64,000 nt of DNA from Candidatus Bathyarchaeia archaeon. Its GTDB lineage: Archaea; Thermoproteota; Bathyarchaeia; Bathyarchaeales; Bathycorpusculaceae. This document shows, piece after piece, positions 1 to 64,000 of this stretch (positions within the stretch are counted from its first letter, which is position 1; every line of letters begins with the position of its first letter). Below the pieces are notes generated by a model. That model searched no databases, was not told where the DNA came from, and worked only from the letters and a program-made list of their open reading frames with translations. The stretch is taken from the NCBI GenBank assembly GCA_049521795.1, contig JBEKOM010000001.1, positions 288,001 through 352,000 of the forward strand, given 5' to 3'. A program made the translations under genes and the position numbers.

Positions 1-152
1 AGCGTCATAAAGTGAGGAGCCCAGGCGTTCCAGAGACATGATCTTATCCGTATGTAGAACCTTTCACGCCTTTAATAGCTGTTCCGTAACCCAAGCTCAG
101 ATTCCATAAACTTTTTACATTCACAAACCCTTAAGAAACGTGAGGGTTTAAT

Positions 153-899
153 TTGAGCGAACAAGTAAGAATCATCGAGCGAAAGAAGATTCCGTCCGGA
201 GCCACATTGATCTTCGGATTTCCCGACGTTGGACTCGTAGGCGTGATAGCGGCTTCGCATCTGATTGACGAACTCAACCTTGAAGAAGTGGCCTATCTAG
301 ACTCCAAGCTTCTACCACCACTCATTGTTCTGCACGAAGGCCTACCACACTCTTCGATACGGATTTTCGCAGCCGGCAACATCTTACTAGCAATATCCGA
401 AGCCCCAATACCTGTCGACATCATCTATCCCATAATGGATGCATTAATCGACTGGGGAAAGAGCAAGAACATCAAGATGATGATTTCACTGAGTGGTCTC
501 CCCATCCAAGATCGGCAGGACGCCAAGGAGCTGAAAACCTTCGCCGCCGCATCAAGTCCCGAGGCCCTTAAAATGGCTCAGGACAAGAGCATTGAAATTC
601 TGACGGAAGGCTACATGGTTGGCCCTCAAGCAATCATGCTGCAGCGAGCGGCAAACGCTGGAACTCCAGCTTTAACATTGCTTGCCCAGTGCTTCTTCAA
701 CTATCCGGACCCAGAAGCAGCGGCTGAAGTCTTGAAAGACCTTGAAAAGATCACAGGAGTGAAAGTCGACGTCGCAAAACTCCTTGAAAAAGGCGAAGAG
801 ATACGGCTGAGAGCCAGAGATGTCATGAAGAGAACACAGGAAGAGATGTCCAAGATGAAGAAGGGCCAAGAGTACGACATTCCAATGTATGTTTCATAG
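153..899 (+). CDS. PAC2-family proteasome assembly chaperone
   Basis: GFPDVGLVGVIAA N-terminal motif, YPDPEAAA motif and C-terminal PMYVS (HbYX-like) tail. Confidence 0.9.
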   Translation: MSEQVRIIERKKIPSGATLIFGFPDVGLVGVIAASHLIDELNLEEVAYLDSKLLPPLIVLHEGLPHSSIRIFAAGNILLAISEAPIPVDIIYPIMDALIDWGKSKNIKMMISLSGLPIQDRQDAKELKTFAAASSPEALKMAQDKSIEILTEGYMVGPQAIMLQRAANAGTPALTLLAQCFFNYPDPEAAAEVLKDLEKITGVKVDVAKLLEKGEEIRLRARDVMKRTQEEMSKMKKGQEYDIPMYVS

Positions 900-913
900 G
901 GAGGAAAAGTGGA

Positions 914-1348
914 ATGGCGATAAGAAGAAAACGTTCAGTTTCCGAAATAATCGACGAGTATTTTGCAGACTTTGACAAGTGGGCTGAAGGCTTCAGAGAA
1001 GTCTTCACGGACAGACCAAGTTGGAACCTTCGCAACTGCTCAATAGAACCCCTCCGCGACATGATGATGACTCCGAAAGAAGTGTTGGTCACTGTTGACC
1101 TACCCTTCACAAGCAAGAGCACGGTGAAGGTTGAGCCGGTTGGCAGCAACTCGCTCGAAATAACGGCAAAGATGAAAAAGAAAATACGACTTAACGACCT
1201 TGGAATAACCTACTGCAGAGGAGAATTTCAAAAATTCCATAGCCATATGTTTATTCCAGTTTCAGTCAACATGAAGAAAATGCAAGTTCAATACAAAAAG
1301 GGCATCTTAGAGATACACTTGCCGCGCAAACATCAACTTTCAACATAA
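914..1348 (+). CDS. Hsp20/alpha-crystallin small heat shock protein
   Basis: EPLRD..VLVTVDLP and YKKGILEIHLPR alpha-crystallin motifs; GGAGG Shine-Dalgarno upstream. Confidence 0.85.
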   Translation: MAIRRKRSVSEIIDEYFADFDKWAEGFREVFTDRPSWNLRNCSIEPLRDMMMTPKEVLVTVDLPFTSKSTVKVEPVGSNSLEITAKMKKKIRLNDLGITYCRGEFQKFHSHMFIPVSVNMKKMQVQYKKGILEIHLPRKHQLST

Positions 1349-1498
1349 GAAAAGGCTGAAGCCTCAGACATTTGAATTATCGTCACAGATCAGACGGCTC
1401 TTCTTTACATCATCGGCCTCACCAACGTGGTGGCCAGACACGAAGATAAACTTTGACGGAAAATCTTTTATCGACAAAACGATGCTCAGTTGTAAGGA

Positions 1499-1747
1499 TT
1501 GAAAAACAGGCGAAAATCATTGACGGCCGAACGCGCGATCCACTTCGCCATATTTACATTTCTTCTGATCGGTTTAGGAAGTGTGAGCGCTTGGGCATGC
1601 TACACGTACCTGCTCGAATTGATACTCAAAATCGCGGTCATTGCATTGAGTTGGGGAACGATACTTTTGGTTTTCTACGTGGGCTTTGGAAAACTGGGCT
1701 GGGACTGGTGGAGCCAGAGAAAAAGTGAACCAGATAAAAAAAGCTAG
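1499..1747 (+). CDS. small two-TM membrane protein, hypothetical
   Basis: 82 aa with basic N-terminus and two hydrophobic segments. Confidence 0.55.
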   Translation: MKNRRKSLTAERAIHFAIFTFLLIGLGSVSAWACYTYLLELILKIAVIALSWGTILLVFYVGFGKLGWDWWSQRKSEPDKKS

Positions 1748-1767
1748 CTCAAGAAAGGTCCTGCAGT

Positions 1768-2160
1768 CTACTTTGTTCTCATGATTTTGGTTCTGCCAAG
1801 AATCTTCCAGTACTCAACCTCGACGCCTTGAGTGAGCTTGGCTTTCAACTCTTCCTCCTGCGGGAAAGGAGCATCAAAGTACTCGTAGGTTTCCAAATCC
1901 ATTATTTGGACCCCAGAAGGGGTGACAGCAAACACTTGGCCCATTCTTTTGTCGATTATCGGCACTTCCGCGCCAAGATCAACAGGTTTAACAAACTGAC
2001 GTTTCTGACCGTCAAACACGCCGATCGCAACTATTCTAAACTTGGCAGAACCGTGCTTACCAGGCTTCGACTTCGTAATGTCAACGATGTGGCAAGGTTC
2101 ACCATCAATAATCATGTAGCCCCCAACGCGCAGGCTTCCAACGTCAACAGGTTTGCTCAT
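1768..2160 (-). CDS. eif5a: translation factor aIF5A
   Basis: Hypusine motif SKPGKHGSAK. Confidence 0.97.
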   Translation of the reverse strand: MSKPVDVGSLRVGGYMIIDGEPCHIVDITKSKPGKHGSAKFRIVAIGVFDGQKRQFVKPVDLGAEVPIIDKRMGQVFAVTPSGVQIMDLETYEYFDAPFPQEEELKAKLTQGVEVEYWKILGRTKIMRTK

Positions 2161-2246
2161 ATTCTCACTAACAGCCCACGATCACTATCCTCAGCAATTT
2201 TGAACAACATCCATATATAGCTTAAGGTGGCGCTACTACGCTGAAG

Positions 2247-3095
2247 GTGAAAGCCTTGTTCAAAAGCGTCGGCCTGGTTGCACGGTTCGACAGAAAAAAA
2301 GCAGTCAGACTGGCAGAAGACCTGGCCAAGCACCTGAGAGCACGGGGCTTAGAGGTCTATGCAGAAGAGACGCTGGTCAAAAAAACACGCATTAAAGAAA
2401 AATCTGTAACACTGGAGCACATGAAGACTGACTTCATAATCGCGATAGGCGGAGACGGAACAATCCTTAGAACCTGCATTTCGATCGCCAAGCCAGAGCC
2501 TCCGATACTCGGCATAAACATGGGCGTAAGGGGTTTTCTGACAGAAGTAGAACCGAAAGAGGCTTTCACAGCCGTGGACAAGTGCTTAAATGGCGAGTTC
2601 AGAATTGAAAAGTGCATGAAACTCTCCGTCATAGCAGACGGATTGAAGCTTCCAGAAGCTTTGAACGAAGTTGTAATCTCAGCCGATGAACCTGCAAAGC
2701 TGCTTTATGCTCGAGTCTTCAGAGACGAAGAATCAATCATAGGCTGCCAGTCAGATGGATTGATGGTGGCCACACAAACCGGCTCCACAGGCTATTCGCT
2801 CTCTGCGGGAGGGCCCGTTCTGGACCCTGGAGTAGACGCCTTCGTCCTCACACCAATTTGCCCGCTGACGATTTTTCGACCAATCGTTTTTCCCGCGAAC
2901 TCAACACTCGCAATTGAAGTTAGCAAACCGAGAAGAATACAGGTGCTGATAGATGGACACCATCGGCAACTCGTTACGTCCAGAGTTCCACGCCTCACCG
3001 TCACACGGTCAAAGAATGAGACATCCTTCATAAGATTCCGAGAGAATCTGTACCACCGATTAAGAAGCAGACTCTTTTTCAAGGGAATGAGGTGA
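2247..3095 (+). CDS. nadK: NAD(+) kinase
   Basis: GGDGT, LNE and TGSTGYSLSAGGP motifs. Confidence 0.95.
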   Translation: MKALFKSVGLVARFDRKKAVRLAEDLAKHLRARGLEVYAEETLVKKTRIKEKSVTLEHMKTDFIIAIGGDGTILRTCISIAKPEPPILGINMGVRGFLTEVEPKEAFTAVDKCLNGEFRIEKCMKLSVIADGLKLPEALNEVVISADEPAKLLYARVFRDEESIIGCQSDGLMVATQTGSTGYSLSAGGPVLDPGVDAFVLTPICPLTIFRPIVFPANSTLAIEVSKPRRIQVLIDGHHRQLVTSRVPRLTVTRSKNETSFIRFRENLYHRLRSRLFFKGMR

Positions 3096-3640
3096 AAGCC
3101 TTAAGCAACCCGACAGGCAGAAGAGCCATCGTCTTAGACACCTCTGCTCTCGTCGCCGGCTTGGACCCTTTCCAGATGAATGACGACCAGTACACCGTTC
3201 CAGCAGTCAGAGACGAGATCGCAGAGAACTCGATTCTCGGGTTCAGACTTCAAACCGCTGAAGAAAACGGTAAAGTGAAAGTTGAAAACCCAGACAAGAC
3301 TTACTTGGAGAAAGCTAAAGATTCAGCGAAAGAAGTAGGGGATCTCTACTTCCTGTCAGAAGCAGACCTGCAAGTCTTGGCACTGGCCCTCGAACTCAGA
3401 TCGCGCGGCTGGTCCCCGTTAATAGCCACGGACGACTATTCAATACAGAACGTCGCGAAACAGGTCGAAATACCGTTCGCCCCACTTGCTACCTTCGGCA
3501 TTCGCCGCCGCCTGCAATGGTTGCGATATTGCCCCGCTTGCCACAAGACATACTCTGCGGGCTACAAGGACTCAAAATGTGAAGTGTGCGGAACAGAGCT
3601 GAAGAGAAAACCTCTTCGAACAAAGGACTCTGAGCGTTAG
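3092..3640 (+). CDS. nob1: Nob1 endonuclease (PIN + Zn ribbon), SSU rRNA maturation
   Basis: VLDTSA, LSEAD and TDDYSIQNVA PIN motifs plus CPAC...CEVCG. Confidence 0.93.
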   Translation: MKALSNPTGRRAIVLDTSALVAGLDPFQMNDDQYTVPAVRDEIAENSILGFRLQTAEENGKVKVENPDKTYLEKAKDSAKEVGDLYFLSEADLQVLALALELRSRGWSPLIATDDYSIQNVAKQVEIPFAPLATFGIRRRLQWLRYCPACHKTYSAGYKDSKCEVCGTELKRKPLRTKDSER

Positions 3641-3704
3641 AAATTCCAAAACTATAAGACAAACTCCACAGTTTTATAAGCTTGCCATCGATGAGGAAGA
3701 AACT

Positions 3705-4280
3705 ATGAGTCTCGTTGAAGAAAAGACTGTCTACTTCGCAAAAGCAGGCGAGCAAAACACTGACACTCTTCTGGAAGTCGTGAAGAAATACGTGGAAAAG
3801 GAAGACATAAAAGACATCGTGGTTGCGTCAACAACCGGTCAAACGGGAGCAAAAGCGGCTGAGATGTTTAAGGGCCGCAATGTTGTCATCGTTACACATT
3901 GTTTCGGTTTCAAAGAGCCTGGCAAGAGTGAACTCAAGGATGAGTATGAGAGAAGAATCCTGGCAAACGGAGCAGCGATTTTCGCGGGCACCCACGCCTT
4001 GAGCAGCGCTGAAAGAGCTGTGCGCAAAGATTTCGGCACAATCCAGCCTTTGGAGCTGATGGCAAACGTGCTCCGCCGTATGGGTGAAGGAACAAAAGTA
4101 TGCGTTGAGATAAGTTTGATGGCCGCAGATGCTGGTTTGATTCCGGCCAACGAGGACATTATAGCTATCGGCGGAACCGGTCGAGGCGCCGACACCGCAC
4201 TTCGGATACACCCTGCAAACGCTGGAAAATTCTTCGATTTAAAGATAAGACAGGTAATAGCGAAACCGCACGACTTCTAG
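3705..4280 (+). CDS. pyruvate kinase C-terminal-like domain protein (MTH1675-like)
   Basis: VVASTTGQTG, GTKVCVEISLMAADAG and GGTGRGADTA motifs. Confidence 0.85.
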   Translation: MSLVEEKTVYFAKAGEQNTDTLLEVVKKYVEKEDIKDIVVASTTGQTGAKAAEMFKGRNVVIVTHCFGFKEPGKSELKDEYERRILANGAAIFAGTHALSSAERAVRKDFGTIQPLELMANVLRRMGEGTKVCVEISLMAADAGLIPANEDIIAIGGTGRGADTALRIHPANAGKFFDLKIRQVIAKPHDF

Positions 4281-4352
4281 AAATGCAGACTGTTCGAAGT
4301 TCATCGCAGGCAAATGTGCGGAGACTTAATCTAGCTTTTTCGTGAGAAACGA

Positions 4353-4781
4353 TCAGACATCGCTGCTGTCCCGCTTGCTGAAATACATTATATCATGATG
4401 CTCCTCATAGCCGCACTTTCTGAAGAGGTTTCTTGACGCAACATTCGGACCTTCAATCAAGACACAGAAGATTCTCACACCGCGTTTTCTGAGGATTCTC
4501 TCGCTTTCATCGATCAGAGCCCTCGCTATGCCGCGGTTTCTGAAGGCCGGATGCACAGCTAAACGGTTTATCCAACCCTTTCTCAGGTCACAACTTATGA
4601 CTACTGTCCCAACAAGAAGCCCTTGCTCGAAGGCCCCCAAGAAAAAGTCTGGATTAGCTTTCATTTCCAACGCTATTGCTTGCTCGCTGTCACGTCCCCT
4701 CGGTTTATGAGGCAGCTGGGCGGTAGACCAGAACCTCACGATTTCGTTGTAGTCTACTGCTGTTAGCCTACGGATTTCCAT
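4353..4781 (-). CDS. GNAT N-acetyltransferase
   Basis: LAVHPAFRNRGIARAL acetyl-CoA motif A; N..SRNLFRKCGY. Confidence 0.9.
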   Translation of the reverse strand: MEIRRLTAVDYNEIVRFWSTAQLPHKPRGRDSEQAIALEMKANPDFFLGAFEQGLLVGTVVISCDLRKGWINRLAVHPAFRNRGIARALIDESERILRKRGVRIFCVLIEGPNVASRNLFRKCGYEEHHDIMYFSKRDSSDV

Positions 4782-4799
4782 TTGAACACGCGTGCAGAC

Positions 4800-6146
4800 C
4801 TAGCTTTCCTTTTCAACTTCTCTTGTGACGTCCTCAATTATGTCCAGTGCCGTATCCACAAGCTCTCTGGTTATGATCAGAGGCGGGGCAACTCTAATGG
4901 TTGAAGCCCCGCAGGTAATGACGTTGATCCCTCTTTTCCATGAGCGGGTCATTATCTCGCTTACTTTTTGAGGTGCGGGCTTCTTGCTTTCCTTGTCTTC
5001 AACGATTTCCATTCCTATCATCAAACCCTTGCCCCTGACGTCTCCCACGATTTCACTCTTCTCTTTCAGTTCTGTGAGCCGCTTCATGATGTAAGCACCT
5101 TCCTTCGTCGCGTTCTCAAGAAGCTTTTCTTCCTTTATGACGTCAATCACCGCGCTTGCCGCGACACATGACAATGGGTTGCCGCCAAACGTGCTTGCGT
5201 GAGAGCCTGGAACCCAATCCATGATTTTGGCTTTAGCTACAGTCGCTCCCAAAGGAAGTCCCGAAGCCAGAGCCTTTGAGGTACAAAGGATGTCTGGTTC
5301 AACGCCCCAATGTTCAATTGCAAACCATTTTCCACTTCTGCCCATTCCTGATTGTACTTCGTCGTCTATCAGCAGCAGCCCATATTTGTCGGCGAGTTTC
5401 CTCAGTCGCTGGAAGTATTCTGGTGGTGGCACAACGTATCCGCCTTCACCTTGTATGGGTTCAACCACAATTCCAGCAGTGTCTTCAGCAGGAACGTACT
5501 TCTGCAGAACCTGTTCATCAATAAAGTCTACACACCAGTAGTGGCACTCAGGGAGTGTCAGCTTGAACGGGCATCTGTAGCAGTACCCGTAAGGAACATG
5601 AGTTACCCCAGGCATCAACGGGAAGAAATAGCGTTTCTGAGTCGGCTTGCTGGCTGTTAAGGACAGTGCTCCCACTGTGCGACCATGGAAAGAGCCTGTG
5701 AACGCTATGAACAGCTGTTTGCGGCTGTGCCATTTTGCAAGCTTGACAGCAGCTTCTATTGCTTCGGCTCCACTGTTGCCAAAATAAACCTTCTTTTCGG
5801 GGCTTCCAGGTGTAACATGCGCCAGTTTGTCCGCGAGCTCGACGACCTCCCTGTAGAAGAAGTCCGTGTTTGAGTAGTGCAGAAAGCGGTCGCACTGATT
5901 CTTTATGGCTGCAACCACTTTGGGATGGTTGTGGCCGACGTTCATGCACACCAAGCCAGAGTTGAAGTCGATGTACTCGTTGCCGTCGACATCCTTCACG
6001 ATGCAGCCTCTGCCTGACTCGACGACAAGGGGATAGAATCGACCGTAGGAAGGCGAAATGAGTGTTTCGTCTTTTCTAACTAGTTCTCTTGCTTTAGGGC
6101 CCGGTGGAGTGACAATAATCTTCGGATAACTAGCCATTTCCATCAC
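4800..6146 (-). CDS. class III PLP aminotransferase (4-aminobutyrate/acetylornithine family)
   Basis: NSGAEAIEAAVK, FHGRT, EPIQGEGG, DEVQSGMGRSG and STFGGNP motifs. Confidence 0.92.
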   Translation of the reverse strand: MMEMASYPKIIVTPPGPKARELVRKDETLISPSYGRFYPLVVESGRGCIVKDVDGNEYIDFNSGLVCMNVGHNHPKVVAAIKNQCDRFLHYSNTDFFYREVVELADKLAHVTPGSPEKKVYFGNSGAEAIEAAVKLAKWHSRKQLFIAFTGSFHGRTVGALSLTASKPTQKRYFFPLMPGVTHVPYGYCYRCPFKLTLPECHYWCVDFIDEQVLQKYVPAEDTAGIVVEPIQGEGGYVVPPPEYFQRLRKLADKYGLLLIDDEVQSGMGRSGKWFAIEHWGVEPDILCTSKALASGLPLGATVAKAKIMDWVPGSHASTFGGNPLSCVAASAVIDVIKEEKLLENATKEGAYIMKRLTELKEKSEIVGDVRGKGLMIGMEIVEDKESKKPAPQKVSEIMTRSWKRGINVITCGASTIRVAPPLIITRELVDTALDIIEDVTREVEKES

Positions 6147-6264
6147 CGATTGGAGCTAGACGATTAGAAAGCACGGTTTTATATAAGTATCTGTAAATCT
6201 TCAAAAAATCACATAAAAAAAGCGTGGCTATTGGCGCAGTGTCTACTCGCACTGTGGGGTTAGC

Positions 6265-7191
6265 TCATGCTTTTGCATAGAGAGCGAGTTGAGACGCGTT
6301 ACCGGATGCCAGCTTGCGATATTGCTCCCAGTCCTCGTCAATCCATTTGTGGATCTTTTCAATGTCCTCTTCCGACATGTTGCGGAATCGACCTTGTGAC
6401 GTAAAATACTCCTTGACGGGCTTGCGCTTGGCCTTGTCAACTAGTCGGTCGCTGGGAGAGTTGAGCTTGAACTTTCCATCCTCAATCTCGTAAAGAGCCC
6501 ACAAGCCGGTCAGCACTGCGAGCCGACCTATTTCTATCGTTTTGCTGGTGTCGTATCGCCACCCAGTTGGGCATGGTGCTAGGAGGTGGATGTACTTTGT
6601 TCCTTTGATCTCCTTGGCTTTTCTAAGCTTGTTCACAAAGTCCAATGGGTAGGAGGTGCAAGCAGTCGCGACGTAGGGTATTCTGTGGGCAGCCATTATG
6701 AGCGGCATGTCCTTCTTGCGCTCTCTCTTTCCAGACGGCGTAGTCGTGGTCCAAGCCCCGTAGGGTGTAGCTCCACTTCGCTGCATTCCAGTGTTGCCGT
6801 AGGCTTCGTTGTCATAGCATATGTAGATGAAGTTGGTTCCTCTTTCAGCCGCTCCTGACAGGGCTTGAATTCCAATGTCAACGGTTCCGCCGTCTCCAGC
6901 CCAGCCCACGACGGTGATGTCTTCGAGGTTTCTCTTCTTCAATGCCGCAACGATTCCTGATGCTGCCGCACCTGTAGACTCGAACAATACGTTTTCAAGA
7001 GGAACAGCAGAAGAAGTGTAAGGATAGGGTCCTTGAATCACTGTTGTACAGCAGGCTGGGACAACCATTATGATCTTGTTGCCTAACGCTTTAAAGAGTG
7101 AGCGCAGTGATACAGCTGGACCGCAGCCAGCACAGGCAGCATGACCTTTCAGCAGGTACTCTTCCTTTGGAAGATCTTTTATCGTCACCAT
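6265..7191 (-). CDS. porB: pyruvate/2-oxoacid:ferredoxin oxidoreductase beta subunit
   Basis: GHAACAGCG and GDGG...DNEAYGNTGMQ TPP motif; substrate specificity (Por vs Vor) not resolved. Confidence 0.92.
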   Translation of the reverse strand: MVTIKDLPKEEYLLKGHAACAGCGPAVSLRSLFKALGNKIIMVVPACCTTVIQGPYPYTSSAVPLENVLFESTGAAASGIVAALKKRNLEDITVVGWAGDGGTVDIGIQALSGAAERGTNFIYICYDNEAYGNTGMQRSGATPYGAWTTTTPSGKRERKKDMPLIMAAHRIPYVATACTSYPLDFVNKLRKAKEIKGTKYIHLLAPCPTGWRYDTSKTIEIGRLAVLTGLWALYEIEDGKFKLNSPSDRLVDKAKRKPVKEYFTSQGRFRNMSEEDIEKIHKWIDEDWEQYRKLASGNASQLALYAKA

Positions 7192-7197
7192 GCTTTT

Positions 7198-8376
7198 TCA
7201 CTCCTTTAAGTCGACCCATTCGGTCATTCTTTCAACTTTGCCAGCGTGCATCCATTTCAGAGATTTCCGAGCCATTGTTTCAATGGTCTCGGCGGTTACG
7301 TCTCTGCCTCCTAAACCCGCGATGAAGCCGGCCACCATGGGCCTATCTTTGTCGTTAAACAGGGCTGCTTTGGTTTCCGATGCGAGAAAACCCTCCATTC
7401 CAAAGGATATGTGGCGGTCAATCGTTGAGATCATCTGGGCGCTTCCGGCCAGCTTAGCGATTTCTTCGACTGGGTATGGACGGTAGACGCGGACTCTTGC
7501 CGACCCAACTTTCTGTCCTTCCTGGCGCAGTTTGTCAACAGCCAGTTTGGCGTCGCTTGCCATTGTTCCCATCGTCAGCATTATCAGGTCCGCATCCTCA
7601 CACTTGTACTTCTCAATGAGACCGCCGTATTCCCTTCCAAAACGCTTAGCATACTCTCTGTCAATCTGCGGGATCAATCGCCTAGCATTCTCCATGGCTT
7701 CTTGAATCATGTACCGAAACTCCATGTACCATTCGGGCGAAACCAGACTGGCGTGAGAGTATGGGCGATTGACATCCAAGGTCCAGCCAGACTTATACGC
7801 TGGTAGGAAATCATCGATCTTGTCTTGGTCTGGAATACTGGCAGGTGCGTAAGTGTGGGAGAGAATGAAACCTTCGAGACAGACCATTGCTGGCAGAAAG
7901 ACTTTTTCATCCTCGCACAGTTTGTAGGCTTGAATTATAGTGTCAAAAACTTCCTGATTGTCAGCGCAGTAGAATTGAATCCAGCCCGTGTCTCGCTGGG
8001 AAAGAGAATCGCTGAGGTCGGGCCATATGCTCCATGGAGCGCCCATGGCGCGATTTACAACGGCCATCACAACTGGCAAGCGTGAGCCTGAAGCCCAGTG
8101 TAAAGCTTCATGCATAAGGGCCAGACCATGAGCGGACGTTGCCGTGAAAGTTCTAACCCCAGTCGCAGCAGCAGACATGCAGGCCACCATAGCGCTGTGC
8201 TCAGATTCCACGCGAATGTACTCCGCGTCCATCTGTCCTGTTTCCACAAAGTCAGCTATCTTCTCAACAATGGTTGTCTGAGGGGTGATAGGGTAGGCTG
8301 CAACAACCTTAACCCTGGCGGCTTTCGCAGCGTAACCTGCCATGTGGTTTGCCGTATCAATTATCATCTGCGTCAT
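7198..8376 (-). CDS. porA: 2-oxoacid:ferredoxin oxidoreductase alpha subunit
   Basis: AYPITPQT, ESEHSA and GLGGRD motifs; start taken at ATG 8376, overlapping the delta stop codon. Confidence 0.92.
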   Translation of the reverse strand: MTQMIIDTANHMAGYAAKAARVKVVAAYPITPQTTIVEKIADFVETGQMDAEYIRVESEHSAMVACMSAAATGVRTFTATSAHGLALMHEALHWASGSRLPVVMAVVNRAMGAPWSIWPDLSDSLSQRDTGWIQFYCADNQEVFDTIIQAYKLCEDEKVFLPAMVCLEGFILSHTYAPASIPDQDKIDDFLPAYKSGWTLDVNRPYSHASLVSPEWYMEFRYMIQEAMENARRLIPQIDREYAKRFGREYGGLIEKYKCEDADLIMLTMGTMASDAKLAVDKLRQEGQKVGSARVRVYRPYPVEEIAKLAGSAQMISTIDRHISFGMEGFLASETKAALFNDKDRPMVAGFIAGLGGRDVTAETIETMARKSLKWMHAGKVERMTEWVDLKE

Positions 8377-8660
8377 TACTCTTCCTCCCGCTTCATCGTT
8401 ATTGCCTTGGTCGGACACTCGTTTGCGCAAATTCCGCAGCCCTTGCAGTAGTCATAGTCTATTTCTGGAGAATCGTCCTCTCGCCGAGTGATAGCTGCGT
8501 CCGGACAGTAGATCCAGCAAAGCGTGCAACGCGTACACTTACTGTAGTCAACCCGCGGACAGAACGTTCTCCATGACCCTGTTTTTCCCATGCTCCCGAC
8601 CGTTGGGGAGGACAGAGGTGTGAGAGGCCATTCTTTACGACTCTTTGTAGTCGCATTCAT
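8376..8660 (-). CDS. porD: 2-oxoacid:ferredoxin oxidoreductase delta subunit (2x[4Fe-4S])
   Basis: TGSWRT, CTRCTLCWIYCPD and YCKGCGICANECP. Confidence 0.93.
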   Translation of the reverse strand: MNATTKSRKEWPLTPLSSPTVGSMGKTGSWRTFCPRVDYSKCTRCTLCWIYCPDAAITRREDDSPEIDYDYCKGCGICANECPTKAITMKREEE

Positions 8661-9229
8661 TATTCTTCACTTTCCCACCATTTTGTCGCGCGCTCATAGG
8701 CCAGTTCTGTCGCTTTCGAATTCTTCTCACCAGCAGCACCTGCCCAAGTTTGGTTGACGGCTTTGAACACGCTTTCCAGTTTTACCTCGTCTGTTGCTTT
8801 GGCAAACGCGCCTAAGATTGACGTGTTTACAACGGGCAAACCTGCAACAAGCAGGTTGAGTTCAAGAGCTATTCCTGTCGCATCAACCGTGGCGACTCGC
8901 CAGCCTCTCAAGCCGAGTTCTTCAGGCTTTCTCTTCGTATTAATGACGACAATCCCGTTCTTTTTCAGTCCTTCAGTTACATCCACAACCTTGTAGATGT
9001 AAGGGTCAAGCACTATGACGTAGTCAGGATTGTAAACTTGACTGTGCACAAGTATCGGATCACTGCTCACCCTGGCGAACGCTTTAACCGGAGCACCTCG
9101 GCGTTCCGCTCCAAAATATGGAAAGGCTTGGACCCATTTACCCTCGATAAAAGCAGCGTGTGCCAGAACTTCTGCCGCGGTGACGCTTCCTTGGCCACCG
9201 CGACCATGGATCCTGATTTCCTTTAGCAT
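8660..9229 (-). CDS. porC: 2-oxoacid:ferredoxin oxidoreductase gamma subunit
   Basis: EIRIHGRGGQG and FGAERRGAPV. Confidence 0.93.
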   Translation of the reverse strand: MLKEIRIHGRGGQGSVTAAEVLAHAAFIEGKWVQAFPYFGAERRGAPVKAFARVSSDPILVHSQVYNPDYVIVLDPYIYKVVDVTEGLKKNGIVVINTKRKPEELGLRGWRVATVDATGIALELNLLVAGLPVVNTSILGAFAKATDEVKLESVFKAVNQTWAGAAGEKNSKATELAYERATKWWESEE

Positions 9230-9287
9230 CGGTTCTGCCTTCTACCGAGAAGTTAACCATGGAAAATTCGACCTTATTAGTGTTAGC

Positions 9288-11114
9288 TCAAACAAACCAC
9301 AAAAGCAACATTAATAGCAAGCCAGCTGTTACAAAGATTGGGGCAATGATTTTCTTTGCTGTTTGAACAGTTTTGTCTATCAATGAACATAAAGTCTCAA
9401 GTTGCTTCGCTCCGAGAACCGTGATGTCGGTAACTTCTATGTCGCTACAGGAGGCCTTTACAGGCTCCAAATGAGACGTTGCAGTGCGGGCTGCCTCTTT
9501 GACATAGCCTATTAGCTTCTCCCTGTCCATTACCTCTCCGACGGGGTGGTAACCATGTCCTCCCAATATCAGCGCGCTGACTGAATGAGTGTCCGTTGTG
9601 AAGACTTCGCCCTCATCAATCCCCATTGACTTCAGAGCTAAAAGAATTTCTTCGCGCAACCCAGAAACCATATTGTTGCCGTCGATAACAACATAGGCTG
9701 CTTTCTGCCCTCCACACTTAACAACGACGGCAGTGATACCGCCAGGTCCCATGCCATCTTCGAGAGTGAATTCCTTAGGTGTAACGGTCGCGGCTCCAAC
9801 TTCAAACGGCAACTGTTCGAGCGAAACCACTTTCTCTAGACACTTTGTTGCAGCATCCTTCAAAGACTCAAGAGAGTTCTGCATCTCTGCAGTTCCGTCA
9901 ATACTGTTGTGTGCGTTAACCACCGCACAGAAGCTTAGGCCTCTTCTCTCAGCTTCATCTCGGACGAACAAACCTATTTCCTTCGGCAGATCTTCAATCG
10001 TCTTAGGCGCCAAGGTGAAAGAGATTATGGCGGATTTGCCGAAAACTTGGCAGCATGCAGTAGCCAAACCATTTGTGACCTTTACGAAAGGAGACGCTCT
10101 CGCTTCAGAAACTTCTAGACTTCGTGCAGACGCAACGGCTTGTTCAATGACCTTCTCATTCTGCCTCTGAGAAGCCAAATCAAACTCGTGGCCAAGCAGA
10201 CCATGGGGAACGCAGGCAACGCAGCCTAACTGCTTTTCTAAAGAGGTCTTTAGTAATGAAGGCAAAAGACTACTTCCAATATTTTTAAAGGGTCCTGGGT
10301 GAACAGAAGGAACCACAATAACCGCCTTAGGCTTCGATGAGGCGAATTTCAGAAGGCAAACTTCAACATCTCTCTTTTCACCTAACTCCTCAAGGAGATG
10401 CTCAAAAGGCGCGTTCAGACCTAAGACCCAGTTGAGCATGAACGCCCTGAAAAATGACAGCGATTGCATTCCCAGCGCCCGTTTGCCCATGTTGTCTAAA
10501 AAGTGGAGAAAAGTGAAAGTCGAAACAAGAGCCACAACCACGGAAAAAAGAAGGAATGCGGGCACACGCGCTGTGATCGAATTTCCGATTCCAGTCCAGA
10601 ACGCCAAGAAAGAAACCATGCACAAAAACGGTTGGAGAAAAGAGGCACCAAGAAATCTTGCATAACTCATCGCTGACGTTGAAGAGAACACAACCAAACG
10701 CAACATTATGGCAGCCGAGAAGCCCATGAGACAAAACCTGATCCACCACTCTTCCAAACCAAGTAAAACAGTTAAACCAGCGCCCAAAAAGATGAAAAGG
10801 AGCCAAATCACCCAGCAAAAAAGAGAGAGGGCCATCGTGCGTCTCAAGTTGTAGATCGTGCCTCGCTTCAGGATCAGCGTACTTGCCGCATAGTCGGCGG
10901 CTAGACTTGCAGAGAAGACTGCGACGCCCAGTAGAAGGCCATAAGTCAGCCCTTTCAAAGATGGAAAGAGGGCCACTGTGGAGAGTAGGCCCCCGCCGAC
11001 ACAAGAAAGCGCCGACAGTAGGAAGACCTTTCGGTCAGATGGAAGCCTGAACAGTGATGAATAGCGCTTCACCGCCCTATCCATAGACTGCCTCAGTGAA
11101 TCTTCAGTTGGCAT
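9288..11114 (-). CDS. DUF2070-family membrane protein
   Basis: About 6 N-terminal TMs, then HPGPF, AHNS, DGNNM and TTDTH motifs and a C-terminal TM. Confidence 0.85.
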   Translation of the reverse strand: MPTEDSLRQSMDRAVKRYSSLFRLPSDRKVFLLSALSCVGGGLLSTVALFPSLKGLTYGLLLGVAVFSASLAADYAASTLILKRGTIYNLRRTMALSLFCWVIWLLFIFLGAGLTVLLGLEEWWIRFCLMGFSAAIMLRLVVFSSTSAMSYARFLGASFLQPFLCMVSFLAFWTGIGNSITARVPAFLLFSVVVALVSTFTFLHFLDNMGKRALGMQSLSFFRAFMLNWVLGLNAPFEHLLEELGEKRDVEVCLLKFASSKPKAVIVVPSVHPGPFKNIGSSLLPSLLKTSLEKQLGCVACVPHGLLGHEFDLASQRQNEKVIEQAVASARSLEVSEARASPFVKVTNGLATACCQVFGKSAIISFTLAPKTIEDLPKEIGLFVRDEAERRGLSFCAVVNAHNSIDGTAEMQNSLESLKDAATKCLEKVVSLEQLPFEVGAATVTPKEFTLEDGMGPGGITAVVVKCGGQKAAYVVIDGNNMVSGLREEILLALKSMGIDEGEVFTTDTHSVSALILGGHGYHPVGEVMDREKLIGYVKEAARTATSHLEPVKASCSDIEVTDITVLGAKQLETLCSLIDKTVQTAKKIIAPIFVTAGLLLMLLLWFV

Positions 11115-11373
11115 CAGATTCCTCGAGAGTGACTTTGCTAAGGAGAAGTGCCCACATATTAAATTGTCGTGATCCTAAGCACGGAAGACCCCAATCAATT
11201 GAAGCATTATTTAGATAATTTCTATATGAGTGAAGCTCAAGCTCTAACATGAAACCGCCTATGTTGACCCCACAGGTTTCATCTGAAGAAACATGGCACC
11301 ATCAGCACAGTATATATCCAAGAACGGCAACTATTTTATCCGTAAAGTAGAATTACAAGGTTTTGCGAATCCT

Positions 11374-11661
11374 ATGCCAGAAGAGAACATCCCACCCACG
11401 ATATTTCATATGCTTGAGAAAAACGTGGGAAACAAAATACGCGTGATCTTGGATCCTGCCTACGGTTTTGAAGGAACTCTTGCGGCTGTAACTCGAGAAC
11501 CGGCGGGCATATGGCTATCGGAGAGTGAAGCCATCATTCTGCGCGCAACGATCGCACAGCCAATACCGCAGGTTGCAAGCCGAGAGGAAAGAAGCGAGAT
11601 ATTTGTGCACTTGAACTCCGTGCAGCGAATAGAAGTTTTACATGCTTCCTCTCGTCGTTAG
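11374..11661 (+). CDS. divergent Sm/LSm-like fold protein
   Basis: LEKNVGNKIRVIL...FEGTL (Sm1-like) and EIFVHLNSVQRIEV (Sm2-like); ATG 11374 preferred. Confidence 0.55.
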   Translation: MPEENIPPTIFHMLEKNVGNKIRVILDPAYGFEGTLAAVTREPAGIWLSESEAIILRATIAQPIPQVASREERSEIFVHLNSVQRIEVLHASSRR

Positions 11662-11670
11662 AGTTGCAGT

Positions 11671-11841
11671 CTAGGTGAAGAATATGTGCGCCAGGGAGCA
11701 CACGACTATCAGCGCCACTGACATGGCCACAAGCACTTCGGGCCGAACCTTAACGCCCTCAGTTTCCTCTTCAAAGAATCTCAGCAGCCCCGCGCTTGCA
11801 GCAGGCATTGGCGACCTGCTATCTTTCTTTTTCTTACTCAA
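11671..11841 (-). CDS. secG: preprotein translocase Sec61beta subunit
   Basis: Not in ORF track; manual translation MSKKKKDSRSPMPAASAGLLRFFEEETEGVKVRPEVLVAMSVALIVVCSLAHIFFT* with the AGLLRFF signature. Confidence 0.92.
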   Translation of the reverse strand: MSKKKKDSRSPMPAASAGLLRFFEEETEGVKVRPEVLVAMSVALIVVCSLAHIFFT

Positions 11842-11961
11842 TCTGAAACCCTCAGCAGGATGCTAAGTAATCTACCATTCTCTACATTAATTAACGTTAC
11901 GCCGGTTCAAAGAGTTTTTATTTTTGAACAAGTGATATGGTGATGCAAAAAGGCGATTTCA

Positions 11962-13278
11962 ATGTCCACCCCAAGAGACGAATATGACCATGTTTTTGAC
12001 CTCCTTCAAAAGCATCACAAATGGTTTCAGGAAAGCATTCCCCTCATAGCAAGCGAAAACGTGCCAAGTCCAGCCGTCCGTGAGGCAATAATAACAGACT
12101 TCGGCAACAGGTATGCAGAAGGCTGGCCCGGAGAAAGAGTCTATGCCGGGTGCCGCTTCATCGACGAAGTGGAGTTCAAATGCATTGAGCTCATGAAACG
12201 ACTTTTCAAAGCAGAATTTGTGGACGTTAGACCCATTTCAGGCGTTGTGGCAAACCTAGCAGTGTACACAGCTTTCACTGAGCCTGGAGACACTCTGATG
12301 GCACTGTCGATCCCCAGTGGAGGTCACATCACGTCGGGCAAGAAGGAACTCGGAGGCACGGCGGGGGCAGTAAAGGGGTTGAACGTTGATTATCTGCCCT
12401 TGGACTACAAAGAATTGAATATAGATGTGGACAAAGCGAAAACTAAGATTAAGGAACTTGCTGCGAAGGGCAAGCCTCCGAAGTTTGTCATGTTTGGCGC
12501 GAGTGTGTTCCCGTTTCCCCATCCTGTCAAGGAGCTGGCGGAGATCATTCGTTCGGTCGGGGCAACCGTGGGGTATGATGCAGCGCACGTAGCAGGATTG
12601 ATTGCCGGAGGCCAATTCCAAGACCCGCTTAAGGAGGGGGCAGACGTTGTCAGTCTGAGCACGCACAAAACGTTTTTTGGACCGCAACATGGTGGAATTC
12701 TCTCTTGGGATAAGTACGCCGAAAGAATAAAGAAGGCCACTTTTCCGGGAATGGTGAGTAATCATCACCTGCACGAAGTTGCTGGACTTACGGTAGCATG
12801 TGCAGAGATGCTTCAATTTGGAGAAGAATACGCAAACCAGATAGTGAAGAATGCCAAAGCCCTCGCCCAAGCGCTTCACGAGAGGGGCCTCAACGTCTTA
12901 GCTGAGCACAAGGGATTCACGCAGTCACACGTCATTCTGATCGACATAACCGAGCACGGTGATGGCGGTACGATCGAGCAGACGTTGGAAAGAGCAAATA
13001 TAATCATAAACAGAAACCTACTCCCATGGGACATTAAGGAGGGAAGGCATTTCATGCATCCCGGCGGCATAAGAATGGGAACTTCTGAAGTCACTAGACT
13101 CGGATTGAAAGAACCTGAAATGGCGGAGATAGCAGAATTCGTCAAACGCGTCATAATAGACAAGGAGCCACCGGAAAAGGTGCAAGCGGACGTCGCAGAG
13201 TTCAGAAGAGACTATCAGATGGTACATTTCTGCTTCGAAAGCATGACAGAAGCCTACAAGTACATAAGAATCCGCTGA
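11962..13278 (+). CDS. glyA: serine hydroxymethyltransferase
   Basis: LIASEN, RYAEG, YDAAHVAGL and STHKTFFGPQHG. Confidence 0.96.
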   Translation: MSTPRDEYDHVFDLLQKHHKWFQESIPLIASENVPSPAVREAIITDFGNRYAEGWPGERVYAGCRFIDEVEFKCIELMKRLFKAEFVDVRPISGVVANLAVYTAFTEPGDTLMALSIPSGGHITSGKKELGGTAGAVKGLNVDYLPLDYKELNIDVDKAKTKIKELAAKGKPPKFVMFGASVFPFPHPVKELAEIIRSVGATVGYDAAHVAGLIAGGQFQDPLKEGADVVSLSTHKTFFGPQHGGILSWDKYAERIKKATFPGMVSNHHLHEVAGLTVACAEMLQFGEEYANQIVKNAKALAQALHERGLNVLAEHKGFTQSHVILIDITEHGDGGTIEQTLERANIIINRNLLPWDIKEGRHFMHPGGIRMGTSEVTRLGLKEPEMAEIAEFVKRVIIDKEPPEKVQADVAEFRRDYQMVHFCFESMTEAYKYIRIR

Positions 13279-13523
13279 CCTCCTTAGCTTTAGCTAAAAG
13301 TAGCGCGTCAGCATATTCCTGGATTGTTTAGAGAAGCAGATCGTGCTACTCATTCTGCTCCCCAACCATATTTGGGTCATATAGGATACCCCGGGGGGAG
13401 GGCGTGAGCACGAAAGCACCCAGCCCGAACCGTAACAGTATAACCATCCCCACCGGAAAACGCCAAGCCTCCGTCTTGAACAGAATTTAAAGAGCAAGCA
13501 TGTGCATTACGGGCATCGGAACC

Positions 13524-13704
13524 AGCGCGTTGCCTTGTCCCTTTATTATGCCTGCGCCCTTGAATAGCCCACACGGCTCGCATCCAGCCTAACACTCTCA
13601 GCGTTTTCAACAATGCTTGCCAACTGTATATGCAAAGTGTATATGCAAAATGTATATGCTTTCAGTTACGCGTTTTTTGCGAATTTAGGACAAGCCAACG
13701 CGCT
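13524..13704. repeat. ~180-bp TIR-bounded element, family A copy 1 (MITE-like or structured site)
   Basis: Ends AGCGCGTTGCCTTGTCC ... GGACAAGCCAACGCGCT (17-bp inverted repeat, 1 mismatch); TGTATATGC at 13625, 13638 and 13651; homologous to 56205-56375 in inverted orientation. Confidence 0.85.
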
Positions 13705-13751
13705 ACAAAACTTATCTTGTACACTGCGAACTCTTGCCTTAAGCAGAAGGG

Positions 13752-14051
13752 GTGAAACGCAAGGTGCATATCCGCGAGTTTCAAGAGATGATGCGACGCC
13801 TGTATTTTCACAGAGACTGTAAACGAGGCACGGCCGGAACATACGAGTGGCTCACCGATGAGGTTAAAGAGTTGGGCGAAGCATTAAACGCGAATGACAA
13901 GAAAGGATTGGAAGGCGAGTTTGCGGACGTTCTTGCGTGGTTAGCCTCTCTCGCTAACATCACAGGCATAGACCTTGAGAAAGCAGCTCTCAGGAAATAT
14001 GATGACAAGTGTCCAAAATGTGGACATTCGCCCTGCGAGTGCACTTTTTAG
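13752..14051 (+). CDS. MazG-like nucleotide pyrophosphohydrolase
   Basis: WLTDEVKELGEA...EGEFADVLAWLASLAN and C-terminal CPKCGHSPCEC. Confidence 0.9.
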   Translation: MKRKVHIREFQEMMRRLYFHRDCKRGTAGTYEWLTDEVKELGEALNANDKKGLEGEFADVLAWLASLANITGIDLEKAALRKYDDKCPKCGHSPCECTF

Positions 14052-14320
14052 CCTGCGGTTTCCAGCCGCTTCTGCCCCAATCCGGTCAAACCCCAAACGT
14101 AGGGCCTGCCGCTCTTGCGTTCCACGATGCCTTCTGCCGCCAACAGCTTCAAATGGTGCATAGCCACTCCGTAGCGCAACCCAGATTCCTTCGCAACCTT
14201 GTTGGCATCGCCTGACAGTCTCTCCAAGACATTCAGTATTCTTGTTCTGGCCCTCAGCCCCAGCTTCATGTTCCTTATGCTGGCTAGGTAGGCGTTAGGA
14301 TGATAGGTCTCCTTGAGCAT
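14048..14320 (-). CDS. ArsR-like winged-helix protein
   Basis: RTRILNVL...VAKESGLRYGVAMHHLKLLAAEGIVER helix-turn-helix-wing pattern. Confidence 0.8.
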   Translation of the reverse strand: MLKETYHPNAYLASIRNMKLGLRARTRILNVLERLSGDANKVAKESGLRYGVAMHHLKLLAAEGIVERKSGRPYVWGLTGLGQKRLETAG

Positions 14321-14364
14321 ACTCCTTCAGAGTATCCTTCTTTCTCTGAACAGAAAAGGCTTTT

Positions 14365-17300
14365 TCAAGCGAAGTCTGTCAGACTGATCTGCTTGGGCTT
14401 CCTACTATCAAACAGCGAACTGATCTCCTCTTTCACAAGCGAAATCCTCTGTGAATAGTACTTAGGCAAGTCATACTTGTCAATCAGATGCTGCGCTACT
14501 TCCAAGTACTTTTCAATGCCGCCCCGATAGACGGTCAACGTTAATTCCCCACCGCACGTTGGGCATTTGCCCCGAAGGGGCAGACGCCGGAAGCGCTTGC
14601 TACATGACTTGCACCTGAAACTCTGTGTTGAAAAAGCCCGCAGGTTCCCCGCGATGTCTCGCATGAAATGTTTCGTCAAGACCCTCAGGGCCACTTTGTC
14701 TGCATCTACAGCCACAATCTTCTCGGCCAATTCAAGTTGGCCCTCAAGCTTATCTGTCATCGTTTTGAGACTCTTATAAGAACTTTCACGGTTGCCCATG
14801 TTAACGTTAGACACGGGCGTCGTAAAGCTGAAGCCCTCAAACTGTGCCTCAGTACCAAGACGGTAACCCACAAGGTCTATCATTGAACTGACCTGTCTGG
14901 CTTCAACCTTTTCCCATGTCTTCTCAAAAAACTCAAGCGGATAGGAATCTGCAACGTCAAAGTCGTGGGCCTGCCTCTGCACCTCATTCGTGTTCACAAC
15001 TGGAATGAGCAGGAGCGGAGCATCCATTATCCCGCCGATCTGTGCAGGCAGGTACTCGCGTGAGAAGTTGAGCAACGTGTCGAGGGCAAGCATCAAAGTG
15101 TCTTCATCGCCGTCACAGTCTCTCCTCTTCGCCGAGTGCCAGATGGGGTGTGCATAGCAGAGGTTCAGGTTCGTAAAGCCTATAATACGTCCCAGGATTC
15201 CCACACAAGTGTGGGGAGCTAGGCCAACGATGAGATGCCCAACTAGGTCTTCGATTCGTCGGACATGATAGTATGGTGGAAGTCCATAAACCTTGGATAG
15301 AAGTTCGTCTAGAAAACTTGCGACACTCACGAAGTATTCTGCAGCTTTCACAGGAATAACGACGTCCTGAAGCTTGAGTTCACACACTTGACTTGCATCC
15401 GTCAATGGCGCGCCTTTTACGTCACAGGCGTAACCAAGCGCCCTAAGTATCTGAACTGAAACCTCAACTTCACAAGGCTTGAAGTGCGTCAAAGGGGCAT
15501 TGGTGGTGTCAAACCGTATCGTTCCATCCTTGTAAACTGAGAGGTCATGCTTTGACCGCAGAACGCCCTTTTCCAGTATTTCAGGCGTTTTGGTTTGATT
15601 TGTCAGCCCTTTCACTCCCTTCAAGATCCGTGGCATCGAAACGGACAAGTCACGGCATGCACTCTCAATCGTCTCTCTGAAATTGACGACCTGCTTCTGA
15701 TATCTTATCGCAGAGGTCTTGCAAGTAGGGCACGCATCTTGTTTCAGGCTTTTTCCGCATCGTGGGCAACTCTTCTCAGGAGCCGTCTCCGAACCGCATG
15801 CAGGGCATTTGACGCGAGAAGTGAAGGTCCCACATTCTGGGCACTTCCGTTTGATGATTTCCACAAAGGTCGGCCCATGCTTTGCTGCTTCAACGAGGTC
15901 TCTCTGCGAACCTCCTGCTAGACCGACTGGGAAAAGAACGTGCACAAGCGGCTTCATCTCGCGCCTTTTTGCCTTTTCAGGCCTGCCCATTCTTGCGCCT
16001 ACAAGCGTTGGGGCCTTATCCTTAACCTGCACGCCTGACAAAGAATTGACGGCTTCCAAGACGGTCTTTGCAGATGAAAAACCCAGGCCGCACGGAGCCC
16101 CGTAGCCTAAGCAAAAAGCGAAGGCACCCGCGTCTTCTCCCTCAATGAGCATCTTGCCGTCCAGGACCTTATGAGGAAGACATATCATTTCCAAGGCATG
16201 CTTAACCTCTGAATCCATTTCGCCAACAATCTTTCGAACGGCAGCACCTTCAGTTTGTACTTGAGACGCGAGAAGCCATGTTCTCACCTGTTCAAGTTGT
16301 TCGACTGAGGAAAGGCTTGACCAGAAGAACGTAAAAGCCGGGTGCAACGGAACACGCATTTCTGTTGACAGCGCAACAGCTTCAGAGAGGCTAGGCTTAC
16401 TCACAAAAAAGTCTGTCAAGAGACTCTTCAATCTTTCGGGTTGAATACCCACAGTTTCAGAGACCCTTTCAAGGTTGCCATCAAACTTTTCTGCAACCTT
16501 CTTTCGCAGATCTTCAGCCCACCACTCTTCGACGTAGCCCGAAGGCGTTAGAAACCTGCTGTTGTAGAGGAAGTCTCCAAAACTCACGAGGATGTCTCCG
16601 AGGAAGAGTATCTTCTCAATTCGGCCTCTTGCCTCGTTGAACTCGTCCACTGAGACTCGGATAACCGATCCGTCGTTCAGCCGCACTACTGGGCCCTCGA
16701 TGGTGTCGACGGGGACCACGATGCCGCCTTTTCCTGGGAGCTCCATTCGGAGTTGTGTTCCGCCTGCGAGGAAACCGTCTAAAACAAGCATTGTTGCCGG
16801 ATGGATGCCTACGGCTGCTAGGCCCGTGTTTCTTGCTCTGCCGTATCTCAGGCGGAAACCTCCCCGCCTTGAGGGAAAAGAGAACACGGGACGTCCGGCA
16901 ATGACGTCGTCCATGAAGCCTGAAGATTTCTTCTCGGATTTTCTGTGGATATCGCCGAGCCAGTCCCATCCCTGAAAACCGAGTTTTTCGATGATTGTGA
17001 GAACTTTTTGCGCTCGTCCGACGATGCCGTCGTTTACTACTCTGAGCGCTCCGCCCCTGACGCGGTTTGTTTCCACCCGCGGGAGGTTACGGAACGTGGA
17101 CACTTCAATCGGGTCAGACTCTGTGCCAGTCACCTCAACTGGCAACCACCCAAGGGCCTTTCTCAACTCTTCATCAGGAATGTGATACTGGAAGCGCATT
17201 CCTGAGGAGCGCTCGTAGATTCTGAGTTCTTCAATGAAGCGGGACATTTCTTCCTCCGTGGGCTTATAGCGGTCAAGTCCGAGGAGACGCCGTACGAAGT

Positions 17301-17772
17301 CACCCACGACCAGCGTTAACGCTTGGTCTGTTCCGCCTGCGGCCCTTATAGGCCCTGCAAAGTATATGGCAAGGTAACGTGTCCGGTCGCTATTTGCTTT
17401 GATCTTCACGTGCGCTACTCCCTGTATTGGCGCAGCCGTTAGACCTTCCGTGAAAATCGCTAGCGCCGTTCGAATCGCCTGTTCTGCAGCGGCTTCTGGT
17501 TCCATGTGTCCGAACTTGCCGTACACTATCTCTTCGGTCACCTTGAATGCCAGCTCTTCCCTCGAAAGCCTAGAGCTCAGTTCCCTTATGCTGTGAGCAA
17601 CTCCCTTCGGGCCCACGAGCCCCTCTACGAGGTCGGCCAGGTCCTTAGCAATCCTGCACTCAGGTTCAAGCGAAGGGTCAAGCCCCTTCTCCCTAGCCTT
17701 CTTGCTCAATTCGCAGAGTTGGGTCAGTCCACTTTCAAGGGCCTCAGTGTATTGCCGATAGGCTGCGCTCAT
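14365..17772 (-). CDS. polC: DNA polymerase D large subunit DP2
   Basis: YFAGPIRAAGGT, GGFRLRYGRARNTG, KDGTIRFD and catalytic RRDCDGDED; no intein; start probably ATG 17772 or a nearby TTG. Confidence 0.97.
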   Translation of the reverse strand: MSAAYRQYTEALESGLTQLCELSKKAREKGLDPSLEPECRIAKDLADLVEGLVGPKGVAHSIRELSSRLSREELAFKVTEEIVYGKFGHMEPEAAAEQAIRTALAIFTEGLTAAPIQGVAHVKIKANSDRTRYLAIYFAGPIRAAGGTDQALTLVVGDFVRRLLGLDRYKPTEEEMSRFIEELRIYERSSGMRFQYHIPDEELRKALGWLPVEVTGTESDPIEVSTFRNLPRVETNRVRGGALRVVNDGIVGRAQKVLTIIEKLGFQGWDWLGDIHRKSEKKSSGFMDDVIAGRPVFSFPSRRGGFRLRYGRARNTGLAAVGIHPATMLVLDGFLAGGTQLRMELPGKGGIVVPVDTIEGPVVRLNDGSVIRVSVDEFNEARGRIEKILFLGDILVSFGDFLYNSRFLTPSGYVEEWWAEDLRKKVAEKFDGNLERVSETVGIQPERLKSLLTDFFVSKPSLSEAVALSTEMRVPLHPAFTFFWSSLSSVEQLEQVRTWLLASQVQTEGAAVRKIVGEMDSEVKHALEMICLPHKVLDGKMLIEGEDAGAFAFCLGYGAPCGLGFSSAKTVLEAVNSLSGVQVKDKAPTLVGARMGRPEKAKRREMKPLVHVLFPVGLAGGSQRDLVEAAKHGPTFVEIIKRKCPECGTFTSRVKCPACGSETAPEKSCPRCGKSLKQDACPTCKTSAIRYQKQVVNFRETIESACRDLSVSMPRILKGVKGLTNQTKTPEILEKGVLRSKHDLSVYKDGTIRFDTTNAPLTHFKPCEVEVSVQILRALGYACDVKGAPLTDASQVCELKLQDVVIPVKAAEYFVSVASFLDELLSKVYGLPPYYHVRRIEDLVGHLIVGLAPHTCVGILGRIIGFTNLNLCYAHPIWHSAKRRDCDGDEDTLMLALDTLLNFSREYLPAQIGGIMDAPLLLIPVVNTNEVQRQAHDFDVADSYPLEFFEKTWEKVEARQVSSMIDLVGYRLGTEAQFEGFSFTTPVSNVNMGNRESSYKSLKTMTDKLEGQLELAEKIVAVDADKVALRVLTKHFMRDIAGNLRAFSTQSFRCKSCSKRFRRLPLRGKCPTCGGELTLTVYRGGIEKYLEVAQHLIDKYDLPKYYSQRISLVKEEISSLFDSRKPKQISLTDFA

Positions 17773-18242
17773 CTTTTCGCCCAAGTCTCCCACTCGCAAA
17801 GCCAGTGTGTATGAAACAAGCTTATTTCTGTTCTCTGACAGGAACAAGTCAAAAAGCCAAATCACTGAACCCTTCTATTCCGTGCGAATTCTACAAGAAC
17901 AAACTGCTGGTTCCCTCACTCCTGGCGCGGAGCTGGTTGTTCTTTGGTCGCTTCTCTCGCAGGTTCACCTCTTCTAATCACAGTTTCTGTGTGCGGCTTT
18001 TACATTGTAAGACGCGACCGTCTCAAATCTATGTTGAAAGTGGTGCCCCAACCAGTAACAAGGCTGCACGTGTCTGACTGAGAGTCGCTAGCTGGATCTG
18101 CTGCAGAAAAGACTGGGACGGCTCGTCTTGTTACCGAGGTTAAACACAAAACAGGGAGGCTCAGCCGAGGCTACACCAAAGGGTCATCTTCGCGGGAAAT
18201 TTTCATGGCGTTTAACGAGCTTTAAGAGCCGTCAGCGGCCTT

Positions 18243-18995
18243 TCACGTCCTGCCGCGTCTTATGCCTTCGATGATTTCCGAAACCTTGTGTTTGATGCCT
18301 GTCTCCTCAATGAGGTTACCCGTGACGATTATGTCTGCGCCCGCAGACGCCGCGGTTAACGCTTGCTCTCGGGATCTTATGCCACCCCCAACGACCAGGG
18401 GCACATCAACGTAATGCTTGACGCCACGGATCATCTCGGAAGGAACTGGATTCTTGGCACCTGATCCACCTTCCAAGTAGATGAAGCGCATGCCCAGGTA
18501 CTGGCCTGCTAACGCGTGGGCCGCCGCTAACTCAGGCTTGTCGTACGGGATCGGAATAGCCTTACCCACAATGCCCGCTGTGCCGCCCTCACCAACGATT
18601 ACGTAGCCGAGCGGGAGAGGTTCCAAACCGTACCTTTTTACAAGAGGAGCCCCCAAGATCTGAGCCCCCACCAGAAAGTACGGGTCCACCGAGTTCAGAA
18701 GCGACATGAACCATATCGCATCTGCGTAACGGCTTATGCCAGTAACATTGTTGGGAAAAAGGATTATTGGAATCTTCACAGCACGCTTGACCATCTTCAC
18801 AACATCATCCAAATGAGCCGCAGACACGAACGTCGAGCCACCGATCATAATCGCTGAAGTCTCGCATGCTCTCGCTTTGCCCGCGATCTTCGAAGCCTGT
18901 GGCGGAGTCACCCTTTCAGGGTCTATAAGCGTTATATGAATAGAACCCTCAGCCGCGATCTTTTCAAGAAGATACTTCTCAACGTTGCCTTCCAT
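18243..18995 (-). CDS. geranylgeranylglyceryl phosphate synthase
   Basis: HITLIDP, GGST, YLEGGSGA and VGGGIRS. Confidence 0.95.
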   Translation of the reverse strand: MEGNVEKYLLEKIAAEGSIHITLIDPERVTPPQASKIAGKARACETSAIMIGGSTFVSAAHLDDVVKMVKRAVKIPIILFPNNVTGISRYADAIWFMSLLNSVDPYFLVGAQILGAPLVKRYGLEPLPLGYVIVGEGGTAGIVGKAIPIPYDKPELAAAHALAGQYLGMRFIYLEGGSGAKNPVPSEMIRGVKHYVDVPLVVGGGIRSREQALTAASAGADIIVTGNLIEETGIKHKVSEIIEGIRRGRT

Positions 18996-19009
18996 ACAAA
19001 CCGACCTTA

Positions 19010-19273
19010 TCAGGCACCCTTGATCACAGCAGAAGGCCTTCGAGACTGGCCATAAGTCTTATCGGTGAACATGCAGTAAACGTCAACCTCAGCCTGAGCA
19101 GGCTTAACTGGGAACCGCTCCCTGAGACCACAGCTACCGCATCCAACGACTGCGCATCCTTCCTCACGAAGGATCTCAACCCTCACCGTTTCCTTCCCAC
19201 ACCTGGGGCAAGGGAACAGTCTTGGAAGATGTTTCCTAGGGATGCGTACGACCTTTTTCCTTCTTCTACCCAT
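19010..19273 (-). CDS. elf1: transcription elongation factor Elf1
   Basis: MGRRRKK...FPCPRCG...CGSCG...VDVYCMFTD; start is ATG 19273, inside the longer track ORF. Confidence 0.9.
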   Translation of the reverse strand: MGRRRKKVVRIPRKHLPRLFPCPRCGKETVRVEILREEGCAVVGCGSCGLRERFPVKPAQAEVDVYCMFTDKTYGQSRRPSAVIKGA

Positions 19274-19372
19274 ACACGGGTCCTTCTCCGTTGGAAACGG
19301 CAGACACCCATATTTATGTTTGTCCTTAAATAGTTGCCTACAACCATACATCCATGGGAGCGCATCTCCTTG

Positions 19373-20212
19373 ATGTTGACGCCTGTAGTTCTTGATGTAA
19401 ATCTGCCAGAAACGGGGAACAGGATCCAACGGTTCATCAAGGACTATGTGGAGAACATGGGCGCGAAGGGCATAGTCGTGGGGGTATCCGGTGGAGTAGA
19501 CAGCTGCACCGTGGCTGCGATATCGGCTAGAGCCATCGGTGGGGACAAGGTCCTGGGACTGATGCTACCCGAAGAAGAAACGCGAAACTCCCAAGACATT
19601 GCAGATGGGAAACTCGTTGCTAAAGAATTCCATTTCAAAACAGAGAAAATCGACATCACACCTCCGTTGGAGGCGTTTTACAGTTCAATGCGTATTTACG
19701 ACCCTTCAGACAGACTGAGCAAAGGTAACATAAAGGCGCGCACACGCATGATCTACCTGTACTACTACGCTAACAGACTGAGCATGCTCGTCTGCGGAAG
19801 CTCAGACAAGTCAGAAACCATGATGGGCTACTTCACGAAATGGGGAGATGTTGCAGCGGACATTTCGCCGATAATGGATTTGTACAAGACCCAAGTCCGA
19901 AAACTAGCCCAGCACATAGGCATTCCAAGAGAAGTCGCCGAAAAGCCCTCTACCCCTGCCCTCTGGCCAAACCAGCTGGCCGAAGATGAACTGGGCATTA
20001 GGTATGAACAGCTCGACCTTATTCTGTACGGACTGGAGCACTTCATGAAGCCAAGCGAGATAGCCCATCAACTGCAGATCAAACAAAGTATAGTCGACAG
20101 AATAAAGAGCAGGTGGCTTTCAGCTGAACACAAGAGGCGCATGCTACTGACGGCAAAGCTTGAATACCGAACGATAGGTACTGACTTCAGACTTCCACGC
20201 GGCCCCAGCTAG
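19373..20212 (+). CDS. nadE: NAD+ synthetase (synthetase subunit)
   Basis: SGGVDS, GNIKARTRM, GYFTKWGD and EHKRR. Confidence 0.95.
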   Translation: MLTPVVLDVNLPETGNRIQRFIKDYVENMGAKGIVVGVSGGVDSCTVAAISARAIGGDKVLGLMLPEEETRNSQDIADGKLVAKEFHFKTEKIDITPPLEAFYSSMRIYDPSDRLSKGNIKARTRMIYLYYYANRLSMLVCGSSDKSETMMGYFTKWGDVAADISPIMDLYKTQVRKLAQHIGIPREVAEKPSTPALWPNQLAEDELGIRYEQLDLILYGLEHFMKPSEIAHQLQIKQSIVDRIKSRWLSAEHKRRMLLTAKLEYRTIGTDFRLPRGPS

Positions 20213-20234
20213 ACTGAACGGAGGAGGATAATTA

Positions 20235-21068
20235 ATGAAGGAGAGGTTCAAGGTTGCTCTTGCACAGATTAGCTGCAAACCGGCAGACAAGGAACAGAAC
20301 CTGAAGAAGATCAAAACAACCGTCACCAGAGCCAAGGAGAAAGGAGCAGACCTCGTGATATTGCCAGAACTCTCGCTCACAGGCTACGTCGTGAGAGACC
20401 AGATCTATGAATTGGCTGAGGAGATCCCTGGACCATCAACAAGAACCATACAGAGAATTGCGAGGGACGCAGGCATGCACGTCATTTTTGGGATGCCTGA
20501 AAAGAGCAAAATGGCGCAGGCTACCCTTCACAACACCGCAGTACTTGTAGGTCCCAAGGGCTTAATTGGCAAGTACCGTAAGATGTACCTCCCAACTCAC
20601 AGCGTCTTCGAAGAAAAAAGGTACTTTCGCCCAGGCTACGAGACCGGTGTCTTCGACACTGACCTTGGAAAGATAGGTTTGCTCATATGCTACGACATAT
20701 ACTTCCCAGAGGTCACTCGGCTCGCGCGCCTCGCAGGAGCCCAATTGACCGTGTGCATCTCAGCTTCACCTGCGGTTCGTCGATCATTCTTTGAGATACT
20801 CACTGCTGCGCGCGCAGTCGAGAACACGACCTTTCTGGCCTTTGTGAACCTCGTTGGAGTCGAGGACGGCTTGCAGTTCTGGGGCGGCAGCAGGCTGGTT
20901 GGCCCTAACGGGAGAGTCCTCGCCCAAGCCAAGTACGACGAGGAAGATTTTGTTATTAGCGAGGTGGACTACGCCGACATACGACCCCTTGAAGCCTTCA
21001 TCCCCACGTTGAAAGATCTGCGTCCAGAGCTGTTTGACAAGCTAAAGGCACGCGCAGAAGAATTGTAG
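20235..21068 (+). CDS. carbon-nitrogen hydrolase (nitrilase family), probable glutaminase partner of NadE
   Basis: Catalytic triad in PELSLTGY (E), YRKMYL (K) and ICYD (C); co-oriented 22 bp after nadE. Confidence 0.88.
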   Translation: MKERFKVALAQISCKPADKEQNLKKIKTTVTRAKEKGADLVILPELSLTGYVVRDQIYELAEEIPGPSTRTIQRIARDAGMHVIFGMPEKSKMAQATLHNTAVLVGPKGLIGKYRKMYLPTHSVFEEKRYFRPGYETGVFDTDLGKIGLLICYDIYFPEVTRLARLAGAQLTVCISASPAVRRSFFEILTAARAVENTTFLAFVNLVGVEDGLQFWGGSRLVGPNGRVLAQAKYDEEDFVISEVDYADIRPLEAFIPTLKDLRPELFDKLKARAEEL

Positions 21069-21143
21069 ATCCAAGAAAAAACTCAACCGCCAAGATCCGT
21101 TTACCAATTCGTCGAAAGCTGCGAAACAACCAAGTTGATAATG

Positions 21144-21307
21144 TCACAAACCATCGTCCTGGCACCTCATCAGAAATCACAACCACGTCACGCTCAACTG
21201 TGATCCTCTTGAAATGATGGCGTCTTTGCAAGGAAGAAATCAGGCAAACGGGTTGTTTGGAAATGGTGGCTAATCACACGTGACTCACGTGTGACGGCTG
21301 GCATCAC
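21144..21307. promoter_or_regulatory. TCAC/GTGA motif cluster 1 with 21-bp palindrome
   Basis: 9 TCAC/GTGA in 164 bp; TCACACGTGA-C-TCACGTGTGA at 21274-21294. Confidence 0.55.
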
Positions 21308-21874
21308 ATAATGAACAACATGTTTGAAGATCAGTATACCATCAAAAGAGATGCTGGCTGTTTTGCGGCCAATAGAAACGGGTCTATACACAACGAGCCC
21401 AAAATCGGGGAGCAATATTACAGTGGCCAACTTCGCGAAACGGCCAAAACAGGGACACTTTCGCCCTCGCACGTCGCAGTTCAGACCACACCTGAGTAAG
21501 TCACCGCCCCGATATGTTCCTCACGCTAGAACCTCCTAAAACTCAGCCATCCTTCCCTTGTTGCTCCCCATCGAGCCCCAAAACATCCCCAGAGAGCAGA
21601 CATCGGCCTTTCCGCAGGCGCGGGTAAACTCGCTTTCGCATTCCTCGGGCTAAAACAGAAAAACGGCACTGCACACAAAGCTTCAGTCGTTTGCGCCTCC
21701 AGAATTGGTCAGAACCAGAAACCGCTCGCTCTCTCTAATTATCTGCCAATTTCCTGGCATATGCTTCTCCTGTCCCCCGAACTCAAATCGCGCCGCATTG
21801 GAATGCGATACTTTTAAGAGCTGGGTCCGTATACAAAACCGTATCCATTCAAACCATCTCAGGGGCGATGATAT

Positions 21875-22354
21875 TTGAAGCTGAGAGACAGCGTCCAATC
21901 GATGCTAGTAAGCTCAATTAACGACCCTATTGCCAAAATCATGGCCGACAACAGCCATTTAACAAAAACTCAGCTTGAAACGCTCCTCATAGACATATTG
22001 TCCGACAATATCTCAGACAAAGCGCTGAAGTACGACGAAAAGGCCCGATTAAGGCTAACCAAGGCCAAAATCAGTCGTGGAGCGTTCAACCGGACTCTAA
22101 AGCAGGCCAAGGAAAATGTCACAAAATCAGTCTACACTGTAATACTGCTAGGGTACTTGGGACTCTTCGAAACCACAACTCTTGACCCATATCTTGAGGT
22201 CGCAAACCAACTGCACACGTATTTGGATGCATACAAGAACGCGGTCAGCGAAGGTACAAGCATCAGTGAGCGCCTGAAAATCATAGGTTTGCTCCGCCAA
22301 CAGCTCGAAACAAGCCTAAAAGAACTCTCCAGTCGTCCGACCAGGCCAATGTGA
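21875..22354 (+). CDS. origin-associated HTH protein, hypothetical
   Basis: LTKTQLETL...ISRGAFNRTLKQAKENV resembles a sigma-4/HTH-10-like helix-turn-helix. Confidence 0.7.
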   Translation: MKLRDSVQSMLVSSINDPIAKIMADNSHLTKTQLETLLIDILSDNISDKALKYDEKARLRLTKAKISRGAFNRTLKQAKENVTKSVYTVILLGYLGLFETTTLDPYLEVANQLHTYLDAYKNAVSEGTSISERLKIIGLLRQQLETSLKELSSRPTRPM

Positions 22355-22642
22355 CATCACAAATCACGCCCCAAAATACGGTACTTGTACCCTGCAACCA
22401 CAGCTGTTAGCAGAAGCCCAATTCACATCGCAAATCGTGATAAGAACCCAAGGCAGCCATCTTTCCCGGAACATGTTAATGAGGCGCTAGATGCATCGGT
22501 TATACTTAAAAGTGTGATGTGTGACATCATGCCTGCTCGTCACCATGGTACGCACCATAAGTCTTAAATGCTGCATGGGCGAGATGTGATGTGTGATGCA
22601 ACGTGTTCGAGTCACGTATAATCACGTTTGAATCACAGGTGA
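22351..22642. promoter_or_regulatory. TCAC/GTGA heptad-like motif cluster 2
   Basis: 14 TCAC/GTGA in 292 bp, with three tandem pairs at exactly 7-bp spacing (22357/22364, 22514/22521, 22586/22593). Confidence 0.65.
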
Positions 22643-22649
22643 ATTTCTA

Positions 22650-23363
22650 TTGGATTATCTATTGTTTATCCTCGTGAGTTGTCTTCTTGCAGCGACCGCC
22701 GTCTCGGCGCTGGAATACTACCGTAGGTTGCGTCAGGCCAAAGGGGAATACGAAGAAGCACGAGGAGCGGTCGAGGACATTGTTTTGAGTTTCAACAGGC
22801 AGTTCAGGCGCGAAGACGAGAAACTAGAGGCGGTTGCTTACAAAGTTGAGGCTGTGGATTCGAAAAGCGACAGAGTAGTCAACAAGATGGGAGATATGGA
22901 AAAGAGGTTGAACACGGCGGAGGCAAAGGTCGGTGCCGACTCTGAAGGCAGTGAGAGATTGGCAGTTCGACTGGCTGAGGTTGAAAACAAAACCCGTGAT
23001 ATGATAGCATCACAAGAAGCAGTCACAGCAAGAATTGTGGACTTGGAACAGCGAGCTAGGCAATTCTCAGCCTTCCCTGAAGCTAGCCTTGAAGCGGCGA
23101 TACCGATAAGGAGAGACAAGGCGTTGGCACAGTTGACTGCTACAGAGGTTGCAGTGTTGGAGCTCCTGGCATCAGAGGGGTCAAAGACCGCGCCACAGAT
23201 AAAGGAAAAAGTCAGACTTAGCAGAGAACACACGGCAAGGTTGATGAAGAAGCTCTACGAAGAGGGGTACTTGGACAGGGAAACCATCAAGATCCCGTTT
23301 AAGTACAGCGCCAAGAAGGAGATAGAGAAACTTCTCGGGAAACCGCAGGATCAAGCTGCCTAA
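22650..23363 (+). CDS. membrane-anchored coiled-coil protein with C-terminal winged HTH
   Basis: N-terminal TM (YLLFILVSCLLAATAVSAL), a long heptad-rich helix, then LTATEVAVLELL...LSREHTARLMKKLYEEGYLDR wHTH. Confidence 0.85.
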   Translation: MDYLLFILVSCLLAATAVSALEYYRRLRQAKGEYEEARGAVEDIVLSFNRQFRREDEKLEAVAYKVEAVDSKSDRVVNKMGDMEKRLNTAEAKVGADSEGSERLAVRLAEVENKTRDMIASQEAVTARIVDLEQRARQFSAFPEASLEAAIPIRRDKALAQLTATEVAVLELLASEGSKTAPQIKEKVRLSREHTARLMKKLYEEGYLDRETIKIPFKYSAKKEIEKLLGKPQDQAA

Positions 23364-23403
23364 TCTGCCTGCCTCGAATGAAAGCTCGCGGCTGCGAGAA
23401 GGC

Positions 23404-23856
23404 TCACTGTTTCACTGTAATGTCCGTTACTTTCGCAGCGACTTGGGCCACACTTGTCGCCACTTTGTACCTCAAGCTGTTGGATGGCCCGGCTCTTAAT
23501 AGGAGCTTCTTTCCTGCCATCCTCGCGAGGTACGTTGCTACAGTACTCAGGCCTATTGGCTCTCTAAACTCCTGTTCGAAAATAGTTTGCACCTCTCTGG
23601 AGGAGAACCAAACCAAAGTGAAGTGTTTTTGAACTGTTGCTCTGACCTTGTCATACTTTGACGGTTCTCTAGCTAAAGTGGAATTTGAACCTGGATTTCC
23701 ACCATCCCCGGGGACCCCACCAAGGAGTTCCACCAGGTCGAGCAACCGCACCGCCTTATCGCGTGTGACCTGCCCTTCAAAGCTTATTGAGTAACGATTG
23801 CCCTCGCTGTCGAAAAGTTCGACGCGCATTTTTCTGGCTGGCATTGGCATGTACAC
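23404..23856 (-). CDS. origin-adjacent winged-helix protein
   Basis: N-terminal beta-beta-alpha domain, Gly-rich linker, then FSSREVQ...IGLSTVATYLARMAGKKLL wHTH; divergent from cdc6 across oriC. Confidence 0.8.
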   Translation of the reverse strand: MYMPMPARKMRVELFDSEGNRYSISFEGQVTRDKAVRLLDLVELLGGVPGDGGNPGSNSTLAREPSKYDKVRATVQKHFTLVWFSSREVQTIFEQEFREPIGLSTVATYLARMAGKKLLLRAGPSNSLRYKVATSVAQVAAKVTDITVKQ

Positions 23857-24043
23857 CTGGCGGCTGCGTTCACAATTTCACAGTTCACAAGCTATAGGTG
23901 TTACGGTGAACACTGTGCTGCAAAAGGGAAACAAAACAGCCTCTAAATCAATAAAGCAGCTATATTTCCAGCCTTATTGAGATTGCGCGGGTAACAGGTT
24001 TTCAGAAAGTCAAAATGAGAATAGACTCGGTACGAAACGCGTT

Positions 24044-24620
24044 TTCCAGTGGAAGAGCAGGGGTGAGCTATTCACAGAAAAGAAGCATAGATGACTCAAT
24101 TGGAGGAAATAGGCGGATGTGGAAACGACATTGGTAGGTAAACTTCACAAGGATTTCACGGAAAGTGAACGAAAAAATGGACGAGTGCGCGCCGCTACGG
24201 GTGGAAGGTTTCAGTGGAGTGGAGTTTAGAGGTGTTAAATAAGCAAAAGGTTCCAATTGGCAGTCTACACCGCAAGCAGTATGTAGAAAAGAAGTCACAC
24301 CCCTTCATTTCCATTGGAAAGGGTGTAAGTCTAGTATTGTCTGTAAGCAAGTTTGAAATGTTTTTTAGTAAATGTCTAAAATTCTAGCTGAAAGTAAATA
24401 TAACGTCATTTACCAATTACATAGAGGAGTACAAGTTTTTCTAAGTATAATTAGCATTTCTTCAACTCAAAGAGTGAACACTTCCATCAGAAGCTGGGGG
24501 GTGTGCCTGTTCATGTTGGAGGGTATTTAGTGTTAAAGGTGTGCTTCTTCTTTAGAATTCTTGTGCTTAGTATTTAAATTTCTGTATGGTAGGGCTTATG
24601 TTTTCCACAGGAAGAACGCT
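24044..24620. other. chromosomal replication origin (oriC)
   Basis: ORB-like boxes TTCCAGTGGAAGAGCAGGGGT (24044-24064 +), TTCCAATGGAAATGAAGGGGT (24299-24319 -) and TTCCATCAGAAGCTGGGGGGT (24482-24502 +); AT-rich stretch ~24330-24470; directly upstream of cdc6. Confidence 0.88.
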
Positions 24621-24650
24621 TGTTACTACTGGACTCTGTGAGTTGATGGA

Positions 24651-25901
24651 ATGAGTAATGCTGATATTCTTGATGAACTCTTCGAGAACTTCGCGAGCAA
24701 CACCACAGTTTTTAGGGATCGAGAGGTACTGCGACATGATTATCTTCCAGACAGGCTGCCTCATCGTGAAGGGCAGATCAGGCAGTTGGGGGAAATTGTT
24801 GCTCCCTTGCTTAAAGGTGCAAGAAGCTCCAACATTTTTATCTATGGCAATACAGGAACCGGGAAAACCGCTGTGGTCAAGTATGTACTAACTCGTCTTG
24901 AGTTTAAGGCTAAAGAATTCAACGCACCTGTTAAGATATGCTACGTCAACTGTAGGCTAGCCGGATCCGAGTACAGGGTCTTCGCAAGTATGTGCCAGAG
25001 TTTAGGTGTTCAGGTTCCATTCACAGGGTTATCCGTCGGTGAAGTCTATGATAGGTTCACTGCAGGTTTGGACCTTTCGGGCACGATTTTCTTGGTGGTC
25101 TTGGATGAAGCCGATGCGTTGACAAAGATGCGCGGGGACACTTTTCTGTATGAGTTGACTAGAATGAACGAGGTTTTGAGGCACAGCAAAATAGCCCTTG
25201 TTGGGATATCTAACGATCTGCGCTTCAAAGAGTTTCTGGATCCTCGTGTCCTAAGCTCACTGAGCGAGGAGGAGATTGTTTTCAGGCCCTACGATGCAGG
25301 TGAGTTGAGAAACATACTCGCTGAACGGGCCCAGGCAGCCTTCACTGAGAAATCATTGTCCGATGCCGCGCTTGGCCTTTGTGCTGCTCTTGCTGCAGCA
25401 GAGCATGGGGATGCGCGTCGAGCTTTGGACCTTTTGCGTGTTGCCGGCGAGGTAGCTGAACGAAAAGGGTTAACCGTGGTGTCTGAAGAGCATGTTCGCG
25501 AGGCTGAGAAGCATATTGAGCACAACCGTGTTGTTGAAGCTTTGAGCAACCTGCCGTTGCACTCGAAGCTTGTGACATTGAGCATCTATCACTTGGGCAA
25601 AAGAGACGCTCGGGGCGCCATTACGGGTGAGATCTCTGAGGTCTACGAGGAGCTGAGCGGGGAGTTGGGAGTTGCGCCGCTGACTCAGCGGCGTCTGAGC
25701 ACGTTGATAAATGAACTGGACGCGATGGGACTGTTGAACGCTAGGGTCGTTAGCATGGGAAGGTACGGGCGAACGAAGAAGATACGGCTTGAGATCGGGC
25801 GCAGCCTTATTCGAGACGTGTTTGCTGAGGATAGTAGGCTTAGCCGCCTAGTTAATTACGAAGTGCAGTGCATTTCGAAGCGCGCTGATGGCAGAAACTA
25901 A
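24651..25901 (+). CDS. cdc6: Orc1/Cdc6 replication initiator
   Basis: LPHRE, Walker A GNTGTGKT, LDEAD, GDARRALDLLR and C-terminal SMGRYGRTK wing. Confidence 0.97.
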   Translation: MSNADILDELFENFASNTTVFRDREVLRHDYLPDRLPHREGQIRQLGEIVAPLLKGARSSNIFIYGNTGTGKTAVVKYVLTRLEFKAKEFNAPVKICYVNCRLAGSEYRVFASMCQSLGVQVPFTGLSVGEVYDRFTAGLDLSGTIFLVVLDEADALTKMRGDTFLYELTRMNEVLRHSKIALVGISNDLRFKEFLDPRVLSSLSEEEIVFRPYDAGELRNILAERAQAAFTEKSLSDAALGLCAALAAAEHGDARRALDLLRVAGEVAERKGLTVVSEEHVREAEKHIEHNRVVEALSNLPLHSKLVTLSIYHLGKRDARGAITGEISEVYEELSGELGVAPLTQRRLSTLINELDAMGLLNARVVSMGRYGRTKKIRLEIGRSLIRDVFAEDSRLSRLVNYEVQCISKRADGRN

Positions 25902-25954
25902 GGCTTAATGCCCGCCTCATGCTTCCCGGTGCTAGCGGCCATCTGCCTATGTTT

Positions 25955-27520
25955 TCAGTCGAACGGAATGACGGTGACCTCTAGGGTCTGAAGATTAACC
26001 ACTGGAACCATCGCGGGTGTCGGAACAAAGCCGTTCCTGCGCATGTAATCGGTCTGCCTTTGCCAGCAGCCTGAGTTTACGATCAACACTCCACGATAGT
26101 TACCGTATTCTAGTGCGTGCACGTGGCCAGCATGGAAGATGTCTGGGACGTGGTCGATAACGAGGAAGTCTTTGCTCTCCGGCGACAGAGGTGTCTTGCC
26201 GCCATAAAGTGGTGCTAGGTGTCGGGTCTGAAGCAGCAGTTGCATTGCTTTTTCGGGGTGGCTGTGGCTCATGCCTGGGACGGTGGAGATTATGTCGTCG
26301 AGGCTGCGGCCGTGGAACATGAGCACTTCTACTCCGTGGAGGCTTAGTGTGCACGGGCTGCCTAGAGATTGGACCCTTCTCGATTCTTGAAGCGTCTCTA
26401 GGAAGGAGTGGGAGATTGCTGGCTGCGGTAGCGCTTTTCGAGGAGCATCGTGGTTTCCTGGCGTGATTATGACTTCCACGTAGTCGGGGATTTGCTCTAT
26501 GTACTTTGAGGCAAACTTGTACTGTTTGTTCACGTCTCTTATTGCGAGTTCTTTTGCTTGGTTGGGGTAGACGCCGATTCCGTCGACGATGTCCCCTGCG
26601 ATTAGCACGTATTTGACGTGGCCTGCTATGTCCTTCAATCTGGCGTCGCCGTATTTTCCGTTCAGCCAGAGCATGAAGCGGTTTAACGCTTCTTTCGTGA
26701 ACTGTCTGCTGCCAACGTGCATGTCTGATGTGAGCACTGCGTAGACTGGCGCTGTTGCTTTGTGCTGAATTCTCTGGGCAACGTCTGGCAGGATTATGTC
26801 TTCGGCGACGAGCAGGCTGCTTCTGGTCTTGACGACGGTGAGGCAGATGACTTGGTCGAGCAGGAGCATTCGCGCCTTTTTCTGCAGGTCTGGGTGAGCG
26901 TTCTGTGTTACGAGAACGATGGCGCTTGCCTTGAGGTCCTCAACGGTTAGCACCGTTTTCTGTTTGGACTCTCTCTTCTCTGTGACCATGGCTATTATCT
27001 TGAGTCGCGTGTTTGATGGGGCCTTCACTGCGTCCATGACCGAGGCTGCGCTCTTGACGTCCATCCTTTGTCTCAGCAGCTTCTCTAGCTGTTTGAACCT
27101 ATCTTGAAAGTAGCCCAGGTAATCTTCGATCGTCCCGGCTGAGCTTATTTTTGAGCCTGGGTCTTCCATCACTTTCATTTCGGCTTCAACACCTTTCGAG
27201 TATGGGCGGAAGGGCACTTTGGCTTCAGTTAACTGCGGAACCTGAACCTCCATAGTTTGTGGGAGATGTTCTTCTGATGGTTGGGCGACGTTTCCCTCTG
27301 CTCCTTCCGGCGGTTTGAGTAACTCTTCCAAGAAGCACCGCTCTATGAAGAAGGGTTTCTCCTCAAGGTTTTCGATCTGCTGGATTGCTTTGGCCATGAT
27401 TTTCGCTGGGTCCTCGGTTGTGGCTACTAAGCTTAGGAATTCGAAGGCTTCTTTGTTCAGCTGGTAACCTGCAGCGATAGTGAGTTCTACGGCTCTCTGG
27501 AGTTTTTCCGCCTCGCTCAT
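25955..27520 (-). CDS. polB: DNA polymerase D small subunit DP1
   Basis: SDMHVGS, AGDIVDGIGVYPNQ, PGNHDA, HGRS and HAGHVH phosphoesterase motifs. Confidence 0.96.
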   Translation of the reverse strand: MSEAEKLQRAVELTIAAGYQLNKEAFEFLSLVATTEDPAKIMAKAIQQIENLEEKPFFIERCFLEELLKPPEGAEGNVAQPSEEHLPQTMEVQVPQLTEAKVPFRPYSKGVEAEMKVMEDPGSKISSAGTIEDYLGYFQDRFKQLEKLLRQRMDVKSAASVMDAVKAPSNTRLKIIAMVTEKRESKQKTVLTVEDLKASAIVLVTQNAHPDLQKKARMLLLDQVICLTVVKTRSSLLVAEDIILPDVAQRIQHKATAPVYAVLTSDMHVGSRQFTKEALNRFMLWLNGKYGDARLKDIAGHVKYVLIAGDIVDGIGVYPNQAKELAIRDVNKQYKFASKYIEQIPDYVEVIITPGNHDAPRKALPQPAISHSFLETLQESRRVQSLGSPCTLSLHGVEVLMFHGRSLDDIISTVPGMSHSHPEKAMQLLLQTRHLAPLYGGKTPLSPESKDFLVIDHVPDIFHAGHVHALEYGNYRGVLIVNSGCWQRQTDYMRRNGFVPTPAMVPVVNLQTLEVTVIPFD

Positions 27521-27679
27521 GGCCTGCAGGTTCTCCCTCCTCGTATCCTTCCATTATCAAATCTGTTCGGTGAAGCTGTGTGGATCACTTGCTGCTTGTA
27601 TTTCCCGTTTCCGCTATTAACGCGTTTGGTCCTGAACAACATTGCACTGCTCGCGCTCTCGCTTCGCACTGCGATGGAT

Positions 27680-27770
27680 ACGCTACATCCCTGTATTCGC
27701 GTTTTTCCCCTTCTATTCCACCCTCCCCCCTAGGGTGTTAGTACTGCACGTAGGCGTTGCGAAGGGCCCT
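27680..27770. repeat. ~95-bp dispersed repeat, family B copy 1
   Basis: ACGCTACATCCCTGTATTCGCGTTTT ... CCCCCTAGGGTGTTAGTACTGCACGTAGGCGTTG ... GGCCCT; direct match to 59725-59823. Confidence 0.8.
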
Positions 27771-28048
27771 AGCAGACTTGTACGGGCTTGAAGCCGACCG
27801 CGCGCAGAACGCTCGGCCGAGGGTCTGGCAAGGGTACTAACTTTTCAATACACTTCACCCTCTGCCTTTTTCCAGCTTTATCTGCCCAGCTCAGAGCTTG
27901 CCTAAACGCCTGCCCCTCGCCTCTCTAGGCCGTAGCACGAGAAGTTCCCAGACCCGACATTGTCGCCGTTTGGCCTGACGCGGACGGATGTCCTCGTGAA
28001 GGGTTCTTTCAGATCTTTTAATATTCTCCTATCGAGTATCGTGTCGTA

Positions 28049-29047
28049 ATGGGGTTGGAACAGATGAGTGATTTGCGCAGGGTTCAACGAACGCCCGGGG
28101 GCACCTTCTTCGTTTGTTTGCCTAAGGCTTGGGCTGAACGAAACGGTTTGCAGCGTGGAGCGATTGTGGGCATCAGTGAGGCTCCAGACGGCAAGCTTAT
28201 CGTCGACGCGAGGTACGGTGCGGAGCCCTCGCCCAGAACTGCGATTTTGGAGCCTGGGCCTCACTTGGGCCGTGAAATCATAGGTAAATACCTTCTTGGC
28301 TTTGACGTTGTGCGGGTTGAGGGGAGGGAACGCATAGGCTTTGAGGTTCGGGAGGCTGTGAAAAGCACTGTTAGCCACTTGGTTGGTTTGGAGATTGTTG
28401 AAGAAGATCATTCTGGGATTGTTCTGCAGTGTTTGTTGGAGCCCTCCGGTTTCCCTCCTGAAAAGATTCTGCGGCGGGCGTACGCAATAGCCGCGGGGAT
28501 GCACCATGACGTGGTCAACGCCTTCGTTGACGGAGACGCGCAATTGGCGAAGAGTGTTATGGCCCGCGACGATGAGGGAAACAGACTGTACTTCCTTCTT
28601 GTCCGCATTTTGCGCACGATAATTCAGAACCCGAGCCTGAGTGAGAAGCTGGGTGTGGGCCCCATTGAGTGCCTCGACTACCGCTTGGCCGCCAGCCTGG
28701 TTGAAGCCATCGGAGACGAGTGCGTTCGAGCGGCGCAGAAGACCGTTGAGCTAGAAGGTCTAAAACTCGGTAGAAACCTCGGAAAATTGTTCATGGGCCT
28801 TCAGGCGGTTTGCTTCGAGGCTCATGAAGAAGCCTTGAACGCTTTTCTCGCTGGCAACATGAACTTGGCCGAAAAGGTGCGTAGCACGCGGGACAAGGTT
28901 GAGAAGGAGTTCGCAAACATCGAGGAGCTGGCTCAGGCACAGTCGCTTGACGTTGTGCCTCAGATCCTCGCGGTGGCTTCTTTTTTGAGGCAGATATACG
29001 AACACAGCGTCGATATATCTGACTTAGCGGTTCCCAAGAAACCTTGA
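28049..29047 (+). CDS. phoU: phosphate uptake regulator (AbrB N-domain + PhoU domains)
   Basis: RRVQRTPGGTFFVCLPKAWA AbrB motif; RDDEGNRLYFLLVR and EAIGDEC PhoU repeats. Confidence 0.88.
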   Translation: MGLEQMSDLRRVQRTPGGTFFVCLPKAWAERNGLQRGAIVGISEAPDGKLIVDARYGAEPSPRTAILEPGPHLGREIIGKYLLGFDVVRVEGRERIGFEVREAVKSTVSHLVGLEIVEEDHSGIVLQCLLEPSGFPPEKILRRAYAIAAGMHHDVVNAFVDGDAQLAKSVMARDDEGNRLYFLLVRILRTIIQNPSLSEKLGVGPIECLDYRLAASLVEAIGDECVRAAQKTVELEGLKLGRNLGKLFMGLQAVCFEAHEEALNAFLAGNMNLAEKVRSTRDKVEKEFANIEELAQAQSLDVVPQILAVASFLRQIYEHSVDISDLAVPKKP

Positions 29048-29061
29048 TGATGTTGCTCCCT

Positions 29062-30285
29062 TCAAGGGGGAAGCGATTCTACTCTCTGCGGTGCTTTGGC
29101 CAGAGAAACATGTTCACCCTGCCTCAACTCGATGATGTACTGCACTTCTCCTCTTATGTTACAGTAAGATTCCACCGTGATGTTCTCACCGTAAACGTTC
29201 TCTGCGCTCGCCCCAGTTCTCAGCAGAACGTGTTTTCCGTGGAGGTCTTCTACTTCAGCACCTTTGCCGACGACGATTTCATCTGCCCTTATAGGCCCAT
29301 GAACCTTGCCTCTGCTTCCTATCTCAACAGAGCGTGCTGCAACACCTTCACCAGTGTTTATCGAACCTCCGACTTCCACATCTTCGGTGGCTGTAGCCTT
29401 CCGCGCACGCAAGGCCCCACCAACTTCAATGCTTCTTGTACTGACCTCTCCACTTACGTCTACTCTTCCCCCGACCTCTAATGATTCGGAAAGCTTGAGA
29501 GATCCATCGATGTCCACTGTGCCCCCGACCTCCATTCCTGTGCCTTGGGCCAGGCCCTTGATCTCTATTGTACCGCCAACCTCAACCCCTTCGAACTCCA
29601 GATCACCTTCAACTCTCAGCGTTCCCCCGACCTCAATGTGCCCGCCCTTGCTCTTGCCGGCGAGATGCACTGTGCCGCCTACGTCTACGTCTTCGAATTC
29701 CAAGGAGGCCGTTGACTTGAAGGTACCGCCAACGTCTATCTGAAGAATTCTTCCGCCTGCAACTGTTGCCGCTCCTCCAACATCTAGACTCTCTATGTTG
29801 ACTTTAGATTCGATTAGGAGGCTTCCTCCGACTTCCACATTGCGTGCAGTGACCTCGCCTTTTGCTGCGAGAGTCCCGCCGACTTCTATGGCCTTGGCTT
29901 TAGTATTTCCTCCAACCTCCAGGCTTCCTCCCACATCCACCTCTTCTACCATGAAATCCTTGCTTACGTATACCGCGTGGTCTACATCAACATTCTTTGC
30001 GGTCATCTTCCCGTAGACTGCGAGGCGACCGTCCTCAACTTCAACGTCTTTGTCTATCTCCAAGTCACCCTGAACCGTCACGGAATCCTCAGCTTCAAGC
30101 TCTTGGGCGGACAAACTGCAATCAAAGGTGTTATGGCCTTCACAGTAGACTGTTCCATAGACCTTGACTCTCGGCGGGCTTCCTGCACCCTTGACAGTCA
30201 CGTGCTCGCCAATTTCTAGATCGCCATTTACAATATCCAGTGTCACCGTCGTACCTGATGGAATAGAAACTCTGCCACTGTTCAT
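29062..30285 (-). CDS. bactofilin-like (polymer-forming cytoskeletal) beta-helix repeat protein
   Basis: 13 [DE]VGG motifs, mostly 16-18 aa apart; V/I/G-rich; ends with GEVQY... Confidence 0.75.
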   Translation of the reverse strand: MNSGRVSIPSGTTVTLDIVNGDLEIGEHVTVKGAGSPPRVKVYGTVYCEGHNTFDCSLSAQELEAEDSVTVQGDLEIDKDVEVEDGRLAVYGKMTAKNVDVDHAVYVSKDFMVEEVDVGGSLEVGGNTKAKAIEVGGTLAAKGEVTARNVEVGGSLLIESKVNIESLDVGGAATVAGGRILQIDVGGTFKSTASLEFEDVDVGGTVHLAGKSKGGHIEVGGTLRVEGDLEFEGVEVGGTIEIKGLAQGTGMEVGGTVDIDGSLKLSESLEVGGRVDVSGEVSTRSIEVGGALRARKATATEDVEVGGSINTGEGVAARSVEIGSRGKVHGPIRADEIVVGKGAEVEDLHGKHVLLRTGASAENVYGENITVESYCNIRGEVQYIIELRQGEHVSLAKAPQRVESLPP

Positions 30286-30358
30286 TTTACTGCGCCTACT
30301 TGTTTACATTCCAGCCTCGCTTTAAAAGGGGTACTCACATGTGGTGACTGAGACTTGT

Positions 30359-30583
30359 TCACTGAAGTACTTGGGCCCTTCTGAGGAAGAAGACTTCCAT
30401 TGCACTTGCGATGTAGACAGTCGTGCCAGGATAGCCTCTTTCTTCCATTGTGGCACTTGCAGATACTGTAGAGATTGGCTTTGGTTTTCTCGGTGCACTA
30501 GTGCTCTTCAAGATATCGAGCTTATGGAGCTTCTCCAATTCCTTCTTCTTCCAATCCGACTCACCCTTTGTTTGAACTTTCAT
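30359..30583 (-). CDS. small hypothetical protein
   Basis: MKVQTKGESDWKKKELEKLHK...; co-oriented between two minus-strand genes; no family recognised. Confidence 0.4.
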   Translation of the reverse strand: MKVQTKGESDWKKKELEKLHKLDILKSTSAPRKPKPISTVSASATMEERGYPGTTVYIASAMEVFFLRRAQVLQ

Positions 30584-30687
30584 TCTTACCACCTCGTTTT
30601 CAGATGAGAAGGAGTGAGTCGTTTGACACCTTAAAAGGCGACGCACCTAAAGAGAACACGCTTTGTAGTCACAAGTTGTAGGGCTGC

Positions 30688-30963
30688 CTACTGTTCCAGC
30701 GCAGCGAAGAATTTGCGCATGCGCTTGTACGTCTCCAGATATTCCAACCCCCACTTCGTCGCCCGGTACTTCTTCGAATCCTCTAGGTTAACTTCACTGA
30801 TGAAACCGTGAGCGACCAGAAAGTTGAGCTCCTTCTTAGCTCGGTCAACAGGCATGTTGGCTCCATAGGAGACCCGTGTCAGCGAGCACAACCCCTTCCG
30901 AGCAACCGTCTCTATGATGTCTGCGTAGATGTCGTATTTTGTCCTTCTGCGTTCGTCAGACAA
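30688..30963 (-). CDS. winged-helix transcriptional regulator (HTH_45/ArnR1-like)
   Basis: RRTKYDIYADII...TRVSYGANM...YRATKWGLEYLE. Confidence 0.85.
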   Translation of the reverse strand: MSDERRRTKYDIYADIIETVARKGLCSLTRVSYGANMPVDRAKKELNFLVAHGFISEVNLEDSKKYRATKWGLEYLETYKRMRKFFAALEQ

Positions 30964-31030
30964 GCGGCAGTTTCTCCGAACCCACTGTTATTAAGTCTCA
31001 AACGCTTAATCTTAGTTTTGGTGAGAGACC

Positions 31031-31849
31031 GTGCACCCAAAAGCTTCCAACATCGAGCAATATCATCTAGTGTGCAAGGACGGCGACTTGGCTGAGTACC
31101 TACTCGTACCCGGCGATCCTGACCGTGTTCCAAAGATTGCCAAGTTTTGGGATTCAGCAAGAGAAATCGCGACCCACCGCGAGTTCAGGAGCTTTACGGG
31201 CAAGTACAAAGGCGTACCAATTTCCGCCTTGTCAAGCGGCATAGGCCCAGCCTCCATGGCCATCGCGGTCAACGAGTCTTCCAACGTCGGCGTAAAAACC
31301 TTCATCCGAGTCGGCAGCACTGGGGCCATACAAAAGGACATCAACTGCGGTGATGTAATAATCTGCTCCTCCGCCGTACGCCTCGACTGCACGAGCAACT
31401 GTTACATCATCCCTGAGTATCCTGCAGTGGCAAGCTATGAAGTCTTGCTCGCCCTGATTGAAGCTGCTGAAACACTAGGCATAGGCAACTACCACGTTGG
31501 CATGACAGCTACAACCGCCGACTTTTACGCTGGACAAAGACGCAAAACACCCGTAACATTCTCCTCAGGTACAGAAAACCTGCTTCCCACGCTCCAGAAG
31601 GCCGGAGTGCTGAACTTTGAGATGGAAACAGCGACGCTGTACGTTTTGGCAAGTCTTTTCGGGTTGAGAGCAGCCTCCGTGTGCGCGGTCTACGGCAATC
31701 GCCTTACAGGCGAGTTTATCAGTGGGGCAGGAGAGGAGAACGCCATCAAAATCGCAAACGAAGCAGTCAAAATCCTAAGCGAGTGGGACGCTATCAAAAG
31801 AAGGAAGAAAAGAAGATGGCTGTTTCCATCGCTCGCGTGCTCAAGGTGA
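31031..31849 (+). CDS. udp: uridine phosphorylase
   Basis: QYHL, PGDPDRV, HREF, RVGSTGA and FEMETA. Confidence 0.9.
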   Translation: MHPKASNIEQYHLVCKDGDLAEYLLVPGDPDRVPKIAKFWDSAREIATHREFRSFTGKYKGVPISALSSGIGPASMAIAVNESSNVGVKTFIRVGSTGAIQKDINCGDVIICSSAVRLDCTSNCYIIPEYPAVASYEVLLALIEAAETLGIGNYHVGMTATTADFYAGQRRKTPVTFSSGTENLLPTLQKAGVLNFEMETATLYVLASLFGLRAASVCAVYGNRLTGEFISGAGEENAIKIANEAVKILSEWDAIKRRKKRRWLFPSLACSR

Positions 31850-31935
31850 CTGCAGGGTAATGAATAGAACATGGGCCTTGTTTCGCTCCCTAACGGGATA
31901 AAGCTAAAAGGCGCAGTTCAGAAGTTCTAAACAGT

Positions 31936-32066
31936 GCCGGGGTGGCGGAGCGGTTATCGCGCTGGCCTCGAGATCATTCGCGAAGAAAAAGGGCCCAGAT
32001 GGATGATGACAAGTGAGCCAGTGGGCCTTCGGGCTCGCAGGGGTTCGAGTCCCTTCCCCGGCGCCA
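31936..32066 (+). tRNA. tRNA-Ser(CGA) with 43-nt intron at 37/38 (31973-32015)
   Basis: Acceptor GCCGGGG/CCCCGGC-G-CCA, anticodon arm CTGGC-CTCGAG|A-GCCAG, long variable arm GGGCCTTCGGGCTC, GTTCGAG T-loop; BHB-like intron junction. Confidence 0.93.
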
Positions 32067-32110
32067 TTTTCCCAGTAGGAGCCTTTTTTAGGCTAGTTCT
32101 GTGCGCGCGC

Positions 32111-34078
32111 TCAACTAGTTTTGATCTTAACTCTGATTGAATTAAACCGAGGACCTGCACCAAGAATCTGTGGATTACTTGATGCCAAGCTGTTTAATGG
32201 AACACCGTTCTTCCCAGTCAAAGGCCTTGGCGACCACAGAACTCCCTTGGAAACGTTTTCGGTTATGATTGCTTCGACAGTCAGTGCTCCAAACTCGTTG
32301 AAAATGGTAACATCATCTCCGTTCTCGATCCCAAGAGTGCCTGCATCAGCGGGATTGATCCAGACGATCTCTGGGATCGGACCGTAAACGTCTCTGAACT
32401 GGCTGTGGGTCCAATTAGGGAGAGAACTGTTCAGTAGGGTAAACCAGCTTTCATTCTCCTTGGGTGGCAGCTGCGCTGGCAGAGGGTTCGCACCTATTTC
32501 ATGGGCTTTTGAAGAATATAGTTCGATCTTCCCTGAAGGCGTCTGATACTCTTTCGTGGGCCGCTGCCGGAGTTTGAGGATCTCCCCTTTGAACAGGTCA
32601 TCGAAGCGTCCATTTTCAAACGACTCTGCCGTAGACTTTTGAAGGGCTTGCCATGGGTCCTCAAACACCCAAGACTCACGGCAACTCATCCTCTCAGCAA
32701 GCTGTTGCATGATCCAGACTTCGTGCTTACACTCCCCAAGCGGCTCAACTGCCTTTGCAGAAAATCGAGTGTAAGGGTGATGGTCAGAGAAATTCAAGTC
32801 AGACTTCTCTAGGTACGTGGCCGCGGGGAGAACAACATCCGCGAGTTTCGCGGTCTCGGTCCAATGTGTCTCATGAACAACTACAAACACGTCTTCTCTT
32901 GAAAGACCAGCTCGTACAGCGTTCTGGTTTGGAAGCGTTGAAGCAGGGTTGGAACCCTTGATGAAAACGAACTTGAACTCACCAGAGCTTAATCGCGAAC
33001 CGACCGAAACCTGCTCAACGATTTTGGAACTTCTGCTGCTCATCTTGCTGCCGTTCATATAACCCCAATCAATGAATCGTCCTCTGGAGTCACTGTAGTG
33101 GAACCCACGATGCTGCCCAAGTAGCGCCGGTAGTAGACTCACAGCCCTAACGGCCTCTGCGCCATGACTCGACTTGTTTAACCCCAAACCTATCATGAAG
33201 CATACGGGGAGTTTTTCAACGAGTAACTCACATAGCTCCTCAACTCTTTTCCACGGGAGGTTTGTTGAACTTTCCACACGGCTGGGTGTCCAGCTCTTTG
33301 CCTCTTCCTTGAACTTGTCGTATCCTGTGGTCCATTCTTCAATGAATTGCTCAGCCAGTTTATCGTGTTCAATGAGCCATCGAGCTATTCCGTAAGACAG
33401 TGCTACGTCGCTGCCTGGGCGAGGGTTGACCCAGAGGTCGCAGCTCTCAGAGGTCTCGCTCTTTCTAGGGTCAATAGATATCAACGTTGCATTTTTTTCC
33501 TTCCGTGCTCTCAGCGAGAGGGCCCAAAGGTGAGGTGAACTGACTCTTGCGTTGTTTCCCCAGAACAGGATGGTTCCGCAATTGAGAACTTCCTCAAATC
33601 CGAGACCGTATGTGAGCCCGTAGTGGAGTCCGATTCCAGTGTGCCCGGATGTGCTGCAGAGAGCGCCGTCCGTGACCGTTACGCCTAGTGCGCGCCATAG
33701 TCTTTGGGAGAACTGCAAGCTAAGACATCCTTGGTTGCCCGCATAATCATAAAGCAAAACCGATTCATTGCCGTAATTCTCCAGGACACTAGTCAATTCT
33801 CTGGCAACCAGTTCCAGAGCGTCTGACCAAGAAACCCTTCCAAACTTGTCTCCGTTATTGACGTGAGGATAAAGAATGCGCTCTTTACTATATACCCGCT
33901 TAGGGTCTCCCACGCCTCGGGGACAAAGAAATCCCTGAGTTATCGGGTTTTCTTTGCTGCCCCTCGTAGATACGATCCTGCCATCTTCAACGATGACGTC
34001 AACAAAGCACGTATCTGGACAATCCCGGTGGCACACAGTCTTTACAACATTGGTTGATTTCTCGGGCCTGATTGACAC
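32111..34078 (-). CDS. molybdopterin-dependent oxidoreductase
   Basis: N-terminal CHRDCPDTC...FLCPRG [4Fe-4S], TETAKLADVVLPAATYLE, TPSGKIEL and INPADA. Confidence 0.92.
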   Translation of the reverse strand: MSIRPEKSTNVVKTVCHRDCPDTCFVDVIVEDGRIVSTRGSKENPITQGFLCPRGVGDPKRVYSKERILYPHVNNGDKFGRVSWSDALELVARELTSVLENYGNESVLLYDYAGNQGCLSLQFSQRLWRALGVTVTDGALCSTSGHTGIGLHYGLTYGLGFEEVLNCGTILFWGNNARVSSPHLWALSLRARKEKNATLISIDPRKSETSESCDLWVNPRPGSDVALSYGIARWLIEHDKLAEQFIEEWTTGYDKFKEEAKSWTPSRVESSTNLPWKRVEELCELLVEKLPVCFMIGLGLNKSSHGAEAVRAVSLLPALLGQHRGFHYSDSRGRFIDWGYMNGSKMSSRSSKIVEQVSVGSRLSSGEFKFVFIKGSNPASTLPNQNAVRAGLSREDVFVVVHETHWTETAKLADVVLPAATYLEKSDLNFSDHHPYTRFSAKAVEPLGECKHEVWIMQQLAERMSCRESWVFEDPWQALQKSTAESFENGRFDDLFKGEILKLRQRPTKEYQTPSGKIELYSSKAHEIGANPLPAQLPPKENESWFTLLNSSLPNWTHSQFRDVYGPIPEIVWINPADAGTLGIENGDDVTIFNEFGALTVEAIITENVSKGVLWSPRPLTGKNGVPLNSLASSNPQILGAGPRFNSIRVKIKTS

Positions 34079-34388
34079 AGCTGTCTCCTTCTCGGTTGGT
34101 CACGCTTTCATAGGCAGATGAAGGAGATTCATAATAAGCCTTCCTAGATCTTCGAAGCTCTTGCGCAACAGGCAACTTGCGGCGCTCACTCGAGCTCTGA
34201 AAGCAATGAACTTGGAGGACGAGGCCAAGCAAACCAAGGGGTCTTTTGACCTGCAAGGTTCGAGTTCCTTCGATGACGCCATTAGCTTGTGCTGGGGTGA
34301 GGATTGCAACATGTTTAGTAGTGATCAATTTTTCTGGTTCATAACCCATATTAGATTCATAACAGAGAACGTGTTTGAGGGTTCAATC

Positions 34389-35192
34389 TTGACTGTAACT
34401 GCGTGCGATGAAAAGGTAGTCATATCGGCTGAAACGGTACTTGCGAATGAGAGAATAGTGGAAAGGAAGACCATCGTCTACGAGACTCGTGTTGACCCGA
34501 CCGTGATAAAGGTGGCCGGGGAGAAGCTCAAGGATCAGCTGTTCACAAGGTTTGGGTTCTTGAAGCCTAAACCAGAAGAGATTCAATTCGTTTCCATCGA
34601 TAAGTACTATGAACCCTACACGATGATCAGTGGAAAATACGCGATTGATTACTACCGCAAGTGCGTTCACTCGGTTAAAGTGGACAAAGAAGTTCTAGAA
34701 GTTGTTCTTCTAAATCAAAAGTTTGAGCCCGAACAATCGACGGATTCTTCTGCCAAAGACCATAATGTGATTAGGCTCGAAGGAGAAGAGAGGTTAAGGA
34801 ATGAGGTCAAAGCCTCCCTTATCCTAGACAGGTTTGGGCGAGACGTCACACTTGAAAAACTCCCATCTGCTCCTTCGGAGAGAAATCCTAAGAAAATACT
34901 AGCACAATATAGCGTGGAAGAAATCGCTTCGAATGCTGATTTAGACTTTATAAGATCCAAAATAGTCAACCGGCCAAGGGACATAAATCGGCTTGTCAAT
35001 GAACTCTTTGAAGTTAACGAGCGAGTCGTAATCTACACTCCAAGGTTCAGAGTTCTCTACAGAAACGCAAAAACAGGCGAGCAAAAAGCCGTAGAATTTG
35101 ACGGTGTCACAGCTGAAAGAATCCAACAGAGCAAGAACGCAACTTCACGTGACGCTCTTCCTGTTCCTCCTCCGCCTCCTCCACCTACATAA
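34389..35192 (+). CDS. hypothetical protein with poly-Pro tail
   Basis: Coding-like composition from about 34389; ends VPPPPPPPT; the first ~75 aa of the track ORF look non-coding. Confidence 0.7.
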   Translation: MTVTACDEKVVISAETVLANERIVERKTIVYETRVDPTVIKVAGEKLKDQLFTRFGFLKPKPEEIQFVSIDKYYEPYTMISGKYAIDYYRKCVHSVKVDKEVLEVVLLNQKFEPEQSTDSSAKDHNVIRLEGEERLRNEVKASLILDRFGRDVTLEKLPSAPSERNPKKILAQYSVEEIASNADLDFIRSKIVNRPRDINRLVNELFEVNERVVIYTPRFRVLYRNAKTGEQKAVEFDGVTAERIQQSKNATSRDALPVPPPPPPPT

Positions 35193-35301
35193 ACACGGCC
35201 TTGTCTATTTCTCGAGACTAAGCAAGCGTCAAAGTTGTTCGTTCGAAGATTCTTTTAATGCTTCTTCCATTTGAGCTTCCAAATTCACAAACGCACCACA
35301 G

Positions 35302-35742
35302 TCAACATTGTATGACCAATCGGCAGCCTTCATTTAGTTTTTCGATGCTGCTCCTGAACCCCAGCAGTCTGTAGGCATGAGGATAGATGATAGAGCAAAT
35401 GTGATCGCAGAAGTAGTCAGAGGGTAGGTCTTCACGGTGTTGATTACTCATCAATCTGATTGGGCACTTCTCCACGACGCCGACGCGTCCCTCAACGTTC
35501 AATTTCTCGACTTTTCTTCCTACCCATACCTTTTCTATTCTAGCCTCAAATTCAAGAAAGTCCTGTTTAGATCTTGCGACTAGGTTTCTTCTTTCTGCCG
35601 AAGCGCCAGTTTCTGCCCCGAATCTTGCAAAACTTCAAGCACATTTATGCCAGTTTTTCGTAAGATAATGGGTGATCAACAGGTAGACTCCAAACTCGAA
35701 AGACTTTCTTAGTTTGAGCTCCTCTTCGGGTGAGACTTTCAT
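35302..35742 (-). pseudogene. disrupted Cys-rich ligand-binding (V4R-like) protein
   Basis: ATG 35742 reads MKVSPEEELKLRK... in frame with the 66-aa track ORF, but is interrupted by TGA at 35635-35637; CP...FCDHIC...GC motif. Confidence 0.55.
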
Positions 35743-35843
35743 TTCTCTGTTCATTTGTGACACTAGAGAGAATAAAATTAAAGGGTGTATCAAGAGATTT
35801 TGTGAATTGTAGTGGTTTGATTTATCGAAGTTCGAGGGATACT

Positions 35844-36197
35844 ATGAAAAAGCTGTACGTTTGCGGAAGTTTCAGGTTCACCAGTGAGATGGAAGGATTG
35901 GAACGTGAGCTCAAAGAGGAGAACATCCAGTTTAAGATATCAAAGAAAACGGACAGTCGCGGGATCCTGGGATGCTTGAAAAAAGTCGATGGTGCAGATA
36001 TCGTATACGTCGTTAATCCACAAGGTTACATTGGTAAGAGCGTCTCCGTTGACATAGGATACGCCTATGCAAAGAATAAGTCAATATACGTCATGTACGC
36101 CGTAGACGACCCCCCAATAATGAACTTGATAAGCGATGTCCTATCTCCGAAAGCTTTAATCGCCTTTCTCAAGGAAAGCATTCCTAAGCGACGCTGA
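35844..36197 (+). CDS. nucleoside 2-deoxyribosyltransferase-like Rossmann protein
   Basis: KLYVCGSFRF...ADIVYVVNPQGYIGKSVSVDIGYAYA; ATG 35844. Confidence 0.7.
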   Translation: MKKLYVCGSFRFTSEMEGLERELKEENIQFKISKKTDSRGILGCLKKVDGADIVYVVNPQGYIGKSVSVDIGYAYAKNKSIYVMYAVDDPPIMNLISDVLSPKALIAFLKESIPKRR

Positions 36198-36229
36198 ACC
36201 GAGCCAACCACTAGGATAGGCGACTGTAA

Positions 36230-36780
36230 TTGCTTGAAGGCAGGAACGTGAACTTAAGGCTCATGGAGAAAGACGACGTAGACTTCATGGTGCAGTTGCG
36301 GAACGATATAGGTTCCAATGCGTATGTTTCTGTAAAACAGATATCGAAAACAGAAGCAATGAAAGAGTTTGACAATCCTACACCGTTAGCACTGATAACC
36401 GAAAGAACATGCTTCATCATTGAGAAAAAAGACGGCACAAAAATATTTACATGGTGCACTGGGTCGTTCAGCCCTCAAGGCACGTGGAAATCGGGTATTT
36501 TATGCTTACTAGCGAAAGGGGGAAAGGCTACTGCTCTGAAGCCGTTCAAGTAATGGTGGATTACCTGTTTCTCCCCAAGAATATTGTGCGGATTCAGGCA
36601 GGAACTGACGTAAGAAACGAAGCTTCCCCAAAAGTCTTGGAGAATGCAGGCTTCGTAAGAGAAGGCACAGTGCGCAAATCGGCCTTTAACAAGGGAGAAT
36701 GGTTCGACGGCTACATGTACAGCACTCTTAGGGAAGAATGGAAAGAACCTAGGATACTCTCAAAGAAGCTTACTCATTAA
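36230..36780 (+). pseudogene. frameshifted RimJ/RimL-family GNAT acetyltransferase
   Basis: N-half (LEGRNVNLRLMEKDD...IEKKDGTKI) and C-half (VEIGY...RGKGYCSEA...LENAGFVREG) lie in different frames, with the shift near 36445. Confidence 0.8.
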
Positions 36781-37039
36781 GGGCCGATGTTTAGAGACTG
36801 AAATGGGGGTCAATGTCTTCTTGTCGCGCGCGTTTTTGGTATCGCGCGCCATGGATGACTCGCCGGTGATGGATTTGATAAATGATATTTTGTCCTTAGA
36901 AGCGTTGATTAACTTTCAAAGGGTTCTTTGCCTACCTGTATTCTCTTCACCTGTTACCGTAACCTTGTCAAGGAGGTCGTTTCTTGCCGCAAAGGTTTAA
37001 TTTTTCCTTGCCTAGATTTGACTACGAGAGTGTGTCTAG

Positions 37040-37642
37040 TTGAGGGAACCTTTTGCCGACTTTGTTAAGGCCGAGTTAGAGCCCAGAACTCTACTGATTA
37101 CCTGTGGACTCCCAGGAACCTGGAAAACAGAGACCTCAGAGGAGGTCTCAAAAATCAAGGGATACCCCATCCTTCGAACCGATTTGATTCGATTGGAGGT
37201 TCTCAAGAACGAGGACATTTTTGACGAAAAAGTTGCCTCGAACATGAGCAAACGAGAGCTTGTCTATGATGAGACGTTTCGCCGGGCAGAAGATCTTGTA
37301 AAGATGGGCAGAGACGTAATATTGGATGCTACCTTTGTAACCCAAGAACTGCGAAGACGAGCTGCTGCGATCGCTGCAAAATACAACATGACTTTTGCCA
37401 TACTTCAGACTCACTGCTCTGAAGAAGTGTCAATTGCACGGATTTTGAGAAGAACCAAAGGGAACTACGAGTCAAATGCCTTAACCAAAGAAGCTTATCT
37501 TAACAACAAGAAGAAGTTTGAGACCGTTGACTTGGATGATTTGGAAAAGAGATATCCGAAACTTCGGATACTACACTTAACAGTCGACACTGAGTATGAT
37601 AATCCTAAGGACTGGTACGTAATCGGGATGGAAAAAAGGTAG
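37040..37642 (+). CDS. AAA_33-type P-loop kinase
   Basis: ITCGLPGTWKT, LRTDLIR and DVILDATF. Confidence 0.85.
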   Translation: MREPFADFVKAELEPRTLLITCGLPGTWKTETSEEVSKIKGYPILRTDLIRLEVLKNEDIFDEKVASNMSKRELVYDETFRRAEDLVKMGRDVILDATFVTQELRRRAAAIAAKYNMTFAILQTHCSEEVSIARILRRTKGNYESNALTKEAYLNNKKKFETVDLDDLEKRYPKLRILHLTVDTEYDNPKDWYVIGMEKR

Positions 37643-37656
37643 ATGGACCCTGTTTT

Positions 37657-38532
37657 ATGATAATAGATTTGCATATTCATTCAAAAAGCTGTTCTGATGG
37701 AAACTTAACTGTTGAAGAACTTGTTAAGGAAGCCAAAATCAGAAAAATCGGGTTGATGTCGATCACGGATCACGACTCAATTGGCTGTCAAGAAGAAGCT
37801 ATAGCTTTGACGAATGAAAACGGAATCCGTTATGTTGTTGGAGTTGAATTGAACGTAACCCTGTTGGATGCCAGATTTTTGAGGGGCAGATCACTGTCTC
37901 TAGATTTCTTGGGTTATCAATTTGACACGAAGAATAAGGAGTTAGGTGACAAGCTGACACAAATCGCACAGTATCGAGAGGAAAGAGCGGCTAGGATTTT
38001 GGACAAGATTAATGCAGAGTTTGAAAAAGAAGGAATCGAAAAGTTAACGAAAAACGATTTGGGCAAGATTCAGAGTTCCGTTGACGGAGTTATTGGAAGG
38101 CCTCATATAGCAAACTATCTTGTGGGAAAGGGAATTGTTAGAACAAAACAAGAAGCTTTTGACAAGTATCTTGTGAAATGTGATGTTCCCAAGTTTCCTC
38201 TTTTCATAAAAGAGGCTTCGAGAGTTGTAAGAAATGCTGGAGGACTAGTAGTTTTGGCTCATCCTAACGACCCTCATGGGACCTCACTTGCGACCCTGAC
38301 CAAATCTCTGCAAAAGCAGACGGACATGATAAAAGAGTTGTTCTTAGGATATATTGATGGAATAGAGTGTTGGCACTCTAGAAGCGACTCCGCAACGACG
38401 AATCATTACATAAAGTTTGCAAAAGAGCATGGACTAATCATGACTGGGGGAAGCGATTGTCATCAAAAGCCGGTCCTCATGGGAACTGTGAAAGTCCCGG
38501 AATTTGTAGCTGATCAATTCAGCCCTAGGTGA
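37657..38532 (+). CDS. PHP-domain phosphoesterase (TrpH/YciV-like)
   Basis: DLHIHS, SDG, ITDHD, GRPHIA, LAHP and TGGSDCH. Confidence 0.9.
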   Translation: MIIDLHIHSKSCSDGNLTVEELVKEAKIRKIGLMSITDHDSIGCQEEAIALTNENGIRYVVGVELNVTLLDARFLRGRSLSLDFLGYQFDTKNKELGDKLTQIAQYREERAARILDKINAEFEKEGIEKLTKNDLGKIQSSVDGVIGRPHIANYLVGKGIVRTKQEAFDKYLVKCDVPKFPLFIKEASRVVRNAGGLVVLAHPNDPHGTSLATLTKSLQKQTDMIKELFLGYIDGIECWHSRSDSATTNHYIKFAKEHGLIMTGGSDCHQKPVLMGTVKVPEFVADQFSPR

Positions 38533-38544
38533 ACTTCCGGTGAT

Positions 38545-39579
38545 TCAGAGGGCCGCGCTTTTCTTTGGGCCCATCAGAGTTTCCGCATAAGCGGAAGCTA
38601 GTTGGAAGTATGCCTTTGCTTCTTCCATTGCTTGTCTCTTTTCCCCGCTACTTACACTGGCGTCTTCAAGTTTGAAACTGGCAACTTTTCCTCGCACGTA
38701 GGCTCGGTAGCATTTGTAGAAAGGAAGAATCTTCTTCAACTTTCGGTCTCCAGAATATTCGACATATCTATTGATGAAGAAGTCAGATAGATCGGTTCGT
38801 CCTTTGAAGTCTAAATCCATAGCTAAGAAGGCGATATCGGAGGCAACGTCAGAAAACCTAAATCTTTCGTTGAATTCTATCGCGTCGAAGATGTAAATTC
38901 GGTCTGCTAAAAAGATGTTACCCGAATGAATGTCCCCGTGACAGTCTTTGACTCGGTCCTCCTCAGCCCTATTCTGAAAAAAAGACCCAGTTCTCTTCAT
39001 AAACTCGTACACTCTTTCACGGATTAGCTTGAAATCCCTTGTTGATATCGTTTTGCCGACAAATCTCGAGGTCTGTTCAAAATTTTCTTTCCAATTGGTT
39101 TCTATTATCGCCAAGGAACCGAACTCGCTTATCATCTTGTTCGTATCCGCCTTTGAATGGAATTCAGCGATGATCTTCGCTATTCTGTCAATAAGCTCAT
39201 TATCCACCTTGTTCTCTTCGAGCAGCTTGCTCATCATCTTTTCCTGAGGCATTCTCTTCATCTTCACAGCATATTCGACAGTTTGCCCTTCGCCCCTAAT
39301 CTTAATCACGTTTGATCTGTTGATAGGAACAACCTCAAGATACATACCTTCGCACAAGCGCTTGTTGAGCTCCAGTTCTCTTTCGCAGAAGAACCGCCTC
39401 TTTTCGAGAGTTGTGAAGTCCAGAAATCCAAGATTCACAGCCTTCTTCACTTTGTAGACAAAGTTTCTGGTCAAAAAGACGAAGGATATGTGGGTCTGGG
39501 TAAGTTCAATTCTGCCTGGTTGCTCATCATAAGCCTCAGGTGTCATTAGAGCTTCTACAACTTGTTTCTGAATGGACAT
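38545..39579 (-). CDS. aminoglycoside phosphotransferase-like kinase (N-domain of Rv2004c-type proteins)
   Basis: QTHISFVFL, YKVKKAVNLGFLDFTTLEKR, CHGDIHSGNI, FDAIEFN and YRAYVRGKV. Confidence 0.9.
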   Translation of the reverse strand: MSIQKQVVEALMTPEAYDEQPGRIELTQTHISFVFLTRNFVYKVKKAVNLGFLDFTTLEKRRFFCERELELNKRLCEGMYLEVVPINRSNVIKIRGEGQTVEYAVKMKRMPQEKMMSKLLEENKVDNELIDRIAKIIAEFHSKADTNKMISEFGSLAIIETNWKENFEQTSRFVGKTISTRDFKLIRERVYEFMKRTGSFFQNRAEEDRVKDCHGDIHSGNIFLADRIYIFDAIEFNERFRFSDVASDIAFLAMDLDFKGRTDLSDFFINRYVEYSGDRKLKKILPFYKCYRAYVRGKVASFKLEDASVSSGEKRQAMEEAKAYFQLASAYAETLMGPKKSAAL

Positions 39580-39680
39580 CTACTAGGTCTGCTTCCTTTA
39601 GACCATTTGACAGCCTTTCTGTCGCTGATAGAACATCAATTAGCCATATAGGGCTTTCCAGTATCGCGAGCTAGGCGGGT

Positions 39681-40301
39681 TCAAATCTGCTTTTTCATCC
39701 ACATGCACGGCTTTGATACGAAGCAATTATCCTTTATGAAAAATCTCCAAGGCAAGTGCTTCCATTCCTCTGCGTAGTCTACGTTAACCCTTGTTGTTTG
39801 AATGACCTGTTTCTCATTTATCGTCACACCCGTGTCAATGAATAAAGGTGGAACAGACAAGTCTGTACCATTTTGTTTTTTCGATATGCCCATGGCAATG
39901 CAAAGCTTGCTTGGGCCATTGGCTAAACTTACTATCCGACTTCTGGCAGAACTCCTCCTTCGGATCATGAGGTCAACGCCCTCTATCGGCTCAAACGCTC
40001 TAACCAAGATTGCCTCCGGTTTTCCAACAAGGCTTCCACTCGTGACGTTAAAACAGAAATACATTCCATAAACTTGATAGATGTATGCGTGTCCCTTAGG
40101 CCCGAACTGAACTTCTGTCCGTTGTGTCCGGAGATTTTTGTAGGCATGAGATGCCTTATCCTCTGGACCTGTGTAGGCTTCTGTCTCAACGATTTTGCCT
40201 ATCGTGGTTCCTTCTGTGTTCTCATGAACAAGGAATTTTCCAAGGAGCTCTTTCGCAACAGTTAATGTGTCTTGTTCATAGAACGTTCTGTTCAGGATCA
40301 T
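39681..40301 (-). CDS. mpg: DNA-3-methyladenine glycosylase (AAG/MPG)
   Basis: VAKELLGK, IVETEAY, AYIYQVYGMYFCFNV, NGPSKLC and PWRF. Confidence 0.93.
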   Translation of the reverse strand: MILNRTFYEQDTLTVAKELLGKFLVHENTEGTTIGKIVETEAYTGPEDKASHAYKNLRTQRTEVQFGPKGHAYIYQVYGMYFCFNVTSGSLVGKPEAILVRAFEPIEGVDLMIRRRSSARSRIVSLANGPSKLCIAMGISKKQNGTDLSVPPLFIDTGVTINEKQVIQTTRVNVDYAEEWKHLPWRFFIKDNCFVSKPCMWMKKQI

Positions 40302-40426
40302 CTGTCACAGTGAGGAGTTGGATTATAATAAATTCTTATCGCCCAAGATCCTCTGCCTTTCACGCGCGAAGCTGGATATCTCATTTATGAGGTGGCAGAA
40401 AAACTGTTCGGCAACATTTTCTTGAG

Positions 40427-40615
40427 CTAACGCCTTGCTTTCATCACAGCTAATGCTTTCAATGGTCTTTTTTCTTGTGGTATGGTTACAACCAACACGG
40501 CCATCTTTCTAATGGCTTCTTCCGCTGCATGTCGGGCCTCTTTTCTGGCTTCATATTCCCCTTTAAGCTCAATCCAGGGCAGTGTTTCTTCAACTCTTAT
40601 CATCACCGTATACAA
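40427..40615 (-). CDS. small hypothetical protein
   Basis: 62-aa ORF with amphipathic pattern in an otherwise empty gap; GAGG upstream. Confidence 0.5.
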   Translation of the reverse strand: MYTVMIRVEETLPWIELKGEYEARKEARHAAEEAIRKMAVLVVTIPQEKRPLKALAVMKARR

Positions 40616-40795
40616 GCTTTGACGCCTCTGAACGAGAGGTTACGTGTACCCATTAAAACGATTATGAATTCTGAATAATGACCCTAGATCAACGTGCGAC
40701 GGAGAACGAAGAACATGCATTCCTTATTAGTGATACTGACTCTCACTGCATTAGCACTATAAGGGGCAAGATCTGATCGTTATCGATGGTCAATT

Positions 40796-41188
40796 ATGCA
40801 AAGAAAGAAGAAGAGTGCCAAAGAAGGCAAGTTTGCGTGTCCGAATTCGTCGTGTGGCCTGGTCTTTTCGAAGCCTGTGAAAGTCAAGAACGTGGGTTCC
40901 GAAGATTCACAATGTTATGACGCGTGTCCACGTTGTCTGACATCTATAACCGTAGAAGAAAGCGTTCCAGTTGTTTACGCGAAGCCGGGTGCAACGGTTG
41001 AGAATAACAAAGAACAGGATATTGTCGTCGGCAGCTCGGAAGAGAGAATGGCAACGTCATCAACGACTGTGCAGTGTGCGTACCATCTTGGATACCTGAG
41101 TGAACGGGCAAGGAATGAAAAGATACCTGAAGATTGTATAGTTTGTGAAAACATAGTGAAGTGTATGCTCAAAGCTGTCAACGGTTAA
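40796..41188 (+). CDS. double Zn-finger hypothetical protein
   Basis: CPNSSC...ACPRC and CAYHLGYL...CIVCENIVKC. Confidence 0.75.
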   Translation: MQRKKKSAKEGKFACPNSSCGLVFSKPVKVKNVGSEDSQCYDACPRCLTSITVEESVPVVYAKPGATVENNKEQDIVVGSSEERMATSSTTVQCAYHLGYLSERARNEKIPEDCIVCENIVKCMLKAVNG

Positions 41189-41294
41189 GATGACTGAAGA
41201 CAAAAAGATCGTTAGCTGACTTTTACCTTTTTGCCCCAGAGTGAAATTGGTTAACACAAGCTTCTTGTAGAATAAAAAAAACTAGGCGTCTTGG

Positions 41295-41678
41295 TTATTC
41301 TTCGCCTTTTTTCTTCTTTTCTGGTTTCTTTGTCTCTTCCTTTGGCATTTCCTTTGGCGTCTCTTCGGCTGGTTTTTCTTCAACAGTAGGCTTCTCTTCT
41401 TTTTCCATTTCACTTGTGATCTCTTCGATCGGTTTTGGCGGCGGTGTCGTGGCCATTGTCCAACCTATCCATGCGCCTATGCCCATTATGGCGATGAAGG
41501 CGACCAGAACTGGTATTGCTACGACCCAGAATTGGACACCCGAGGTATCTAAGCCGAATGCTTGGTTGAGCCATCCTGGCCAGAAGAGCGTAATGACATA
41601 CAGAAGGCCAACAATCGCGCAGACGATGAATATTACTCCACCTATCGCTTGATCTTTACTAACCATTGGCATCACCAC
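41295..41678 (-). CDS. conserved archaeal two-TM membrane protein
   Basis: SKDQAIG, two TMs, WIGWTMATTPPPKPIEE and a K/E-rich tail. Confidence 0.85.
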   Translation of the reverse strand: MVMPMVSKDQAIGGVIFIVCAIVGLLYVITLFWPGWLNQAFGLDTSGVQFWVVAIPVLVAFIAIMGIGAWIGWTMATTPPPKPIEEITSEMEKEEKPTVEEKPAEETPKEMPKEETKKPEKKKKGEE

Positions 41679-41739
41679 ATGTTAGCCATGTTTATCTCTT
41701 TAATACCTTTTAAAGTTTACCATGTCTTAAGGTGAGCTG

Positions 41740-43011
41740 TTACGTTGTACCCAATTCCCATGTCGCTAGATATTTTCTCTGCTCCTTCGTTAGTCTGTCA
41801 ACCTTGATGTGCATAGAGTCGAGTTTCAGTTTTGCCACGTCATCATCTATTTCTTTTGGCACCGGATAGACTTTCGGCGGTAACTTCGCTTCTTTCGCTA
41901 GGTATTCAACGCAGAGAGCTTGGTTTGCAAAAGACATGTCCATGACCTCGGACGGATGTCCCTCGGCTGCGGCCAAGTTCACAAGTCTTCCTTCGGCCAA
42001 GAGGTACAGTCTTCGTCCATCCTTAAGCGTGTACTCGTCGAGGTTTAGTCTGATGTTTCTTTTTTTCGTCGAGAGTTCTTCGAGGTCTTTGAAGTCTATT
42101 TCAACGTTGAAGTGTCCGCTGTTGGCCAGAATGGCGCCGTCTTTCATCCTCACCATGTGTTCTTTCCTTATCACGCTGGTATCGCCGGTTGCCGTCACGA
42201 AAATGTCGCCTACTGCAGCCGCTTCGATAATTGGCATAACGCGGAACCCGTTCATCGCGGCTTCAAGTCCCCGTAGCGGGTTCACTTCGGTGACGATCAC
42301 GTTCGCTCCCATCCCTTGTGCTCTCATCGCGATGCCTCTTCCACACCAGCCGTAACCGCAGATGACAAAGTTCTTGCCCGCTAGAAGAATATTTGTTGCT
42401 CTCAATATGCCGTCCAACGTGCTTTGGCCCGTTCCGTAACGGTTGTCAAACAAGTATTTCGTGTAAGCGTCGTTCACTGCAATTATTGGATACTTGAGTG
42501 CACCCTTTTTCTCCATGGCTCTCAAACGAAGCACGCCCGTGGTTGTCTCCTCTGTCCCTCCTTTGATTTTCGGCAAGGCCTGTTTTCTCTTCCTGTGCAG
42601 TGTGCCAACGAGGTCTGCCCCATCATCCAAAGTTATCGTAGGGACAAGATCTAACGCTTTCTCAACGCACCAGTAGTATTCTTCGGTCGTTTGACCTCGC
42701 CAGGCAAAGACGTTTACACCTATCTTTGCAAGCGCTGCTGCAACATCGTCCTGTGTTGAAAGAGGGTTAGAACCGCACAGTGCAACTCTTGCTCCTGCGG
42801 CGACGAAAGTGTCAACGAGCACGCCTGTCTCTTTTGTCACGTGCAGACATGCCCCTAGGGTCAAGCCTATCAGCGGCTTTTCTTTGGCAACTCTCTCCCT
42901 AATCTGGGTTAAGACTGGCATATGCTTTGATGCCCATTCGATCTGCAGATTTCCACTGGAAGCTAACGTTAGGTCTTTGACCTTGAACTTTTCCATAATT
43001 GTTTTCTCCAT
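41740..43011 (-). CDS. ahcY: adenosylhomocysteinase
   Basis: [32 protein letters not shown] and [11 protein letters not shown]. Confidence 0.97.
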
Positions 43012-43145
43012 TACGTTCTGTGACAGTTCGCTATTTAAGGCTAAGTGCGAATTGATTCATTCTTTGGCACTTCCCTTGATTTCTCGGCTTGTATCGCTAT
43101 ATTTTTAACTTGTAGCCGATAACTCTTCGCTTTGGATGTGATTTC

Positions 43146-44234
43146 TTGCTTGAATTGAAGGCTGAAAGAGTGGAGGAGTATCTCTCAAGTGTCTATAAGG
43201 CAGCGGCTAAGGTCTTGCGAGTCGTGCCCTTGCGTAACGGTCAGGTTGCTGACTTGAAAGGCTTCGGGTACGGGGTGCCCTACCTTATTGAGTTCAGTGT
43301 ACAAGGACAAACCAAGCGGGTGGTCTTGGAAACCATGCGGCCTGAAGGCTTTGGACATGACTACTTCTCTGACAGGGCCGCCGTTCTGCTGTGGCAGCAC
43401 TCCGCGTTTAACAAACTGCCTAAGCATGTCAGTTCTGTTGATGTTGGCTCCTTTTCAAACGACGGAGAGACTTTGAAGTCATTGGGAGACTGTATTGAAT
43501 TCTTCATCCTAACCGACTTTGTTGAAGGCTCATTATACCTTGAAGACTTAGACCGCATCAAAGAAACCTGCAAGGTGACGGATCTAGACGAGGAACGGTG
43601 TGTGGCGTTGTCTGACTATCTTGTCGAAGTCCATTCGGTCAAGAAGAATGACGCGCCAGAACTTTACGTCAGACGAATTCGCGACCTGATTGGGCAAGGT
43701 GAAGGCATCTTTGGACTGACGGACAGTTATCCGAGCAAATTGGGCTACGTTGACGAGAAGTATTTCATCGAGCTTGAGAAGAACTGCTTGGAGTGGCGCT
43801 GGCATCTGAAAAAGAAGGCGCAAAGGCTTTCGCAAGTGCATGGGGACTTCCATCCTTGGAACGTTCTGTTCAGGCAGGGATTAGATTTCACCGTTCTAGA
43901 CCGCAGCAGGGGCGAATGGGGGGAGCCTGCCGACGACGTGGCTGCTATGACGATCAACTACCTCTTCTATTCTTTACAGACCTTCGGTGAGATGAACGGA
44001 CCTTTCGGAAGGCTGTTCATACTTTTCTGGAAGAACTACTTGGACAAGACGGGTGACGACGAGATTTTGAAGGTCATTCAACCTTTCTACGCTTGGCGCA
44101 GTCTTGTCGTTGCATCACCCTTGTGGTACCCGAATCTTCCCTTGATTGCGCGGAGGAAGATCCTCCGTTTCGCGAGCAGGGTACTCGAAGCGAGAGAATT
44201 TGAGGTTGAAAGCGTCAAATCTTACTTAAAATAG
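43146..44234 (+). CDS. APH-family phosphotransferase
   Basis: Brenner-type VHGDFHPWNVLF and LDRSRGEWGEPADD. Confidence 0.85.
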   Translation: MLELKAERVEEYLSSVYKAAAKVLRVVPLRNGQVADLKGFGYGVPYLIEFSVQGQTKRVVLETMRPEGFGHDYFSDRAAVLLWQHSAFNKLPKHVSSVDVGSFSNDGETLKSLGDCIEFFILTDFVEGSLYLEDLDRIKETCKVTDLDEERCVALSDYLVEVHSVKKNDAPELYVRRIRDLIGQGEGIFGLTDSYPSKLGYVDEKYFIELEKNCLEWRWHLKKKAQRLSQVHGDFHPWNVLFRQGLDFTVLDRSRGEWGEPADDVAAMTINYLFYSLQTFGEMNGPFGRLFILFWKNYLDKTGDDEILKVIQPFYAWRSLVVASPLWYPNLPLIARRKILRFASRVLEAREFEVESVKSYLK

Positions 44235-44337
44235 CATTTGCGACCTTTCACCGCCGGCGTCAAGACGATATATCAACGGTGAGACTAAAGTATAAATAGA
44301 GTCAAGGGTAAGGCTGATTTGGGTAAGGGGTTCAACC

Positions 44338-44457
44338 TTGGGCGTAGAGTCTATAGATGACCTGAAGAGACTTCTCAGCGAGATGGGCTATTCTTCGAAC
44401 GCAGTCAGTGAAATATTGAAATGGTACAGGGAGAACAGTTCTACCAGAAGAGCATGA
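44338..44457 (+). CDS. 39-aa microprotein (UBA-like helical pattern)
   Basis: Manual translation MGVESIDDLKRLLSEMGYSSNAVSEILKWYRENSSTRRA*; TATAAATA about 45 bp upstream; ATGA overlap with the next gene. Confidence 0.6.
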   Translation: MGVESIDDLKRLLSEMGYSSNAVSEILKWYRENSSTRRA

Positions 44458-44855
44458 AGGGCATCTACGTTCTCATAATCGCAATAGACAGGAACATCAG
44501 TGTAAACATTGGCGCATTAGGCAAGTTGAGTTTGGAAAAGGGCCTATACGCTTACGTGGGCTCAGCCCAAAACAACTTGGAAGAACCCATCAAACGGCAT
44601 CTCAGAACAGAGAAGGCGAAGTTTTGGCACATCGATTACTTGCTGGGCAACTCGCCTGTCAAGGTTGTGAAAGTCTTCTACAAGAGAGCAGGAAAGCCAA
44701 ACGAATGCAAGATCGCGACACAACTTGCGAAGAAGGGTTCTCCAATACGAGGCTTCGGCAGTTCAGACTGCAAGTGTGAAAGCCATCTGATCAGGGTCGA
44801 AGACTATCAGTTTTTAAGAGAACACATGAGAGAAACTGTAGTGGGACCAGCATGA
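44454..44855 (+). CDS. DUF123 GIY-YIG (Uri superfamily) endonuclease
   Basis: KGIYVL, GLYAYVGSA, FWHIDYLL and GFGSSDCKCESHL; start ATG 44454. Confidence 0.88.
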   Translation: MKGIYVLIIAIDRNISVNIGALGKLSLEKGLYAYVGSAQNNLEEPIKRHLRTEKAKFWHIDYLLGNSPVKVVKVFYKRAGKPNECKIATQLAKKGSPIRGFGSSDCKCESHLIRVEDYQFLREHMRETVVGPA

Positions 44856-45430
44856 AAGAAAGAGCCTCCGCTAGACTGGGCTGGTGCGTTTGGGTCACAG
44901 GCTTACCTGGAAGCGGCAAGTCCGTCGTGTCCGAAGCTCTGCTCAAGCTTCTCAATCAGAAGGGTATCCATGCTCAACTGTTGTCCGTGGACGCTCTCCG
45001 CAAAGTTTTGACTCCTAAGCCATCCTACTCTTTGGAAGAACGCGACACGGTTTATGCAACGCTCGTCTACTTTGCTGAGCTTCTGACAGAGAATGGTGTG
45101 AACGTTTTGATCGACGCGACTGGTAACCTTAGACGCTTCCGCGAGGACGCAAGAAAGCGAATTCCAAAGTTCGTCGAGGTCTATCTTGCGTGTCCAATGG
45201 GAATTTGCATGGATCGTGAGGACAGAAGAAGGAAAACTCACCTTGCTCCAAGGAAAATCTACTCAAGGGGCCTGAAGGGTGAAGCCACAACTGTCCCCGG
45301 GATCGGGCAACCTTACGAACCTCCTGTAAACGCTGAAGTAACGATCAACGCTGCCAAATGCTCACCGCAAGAATCTGCACGGGAAATACTGCACAAGCTA
45401 TTACTTGTCCAGACTGGAGAAAGAGAGTAG
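44852..45430 (+). CDS. adenylylsulfate-kinase-like P-loop kinase
   Basis: VWVTGLPGSGKS, FVEVYLACP and VPGIGQPYEPP. Confidence 0.85.
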   Translation: MKERASARLGWCVWVTGLPGSGKSVVSEALLKLLNQKGIHAQLLSVDALRKVLTPKPSYSLEERDTVYATLVYFAELLTENGVNVLIDATGNLRRFREDARKRIPKFVEVYLACPMGICMDREDRRRKTHLAPRKIYSRGLKGEATTVPGIGQPYEPPVNAEVTINAAKCSPQESAREILHKLLLVQTGERE

Positions 45431-45434
45431 GCCT

Positions 45435-46055
45435 TCAGGCATTCTTGACGTAGTTGAAAACAGCGTCGGCTTGCTCTTTCGAGATTTTCGAGTCTCGAAG
45501 GAGTCTATCTGCAAGCTCGGTGACCTTTGCTAGGGAGTGCACTCCGTAGCCAAGCTTTCCTAGGTTTTCTGCGCCATGCTGTTCCCTGTCCACCACTACT
45601 AGGATGTTTTCTACGCGGGCCCCAAGCTGCTCGAGGGGCTTTATCGCTTCGAGCTTGGACAAGCCCTCGCTGATAACATCATCAAAGAAGAGAATCCGTT
45701 CGCCTTTTGCGACTTCTGCACCTGCAATTCTTCCCGTGGCGCCGTACGCTTTTACCTCTTTCCTCACCACGATGCATGGCAGGTTCGTTCGACAAGCGAT
45801 ACTTGGCAGAATCAAAGCACCTTTCAACTCGATCGAAGCCAATTTGTCTATCCTATCCTTGGCCCCAAGGCATCTAATTCTGTCTGCAGCAATATCTGCA
45901 AGGGTGCAGAAGTCTCTGGGAGAGGACAGCAGGCATGCAAGGTCAATGTAGTATGGACTTAGGGCTCCAGATTTGATGTGGAAAGTACCAAACTTCAAGC
46001 AACCGGAATGATACAGAGCTCCTGAAATCTCAGAAGCAGTATCGACCATCATCAA
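45435..46055 (-). CDS. pyrE: orotate phosphoribosyltransferase
   Basis: FGTFHIKSGALSPYYID, RKEVKAYG, FFDDVISEG and VVDREQ. Confidence 0.92.
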   Translation of the reverse strand: MMMVDTASEISGALYHSGCLKFGTFHIKSGALSPYYIDLACLLSSPRDFCTLADIAADRIRCLGAKDRIDKLASIELKGALILPSIACRTNLPCIVVRKEVKAYGATGRIAGAEVAKGERILFFDDVISEGLSKLEAIKPLEQLGARVENILVVVDREQHGAENLGKLGYGVHSLAKVTELADRLLRDSKISKEQADAVFNYVKNA

Positions 46056-46274
46056 TCCTCAACAGGACTAGACACCGCCATATTTAATACTTGCCAGACT
46101 TTGTTTAACTCGTGAATTTCAAAGTGTACAAGTGTAAATAGCCAAGTTCGGTATACAACAAATCACGCACAGGCCGCGATAGAAGCACGCAAATAGACGC
46201 TGAAACACTGCATGCAAAGTTCTAAATCCATATGTGTCTCAGTTGAAATAAATGATGCAAAGGAGAAATAGTAT

Positions 46275-46898
46275 TTGTCCTGGGAAAGTTCAATTATTCT
46301 TGAAAAAGGCGAGAAAGTAGTTACTTCTTGGAGGGGCAATCGTGAGATTACCGAGAAAGTGGTAGCGAGAGGTTCCTTCGGACGAAAGAAAGTAGAAGAG
46401 GCGAAGGAACGTAAGAATGGTTACCTAGCGTTGACGAACCAGAGACTATTGTTTCTTGAAGAGCACGGGATGTTCGGCAAATCATACCATCAAGTGCTTG
46501 CTGTACCGTTGATGAAAGTGGGAGGAGTATCGATGGGAGGCATGTTGTCTCCTTTTGTGTCAATAGCAGACGATGTGGAGACTCACATGTTCCATGTCTC
46601 AGGAGTTGGCAAGAACGAATTCGAGCCTTTCAGACAATTGATTACAGAACAGTGTCGTGCGAGAAAAGAAGAGTTCGAAGCGGAAAAGAAGAAGGAGAGG
46701 GTCCAAGTGGTCTTGGACTTCTCATCATTGAAAGATTACATGGAGAAAGGCGGCTTGGTCCTCCAAAAAACGAAATGCCCAGAGTGCGGAGCACCGATGA
46801 CGTTGCCCAAGTCAGGAAATCAGACCAATTGTGAGCATTGCGGAAGCACGGTGTACGCGCAGGACATCTTCGAGAAGGTAAAATCACTGATTGGATGA
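46275..46898 (+). CDS. PH-like domain + coiled coil + Zn-ribbon protein
   Basis: GYLALTNQRLLF PH-like strand pair; CPECG...CEHCG. Confidence 0.75.
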   Translation: MSWESSIILEKGEKVVTSWRGNREITEKVVARGSFGRKKVEEAKERKNGYLALTNQRLLFLEEHGMFGKSYHQVLAVPLMKVGGVSMGGMLSPFVSIADDVETHMFHVSGVGKNEFEPFRQLITEQCRARKEEFEAEKKKERVQVVLDFSSLKDYMEKGGLVLQKTKCPECGAPMTLPKSGNQTNCEHCGSTVYAQDIFEKVKSLIG

Positions 46899-46913
46899 TG
46901 TTCGAGGAGTTCG

Positions 46914-47108
46914 CTACGGGGCAGGGTTCTTGCTGACTTTGGTCAGCTTGTAGTTGCCAATGAAGTCTTTCTTGTAGAAATGGAACAGGCCACAATTCCG
47001 ACACTTCATAATCTTCGTTGACTGCTTAATGTCCAATTCAAACAATTCTAGAGGGCCACCGCAATCGTAGCATTTGCCAGTGTGCTTTTTTGGTTCCTCT
47101 TCAACCAT
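46914..47108 (-). CDS. small Zn-ribbon protein
   Basis: CYDCGG...CRNCG. Confidence 0.7.
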   Translation of the reverse strand: MVEEEPKKHTGKCYDCGGPLELFELDIKQSTKIMKCRNCGLFHFYKKDFIGNYKLTKVSKNPAP

Positions 47109-47403
47109 GCAAAACCCAACGTTTCTTGCTGTTTACTTCTCTAGGCTAAAATATCTTTCCGTGGAACGACAAAATCAGAATAACTGTTCGTGGCGGTTCT
47201 GCTTTTCCCAATTGTCTCAAGGCCACTTACAATGTTTGAGATCCAAAGTTGTGGGTGTTCTGCGAAGAAGGCTCTATTGAATTGTGGATGATTTGCATAT
47301 TGTGGCGCTCATGGATAATGCAAATGATTATGACTGTATGGAAGATTTCTTAAACCACTTACGAAATAGTATAGATAGGCTTGTTTGTCAGGAGGCAGGT
47401 TGT

Positions 47404-47973
47404 TTGAAGGAGATAGAGATCAGACTGGTTTGTGAGCTCATTAGGAACAGCAGAAAAAGTGATAGGGAACTGGCAAAGGCAATTGGTGTTTCTCAGCCTA
47501 CAATCTCCAGAATCAGAACAAGGCTTGAAAGAGAAGGAGTCATCGAGTACGGCGGATCTGCGAATCTGAGAAAACTGGGTTTTGAGATCATAGCAATTAC
47601 GTTTGGAAACAAGAAACGTGAACAGCGTCCCGATACCAAAGTTGCAAAGGGAAAGGTTTTCACGGCAAAGAATCCTAACATGATCTTCGTTTCCACCGGC
47701 ATGGGCTTGAGTTCAGACATGGTAGCAGTCTCAGTCCACAAGACCTATTCAGACTATGCTGAATACTTACAAGAAATCAGGGCAGAATGGGCGGAATCCA
47801 TGGCAGTGACTGGCTCATTTCTCATAGCCTTAAACAGTGACAACGTCTTAAGACCTCTCTCCATGAGGTACATAGCTGATTGCTTAGAGAGAGAAATCAG
47901 AGCAAGGACTCAAAGCCCTGTAACACGAAGGATTTCGGGAGATAACAACAGTTCAAGGTCGAAGCAAATATAG
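47404..47973 (+). CDS. Lrp/AsnC-family transcriptional regulator
   Basis: ELIRNSRKSDRELAKAIGVSQPTISRIRTRLEREGVI; start TTG 47404 after GGAGG. Confidence 0.88.
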   Translation: MKEIEIRLVCELIRNSRKSDRELAKAIGVSQPTISRIRTRLEREGVIEYGGSANLRKLGFEIIAITFGNKKREQRPDTKVAKGKVFTAKNPNMIFVSTGMGLSSDMVAVSVHKTYSDYAEYLQEIRAEWAESMAVTGSFLIALNSDNVLRPLSMRYIADCLEREIRARTQSPVTRRISGDNNSSRSKQI

Positions 47974-48098
47974 AGGCGTTATTTTTCCGCAGGGCCAGCC
48001 GATTTGGGAAAAAGTAGGCCAACCCCTTCTGGCGCAACGGAACCAAAATGTTAATAACTCATTGTTCTCATTCCTAGAAGTCGCGAAGCGAAAAAATA

Positions 48099-49112
48099 AT
48101 GGGACATCGTAAGACGCACGCTCCGAGACATGGTTCTCTGGCATATTTGCCCAGGAAACGTGCTGAACACTTACTGGCCAGAGTGCGCTTCTGGCCCAGA
48201 GTTGAATCAGAAACGCCTCGGCTTCTAGGGTTTACGGGCTACAAAGCCGGCATGACCCACGTGTTCACGATAGAAGACCGGAAGCGGTCGCCGGATTTTG
48301 GCAAGGAAGTGATTCTTCCAGCCACGATCTTGGAGACCCCGCCCATTATTGTCTGCGGTGTAAAGGTCTACGCGAAAGATGTCAATGGTTTGCGGACCTT
48401 AAGTGAAGCATGGGCGAAAGACCTGCCAGACGACTTAAGAAGAGTTTTCACGGTTGCGGAAGATTTCAAGACGGAGGAAGCTCTGAAGAAGATTGAGGAG
48501 AACCTGTCTCGAGTTGTGAGGGTCCGTGTTATCAGTGTGACTCAGCCAAGGCAGGCAAGTCTGCCGAAGAAAAAGCCTGACATGGCAGAAATAGAGATAG
48601 GTGGAGGAACAGTCCAGCAGCAGTTCGAGTACGCAAAAAGCCTTCTTGGAAAAACCGCAACCCCAGCGGAGATTTTCAAGGAAGGCCAGTACGTTGACAT
48701 AGCTTCAGTTTCAACAGGTAAGGGCTTTCAAGGACCTGTGAAACGTTGGGGAGTCACAATACTTCAGGCTAAGGGAAGAAAGACAAAGAGAGGCGTTGCA
48801 ACGCTAGGCCCGTGGAACCCGCACCACGTGATGTACAGCGTCCCAAGAGCGGGGCAGATGGGTTTTCACCAGAGAACAGAGTACAACAAACGAATCATCA
48901 AGATAGGCAAGGATGGAAAGGAGATCACGCCAAAAGGGGGTTTCCTGAGATACGGCATAGTCAAAGGTTCATACGTGCTTCTTGCAGGAAGCATAGCAGG
49001 CACGGAGAAGCGTCCAATACGGATTCGCTACCCGGCACGCCCGCCTAGAGGAATACCGGAAGAGCCGCCGCAAATAACCCAAATATCCCTTGAGTCTCCA
49101 CAGGGAAGATAG
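48099..49112 (+). CDS. rpl3: 50S ribosomal protein L3
   Basis: PRHGSLAYLPRKR, GYKAGMTH and GKGFQGPVKRWG. Confidence 0.97.
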   Translation: MGHRKTHAPRHGSLAYLPRKRAEHLLARVRFWPRVESETPRLLGFTGYKAGMTHVFTIEDRKRSPDFGKEVILPATILETPPIIVCGVKVYAKDVNGLRTLSEAWAKDLPDDLRRVFTVAEDFKTEEALKKIEENLSRVVRVRVISVTQPRQASLPKKKPDMAEIEIGGGTVQQQFEYAKSLLGKTATPAEIFKEGQYVDIASVSTGKGFQGPVKRWGVTILQAKGRKTKRGVATLGPWNPHHVMYSVPRAGQMGFHQRTEYNKRIIKIGKDGKEITPKGGFLRYGIVKGSYVLLAGSIAGTEKRPIRIRYPARPPRGIPEEPPQITQISLESPQGR

Positions 49113-49125
49113 TCGGTGAACGCCA

Positions 49126-49917
49126 ATGGTTAAGAAGGCGGCGAAGGTTTTCAACCTTGAAGGTAAGGCGGTGGGAAAGATTGAGCTTCCAGCAGTTTTC
49201 ACGACACCGCTGAGACCGGACGTCATAAAGCGGGCTGTCCTGGCAATACAGTCGAATAGGCTTCAACCACAGGGCAGAGACCCCATGGCTGGAAAGAGAA
49301 CGACAGCCGAATCCAGAGGCACAGGCTCAGGCCAAGCCAGATTGCCAAGACGCAAGACTGCGTCTGCAAGAGCGGCTTTCGCACCGGGAACGGTCGGGGG
49401 AAGGCAGTCTCATCCGCCGACTTCCGAGAAGAAGATTGTTAAGAGGATTCCGAAGAAGGAGAAGAGGCTAGCCTTGTTCTCGGCTATAGCAGCGACGGCG
49501 TCGAAGGAGACTGTGACCAAGAGGGGTCACCGCATTGAGGATGTGCCGCAAATTCCGCTTATAGTCTCGCCTGAACTGGAAGGCTTGAAGAGGGCCAAGG
49601 AAGTTGAAGAGGTTCTCATACGGTTGGGAGTATTGTCAGAGATTCTCCGGGTAAGAGAGAGCAGAAAGGTGAGGGCTGGGAGGGGTAAGAGCAGAGGAAG
49701 AAAGATGAAGCAGGCTGTTGGGCCACTCATAGTCATTAGTGAGAACAAGGGAATAATGGAAGCAGCAGGAAACATTCCGGGCGTGGACGTTGTCGCGGTC
49801 ACAAACCTTAACCCGGAGATATTGGCTCCGGGCACGCATCCTGGAAGATTCACGATATGGACGAGCAGCGCGGTTGAGGAGCTTGCTCGGTTGCACGGTC
49901 AAGGAGGACAGGCATAA
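49126..49917 (+). CDS. rpl4: 50S ribosomal protein L4
   Basis: LRPDVIKRA, AFAPGTVGGR and LAPGTHPGR. Confidence 0.97.
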   Translation: MVKKAAKVFNLEGKAVGKIELPAVFTTPLRPDVIKRAVLAIQSNRLQPQGRDPMAGKRTTAESRGTGSGQARLPRRKTASARAAFAPGTVGGRQSHPPTSEKKIVKRIPKKEKRLALFSAIAATASKETVTKRGHRIEDVPQIPLIVSPELEGLKRAKEVEEVLIRLGVLSEILRVRESRKVRAGRGKSRGRKMKQAVGPLIVISENKGIMEAAGNIPGVDVVAVTNLNPEILAPGTHPGRFTIWTSSAVEELARLHGQGGQA

Positions 49918-50177
49918 TGGACCCCTACGATGTCATACTCTATCCTTTAATGACAGAGTCGTCTAGTCTCATGGTTGAAAAAGAGAACAAACTGGTTTTC
50001 ATGGTCAACCTGAGAGCAAACAAATCTGACGTCAGAAAGGCGGTTGAAAGGCTCTACGAAGTGAGAGTTGAGGGCGTCCACGTTCTTATCACCTCGACCG
50101 GCGAAAAGAAGGCGTTCGTCAAGCTTCATCCAGATTTCAAGGCAGTTGACATTGCAATCAGACTTGGAATACTTTAA
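49917..50177 (+). CDS. rpl23: 50S ribosomal protein L23
   Basis: YPLMTE, ENKLVF and GEKKAFVKL. Confidence 0.96.
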   Translation: MDPYDVILYPLMTESSSLMVEKENKLVFMVNLRANKSDVRKAVERLYEVRVEGVHVLITSTGEKKAFVKLHPDFKAVDIAIRLGIL

Positions 50178-50197
50178 ACCTGTATGGTGGACTGAAA

Positions 50198-50962
50198 ATG
50201 GGAAAGAGAATTCGTGTTCAAAGACGCGGACGTGGGGCCTCTACGTTCCGAGCCGCAACTCACAAGAGGGTGGCCCCTGCTCGGTACCCGCCAACGACAA
50301 AACTGAAGGAATTTGAGTCATCGTTCAACTGCGTGATTGAAGAGCTTGTTCATGACCCAGGGCGAGGAACACCTCTGGGGCTGATAAGGTCTGAAGATGG
50401 ACAAACATTCTACACGGTGGTTCCTGAAGGGGTCTACGAGGGCAAACAGATTCAGATCGGCGGGAGAGCCGCGGTCGACGTGGGCAACATCATGCCGCTT
50501 GGCAAGATCCCAGAAGGAACCATGGTCTGCAACGTAGAGCTCCGCCCCGGGGACGGCGGCAAGCTTTCAAAATCCTCAGGATCGTACGCGACGGTCGTTA
50601 CTCACACGCCCAATGGGACGATAATCAAGTTGCCGTCGGGAAAGTCAAAGTACGTCGCTGATTATTGTCGGGCAACGATCGGCGTCGTCTCAGCGTCCGG
50701 AAGAACGGACAAGCCCTTCCTGAAAGCAGGCGCGAAGTTCCACTTAATGAGAGCTAGGGGGCGCAAGTACCCGAGGACAAGTGGAAGAAAGATGGTTGCA
50801 GCCGTGCATCCGTACGGCAGTAGTAAAAGAAGTGCAAGAAAGGTCACTACAACGTCGCACGGCGCTCCACCAGGACAAAAAGTCGGCTTGATTGCTGCAA
50901 GAGGCACCGGAAGGAAAAACAAGAGCGCGCGCGATAAGCAAAGAATAGGAGAAGGTCCATAA
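50198..50962 (+). CDS. rpl2: 50S ribosomal protein L2
   Basis: MGKRIRVQRRGRG, HDPGRG and PPGQKVGLIAARGTG. Confidence 0.97.
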   Translation: MGKRIRVQRRGRGASTFRAATHKRVAPARYPPTTKLKEFESSFNCVIEELVHDPGRGTPLGLIRSEDGQTFYTVVPEGVYEGKQIQIGGRAAVDVGNIMPLGKIPEGTMVCNVELRPGDGGKLSKSSGSYATVVTHTPNGTIIKLPSGKSKYVADYCRATIGVVSASGRTDKPFLKAGAKFHLMRARGRKYPRTSGRKMVAAVHPYGSSKRSARKVTTTSHGAPPGQKVGLIAARGTGRKNKSARDKQRIGEGP

Positions 50963-50992
50963 TGTCTAACGTGGCAAGCAGGGTGAGATAAA

Positions 50993-51397
50993 ATGCCGAA
51001 AGAGTTCATGTATCGCGGGCTTTCGCTGAGCCAGCTGCAGAGCATGTCCATGGACGAATTCATTGACCTTCTCCCTTCAAGGCAGCGAAGGAGTCTTCAT
51101 AGGGGTTTGCAGGCGGAGCAGAGGATACTGCTTGAAAAAGTCAGACGCGCGAGAGAAGAGCTTCGAAAGGGAGGCAACCCTGCCATTAAAACGCACGTGC
51201 GGAACATGATCATTCTGCCTGAAATGGTCGGCTTACTGATCCAGGTGCACAACGGCAAAGATTTCGTGCAGGTGGAAATAAAGCCCGAAATGATTGGACA
51301 TTACCTTGGGGAGTTTGCAGTCACAAACAAGCCTGTTAGACACGGTACTCCAGGTATCGGCGCGTCGCGTTCATCGATGTACGTGCCGCTGAAGTAA
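50993..51397 (+). CDS. rps19: 30S ribosomal protein S19
   Basis: [15 protein letters not shown] and MIGHYLGEF. Confidence 0.97.
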
Positions 51398-51424
51398 CTG
51401 TTGCCAGCTTGCTTCTCGCCCTGT

Positions 51425-51862
51425 TCAAGCGCTGTAGTCCCTGCCTGAGGGTTTCTTCTCCCCTGGCTTAGTTTCCCCTGTTTGGGGCAGCGGGATTGGC
51501 GGCGGGATGTTCAGGGTTCTGGATATCAGGACAGACTCGATGAAGGCAACGTTTGAAACTGACTGTACTATAATTGGTGGCGGGGGTTTCTTCTCTTCGT
51601 ATTCCTTGTAGACCTTTTCAGTTTCACCTTTGTCGCCGACCACGAACGCGGTTCCTTTCAAGTTTATCTGCGCCACTGAAGGGTTGTAACTGATCGTTAA
51701 AACGAACGGAACGTCTAATGACTCATCCGCCCTCTTCTCCATCCCCGTTAGGTTAAGGTTCGTGTTTATATGAACCTGAGGGAAAGGCTTTCTAAAGTCC
51801 AAGAAACGTTCCGCAGAAATGTTTGAGATGACGACGTTTACTCTTAGCATTTGGCAAATCAT
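51425..51862 (-). CDS. conserved archaeal hypothetical protein (possibly SecB-like fold)
   Basis: Beta-rich N-half and ISRTLNIPPPIPLP C-terminal motif. Confidence 0.7.
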   Translation of the reverse strand: MICQMLRVNVVISNISAERFLDFRKPFPQVHINTNLNLTGMEKRADESLDVPFVLTISYNPSVAQINLKGTAFVVGDKGETEKVYKEYEEKKPPPPIIVQSVSNVAFIESVLISRTLNIPPPIPLPQTGETKPGEKKPSGRDYSA

Positions 51863-51899
51863 CAGGAAGCTATCACGGTGTCGGATAATTTAAAGATGT

Positions 51900-52220
51900 T
51901 CATTCCTTAGCGGGCTTGTACCGCGTGAACCCGCAGTGTCCACAAGTGTACCTGTTACCATGGTCTGCCATGAAGTATCCGGGTCCGCACCGTTCGCATG
52001 TTGGGCGAAGTCTAATGACCTTTTCAGCCTCAACCTTGTACAGTTTGAAAACGCCCTTTTCCTTCTTCTTCTTTTTCTCGGGTTTTGGAGCTTTCTCAGG
52101 TTTCGCAGGTTTTGCTTCTTCCTTCGGCGCTTCCGCTGGGGCTTCTTCTGCCTTTTTCACTTCTTTCTTGGGTTCTTCTCCCTTCTTTGGCGCCTCTTTC
52201 TTTTCTTCCTTCTTGGGCAT
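51900..52220 (-). CDS. rps27ae: 30S ribosomal protein S27ae with K/E/P/A-rich N-terminal extension
   Basis: CERCGPGYFMADHGNRYTCGHCG. Confidence 0.93.
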   Translation of the reverse strand: MPKKEEKKEAPKKGEEPKKEVKKAEEAPAEAPKEEAKPAKPEKAPKPEKKKKKEKGVFKLYKVEAEKVIRLRPTCERCGPGYFMADHGNRYTCGHCGFTRYKPAKE

Positions 52221-52228
52221 TTTCTACT

Positions 52229-52546
52229 CTACCCCTTCTTCTCTTCTTCTTTGGGCTTCTCGGGAGGAGGAACGTTTCTCTTGACTACGTAATCGGGTTC
52301 GATGAGCTTCGCCTGCTCGGCAGAATCGTAAAGGTTCGCCACGCCTACAGCCGTGTGCGTTCCAGGCCTTGTTTCGAATTTTTTGACATAAATCAGGTCC
52401 ACGTTTGACTTTAACGCGTCTGCGACTGCTTTTCTGACTTCTAGTCTCGGAGGCGTGGCGCCTGCGACGTGTTTAACGTTAAAACGAATTTCCTTCCGCT
52501 TCAGCAGCGGGTTCTCTTTCTGTGACACTATGTTGACTTCCATCAC
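52229..52546 (-). CDS. rps24e: 30S ribosomal protein S24e
   Basis: ENPLLKRKE, ATPPR and NLYDS. Confidence 0.93.
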   Translation of the reverse strand: MMEVNIVSQKENPLLKRKEIRFNVKHVAGATPPRLEVRKAVADALKSNVDLIYVKKFETRPGTHTAVGVANLYDSAEQAKLIEPDYVVKRNVPPPEKPKEEEKKG

Positions 52547-52589
52547 GTTTCCTCGTGTGCGGTGTTGACTTGATGTTACACTCTCTTAT

Positions 52590-53120
52590 TTAGCTTTTTG
52601 AGCGCTTCTCCATGGAGTTGAGGATTGATGTGATTTCTGTTTTCTTGTCAGGAGTGACCTTGACTACGACGATGCCTTCGTGGGGCTGACCGTATATGAC
52701 GTATGAGTCTTCGGACGCGTGGGCGATGGCGGCGAGCGCCAGCAGGTCTTCTTCGCCTTTGACGACGATTTTGACATGTTCACTCTGTTTCAAGGCGGCT
52801 TCTATCGCTTGTTCGGCTTCGTCTGTAATTGTTCCTCGAGGGTTTGTTATGTAAACTGTCCGGTCTGCAGGTAACTTGAACGGTTTCGTGCTTCTCCTCA
52901 TGCATTTGTTGTCTATGATGAACAATTTGGGGGAAAAGCCGTTCTCTGCAAGGTTCTTTGAGACAGTGTCTCCAACGGAAATTATGCTCGTGGGGTTTTC
53001 TTGCTCAACCATTTTCTTCAGTCTTTTCATCGTGTCGACGAAAGAGCCTCTAATCAGAGTGCCTAACGGTTGCTTCAGAGCTTTGCGCAGTTCGGGTGTA
53101 AGATAGTGTTTAACCGCCAT
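52590..53120 (-). CDS. GTP-dependent dephospho-CoA kinase (DUF359)
   Basis: LKQPLG, SVGD, NPRGTI, GEEDLLAL and YGQP; conserved position between rps24e and spt4. Confidence 0.9.
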   Translation of the reverse strand: MAVKHYLTPELRKALKQPLGTLIRGSFVDTMKRLKKMVEQENPTSIISVGDTVSKNLAENGFSPKLFIIDNKCMRRSTKPFKLPADRTVYITNPRGTITDEAEQAIEAALKQSEHVKIVVKGEEDLLALAAIAHASEDSYVIYGQPHEGIVVVKVTPDKKTEITSILNSMEKRSKS

Positions 53121-53121
53121 C

Positions 53122-53307
53122 TTATCTGACCCTTAGGGCAAAGCGGCCTTTGTCTTTGATGTTCATGGCCTTTGCGATTGCTGAGCCTTCAGGATCAAAG
53201 ATGATCACCAACCCGCTAAAATCGTCGCTCAGGCTTGTCGTTTTGCACTTAGGACAGACGTTTCCTCTGCTCAGAGAGTGACAGTTTGGGCAGGCTTTCT
53301 CGCTCAT
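53122..53307 (-). CDS. spt4: transcription elongation factor Spt4 (RpoE'')
   Basis: KACPNC...CPKC...GLVIIFDPEGSAIA...GRFALRVR. Confidence 0.95.
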   Translation of the reverse strand: MSEKACPNCHSLSRGNVCPKCKTTSLSDDFSGLVIIFDPEGSAIAKAMNIKDKGRFALRVR

Positions 53308-53900
53308 TCTGCTCTCACTCTTTTTTCGGTTGCTTTCTTCTCCGCTGCTTCCTTCATCTTCTTCAAGTCGGTTTCAATCCATTCAAGCTTGCCGAGGAAG
53401 GGCTGTCTTGCTGTGACGCCGATTTTTCCTGAACTTCCAGCTCTGCCAAGCGATACTGCAGTTATGCGGACACGAACTTGGTCGCCGCTCATCAGCTTGC
53501 GTTTACTTTCCTTTCCCAGCAACACTCCTTGCTTCTCGTCGTAAGAGATGAAGTCGTCCATGAGTTGGGAAACGTGAAGTAGCGCGTCAATCGGTCCGAT
53601 GCGGACGAAAGCGCCGAAGTCGGCCATCTCAACGACCTCGCCTTCCACGACTTCTTGAATTTTAGGGTAGAAGGTTAAAAGCGAAAAGTTCACCTTGTGA
53701 TACGTGGCGCCGTCGCCTGGAATTATCTTGCCTATGGAGCTTACTTTCACTGCGGTTACGGCTATGACATAGCCTAGCTCCTCGTCGACGACTCCTTCGT
53801 ATTTCGCCTTGACCTGCTGGTGTCCCACCGATTCAAGTGGGTTGCCGAACGTGTTAGGCGGAATCCGAATCGTGTCTTCTAAGGTTACAAGTTTAAACAG
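53304..53900 (-). CDS. rpoE1: RNA polymerase subunit Rpo7 (E'), CTG start
   Basis: Frame extends upstream of the track start to CTG 53900 (FKLVTLEDTIRIPP...), bounded by in-frame TAA at 53904-53906; S1 domain FGAFVRIGPIDALLHVSQ. Confidence 0.93.
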   Translation of the reverse strand: MFKLVTLEDTIRIPPNTFGNPLESVGHQQVKAKYEGVVDEELGYVIAVTAVKVSSIGKIIPGDGATYHKVNFSLLTFYPKIQEVVEGEVVEMADFGAFVRIGPIDALLHVSQLMDDFISYDEKQGVLLGKESKRKLMSGDQVRVRITAVSLGRAGSSGKIGVTARQPFLGKLEWIETDLKKMKEAAEKKATEKRVRAE

Positions 53901-53903
53901 GGG

Positions 53904-54329
53904 TTACAGCCTCCCGTCAATTTCTAATCGTGACTTTTGCCTCACATAAATAACTGGCACATTTATATCTCTTAGCCTGTTCTTGAGTTGTCTGTCGTTC
54001 GTGAACACCGGGTACTTGTACTTGGCGGCCGCTTGAACGATAAGGTCGTCTGTGGACGCGTCTGGTCGTTGAGCAACATTCAGTGGCTTGCACCTTTCAG
54101 CCAGTTTCAGTGCAAGAGCCGCGTTCTTGCGCCTGCTGGAGGAACCGTGAGTTGCTATTCTCTGAAGCTCCATCCGGGTTGGCGAAAGCAGGACAAGTTC
54201 AAAATTCCTGTTCAAAAGCTTTCTTAAATCTTCAAAAAGGTCAATGTTGAACTGAAGCGGAACGAACAGAGCGTTTGAATCGAGTATGATCTTCAATTTT
54301 CTTCTTGCAGGCTTAAGTTCTGCCGTCAT
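53904..54329 (-). CDS. PIN-domain protein (Fcf1/Utp24-like)
   Basis: ILDSNAL, TDDLI and VFTNDRQLK; conserved position after aIF2g. Confidence 0.88.
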   Translation of the reverse strand: MTAELKPARRKLKIILDSNALFVPLQFNIDLFEDLRKLLNRNFELVLLSPTRMELQRIATHGSSSRRKNAALALKLAERCKPLNVAQRPDASTDDLIVQAAAKYKYPVFTNDRQLKNRLRDINVPVIYVRQKSRLEIDGRL

Positions 54330-54330
54330 T

Positions 54331-55575
54331 TTACCGTATCATTCCATAGCCTATTAGCCGCCATCTCCCCGCCATTTTTCTGCTCAGTGCAACTCTTGAT
54401 CCTGTTTGCACGCAAACTGGCCGTGTGAGTTTAATCTGAACGCTGTCCTTTCTTATTGAGGAGACTTTCCCGACTGTTATGGCGGCACCGACGTGCATGA
54501 GCAGTGTTTCGTTCATGGCGACTTCTTCGATTTTCATCAGCTCTTTTGTTCCTACAGCTCTTTCAAGAATGTGAGTTTCAAGGATAACCTCTGACGATAT
54601 TGGAGGCAGCATTCCTCGTTTTCCAGCGATGTTTCCGATGAGGCTGTCGGCCTTCGAATATGATGGGTCAAGGAGTGTTCCTACGCCTACTAGGCCGCCG
54701 CAGTGAGCTTCATTCACGTCTTTTCCACCGGCTTCGAGGCTTACGATTTCGCTGAACAGGGGCTCGTACGTGATCTTTCCTTCAGTCGCTATTCCTGGGA
54801 GTATCTCAAGTTCTTCAGCGACCGTGAACTTGCCCTGAACTATCGTGCCCCCTAGCACCCCGCCTTCAAGCTTGTCGACAAGCGTGCCCGGCTTGTTGAT
54901 GTCAAAAGAACGTATTATGTACATGAACGGCGGCTTTGTTTCATCCCTTTTCGGCGTCGGCATAACCTCTTCCATCGCTTGAAGGAGAACATCCACGTTG
55001 ACTCCGTGCTGTGCTGAGATGGGAATGATGGGGGCGTCTTCCGCCACAGTTCCTTTCACGAAGTTCTTTATCTCAGCGTAGCTCTGGCGGGCCCTCTTCT
55101 CGTCAACGATGTCAATCTTGTTCTGGACTATGACTATGTTCTTTATGCCTACAACACCGACCGCGGCCAAGTGTTCTCTGGTCTGCGGTTGAGGACACGG
55201 TTCGTCTGCCGCTATCACGAGTAGCGCTCCGTCCATTATCGCCGCTCCTGAGAGCATGGTTGCCATCAGAGCCTCATGACCTGGGGCGTCAACGAAGCTG
55301 ATCGCTCGGACGAAAACGGCTTTGGAGCCGCAGGCGGGGCAGGCTGGTTTTGTAGTGTAGTTCTTCGGCGGCTCACACTTGGGACACATGTAAACTGCCA
55401 TGTCTGCGTAGCCCAGTTTGATCGTGATGCCTCTCTTGAGTTCTTCGCTGTGCCTCGATGCCCAAACACCCGTCAGCGCCTGAACGAGTGTTGTTTTGCC
55501 ATGGTCCACATGTCCTATTGTGCCGATGTTGATTTCGGGTTGACGAGGCATTGGTGCCCGTTTTTCGCTGCTCAT
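54331..55575 (-). CDS. eif2g: translation initiation factor aIF2 gamma
   Basis: GHVDHGKT, RGITIKLGY, DAPGHE, QNKID and WRLIGYG. Confidence 0.97.
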   Translation of the reverse strand: MSSEKRAPMPRQPEINIGTIGHVDHGKTTLVQALTGVWASRHSEELKRGITIKLGYADMAVYMCPKCEPPKNYTTKPACPACGSKAVFVRAISFVDAPGHEALMATMLSGAAIMDGALLVIAADEPCPQPQTREHLAAVGVVGIKNIVIVQNKIDIVDEKRARQSYAEIKNFVKGTVAEDAPIIPISAQHGVNVDVLLQAMEEVMPTPKRDETKPPFMYIIRSFDINKPGTLVDKLEGGVLGGTIVQGKFTVAEELEILPGIATEGKITYEPLFSEIVSLEAGGKDVNEAHCGGLVGVGTLLDPSYSKADSLIGNIAGKRGMLPPISSEVILETHILERAVGTKELMKIEEVAMNETLLMHVGAAITVGKVSSIRKDSVQIKLTRPVCVQTGSRVALSRKMAGRWRLIGYGMIR

Positions 55576-55651
55576 TGTTCACTTTCCTATGAACGTTTAC
55601 AAATTATTGAAGGATTAGAAATGCTGCGGCTAATAAACGTTTTAGCCCTCA

Positions 55652-56104
55652 TCAAGTGCTGGTTTGCGTTTGAGCTTTGGCTTGTTGCTCAGGTTCTTTC
55701 GGAGCCGTTTTTTCTTCCTTCTTTTCCTTCGGCTTCTTTCCTTCTTTAGGATGTTTTGGCTTTTCCACGATTTTCGCGTTTACCTGAACGATCTCGTCCG
55801 TTATGACGTTTCCCCGAATGCTTTTGCGTCTCCTCATCCCTCCGTTCAGCGGGTTGAAACCTACGCCGCCGCTGAGAACTATGCGTCGGCGAACACCGCC
55901 ATGTACGCTCGGCCTCATCGGGAACCCGTCCTTGTCGGAGCCGCCCATGATTTGGACCTTGTGTCCTGCGAAATCGACTATTGTTCCGTCTATGACTTCG
56001 CCTATTCTCCTGCCGATCAACGGGGTAGCGCGTGCTTCTTCAAGCTCAACCGCTTTTGATGTTCCCGTTTCGGGGTCTGAAACGATGACTTTGAACTTGG
56101 CCAT
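55652..56104 (-). CDS. rps6e: 30S ribosomal protein S6e
   Basis: FKVIVSDP, GGSDKDGFPMR and RRRKSIRGN. Confidence 0.96.
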   Translation of the reverse strand: MAKFKVIVSDPETGTSKAVELEEARATPLIGRRIGEVIDGTIVDFAGHKVQIMGGSDKDGFPMRPSVHGGVRRRIVLSGGVGFNPLNGGMRRRKSIRGNVITDEIVQVNAKIVEKPKHPKEGKKPKEKKEEKTAPKEPEQQAKAQTQTST

Positions 56105-56204
56105 TCGTCGTAGCCTCTTAGGTGGTGGTATGAAAGTTGAGCATCTCTCTATTAAGAATTGCGTGTTTTAGCAGTGTGAAGTTTGCGTCAATCGATGCCC
56201 AAAA

Positions 56205-56375
56205 AGCGCGTTGGCTTGTCCCTAAATTCGCAAAAAAATGAATTTTCAAAGCATATACGTTTTGCATATACACTTAACGAGCATCGTTGAAAACGGTGAG
56301 GCTGTTCATGTTAGCTGCGGAGCTCTGCGGGCTGTTCAAGTTCGCACGCATGATAAAAGGACACGGCAGCGCGCT
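56205..56375. repeat. ~170-bp TIR-bounded element, family A copy 2
   Basis: AGCGCGTTGGCTTGTCC ... GGACACGGCAGCGCGCT; GCATATAC at 56251 and 56264; collinear with the reverse complement of 13524-13704. Confidence 0.85.
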
Positions 56376-56534
56376 ACAAATTGCTCAACAACCTAGGCGC
56401 GTTCTTGATGAGAGAATCTTGACGAGGCAATCGGTTGCGATTCGTGATAACGCGCTTTTAGCGTGCAGTTCGAGAGGGAAATCAGCTTCGAGGGAGTAAA
56501 AGTTTTAATCTTGCTTTGAAGAGGTTTTCTGGCC

Positions 56535-57722
56535 ATGTGGCGGCTGGGGTTCTTTTTCCACGAAATGGGGTTCGGATTGCTCTCGATTTTTCTGCCGCTT
56601 TACTTGCTTAGAATCGACGCTGCGAATGGGCTGTTCTACGTTGGGGTAATCACTGCTATCGCTCTCTTCGCGGCTATTCCTGCCTCTTTCTTCTGGGGCT
56701 ATTTATGCGACAGGACACGGCATTATAAGCGTTACATCCTTCTTGCGTTCCTCGCGTCGGCCGTCTTGCTCTGCCTCTTCGCGTTTACGACAGAAATAAC
56801 TTTGCTGATTGTAATATACGCGATAATGTCGATTTTTCACGTTGCCCATGAAGCTCCGAAAAACATTCTCATCTCTGAGCTGTATTCTCATCGAGATTGG
56901 GAGAAGAATTTCGCCTTCTACGAGGGGGTCACGGAAGTCGGGACGCTAATCGGTCTTCTGTTAGGCTTCTTTGCCTCGTATTTTGGGGTTAGTGCGGTGA
57001 ACACCCTTTTTCTCGTAGCAGGGTTGAACTTCGCAGCCTTCGTTCTATCTGCAATACTCGTCGTGGACCCCCCAATGATTTTTGAGAGAAGCTTAGTGAG
57101 CATCGAGAAGACTGTTGACTTCGCGTCTCACGGTGTCTTCCTGGCTTCCAGAATGGTGGACGGCATAGGTCTGGATGAGAAATTGAAAAGAGAGAACGTC
57201 ACAGCCTTCTGCTTCGGACTAGTGCTTTTCTCGCTTGCCACGAGCATACTGTTCACTCCTATGCCCGTGTTTGTGAACAGCATCGCGCCGGCGGGGTTCG
57301 TCTTCGCGATTTTCGTGCTCAATTCCGGGGGAGCTATAGGGGGCTACGCGTTGGCTGGAAAAAGGTCGCAGGGGCCAACTGGAAAAGCCCGCGTGGCCGG
57401 ACTAGTGCTGTTTCGAAGCCTGCTTGCCTTCGTACTTCTCGCCGCCTTGAATCTGTCATCTTTTAACGTTCTGCTGACCACTGGAATTCTAATCGTCATG
57501 GGATTTCTCTTTGCATTCTTTATGGTGACGATTCTTGCTCTATCTATGGAGCTTATACCAGCGGGCAAAGCGGGTCTGATCAATGTTCTGATAGGGCTGG
57601 GAGGAGCATTCGGCTCATTTATCGGCCCTTTCATCGCTCAGGTTTCGGGTTTCCTCCAAGTTTTCATTGTGGCCGGTGCAATATTCTTCGCCGCCTTCGT
57701 CTTCTTCAAGATCTTCGCATAG
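56535..57722 (+). CDS. MFS transporter
   Basis: About 12 hydrophobic segments; motif A-like WGYLCDRTRHYK. Confidence 0.9.
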   Translation: MWRLGFFFHEMGFGLLSIFLPLYLLRIDAANGLFYVGVITAIALFAAIPASFFWGYLCDRTRHYKRYILLAFLASAVLLCLFAFTTEITLLIVIYAIMSIFHVAHEAPKNILISELYSHRDWEKNFAFYEGVTEVGTLIGLLLGFFASYFGVSAVNTLFLVAGLNFAAFVLSAILVVDPPMIFERSLVSIEKTVDFASHGVFLASRMVDGIGLDEKLKRENVTAFCFGLVLFSLATSILFTPMPVFVNSIAPAGFVFAIFVLNSGGAIGGYALAGKRSQGPTGKARVAGLVLFRSLLAFVLLAALNLSSFNVLLTTGILIVMGFLFAFFMVTILALSMELIPAGKAGLINVLIGLGGAFGSFIGPFIAQVSGFLQVFIVAGAIFFAAFVFFKIFA

Positions 57723-57749
57723 GCAGGAGAAGAAAAAGGGGACAGATGC

Positions 57750-59204
57750 TTACTCGACGTGTACTCTGAAGAGGTCTATGTCTTCTCTCATTTCAGGCGT
57801 TGCTTCGAGGAAGTCTCTCACCGCGTGTTCAACGTCCCTTGATTGTGTCACGTATCTTCCGACGATGATTATGTCAGCGCCTTTTTGCAGGGCTTCTCTT
57901 CCAGTCTCTGGCACTATTCCGCCTGCCACAGCGATCAGAAACTTCTTGTCCTTGAAGGTCTGCCTAATTTCCGGGATGATCTCCAACCCGTGTGTTCTTC
58001 CTGTTTCTTGGTCTATTCCCCTGTGGAGGATGATGATGTCGGGGAACTCTTTGATCGACCTAAGCTTCTTGAGTGCGTCTTCAACGTTCATCATGTCGAC
58101 GACGGCGTATATTGCGAGTCTCTTTGCTTCGTGAATGAACGAGTCGAGTGTTTCAGGAGCTGCCAGTCCCGAGGCGACAACGGCGTCTGCCGTTTCGTCG
58201 TAGGCGAGGTCAACTTCGACTTTGCCGACGTCCAGGGTTTTGAGGTCGGCTACGAAGAAGATGTCCTTGGCCACTTCTCGCAGTTCGTTTATCACTTTTG
58301 TTCCGTATCTCTTGATCAGAGGTGTTCCAACTTCCAGGATTATTCTGTCGCTTCCCGGCAGCTGTGCTATCACTTTCTTTGCTCTTTCTACGTCTGGGTT
58401 GTCAAGCGAAATCTGCAGGTACGGCGGTCTCCACAGGCGGGGCACTTTGAACCCCATTATCGGGTGTCTGGCTCTGTCCTTGTCGTAGAGGATCTTCTCG
58501 AGCGATGGGTACTTTGCTAGGGCCCTTTTTAAAGCCAGCTTGGTGGCTCCGTAGTTGTAGTGATAGATCTTGCGGAAGTCGCTTGCTTGAGGATGCACGA
58601 ATACGCTGGCCACTATGACCCAGTCGTCGATCTTGTCTCTGGGGATTATTCCGTCTTCCACTGAGTCAGCAACAGCTTTTGCGACTGCAGCTTGGGCTGG
58701 TCCAAATATCTTGCCCACGTCTTGAATGTTTTTTATGGTTACTTTGGGCACGAGCAACGTGTGCGGTTTAGGCGGAAGGTTCGGTCTTATGACTGCCAAC
58801 AAGGGCGTGTGTCCCGCAGACAGGTTGCACATTCCTGCTGCAAAAGCAGCTCCGACCGGCCCGTTCTTGTCGCCTATGAGCAGGTCTATGTGTGCAACCT
58901 CGTTTCCCTCTCCGACAAGTGCCTCGCCAATCAAGTATGTGCATCCTGATTCTTCGACAGATTCCGACATTAGATTTGTCGGCAAGCTGTCCGTGATCTC
59001 TTTGAAATCAACATTGAATTCTTTGAGCCACGTGTAAAGCGTGTCCCTGTGAATGTCCAAGGCTTCAGCCGTTCCTAGGACTGTAGGCTTTGTCGGTTTG
59101 ATTCTCGTAACAGTACGGGTTTCGGTGGCTCTCTTGGCAGCTTCCGTCAGCATCTTAACGAGTTCTTCTCTTGTTTCAGGCTTTTTGATGTCGTGTTCCG
59201 ACAT
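57750..59204 (-). CDS. fae-hps: bifunctional formaldehyde-activating enzyme / 3-hexulose-6-phosphate synthase with extra N-terminal HTH
   Basis: Fae [19 protein letters not shown] and [14 protein letters not shown]; Hps [19 protein letters not shown] and VAGGI; ~85-aa N-extension with [18 protein letters not shown]. Confidence 0.93.
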
Positions 59205-59429
59205 TTCTGACTCACAACTGGTATCTAGCTGTGCATTAGGTATATAAGAGTGTCGGCCACATAGAAGTCAGAAGGACCAATAGCCCTGTGGCCGCCATAG
59301 AACTGTCGCTTTTAGGCTGCATATGAGGTATTCTTCAGGCGCCACCTGTGGTCTCTGGTCGCAAAGTGTCGGAGTTGGAGGGCCGAAGGCATTTCAAGGA
59401 TGGCTAGGTGTCGGGATGTCTGATGTCAG
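58964..59429. promoter_or_regulatory. TGTCGG/CCGACA site cluster around the fae-hps promoter
   Basis: Exact copies at 58964, 58977, 59091, 59198, 59251, 59367 and 59409; minus-strand TATA (CTTATATA) at 59241-59248. Confidence 0.65.
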
Positions 59430-59531
59430 ACTGCATGGTGTAATGGTTGATGATTCTGTTCTCAGAGCGGCAAAGTCTATATACTCTGAGACAGTGTAGA
59501 ACGGTAAAAACTGGCTTCGGGAGTTGCCTCG

Positions 59532-59711
59532 ATGTGGCGGAGAGACGTAGTGTTTCTGTTCCTAGTGATCTTAGGTGTGGTCTTGTTCTTGTATGGCGCT
59601 AACTATTATGGCGTCACAGTGGGTTGGACTGGCATCGGCCTGCTTGTTGCTGGGTTTTTTGGTTATTTGGCTCTGAAAGTGTATGAGGCCTCAGCGAAGA
59701 AGAAAGAATGA
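59532..59711 (+). CDS. 59-aa two-TM membrane protein
   Basis: Manual translation MWRRDVVFLFLVILGVVLFLYGANYYGVTVGWTGIGLLVAGFFGYLALKVYEASAKKKE*. Confidence 0.7.
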   Translation: MWRRDVVFLFLVILGVVLFLYGANYYGVTVGWTGIGLLVAGFFGYLALKVYEASAKKKE

Positions 59712-59724
59712 GTAAGATCCGCGG

Positions 59725-59823
59725 ACGCTACATCCTTGTATTCGAGTTTTCACCAAGGCTATTTCGACTACCCCTTCCCCCCTAGGGTGTTGCTACTGCA
59801 CGTGGGCGCTGGGGAAAGGCCCT
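59725..59823. repeat. ~95-bp dispersed repeat, family B copy 2
   Basis: ACGCTACATCCTTGTATTCGAGTTTT ... CCCCTAGGGTGTTGCTACTGCACGTGGGCGCTG ... GGCCCT; direct match to 27680-27770. Confidence 0.8.
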
Positions 59824-59848
59824 TTGACTTAGTTATCATCTATTCTTC

Positions 59849-60850
59849 CTAGGTTACTCTGAGCTGTTCCACTTCTTCTTTCTGTGGGACTTGAACACTC
59901 AGTGGTTTCTCGCAGCGCTGCTTGCCGAATTTCACTTGTACGTTGCCTTGTTTCTTGTCTGAGTGGTAAGCGGTCAGCTCCGCGGCTTTCTCGATGGCGA
60001 TTCTGGTTTTGGGTCCTTGGAGCAAGGCTATGGGGCTTCCGCAGTCTTGGGCTTCGAAGCAGTAGTCATTCGCATCCTTCATTCGGATCAGGAGCTTGTT
60101 TTCAGTTTCGTTTCTGCCAACTATGATTTTGTTCTTTTCAAACCTGAAGTGTCGTCCAGTTTTCAGCAGCTGCACGTCCTTCAAGGAGACTCTTCTTTTG
60201 TGCTCAAACAGGTCTTTCAGTTTGGCAGCAAATTCCTTGTACGTTAGTAGGCAGCCTCCGCTGGGGCACGAATAGCCAATTACGCTCATCTCTTCTGCAA
60301 GCTTGATCTGCTTCTTTCTTGAGCGGCCCTCGATGCCGAGCAGGGCTTCTCCGTTTACGAAGCCCTTCTCTTCGGCTTCACTCTTCGGCAGCAACCTTGC
60401 AGACAGGGGCCTGAGGACCTTTCCCTTCAAGCCTGCTTTTTCCTCTATTAGGCTTAGAGTTCTTCCATGCTGTGACATTGGTCTTTGACCTAAGACTTCG
60501 CCGGTGATGATGAACCGCGCGCCTGTTTCCTCTGCATACTTCTTGGCCTTCTTCAGCATGAAAATTCTGCAGTCAACGCAGGGGTTCATGTTCTTTCCGT
60601 AGCCAAACCGCGGTTTTCTGACGATCCTGAGGTATTCCTCGCCGACGCTGATCGTTCTCAACGGTATGCTAAGGCTCTTTGCCACTTCTAGGGCTCCGCA
60701 GCCGCCTTTTCCGCAGAGACAGAAGGGGCTCACAAAGTTAACTGCTTCAACATCTATGCCTTGATCCAGCATGAGCTTCACGGCCAGCGTGCTGTCTAAC
60801 CCGCCGGACAGAAGGGCTAGAGCCTTCGTCTTCTTGCCTCTCGAAGCCAT
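59849..60850 (-). CDS. PP-loop tRNA thiouridylase-like protein (ThiI/MnmA-like)
   Basis: LLSGGLDS PP-loop, NPCVDCRI, TGEVLGQRPMSQ and PSGGCLLT. Confidence 0.88.
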   Translation of the reverse strand: MASRGKKTKALALLSGGLDSTLAVKLMLDQGIDVEAVNFVSPFCLCGKGGCGALEVAKSLSIPLRTISVGEEYLRIVRKPRFGYGKNMNPCVDCRIFMLKKAKKYAEETGARFIITGEVLGQRPMSQHGRTLSLIEEKAGLKGKVLRPLSARLLPKSEAEEKGFVNGEALLGIEGRSRKKQIKLAEEMSVIGYSCPSGGCLLTYKEFAAKLKDLFEHKRRVSLKDVQLLKTGRHFRFEKNKIIVGRNETENKLLIRMKDANDYCFEAQDCGSPIALLQGPKTRIAIEKAAELTAYHSDKKQGNVQVKFGKQRCEKPLSVQVPQKEEVEQLRVT

Positions 60851-60976
60851 AGTTTTCACAGCGTTAACACACGCCTTTAACATTCTGACGTATTAATGGG
60901 TTACTCAGAAGCTTCGCACACTAGAAAAAGAGGGTTTGTCAAGGGGTTTATTTTGCCCTTGATCATCCTTCTGGAA

Positions 60977-61396
60977 CTAGACAAAGAGAGTTACGTCTGC
61001 ACCTGCTGCTATGTTGAGGAATGTTGCTGCGCCGACTAGTTCATCCACTTCAGGAATCAGGGCTTCTTTTTTTATGCTGAACATTTCCATGCTCGGAGTG
61101 CAGGCGTATATCTTGAGGAGCCCCGAAGTCTTCATTCTCTTGAGCATTTCGTAAGGCGTGGGATAATTCATCTGTTTCAACCTTTCTCTCATCGGTTTTT
61201 CCATCTGCTTGTAATCGCTTGGCAAGCTTGCTTTTTCCATTGCTCCTTTGACGAGTGCTTGGAGACCCCAGAAAGTGAAGTAGAGGTGCGCTTCCCACCC
61301 CATCGACGTTGCGGTTGACCCCAATATGAACGCACAGTAGAGTTTGTCCAACGTTCCGCTCTCAACTATCAACGCTAGTTTCTTTTTTTCAGGCAT
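60977..61396 (-). CDS. DsrE/DrsH-like (DsrE2) sulfur-carrier/peroxiredoxin family protein
   Basis: SGTLDK, YFTFWGL, IYACTPSM, VGAATFL and TLFV. Confidence 0.88.
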   Translation of the reverse strand: MPEKKKLALIVESGTLDKLYCAFILGSTATSMGWEAHLYFTFWGLQALVKGAMEKASLPSDYKQMEKPMRERLKQMNYPTPYEMLKRMKTSGLLKIYACTPSMEMFSIKKEALIPEVDELVGAATFLNIAAGADVTLFV

Positions 61397-61552
61397 AAGG
61401 TCACATTCCATTTTAGGTTAAAGCGGAATATGACATATGTAATATTTAATGCTTTCTGCACCCTCTGTTGAGTTGAAGCACTAGCGCGGGCTTCTCCAAC
61501 GGTACCAAGAGTTGAAAGATTGTCTGGGGATGCTTAGAAATGAGGGTTGAAT

Positions 61553-64000
61553 TCAAATGCCGTTTTCGTATTTCGCCAGGGCAGCTATTTCGACTGGCAC
61601 CACTTTTCTGTACACGGACTCGGGTTTTCGTACAACCCCATCAACGTTCAAGAGATCTTCGACTTGTATGCCGAACTGATTTTCGTTTTCCTTGAGCAAG
61701 GGCAATATTTTCCCCCAGTCTTCTTCAGAGATCGTGCAGATTCTGCCGCCGTTAAGCTGGTCTTCACCAACTGTCTCTCTGGGGTCTCTCAGGTACACAG
61801 CGCTTGCCGCGGCGAGAGGAAACAGGTTTCCGCCTTGGTAGGGGGTTTCCTGCTCTGCGATTTTTCCGTGGTCATCAAACGTCATTCCGTTTAGAATTGT
61901 GAACCCTCTCGCTGCCATGCAGGATTCGCCCATGTAATCTTTGCATGAACCGTTGATTACGGCGGTGGCGCTTCCGACAGCGTTGATCAGCGGTCTGTCG
62001 ATCAAATCCCCTAGAATGAACGTCACTCCGCCCTTGGCGCCGTATTCAAACGCTTTTCCAGCGTCCCCGAAGATTACCAGTTTTCCTGATTTGAAGCAGT
62101 AAGCCACAGAGTCCTGGGCGCTTTCGTGAACGTAAAACTCTGGGCCGTCTGCAAAAGCTGCAAGGCAGTCGCCGACTCTTCCGTACACGTCGATCCTAAC
62201 TTTGTCTCTTGCAACGAGACCAGCTCCGAAGTTTCTCTGCCCTCTGAAGTTGTAGGCGATGAAGTTTTTCCAGCCTAGTTCGTAGGCTCTTTCAAGAAAC
62301 TGGCATGTTCCCTTTTCTCCCTCGGGCTGAAATTCAGAAGCGTCTACAATGAGAGTTTGACCCAAACGTGCTGGGCTTCTCAGGTCTTTTCTCTCTTTAA
62401 AGTTGGTCAAACAGTAATTGCTGTTCACGTTGGACCCTGCAGAATGCGCTGAATCGAAAATGTTGAAGAGTTTCTCTTCTAGCAGAGAGACAATGTCACT
62501 TCTTCTCTTGCCGCCGGTATCATATCTTCTGTCTATCAGCAGCGTAAGCGTCTCTATGACGACTGATTTCTCTTCATCTCCTTTGTCAGCGTATTTCTTC
62601 ATGATTTCTGCAAACGAACACACCTCGTCGAAACTCCAGTCTCCGATGTTCTTTGCAGCGTATGCGAGCAGGTCGGCGGCAGTCGGCCTTCCCTTAAGTC
62701 TTTCATCAAAGCTGGAAGGTCGAGGTGGACCATGAATATTTATTCTCCTGGAATGTTGCTGGCTTCTTGTGACTGTGATTGGTTTCCCAAACTTGTCGGT
62801 GCAGATGAGGTTGTTTGATTTGTCGACGGTGAAAACAAAAGCGCCTCCGTCGGTGTAGCTGCCTCCTCTGGCATACCAGTATAAGTCGCACATTGGATAG
62901 AATCTCGAGTCTTCCTTCGACAGCTCTTGTACCATCGCGTCTATTGCCTGTTTCTCGGAGGCTATGAACCCCAGTTTGACTTCTCCTTCTTGGAGTGCGA
63001 AGACCTGTGGTCTCAGCATTGACGTGTCAGTTATGCCGATTAGCTGGAACTCATTTTTGTAGGGATTGTTTCTAGCGATGATGAAGAACCATGGTCCGTC
63101 TGGAGAACTCTGAATGTGCGTTGCTTGGACAGCCTTGTAGATTGTCTTCTTATCCTCTGGAAGCATGGCAAAGTCTCTTTCAGTCGTTGGTGCAATGGCT
63201 TCAATTGCGTATTCCAGGGGGTATCCATAGATCCTCGTCAAGAGGTCCCAGTACAGAGCAGCAACCTCCGTGTCCGTTAAGAATAGGGGGAAAATCTCTC
63301 TCTGCTTGAGGTATTCTGTTATTGAGTGATAATTTGCAAAATCGCCGTTGTGAACCAAAGCATCGTGCAAGCCTATGAATGGGTGGGAACCGCCGGGATG
63401 CCAGATTTTTCCCTTCGTCGGGTATCTTTGATGTCCAATCCAAATGTGTGCCTCAAACTCTTCAAGTTGATAGTACCGCAGAACCTGTTCAGCGTATCCT
63501 ACAATTTTGAAAACGACCATGTTTTTTCCATGAGAAAGAACGAAGGCTTCCTTTTCGCCCAGAGAAGCGTAATATTCTTTGTTGAGGGCAAAACTGTTTC
63601 TGTAGATGAACTCGTCCTCTGCTCTTCCAGATTCGAACCCTTCTAACTCATTCTTCTCGATGAATTGTCTTAGTTTGTTTTCTTTTGCTCTTACGAAATA
63701 TCTCCAAACCTCTGGAGGTCTTACTTCTAGACCTATGCTTGTGTGGTTCTCGATCACGGGGATTTTCTCTACGTGCTCAACGTTGAGGTTGGAGTTTATG
63801 AATTGAGATTCAACTTCCCCTCTTGATTTTGGGTCAATGTAGGCTATTTGCAATATGTAATCTTCTTCCAGGACCCTCTGCGAAACGCCTAGTTGTTTCG
63901 CAGAAAGACCGACCGCCGCTATGCCGCCGCCCTTACCGTTTCCCCTGTTGTGCATCTGAATAAGTGGCCTCAGTAAGTGTCTTCCTTTTATCGGGACGGA
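61553..64000 (-). CDS. glutamate synthase-related protein (GATase-II + GXGXG domains), 5'-truncated by the window edge
   Basis: HNRGNGKGGG, GHQRYPT, HNGDFANY, TDTEV, DGPW and a C-terminal GXGXG beta-helix; frame stays open to 64000. Confidence 0.88.
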   Translation of the reverse strand, partial: SVPIKGRHLLRPLIQMHNRGNGKGGGIAAVGLSAKQLGVSQRVLEEDYILQIAYIDPKSRGEVESQFINSNLNVEHVEKIPVIENHTSIGLEVRPPEVWRYFVRAKENKLRQFIEKNELEGFESGRAEDEFIYRNSFALNKEYYASLGEKEAFVLSHGKNMVVFKIVGYAEQVLRYYQLEEFEAHIWIGHQRYPTKGKIWHPGGSHPFIGLHDALVHNGDFANYHSITEYLKQREIFPLFLTDTEVAALYWDLLTRIYGYPLEYAIEAIAPTTERDFAMLPEDKKTIYKAVQATHIQSSPDGPWFFIIARNNPYKNEFQLIGITDTSMLRPQVFALQEGEVKLGFIASEKQAIDAMVQELSKEDSRFYPMCDLYWYARGGSYTDGGAFVFTVDKSNNLICTDKFGKPITVTRSQQHSRRINIHGPPRPSSFDERLKGRPTAADLLAYAAKNIGDWSFDEVCSFAEIMKKYADKGDEEKSVVIETLTLLIDRRYDTGGKRRSDIVSLLEEKLFNIFDSAHSAGSNVNSNYCLTNFKERKDLRSPARLGQTLIVDASEFQPEGEKGTCQFLERAYELGWKNFIAYNFRGQRNFGAGLVARDKVRIDVYGRVGDCLAAFADGPEFYVHESAQDSVAYCFKSGKLVIFGDAGKAFEYGAKGGVTFILGDLIDRPLINAVGSATAVINGSCKDYMGESCMAARGFTILNGMTFDDHGKIAEQETPYQGGNLFPLAAASAVYLRDPRETVGEDQLNGGRICTISEEDWGKILPLLKENENQFGIQVEDLLNVDGVVRKPESVYRKVVPVEIAALAKYENGI

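Follow-up and report, generated by a model that had tools for sequence, protein, structure and literature searches.

Three conserved predicted DNA-binding proteins beside a bathyarchaeal replication origin, each with candidate sites in the same locus

How archaeal replication origins are positioned and segregated, and which factors other than Orc1/Cdc6 act on them, is an open question. To our knowledge, there is so far one recent example of such a factor, the UBP protein of the Sulfolobales. Here, we analysed a 64,000-nt stretch of DNA (the window) from a Bathyarchaeia archaeon, a peat organism, in which three ORFs, denoted P1, P2 and P3, lie to the left of a canonical oriC with ORB boxes and an AT-rich core, followed by cdc6. 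The question is what these proteins do beside the origin. An earlier note on this DNA had proposed that they form a module for tethering or segregating the origin. The analysis supports an uncharacterised, origin-linked DNA-binding module; its tethering or partition function is a part of that proposal that we still only infer. The locus supplies three candidate origin factors, all conserved throughout the phylum sample, and their predicted binding sites; one of the three has a predicted built-in membrane anchor.

All three ORFs were present beside oriC and cdc6 as the note had reported (Table 1), with P2 and P3 convergently oriented. They sit in a replication island bounded by the two PolD subunits, DP2 on the left and DP1 on the right, both of which are also neighbours in the mapped loci of relatives. 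PcrB is another conserved neighbour of the island and adjoins P1 in Nitrosopumilaceae loci. The same island carries housekeeping genes of unrelated function (PcrB, Elf1, NadE and a CN hydrolase). An Rfam scan of the window gave a tRNA at 31936-32063 as its sole match, and no match in the spacers. The 806-bp spacer upstream of P1 contained no coding or nucleotide block conserved in relatives, except for the region of the P1 palindrome described below. In three loci in which cdc6 is displaced, the ORB and the stretch of lowest GC content stay beside P3. Our literature search found no paper that deals with the three proteins or with repeats other than ORBs at the origins of Bathyarchaeia or thaumarchaea; the study of the N. 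maritimus origin by Pelve et al. (2013), cited in PMC4010727, may describe origin repeats.

Table 1. Features of the origin locus, in window coordinates.
Feature	Position	Strand	Description
PolD large subunit DP2	14365-17865	-	PolC_DP2_cat 2.7e-127, PolC_DP2_central 3.2e-122, PolC_DP2_N 1.1e-102
PcrB (GGGP synthase family)	18243-18995	-	Pfam PcrB 4.5e-59
ATCACA cluster A	21176-21308	.	4 hexamers, about 570 bp upstream of P1
Candidate P1 operator, palindrome CGTATACAAAACCGTATCCA	21828-21847	.	28 to 47 nt upstream of P1 start
P1	21875-22354	+	159 aa ORF
ATCACA cluster B	22356-22637	.	5 hexamers plus ATCACG/GTCACG variants, P1 stop to P2 start
P2	22650-23363	+	237 aa ORF
P3	23404-23856	-	150 aa ORF
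oriC spacer	23857-24650	.	794 bp, GC falls to 0.35; features supported by alignment of 8 origin spacers
TTCACA array	23869-24149	.	hexamer starts 23869, 23877, 23884, 24071, 24144
ORB1 core TTCCAGTGGAA	24044	.	aligns with ORBs of relatives
ORB2 core TTCCATTGGAA, inverted	24309	.	aligns with ORBs of relatives
AT-rich unwinding region	about 24340-24470	.	in oriC spacer
ORB3	about 24480-24510	.	in oriC spacer
Mini-ORB core TTCCACAGGAA	24603	.	adjoins cdc6; aligns with ORBs of relatives
cdc6 (Orc1/Cdc6 initiator)	24651-25901	+	Pfam Cdc6_C 6.7e-26, Cdc6_lid 3.2e-24, AAA_22
PolD small subunit DP1	25955-27520	-	Pfam DNA_pol_E_B 1.2e-20, Metallophos 2.1e-10

Across a sample of 151 Bathyarchaeia genomes (including G000), P1 was found in 120, P2 in 101 and P3 in 90, each as a single copy in synteny with oriC, cdc6 and PolD. 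Orthologues of cdc6 (E <= 1.2e-117) were detected in 103 of the genomes, including all 90 that have P3. Where two of the genes were on the same contig, they almost always lay within 5 kb of each other: P1 and P2 in 91 of 92 pairs, P2 and P3 in all 59 (median gap, taken as the distance between the two matches, 69 bp), P2 and cdc6 in 61 of 62, and P3 and cdc6 in 80 of 81 (median gap 751 bp, corresponding to the origin spacer). Linkage to oriC and cdc6, which the note had asked to be checked, therefore extends over the class sample. The order DP2-PcrB-P1-P2-P3-oriC-cdc6-DP1 recurs in a second family, identified as the Nitrosopumilaceae because Ca. Nitrosotalea devanaterra is a member, which agrees with the note's mention of similar proteins near cdc6 in Nitrososphaeria. 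A search with a single Nitrosotalea P3 as the query showed close homologues in the cultivable ammonia oxidisers Nitrosotalea, Nitrosopumilus and Nitrosotenuis, so the idea is open to direct experiment, and the recognition helices of P2 and P3 are identical in the two classes. In some relatives, HypF or NurA-HerA is inserted between the three genes. One bathyarchaeal family of 27 genomes (f18) has no P3 and a cdc6 orthologue in just one genome; it retains P2 in 24 and P1 in 21. In a member of this family assembled as a single contig, P2 lies at 54.6 kb and the only Cdc6 match at 344.5 kb, about 290 kb away.

P2 consists of a transmembrane (TM) segment (residues 3-21), a heptad coiled-coil stalk (about residues 25-150) and a MarR/TrmB-type wHTH (residues 162-222) with an invariant REH..R in its recognition helix. 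This is the architecture proposed in the note, with a stalk of about 125 residues instead of about 110. Residues 3-21 are hydrophobic (Kyte-Doolittle 2.35), with no K or R before them and four after; the TM call is based on this hydropathy and flanking charge only. Residues 25-150 show a continuous 3.5-residue hydrophobic periodicity that was matched by none of 2000 shuffled sequences. The head matched the MarR profile (PF01047) over residues 162-211 (7.8e-7, 29.3 bits against a curated cut-off of 24.6, profile positions 1-50 of 59), with weak matches to TrmB, HTH_27 and Lrs14; among NCBIfam models there were only sub-threshold matches to the wHTH of Lrs14, Sta1 and Csa3. The core is thus that of the MarR family, but P2 is not the soluble protein of about 150 residues with terminal dimerisation helices that defines the family, and it ends 15 residues after the wing. 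In the databases, P2 homologues carry automatically assigned names only.

In 27 of 36 P2 homologues, including all four Nitrosopumilaceae proteins examined, there was a TM segment followed on its C-terminal side by positive charge. The note had raised the concern that the wHTH might be extracellular; the positive-inside rule predicts a cytoplasmic head in all 27. Only 0 to 39 residues, mostly 0 to 20, would lie outside the membrane (2 in the window), leaving little room for a sensor domain. P2 thus combines a membrane element with a cytoplasmic DNA-binding domain, as an origin-to-membrane anchor would, in both cases as a prediction. The other nine homologues have no TM segment, although one of these (L040) may reflect a miscalled start codon, and the anchor therefore appears to be dispensable in some lineages.

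P3 is encoded on the minus strand, divergent from cdc6 on the plus strand, and probably starts at 23844, because its relatives begin at MPARK. The family comprises 472 clusters at 50% identity. In agreement with the two domains claimed by the note, the predicted structure (pLDDT 81) has a beta-beta-alpha domain (residues 8-45), a linker and a wHTH (residues 67-132). A structural search with the whole model returned a match list filled by wHTH domains, and the matches were generic: the Fur DNA-binding domain (Z 10.9), RosR, MecI, the pNOB8 centromere-binding protein AspA (5k5o_C, E 9.6e-3, one among many) and the WH domains of ORC/Cdc6 (8s0e_G, Z 9.4; 7jgr_G, Z 8.2). Searches of PDB sequences gave a weak wHTH match (2k4b_A, E 0.026), and NCBIfam contained no family for P3. 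The match to Penicillinase_R (PF03965; BlaI/MecI/CopY) reached 16.5 bits, below the cut-off of 22.6, and was found weakly in 9 of 27 P3 members (best E 7e-5). We rejected P3 as a BlaI/MecI/CopY protein, given this sub-threshold score and a chain that ends after the wing, with an N-terminal beta-beta-alpha domain in place of a C-terminal dimerisation domain. Two predictions of a complex between P3 and Cdc6, run without controls, scored 0.00 and give no answer either way.

The predicted structure of P1 (pLDDT 85) has a Tfx/sigma70-region-4-like HTH (about residues 26-95) and a C-terminal helical hairpin (residues 99-159), the latter made up of helices 104-125 and 130-153 only. With VIA-align, the HTH (model residues 26-88) superposed on that of EnfR (8hno_A) with Z 6.8 and an rmsd of 1.4 Å over 52 residues at 31% identity; other matches were 7vim_A (Z 7.3) and sigma-28 (1rp3_A, Z 6.8). 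Because these Z values fall within the range that the tool calls common, the weight of the comparison rests on the 31% identity to EnfR. The model has the N-terminal sigma70-region-4-like HTH and long stem helix of the Tfx family (EnfR/MTH0916), but not its acidic C-terminal alpha+beta “note-head” domain. Foldseek found nothing for the model in the PDB (best E 2.2), profile and single-sequence searches of PDB sequences returned only noise, and NCBIfam had no family for P1. At E <= 0.01, Pfam gave no family for any of 27 P1 members, apart from two unrelated single matches. P1 and P3 were also considered as subunits of GINS, which combine a helical with a small beta domain. This was rejected: only helices, including an HTH, make up the P1 model, a wHTH is present in that of P3, and Pfam gave no GINS/Sld5 match for either.

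Each of the three genes is accompanied by its own motif. The P1 promoter carries a palindrome with the consensus GTATAC-N6-GTATCC; in 26 of 27 loci, it precedes the aligned P1 start by 27 to 53 nt. No other site in the 2.44-Mb genome compares with it: its position weight matrix score is 27.9, and the next best site scores 16.7, less than the weakest true site (19.3). A corresponding ATAC-N5-7-GTAT palindrome was present at the 5' end of P1 in all 56 Nitrosopumilaceae loci.

The repeat clusters that the note had described as interleaved with the genes were confirmed. The window contains 29 copies of ATCACA, the number expected by chance (mean 29), but 9 of them lie inside clusters A and B; TTCACA forms an array in the P3-proximal half of oriC that flanks ORB1. 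Only two 300-bp windows in the whole genome contain at least four ATCACA, namely clusters A and B on either side of P1, and only one contains at least four TTCACA, in the oriC spacer. Cluster A includes a perfect 10-bp inverted repeat, TCACACGTGA-C-TCACGTGTGA, at 21274-21294, and both genomic sites of TGTGATNTGTGA are in cluster B, whose position upstream of P2 is conserved in relatives. The note had feared that binding might be restricted to unrelated metabolic promoters, but in the genome-wide scan the candidate motifs were confined to this locus. The candidate P2 sites (ATCACA) are separated from the AT-rich core by 1.8 to 3.1 kb, and copies in the ATCACA arrays are preferentially spaced by 7 bp or by 10 to 11 bp.

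Both hexamers were enriched in relatives, relative to first-order Markov simulations. There were 81 TTCACA in 21 origin spacers (9.0 ± 2.9 expected) and 71 ATCACA in 20 spacers upstream of P2 (7.7 ± 2.9 expected), while TTCACA was not enriched in the P2-upstream spacers, nor ATCACA in the origin spacers. In 56 Nitrosopumilaceae loci, TTAACA peaked 0 to 300 bp upstream of P3, at about 10 per locus, and ATCACA peaked at the P2/P1 spacer. The TT(C/A)ACA pairs, the ATCACA arrays and the palindrome also serve as practical markers for finding oriC in Bathyarchaeia and Nitrosopumilaceae assemblies.

The motifs also co-vary with the proteins. Using a threshold of at least four copies in 300 bp, we mapped clusters in 31 loci. 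ATCACA clusters (4 to 9 copies in 300 bp) were found in 18 of the 24 loci with P2, and in none of the seven without it, although five of these retain P1. Clusters of TTMACA were found in 22 of the 27 loci with P3, and in none of the four that lack it, although two of these retain cdc6 and an ORB. At this threshold, a cluster was missing from six P2 loci and five P3 loci. The phylum-level loci agree with the co-variation. Outside the class, eight of nine P3 loci without cdc6 in the stretch examined had no TTMACA array, and the assignment of TTMACA to P3 therefore rests on a few contrasts, which are related by descent. The TTMACA repeats are unlikely to be part of the Cdc6 site, as L040 and L052 have a cdc6 orthologue and ORB, but neither P3 nor arrays.

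From these patterns we infer which protein binds which motif, and with what effect on initiation and on attachment to the membrane. In the reading that we favour, tentatively and with a little less than even confidence, P3 belongs to oriC as a component other than the initiator, P2 links an array close to the origin to the membrane, and P1 has a local regulatory role. The three would be conserved, origin-resident, site-specific DNA-binding proteins, each with private target sites within the replication island. P3 would bind the TT(C/A)ACA repeats interleaved with the ORB boxes and modulate the action of Cdc6 and MCM at oriC. P2 would form a dimeric, membrane-inserted stalk with its cytoplasmic wHTH heads on the ATCACA arrays that bracket P1, holding origin-proximal DNA at the membrane and repressing its own gene, as centromere-binding proteins do. 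P1 may act as a Tfx-like dimer that represses its own promoter and sets the level of the module. Several observations count against this reading: the distance of P1 and P2 from the only cdc6 in f18, the nine anchor-free P2 homologues, and the overlap or close apposition of all three motif sets with the promoters of their own genes, as autoregulation would predict.

There is a strong rival, which we consider possible but on balance unlikely: the three proteins could be ordinary autoregulated transcription factors with no structural role at the origin. They would tune the expression of the neighbouring replication genes (cdc6 and those for the PolD subunits) as well as their own, perhaps in step with the cell cycle, and the P2 anchor would only limit the diffusion or level of P2. 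Each motif set coincides with or closely follows a TATA-like element of the gene it accompanies: the palindrome at its short distance upstream of P1, the ATCACA sites between the TCTTAAAT element and the P2 start, and three TTCACA copies no more than 30 bp from the P3 start. All three folds are standard transcription-factor folds, and the closest relative of the P1 HTH among solved structures, EnfR, is described as a dimeric repressor acting on a pseudo-palindrome (PMC10570040). However, no comparable site or cluster of any motif set exists elsewhere in the genome, and regulators that strongly target only themselves would be pointless. The TTCACA pairs extend 290 bp into oriC and flank ORB1 instead of the cdc6 promoter, and, at 5 to 11 sites, the arrays are larger than a normal operator. 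Furthermore, the convergent orientation of P2 and P3 means that co-transcription does not explain their unbroken adjacency.

It seems improbable that P2, alone or together with P3, is the centromere binder of a chromosome partition system that has the ATCACA arrays as its centromere and an ATPase motor encoded elsewhere. This explanation is favoured by the arrays of short repeats upstream of the gene of the putative binder, P2, by their uniqueness in the genome and by their 7-bp and 10- to 11-bp spacings. The omega protein of plasmid pSM19035 uses arrays of WATCACW heptads as both operator and centromere. ParA/MinD-type genes are present elsewhere in the genome, and the P3 wHTH resembles AspA, but only as one of many generic wHTH matches. 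Against this, the window contains no match to PF01656 or PF13614, in agreement with the note's statement that a ParA/SegA ATPase is absent from it, and no ParA/SegA-type gene is a conserved neighbour in the 30 class and 19 phylum-level loci mapped. The arrangement that characterises ParABS and SegAB, a Walker-type ATPase gene adjoining the gene for a DNA-binding protein, was found neither in the window nor in these loci.

Lower still is the probability that P2 is a membrane-sequestered regulator whose cleavage or release would make origin firing or the expression of replication genes depend on growth or on the state of the envelope. The one N-terminal TM helix and the predicted cytoplasmic DNA-binding head of P2 are consistent with this idea, as are the soluble variants, which indicate that the head can work without an anchor; however, the short external part rules against a sensor domain, and no protease or partner gene is conserved in the neighbourhood in the class loci mapped. 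Finally, it is very improbable that the genes are adjacent only as a frozen accident, in an island that rearranges slowly, with unrelated functions and true targets elsewhere, since the gene order, common to two classes, has outlasted the HypF and NurA-HerA insertions that, with the unrelated housekeeping genes, would favour this explanation, and since the conserved, locus-specific motifs co-vary with the proteins.

Our favoured reading, with P3 at oriC and P2 at the membrane, has a bolder form that we regard as rather unlikely: the locus may be an archaeal version of the Jacob-Brenner-Cuzin replicon, in which P2, as a transmembrane coiled-coil protein, clamps to the membrane a centromere-like array that adjoins oriC and has no counterpart elsewhere in the genome, and P3 is a new sequence-specific subunit of the origin, an arrangement that would pre-date the split between Bathyarchaeia and the ammonia-oxidising Nitrososphaeria. 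Origin firing and segregation would then both be run from a membrane-attached nucleoprotein complex, with no ParA motor.

How do the three proteins compare with known systems? MarR, TrmB and Lrs14 regulators match P2 only in its 50-residue wHTH core; in place of MarR dimerisation helices, P2 has its TM helix and the long heptad stalk. WhiP/Cdt1-like initiator proteins have two tandem winged-helix domains and are encoded beside an origin; the P3 model has a single wHTH, and its gene lies beside the origin. The centromere-binding proteins of type Ib/II and SegB/AspA systems have repeat arrays upstream of their own genes, and the arrays upstream of P2 could similarly serve as operator and handle. 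These systems differ from the trio in their adjacent ParA/SegA ATPase, and their folds either differ from those of P1, P2 and P3 or match generically. The RacA-DivIVA system of Bacillus subtilis anchors the origin to the membrane, with RacA relying on a partner protein. RicO of Staphylococcus aureus is reported to be an origin-to-membrane anchor that uses a C-terminal amphipathic helix (bioRxiv 10.64898/2026.03.06.710092). P2 would share with both a site-specific DNA-binding domain on repeated origin-proximal sites and a membrane-targeting element, in its case by prediction. It differs from them in being archaeal, in its N-terminal transmembrane helix and long coiled coil, and in having two clusters of candidate sites, no farther than about 3 kb from the unwinding region; no sequence relationship of P2 to RicO or RacA was found.

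EnfR (TON_1525, PDB 8hno) is a member of the Tfx family that regulates a metabolic gene cluster (PMC10570040). The P1 HTH and the long helix that follows superpose on its “flag and stem”, and both have a palindromic target at a promoter, in the case of P1 a candidate site; the C-terminus of EnfR is the alpha+beta “note-head”, whereas that of the P1 model is a helical hairpin. For P3, the closest functional parallel is UBP, a non-initiator that recognises the short, non-ORB ucm motif between the ORBs of Sulfolobales oriC1 (Dhanaraju et al. 2025, PMC12141716). This protein of 111 aa has a beta-rich saddle fold with DNA-binding beta-hairpins and binds hundreds of other genomic sites (PMC12141716), and its gene is not described as origin-adjacent in the available text of that paper; the P3 gene is at the origin, its motif clusters nowhere else, and its model, a beta-beta-alpha domain with a wHTH, does not have the saddle fold. 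The two were compared by description, and no homology is implied. In spite of these differences, the role reported for UBP is the one that we propose for P3 and the TT(C/A)ACA repeats.

The three putative DNA-binding genes to the left of oriC and cdc6, denoted P1, P2 and P3, are a real, deeply conserved and uncharacterised origin-associated module. An earlier note had proposed them as an origin-tethering or segregation module from sequence alone; its coordinates and descriptions of the trio were correct when the open reading frames and domains were re-derived here.

Features of the replication island in the window
Feature	Position	Strand	Remarks
PolD large subunit, DP2	14365-17865	minus	
PcrB	18243-18995	minus	
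Elf1-like zinc ribbon	19010-19429	minus	
NadE and CN hydrolase			between the Elf1-like gene and the 806-bp gene-free spacer
P1	21875-22354	plus	
P2	22650-23363	plus	
P3	23404-23856	minus	
oriC spacer			between P3 and cdc6; AT-rich, 794 bp
Orc1/Cdc6	24651-25901	plus	
PolD small subunit, DP1	25955-27520	minus	

The P3-cdc6 spacer drops to a GC content of 0.35 and contains the cores of three origin boxes (ORBs) at 24044, 24309 and 24603. Alignment with seven relatives showed a canonical archaeal origin, organized as ORB1, an inverted ORB2, an AT-rich core and ORB3 with a G-string, with a mini-ORB adjoining cdc6. A second, distant Orc1/Cdc6 paralogue is encoded elsewhere in this genome, outside the window (G000:C6:91924-93048; 29% identity, E 1.9e-39), and could mark a second origin. 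In many relatives, including loci L037-L040, L047 and L050, an Endo_dU gene (PF01949) lies between cdc6 and DP1; it is missing from the window, where only 53 bp (25902-25954) separate the two. Rfam matches a tRNA at 31936-32063 (128 nt span, 44.3 bits), whereas ARAGORN reports none anywhere in the window, as would fit an archaeal tRNA that contains an intron.

We followed the trio through a sample of 151 genomes of the class Bathyarchaeia, the window's own included. Of these, 120 had P1, 101 had P2 and 90 had P3, each gene mostly as a single copy, and an orthologue of cdc6 (E <= 1.2e-117) was identified in 103. For the linkage counts, P2 was entered at one place per genome, excluding second fragments of split matches, P3 at 91 places (one weak row dropped) and P1 at all 121, while only orthologue-level rows were used for Cdc6. 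Among pairs on the same contig, P1 and P2 were within 5 kb in 91/92 and P2 and P3 in 59/59 (median gap 69 bp). Conservation of the neighbourhood with cdc6, which the earlier note had proposed as a check, was borne out across the class: P3 was within 5 kb of cdc6 in 80 of 81 pairs (median gap 751 bp) and P2 in 61 of 62. Pairs split between contigs (P1-P2, 3; P2-P3, 4; P3-cdc6, 9; P2-cdc6, 11) came mostly from fragmented assemblies. All 90 genomes with P3 had the cdc6 orthologue, and 95 of the 101 with P2 had P1.

Gene maps of 30 class loci gave the order DP2-PcrB-Elf1-...-P1-P2-P3-oriC-cdc6-(Endo_dU)-DP1. Lineage-specific insertions occupy the P1-P2 interval (HypF or an HTH_3-CBS gene) and the P2-P3 interval (NurA-HerA). 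(In L031, P1 was dropped by the ORF filter though present, and the spacer scored as upstream of P2 includes it.) The latter insertion, a divergent NurA-like/HerA-like pair (Pfam NurA 1.4e-6, DUF87/HerA 9e-14), occurs in many relatives (L031, L035, L036 and, by spacing, G114, G032, G142 and others) but not in the window, and increases the P2-cdc6 distance from ~1.3 kb to ~3.8 kb. The HTH_3-CBS gene (~190-210 aa), a fourth DNA-binding gene, often adjoins P2 or P3 in relatives; it was seen in class loci L042, L050, L053 and L057, almost always accompanies P2/P3 outside the class (L074, L076-L078, L080, L085-L087), and is absent from the island in the window.

In family f18, P3 was found in 0/27 genomes and the cdc6 orthologue in one, while P2 (24/27) and P1 (21/27) were kept beside DP1, in the arrangement P1-HypF-P2 (e.g., L045, L046, G123). 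Cdc6 is represented in f18 only by a remote paralogue (E 1e-28 to 1e-47), one genome excepted. In the single-contig member G123, P2 lies ~290 kb from the sole Cdc6 match, and an ORB with a G-string was not seen in the two f18 loci inspected. Either the origin of f18 has moved, or an orphan origin remains.

Beyond the class, profile searches of a sample of 251 phylum genomes matched P3 in 166 and P2 in 186 (E <= 1e-5), many of the latter in the C-terminal half only. Both were present in 34/34 Nitrosopumilaceae genomes. The order DP1-cdc6-spacer-P3-P2-P1-PcrB-DP2 was seen in the three loci of this family holding both ends of the island; in a fourth, the contig ends inside the spacer. One of the genomes is Candidatus Nitrosotalea devanaterra, whose P3 has its nearest relatives in Nitrosopumilaceae, and the earlier note's mention of similar proteins near cdc6 in Nitrososphaeria was thus correct. 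Further families keep parts of the arrangement; in L075, L079, L081, L083 and L085, P3 is apart from any cdc6 within the 12 kb examined.

Each gene is associated with its own motif set. In the window, ATCACA occurs 29 times (29 expected), with nine copies in two clusters bracketing P1. Across loci, 71 copies were counted in 20 spacers upstream of P2, compared to 7.7 +/- 2.9 in first-order Markov simulations, and 81 copies of TTCACA in 21 origin spacers, compared to 9.0 +/- 2.9; neither was enriched in the other's spacer (5 vs 5.6 and 5 vs 6.5 expected). In the complete 2.44-Mb assembly, at least four TTCACA per 300 bp were found in the origin spacer only, and at least four ATCACA in the two clusters around P1 only. 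The whole genome contains two copies of the tandem form TGTGATNTGTGA, each located upstream of P2. ATCACA repeats favour intervals of 7 bp and 10 to 11 bp; most adjacent TT(C/A)ACA (TTMACA) copies have the same orientation and a spacing of 8 to 11 bp. In 26/27 loci, the palindrome GTATACAAAAnnGTATCC precedes the start of P1 in the alignment by 27 to 53 nt; it is found nowhere else in the genome, scoring 27.9 against 16.7 for the runner-up and 19.3 for the weakest true site. All three sets are also present in 56 Nitrosopumilaceae loci, with a TTAACA maximum (~10 copies in 300 bp) upstream of P3, an ATCACA maximum at the P2/P1 spacer, and ATAC-N5-7-GTAT at the 5' end of P1 in 56/56 (background, 12 in 324 kb).

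A gene-free spacer of 806 bp (21069-21874), the site of ATCACA cluster A, separates the CN-hydrolase gene from P1; at 21274-21294 it contains an inverted repeat with perfect 10-bp arms. No conserved ORF or Rfam match was found in it and, except in the region of the P1 palindrome, it resembles the corresponding spacers of relatives neither at the nucleotide level nor by tblastx. Those spacers are likewise long (up to 1272 bp), and several contain ATCACA clusters.

The motifs vary together with the proteins. ATCACA clusters (at least four in 300 bp) were found in 18/24 class loci with P2 and 0/7 without, five of the seven having kept P1. TTMACA clusters were found in 22/27 loci with P3 and 0/4 without; L040 and L052, which lack P3 and the cluster, keep the cdc6 orthologue and the ORB with G-string. 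Six P2 loci and five P3 loci had no cluster at the threshold used. At the phylum level, ATCACA clusters of at least three were found in 9/12 loci with P2 and 0/7 without, and TTMACA clusters of at least four in all ten loci with P3 adjoining cdc6, as well as in L071 (contig end inside the spacer), but in none of the eight other P3 loci, which have no cdc6 in the stretch examined. P3 keeps the ORB and the stretch of lowest GC beside it where another gene lies between it and cdc6 (L048, L060) or cdc6 is at a distance of 4 kb (L055). These few contrasts, among related genomes, suggest that ATCACA is the partner of P2 and, in an origin context, TTMACA that of P3.

Residues 3-21 of P2 are hydrophobic, with no basic residues before and four after the segment, and the topology is a prediction from hydropathy and charge; nine of 36 homologues have no TM segment. 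In this protein a 3.5-residue hydrophobic periodicity runs without a break for 125 residues, matched by 0/2000 shuffles, and there is a MarR/TrmB-type winged helix (residues 162-222) with the recognition helix S/T-R-E-H-T-A/S-R-L-M-K-K-L, in which R, E, H and R are invariant among 24 homologues. Its relatives bear only automatically assigned database names, namely 'hypothetical', 'winged helix DNA-binding protein [Candidatus Bathyarchaeia archaeon]' and 'chromosome segregation ATPase', the last presumably owing to the coiled coil. None of 27 P1 members matched a Pfam family, and the P1 model (pLDDT 85) had no Foldseek match; with VIA-align, residues 26-88 superpose on the Tfx-family repressor EnfR (8hno_A: Z 6.8, rmsd 1.4 Å, 31% identity) and on sigma-region-4/LuxR HTH domains, and a helical hairpin follows at residues 99-159. 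In the model of P3 (pLDDT 81), a beta-beta-alpha unit at the N-terminus is joined through a linker of low confidence to a generic winged helix, which matches the Fur DBD (Z 10.9) and RosR, AspA and MecI (Foldseek E 3.6e-3 or weaker). The family is compact (472 clusters at 50% identity; nearly all members 90 to 220 aa). The longest P3 ORF has a GTG start at 23856 (MYMPMPARK), but since all relatives begin MPxRK, the true start is probably the ATG at 23844. No account of the P1, P2 or P3 proteins was found in the literature.

In the mechanism judged the most likely, P3 would be a non-initiator component of the origin, occupying the TTMACA pairs that flank ORB1 and the P3 promoter. P2, inserted N-out/C-in and dimerised via its stalk, would bind the arrays on either side of P1; it would thereby repress its own gene and keep at the membrane DNA that lies 1.8 to 3.1 kb from the region of unwinding, while P1 would repress itself at the palindrome. 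A purely regulatory role for the trio would agree with the operator-like location of the motif sets at the genes' own promoters, but is less favoured than a structural one because the motif sets have no equal elsewhere in the genome, the arrays are of large size, the convergent genes retain their adjacency, and P2 carries an anchor yet lacks an external domain. The promoter location of the motifs also counts against the proposed mechanism, as do the P2 homologues without TM segments, the separation from Cdc6 in f18 and the cluster-less loci; the membrane-tether reading is not established, but is plausible and testable. The earlier claim that ParA is absent from the window holds for PF01656 and PF13614, and no ParA partner was linked to the trio in the mapped loci.

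Compared to known families, P1 is Tfx-like by fold but lacks the Tfx C-domain. The head of P2 is of the MarR type and its body is not, and P3 forms a family by itself, its wHTH being generic. The nearest functional precedents for P2 are two bacterial origin-membrane anchors, RacA, and RicO (bioRxiv 10.64898/2026.03.06.710092). For P3, the nearest functional precedent is UBP and the ucm motif of Sulfolobales origins (PMC12141716). None of the three is considered homologous to the trio.

Follow-up and report, generated by a model that had tools for sequence, protein, structure and literature searches.

The window is the whole stretch of DNA that was analysed, 64,000 nucleotides of a Candidatus Bathyarchaeia archaeon genome. 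Its reverse strand carries a gene for a fusion protein in which a small, predicted helix-turn-helix (HTH) domain and a linker precede a formaldehyde-activating enzyme (Fae) and a 3-hexulose-6-phosphate synthase (Hps) domain (Table 1). No known RNA family or tRNA was detected at positions 56000-61500, including the 645-bp spacer upstream of the gene, using Rfam and tRNA scans.

Table 1. Features of the gene and its promoter. Coordinates are positions in the window; offsets are relative to the ATG.
Feature	Position	Strand	Details
Whole gene, HTH-linker-Fae-Hps	57750..59204	-	ATG start, 484 aa + stop
N-terminal domain, residues 1-73	58986..59204	-	Predicted helices 12-29, 42-48, 53-62, 67-73
Helix-turn-helix proper, residues 42-62	59019..59081	-	Predicted helices 42-48, 53-62
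Variable linker, residues 74-89, with non-conserved Met79	58938..58985	-	pLDDT <50 at residues 77-87
Fae (formaldehyde-activating enzyme) domain, residues 92-250	58455..58931	-	Pfam, NCBIfam, PDB relatives
Hps (3-hexulose-6-phosphate synthase, OMPdecase fold) domain, residues 261-464	57813..58424	-	Pfam, NCBIfam, PDB relatives
Shine-Dalgarno-like GTGAG	59211..59215	-	7-11 bases before ATG
TATA box TTATATA	59241..59247	-	TTA[T/A]ATA invariant in 79 loci
CCGACA at -52	59251..59256	-	3 bases upstream of TATA box; in 79/79 loci
Inverted copy TGTCGG on codons 1-3 (ATG TCG G..)	59198..59203	-	In 77/79 loci
CCGACA at +109, encoding Pro37-Thr38	59091..59096	-	Copy at +96..+118 in 71/79 loci
CCGACA at +223, encoding Pro75-Thr76	58977..58982	-	Copy at +205..+230 in 61/79 loci
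Upstream CCGACA at -168	59367..59372	-	Copy at -158/-168 in 8/79 loci
Upstream CCGACA at -210	59409..59414	-	Copy there in 9/79 loci

Both enzyme domains were complete in Pfam searches: Fae was matched over profile positions 1-159 of 159 (E 1e-69, 234 bits) and Hps over positions 1-220 of 221 of the OMPdecase profile (E 2.6e-33). Residues 90-483 were aligned with positions 2-390 of 392 of the NCBIfam profile NF009833 (bifunctional Fae/Hps equivalog) at 579.7 bits (cut-off 274). Like the Fae-Hps proteins of methanogens, the enzyme part is a full-length bifunctional member of this family, with both catalytic activities predicted. Its PDB relatives were 1y5y (Fae, E 4.9e-44) and 9lj9 (Hps, E 5.4e-27), and many enzyme residues were invariant in an alignment of 50 sequences. 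Fae is a homopentamer, a point on which the literature search returned no paper; 1y5y and 1y60 hold ten chains in two entries. In the methanogen protein Hps cleaves or forms hexulose-6-phosphate and Fae joins formaldehyde to H4MPT. No match to Phi (TIGR03127) above the cut-off was obtained in the same genome. Unlike the enzyme part, the first ~89 residues of the 484-aa protein have no counterpart in the curated NF009833 family, in agreement with the earlier note, which had described ~85 extra N-terminal residues with an HTH-like motif fused in frame to intact Fae and Hps domains.

The best 120 homologues were 467-527 aa long and covered 96-100% of the query, and the HTH motif together with a conserved start (MS..D.KKPE) was found in 79 of 80 genome loci; the extension is therefore not a chance open frame, and the fusion proposed in the earlier note held up when its distribution was checked. 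GTG or TTG replaces ATG at the same start position in four loci. A TATA box and Shine-Dalgarno-like bases precede the upstream start in 79 Bathyarchaeia loci, positions -11 to -9 being G-rich in most. In 19 genes of equal length the entropies at codon positions 1, 2 and 3 were 0.29, 0.14 and 1.06 bits for the HTH core and 0.29, 0.11 and 1.25 bits for Fae, the HTH core being as constrained as Fae. The conserved start, the promoter and ribosome-binding elements of the 79 loci and the constrained core together indicate that the extension is translated. It is scarcely credible that the upstream start is an annotation artefact, with translation beginning near Met79 and the 5' part acting as untranslated regulatory sequence. 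Codon 79 is indeed an in-frame ATG in this genome, but Met79 is present in just four of 16 aligned homologues, the codon-position entropies of the HTH core are those of a protein subject to purifying selection, the TATA box and Shine-Dalgarno-like bases lie ahead of the upstream start and a stop codon immediately precedes that start in 32 loci. The internal initiation that the earlier note had named as fatal to its idea thus finds no backing in the alignments.

A model of the N-terminal domain was calculated with AlphaFold2 (77 sequences) and gave four helices in an HTH-like arrangement, with pLDDT 82-88 over residues 41-70; such a model was among the checks named in the earlier note. The motif quoted in that note corresponds to residues 42-63, and a ten-residue stretch within the HTH is the putative recognition helix. 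Invariant residues of the domain include K8, P9, T41, A46, H52, R53, D54, T55, L56, W59, E62, F63, V65 and F67. Among 48,161 PDB representatives, the best 50 all resemble DNA-binding helical domains (AraC, TetR, sigma, the NtrC1 DNA-binding domain and the P22 small terminase among them) with Z scores of 4.3-6.1, although for a small helical domain a Z score of 4-6 can reflect a mere common arrangement. The predicted fold thus resembles DNA-binding HTH domains only, at modest Z. A Foldseek search of the model against the PDB gave no match at E <= 0.001, and the best hit of a PDB sequence-profile search with the domain alignment, the phage protein 2ao9, was not significant (E 0.072).

No Pfam HTH model reached its cut-off on the domain. 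HTH_23 gave E 0.0018 and 18.5 bits (cut-off 24.6) with an 80-residue piece, HTH_28 gave 18.0 bits (cut-off 25) and HTH_29 gave 17.7 bits (cut-off 28.1); GP3_package was a further sub-threshold match. HTH_8 (Fis) did not appear at E values up to 1, a range in which the HMMER filters drop most matches above ~0.1, and the HxlR winged-HTH domain was likewise absent from the Pfam matches at E up to 1. The NtrC1 domain (Z 4.4) was the sole structural echo of a Fis-type protein. The label 'Fis/HTH_23-like' given in the earlier note is therefore not established, HTH_23 being below its cut-off and HTH_8 not listed. The family is tiny, with 34 matches at E <= 1e-3 among 1.84 billion representatives; an apparent stand-alone copy of the domain in one genome (G341) proved to be a contig-end fragment.

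The word CCGACA and its inverse TGTCGG recur around the promoter and 5' end of the gene (Table 1). Among 79 distinct promoters with randomised flanks, CCGACA at -52 +/- 2 followed by TTAWATA was invariant, and an additional copy was found at about -105 in 26 of the 79 loci. The inverted copy on codons 1-3 is fixed by an invariant serine codon: Ser2 is encoded by TCG in 79/79 loci, compared with 207 of 1350 serine codons elsewhere in the gene. Pro-Thr pairs are encoded as CCGACA in 161 of 197 cases in the N-terminal domain and in 8 of 37 in the enzyme part, ~13% being expected from codon usage; a neighbouring Pro-Thr pair at +118 varies freely. It appears from this codon choice, the invariant TCG serine and the CCG-ACA Pro-Thr pairs, that candidate operator copies are imposed on the coding sequence.

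Fixed synonymous sites might also be expected if the words acted in the mRNA, UGUCGG on the start codon pairing with CCGACA at +109 or +223 and so masking translation initiation; the transcript contains both words, and their complementarity is perfect. This is very unlikely, since the invariant copy at -52 and those at -105, -168 and -210 precede the TATA box and are expected to lie outside the transcript, and in minimum-free-energy folds of the region -14..+250 only 27 of 79 loci had the start-codon word paired with a CCGACA copy, the partner differing among them.

Within the 2.44-Mb genome, the 5' end of the gene is the densest CCGACA/TGTCGG cluster (seven copies in 450 bp, 0.18 expected) and holds the only CCGACA-N40-56-TGTCGG pair. 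CCGACA was enriched 1.1-fold at -80..-20 of 1852 crude gene calls, compared with 4-6-fold for TATA-like hexamers, and is therefore not a general promoter word. The exact 16-base pattern (CCGACA plus TATA) was present in 17 of 121 genomes of the class: 13 occurrences lie 35-65 bases upstream of an N-domain ORF, and four lie elsewhere, a number comparable with the eight matches of a reversed control pattern. Two other candidates were rejected. A second CCGACA-plus-TATA match (G000 C10:16329) has a 4-base spacer and just a 63-aa ORF within 260 bases, and was attributed to chance; a four-copy cluster within a GC-rich coding region of contig C32 was attributed to chance or contamination.

The relation between extension and promoter was examined in 34 of ~41 full-length Fae-Hps genes outside the HTH-A class (that of the present domain) and in six further HTH-A genes of Bathyarchaeia. 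A ribbon-helix-helix (RHH) extension was found on 17 genes (Pfam RHH_1, 26.1 bits, cut-off 20.5); GTGWCAC repeats lie upstream of the TATA box in 16 of these and CCGACA is present in none of the 17. The candidate operator of the RHH class is the palindrome GTGACAC-N5-GTGTCAC. A second HTH extension, HTH-B (HTH_7, 26.6 bits, cut-off 23.8), was found on two genes, both with TGCGGCA/TGCCGCA repeats; the repeat of this class, TTTGCGGCA, is directly downstream of the TATA box. In 15 genes lacking an extension none of the three motifs was found. Two of five more distant HTH-A genes have the one-letter variants CCGGCA and ACGACA in place of the exact word, and a second gene copy in genome G102, in which QL replaces HR in the recognition helix, lacks CCGACA. 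Alignment of the N-domain profile with the HTH-B extension using hhalign covered the 23 HTH residues at a probability of only 13%, too low to establish that the two HTH classes are homologous. The class of DNA-binding domain thus co-varies with the promoter motif, although the comparison comprises few independent events, with three domain classes and the group without an extension each drawn largely from a single clade, so that shared ancestry could explain part of it.

This co-variation also bears on whether the N-terminal domain, as a helical and HTH-like module, might serve a purpose other than DNA binding, for example in assembling the oligomer or docking a partner. CCGACA would in that case be bound by another transcription factor or be an element specific to the promoter. 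Every HTH family match was below cut-off, the structural matches have modest Z scores and, the family being tiny, no characterized relative vouches for DNA binding. We nevertheless regard this as unlikely. In different families the same N-terminal position is taken by three DNA-binding folds that are unrelated or only distantly related; two of the three pass Pfam cut-offs (RHH_1; HTH_7/HTH_23) and each comes with its own promoter repeat, whereas genes without an extension have none of these motifs. Nor would a special BRE account for the inverted copy at +2 or for those at +109, +223 and -105, none of which adjoins a TATA box.

The architecture is that of a trigger enzyme, a class defined by function and not by homology, with an enzyme and a predicted DNA-binding domain in one polypeptide, and by its conservation, uniqueness and co-variation the CCGACA array is a candidate operator at the gene's own promoter. 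As the word brackets the promoter and start codon of the gene, the enzyme most likely controls its own expression. The sequence comparisons point to an autoregulating enzyme-regulator, in which the DNA-binding head on Fae-Hps would control its own gene; a probability of roughly 70% is given to this reading. The enzyme-regulator proposed in the earlier note thus survives without its family label, and gains a conserved domain that is HTH-folded in the model, an operator-like array on its own promoter and other domain classes with different motifs.

In this scheme, a flexible linker of ~15 residues would tie the enzyme to an HTH domain of ~73 residues that would bind CCGACA. The -52 copy abuts the TATA box, where TFB would normally contact the BRE, and the inverted copy on the start codon would lie a few bases past the expected start of transcription, which is placed ~10-15 bases ahead of the ATG; the remaining copies are found ~53 bases further upstream and within the first 230 bases of coding sequence. 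With the two core copies occupied, TBP, TFB and RNA polymerase would be hindered, so that the enzyme would act as repressor of its own gene and keep its own amount steady. The effect is probably repression, judging from where the sites lie. Formaldehyde, methylene-H4MPT, Ru5P or hexulose-6-phosphate may modulate the binding.

The same domain and array could instead activate the gene, recruiting TFB/TBP and giving positive feedback or substrate-induced expression. The -52 copy is upstream of and adjoining the TATA box, with a further copy at -105 in a third of the loci (26/79), sites upstream of the BRE are typical of archaeal activators, and the hps-phi operon hxlAB of Bacillus subtilis is induced by formaldehyde through the activator HxlR. 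In that operon too a dedicated transcription factor regulates an hps gene, but HxlR is a separate winged-HTH protein. Activation is nevertheless considered rather improbable: the word begins just nine bases ahead of the TATA box and thereby overlaps the place where the BRE is expected, a nearly invariant second copy (77/79 loci) covers the start codon, past the point at which transcription should begin, and the HTH-B repeat immediately follows the TATA box. The -52, start-codon and HTH-B repeat positions are usual for repressors.

Autorepression may be extended to the whole array. The spacings between copies (~53, 107 and 114 bases) are near whole numbers of helical turns, and such in-phase copies suggest joint binding by several HTH heads of one enzyme oligomer. 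Tentatively, and with the odds rather against it, the Fae-Hps of Bathyarchaeia could be a ligand-gated nucleoprotein switch, in which the HTH heads of the oligomer would grip in-phase CCGACA copies over ~430 bp, from -210 to +228, and would let go when formaldehyde, methylene-H4MPT or sugar phosphate fills the active sites.

PutA of Escherichia coli and Salmonella, in which an N-terminal RHH domain is joined to proline dehydrogenase and P5C dehydrogenase, is likewise a bifunctional enzyme that bears a small DNA-binding domain at its N terminus and acts as repressor of its own operon via several operator copies; the RHH-Fae-Hps of other Bathyarchaeia families shares its RHH fold class. The enzymes are, however, unrelated and the host is bacterial, the gene described here uses an HTH rather than an RHH, the flavin-reduction/membrane-binding switch of PutA has no known counterpart in Fae-Hps and PutA is not known to have operator copies within its coding sequence. 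The bacterial BirA and NadR also combine catalysis and repression in one polypeptide with an N-terminal HTH, but belong to other enzyme families, have an established co-repressor logic and act as dimers on palindromic operators. An archaeal parallel is RbkR (PMC5397151), a riboflavin kinase that carries an HTH-type DNA-binding domain at its N terminus. It was predicted from operator sites by comparative genomics, has its own gene in its regulon and has its DNA binding modulated by the substrate and product of the enzyme. It differs in having a winged HTH and a kinase domain and in controlling a regulon of biosynthesis and transport genes, whereas the Fae-Hps genome has its only motif cluster at the gene itself. 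No paper describing autoregulation by a DNA-binding Fae-Hps was found in a full-text literature search whose coverage leaves out most subscription journals.

In sediments, peat and soils Bathyarchaeia rank with the most abundant archaea, and to our knowledge almost nothing is known of their gene regulation. Fae-Hps links formaldehyde, the one-carbon carrier H4MPT and pentose-phosphate synthesis. The fused domain and a precisely predicted operator, a 6-bp word at defined positions, make a directly testable regulator, and three DNA-binding domain classes with three candidate operators on one enzyme constitute a natural experiment. If confirmed, the enzyme-regulator logic of the PutA, BirA and RbkR kind would extend to archaeal one-carbon and pentose metabolism. 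Were the ligand-gated switch also true, it would be the first archaeal transcription factor to respond to formaldehyde or pentose, and its N-terminal position, filled by at least three DNA-binding classes (HTH, RHH and a second HTH) with an operator to match each, would speak of strong, repeated selection for direct enzyme-to-DNA feedback on one metabolic step.

The enzyme part of the HTH–Fae–Hps gene is intact. The Fae domain is complete at residues 92–250 (Pfam, E = 1e-69, profile positions 1–159 of 159) and the Hps domain, of the OMPdecase fold, lies at residues 261–464 (Pfam, E = 2.6e-33). Solved relatives span the full enzyme part (Fae, 1y5y, E = 4.9e-44; Hps, 9lj9, E = 5.4e-27); Fae, represented in the PDB by ten chains in two entries, is presumably a pentamer. 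Residues 90–483 align with positions 2–390 of the 392 positions of the NCBIfam equivalog for bifunctional Fae/Hps (NF009833; 579.7 bits against a cutoff of 274). Since the alignment begins at residue 90, about 89 residues precede everything in the curated family, in agreement with the extra N-terminal residues described in an earlier note on this DNA. The gene is flanked on the upstream side by genes for ThiI/NFACT-R and DsrE proteins and on the downstream side by a convergently transcribed MFS transporter gene, all of them unrelated to it. Each of the 79 distinct promoters has a TATA box and G-rich Shine–Dalgarno-like bases ahead of the conserved start, which suggests a solitary gene served by a promoter of its own. 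The coordinates of all features are collected in the table.

Features of the HTH–Fae–Hps gene, its 5′ region and related loci
Feature	Source	Position or loci	Strand	Remarks
HTH–Fae–Hps ORF	window	57750..59204	(-)	ATG start, 484 residues
5′ spacer	window	59205-59848		~645 bp, unusually long; contains the -168 and -210 copies of CCGACA
ORF in 5′ spacer	window	59532..59711	opposite to HTH–Fae–Hps	59 aa, looks hydrophobic
CCGACA/TGTCGG copies	window	-210, -168, -52, +2 (inverted), +109, +223		relative to gene start
Second Fae gene (L082)	own genome, contig C2	1486..2964	(-)	492-aa fusion
Best TIGR03127 match	own genome, contig C1	372456-372812		in a 409-aa open frame
Fae–Hps genes with RHH extension	Bathyarchaeia	L085, L086, L095, L096, L098, L099, L101, L104, L106, L108-L112, L114-L116		17 genes

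All of the best 80 loci from a genome collection at species level code for the long form (query residues 1–484; the L064 match ends at residue 476, the end of the stored locus). The start, 'MS..D.KKPE', is kept in 79 of the 80, L061 lying outside the motif expression used; a stop codon stands immediately 5′ of it in 32 loci, and in four the start position is occupied by GTG or TTG. Translation from an internal methionine, the alternative raised in the earlier note, was not upheld: Met79 is found in only 4/16 aligned homologues and the upstream start is conserved. Codon-position entropy was computed over 19 genes of equal length, giving 0.29, 0.14 and 1.06 bits at positions 1, 2 and 3 in the HTH core (residues 39–68) and 0.29, 0.11 and 1.25 in Fae; linker residues 74–89 are variable at all three positions. 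The conserved start, the adjacent stops, the rarity of Met79 and these entropies indicate that the extension is translated. Locus L047 shares 96% identity with the gene in the window; its frame stops 87 codons past HRDTL, which probably reflects a frameshift or an assembly error.

The putative HTH motif occupies residues 42–63. Its Pfam matches to HTH_23 (18.5 bits against a cutoff of 24.6), HTH_28, HTH_29 and GP3_package are all below the cutoff and HTH_8 (Fis-type) has no row among the matches to the N-domain, so that the label 'Fis' given to the motif previously is not shown. An AlphaFold2 model (77-sequence alignment) has helices at residues 12–29, 42–48, 53–62 and 67–73, with a pLDDT of 82–88 across residues 41–70 and a mean of 68.9. 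The same helices are retained in the full-length model; residues 77–87 fall below a pLDDT of 50, and the linker between the N-domain and Fae is therefore predicted to be flexible. Foldseek with the N-domain model gave no match in the PDB at E ≤ 0.001, its weak matches being mostly TetR-type DNA-binding domains. When 48,161 representatives were searched exhaustively with VIA-align, the 50 best entries had Z values of 4.3–6.1, which are indecisive for a small helical domain; judged by their titles, all 50 look like DNA-binding helical domains, including AraC, TetR, sigma factors, the NtrC1 DNA-binding domain and the P22 small terminase. The modelled fold is consistent with an HTH.

Of the best 80 loci, 79 are assigned in their records to Bathyarchaeota, Bathyarchaeia or a taxon within them; L025, the same gene labelled Candidatus Acidoferrum, is probably a mis-binned contig. 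The best 120 of 6203 database homologues are of 467–527 residues and cover 96–100% of the query. An N-domain profile matched 18 of 121 evenly sampled Bathyarchaeia genomes (family f1, 9/9 plus the own genome; f4, 3/3; f5, 3/3; f12, 1/2; f17, one weak match) and 27 of 301 genomes of the phylum, all Bathyarchaeia, and was absent from the other classes searched among the 301. Only 34 of 1.84 billion representative proteins matched the 88-residue domain at E ≤ 1e-3, most of them N-terminal pieces of Fae–Hps. The N-domain is therefore a small, lineage-restricted family. Its attachment to a different C-terminal part in one protein (P0129, 153 residues) and its nearly stand-alone occurrence in another (P0144, 108 residues) suggest a mobile module. 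Six weak matches (P0137, P0145, P0148, P0152, P0153 and P0154; 314–571 residues) have 3–6 tandem HTH-like units resembling its helix–turn–helix, with the pattern ..LG[VI]s..T[VI]..WL..y.I.

An alignment was made of the 120 bases 5′ of the start in 79 distinct sequences, one from the window and the others from 78 loci. In the consensus, T-CCGACA-n-T-t-TTATATA-CAAG, CCGACA and TTA[T/A]ATA are invariant and the neighbouring bases are randomised; CCGACA begins 48–54 bases ahead of the start codon. The reverse complement TGTCGG is found at +2 to +7 (ATG TCG G) in 77/79 loci, and the second codon is TCG in all 79 (elsewhere in the genes TCG makes up 207 of 1350 serine codons). Pro-Thr pairs within the N-domain coding region are written CCGACA in 161 of 197 cases, against 8/37 in the enzyme part and ~13% expected from the codon usage of the genes; in the KPTKPT segment the first Pro-Thr is fixed as CCGACA and the second Pro codon varies (CCT/CCA/CCC). 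Of the 79 loci, 71 have a copy at +96..+118, 61 at +205..+230, 26 near -105, eight at -158/-168 and nine at -210. Successive copies at -105, -52, +2, +109 and +223 are separated by ~53, 54, 107 and 114 bases, distances that by simple arithmetic come close to integral helical turns. Action of the word at the RNA level is unlikely, since the invariant -52 copy is upstream of the TATA box and minimum-free-energy folding pairs the start-codon word with one of the CCGACA copies in just 27 of the 79 loci. No Rfam or tRNA match was found in the 5′ spacer. CCGACA as a special BRE was rejected, as this cannot account for copies without an adjoining TATA box.

Across 1852 crude gene calls of the own genome CCGACA is enriched 1.1-fold at -80..-20, compared with 4–6-fold for TATA-like hexamers, and is therefore not a generic promoter word there. 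The densest CCGACA/TGTCGG cluster of the 2.44 Mb genome is the 5′ end of the HTH–Fae–Hps gene (seven copies in 450 bp; 0.18 expected), where the sole CCGACA-N40-56-TGTCGG pair is also located. The only other cluster, of four copies, is within a GC-rich coding region of contig C32. This contig (6372 bases), GC-rich with long overlapping open frames and unlike the remaining genome, may be bin contamination (stated contamination 4.37%). The exact 16-base CCGACA-plus-TATA pattern has a single match in the own genome and a single match in each of 17 genomes among the 121 of the class sample; 13 of these 17 matches are placed 35–65 bases 5′ of an N-domain ORF, and the four elsewhere are comparable with the eight matches of a reversed control pattern.

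The 5′ regions of 34 of the ~41 full-length Fae–Hps genes of the class sample without the window-type extension (HTH-A) were compared, together with six further HTH-A genes. Each extension class carries its own promoter repeat, although this co-variation of domain class and motif represents only a few independent evolutionary events. A ribbon–helix–helix (RHH) extension of ~57 residues ('GLVRAPGRITxEQYxFLExLVxxGRFxSVSEAVRAAI') is present in 17 genes of families f8, f11, f14, f17, f26 and f27, and is matched by RHH_1 in L108 (26.1 bits, cutoff 20.5) and by ParD_antitoxin in L106 (21.4, cutoff 21). Their promoters have GTGACAC-N4/5-GTGTCAC-like inverted repeats 12–15 bases 5′ of TATA, with at least one GTGWCAC in 16/17; the exception, L116, has GTGGTAC-N4-GTACCAC. 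Two genes of family f10 have a different HTH (HTH-B): L092 in genome G035 (Pfam HTH_7, 26.6 bits, cutoff 23.8; HTH_23, 26.1, cutoff 24.6) and L088 in G011 (Sigma70_ECF, 22.8, cutoff 21.1). Both promoters have TTTGCGGCA/TGCCGCAAA repeats, one directly 3′ of TATA. None of the three motifs was found in the 15 genes without an extension, and none of the 34 genes has CCGACA in -130..-30. The exact word is at about -52 in three of the six further HTH-A genes (G077, G090 and G098), and two have one-letter variants (CCGGCA, G062; ACGACA, G007). The sixth, L122, a second copy in G102 (contig C94), has QLDTLY in place of HRDTLY in the recognition helix and no CCGACA in its promoter; it may be a paralogue that has escaped autoregulation. 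Both words, CCGACA at -52 and TGTCGG at the start, also occur in a fragment from family f31 located at the end of a contig.

The second Fae gene of the own genome encodes a DHDPS/DapA-family aldolase (residues 4–290; Pfam DHDPS, E = 9.4e-80) with a C-terminal Fae domain (residues 331–488, E = 1.6e-61); many similar open frames of ~495–505 residues are present in other Bathyarchaeia genomes. The whole genome gave nothing above the cutoff for 6-phospho-3-hexuloisomerase (TIGR03127; best match 62 bits, cutoff 160), so that the Hps partner of the ribulose-monophosphate route was not identified with this model.

The simplest account of the comparative data is that the fused HTH domain binds the CCGACA array on its own gene, which would make the Fae–Hps enzyme an autoregulator of the PutA, BirA, NadR or RbkR kind. 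The interpretation in the earlier note is partly supported: the N-domain, the motif array and the co-variation uphold the enzyme–regulator idea, but not the Fis assignment, and a ligand response stands as a proposal. The candidate regulator could activate through the same word, which is the main rival; repression is favoured because one copy is at the BRE position adjoining TATA and another just 3′ of the expected transcription start. DNA binding might respond to formaldehyde, H4MPT species or sugar phosphates, and several heads of one oligomer might bind the in-phase copies.

PutA is the closest system overall, especially for the RHH forms of Fae–Hps. The full-text literature searched, which excludes most subscription journals, yielded no account of a DNA-binding domain on Fae–Hps. 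The nearest archaeal precedent is RbkR (PMC5397151). As a proposed enzyme–regulator, HTH–Fae–Hps is directly testable.
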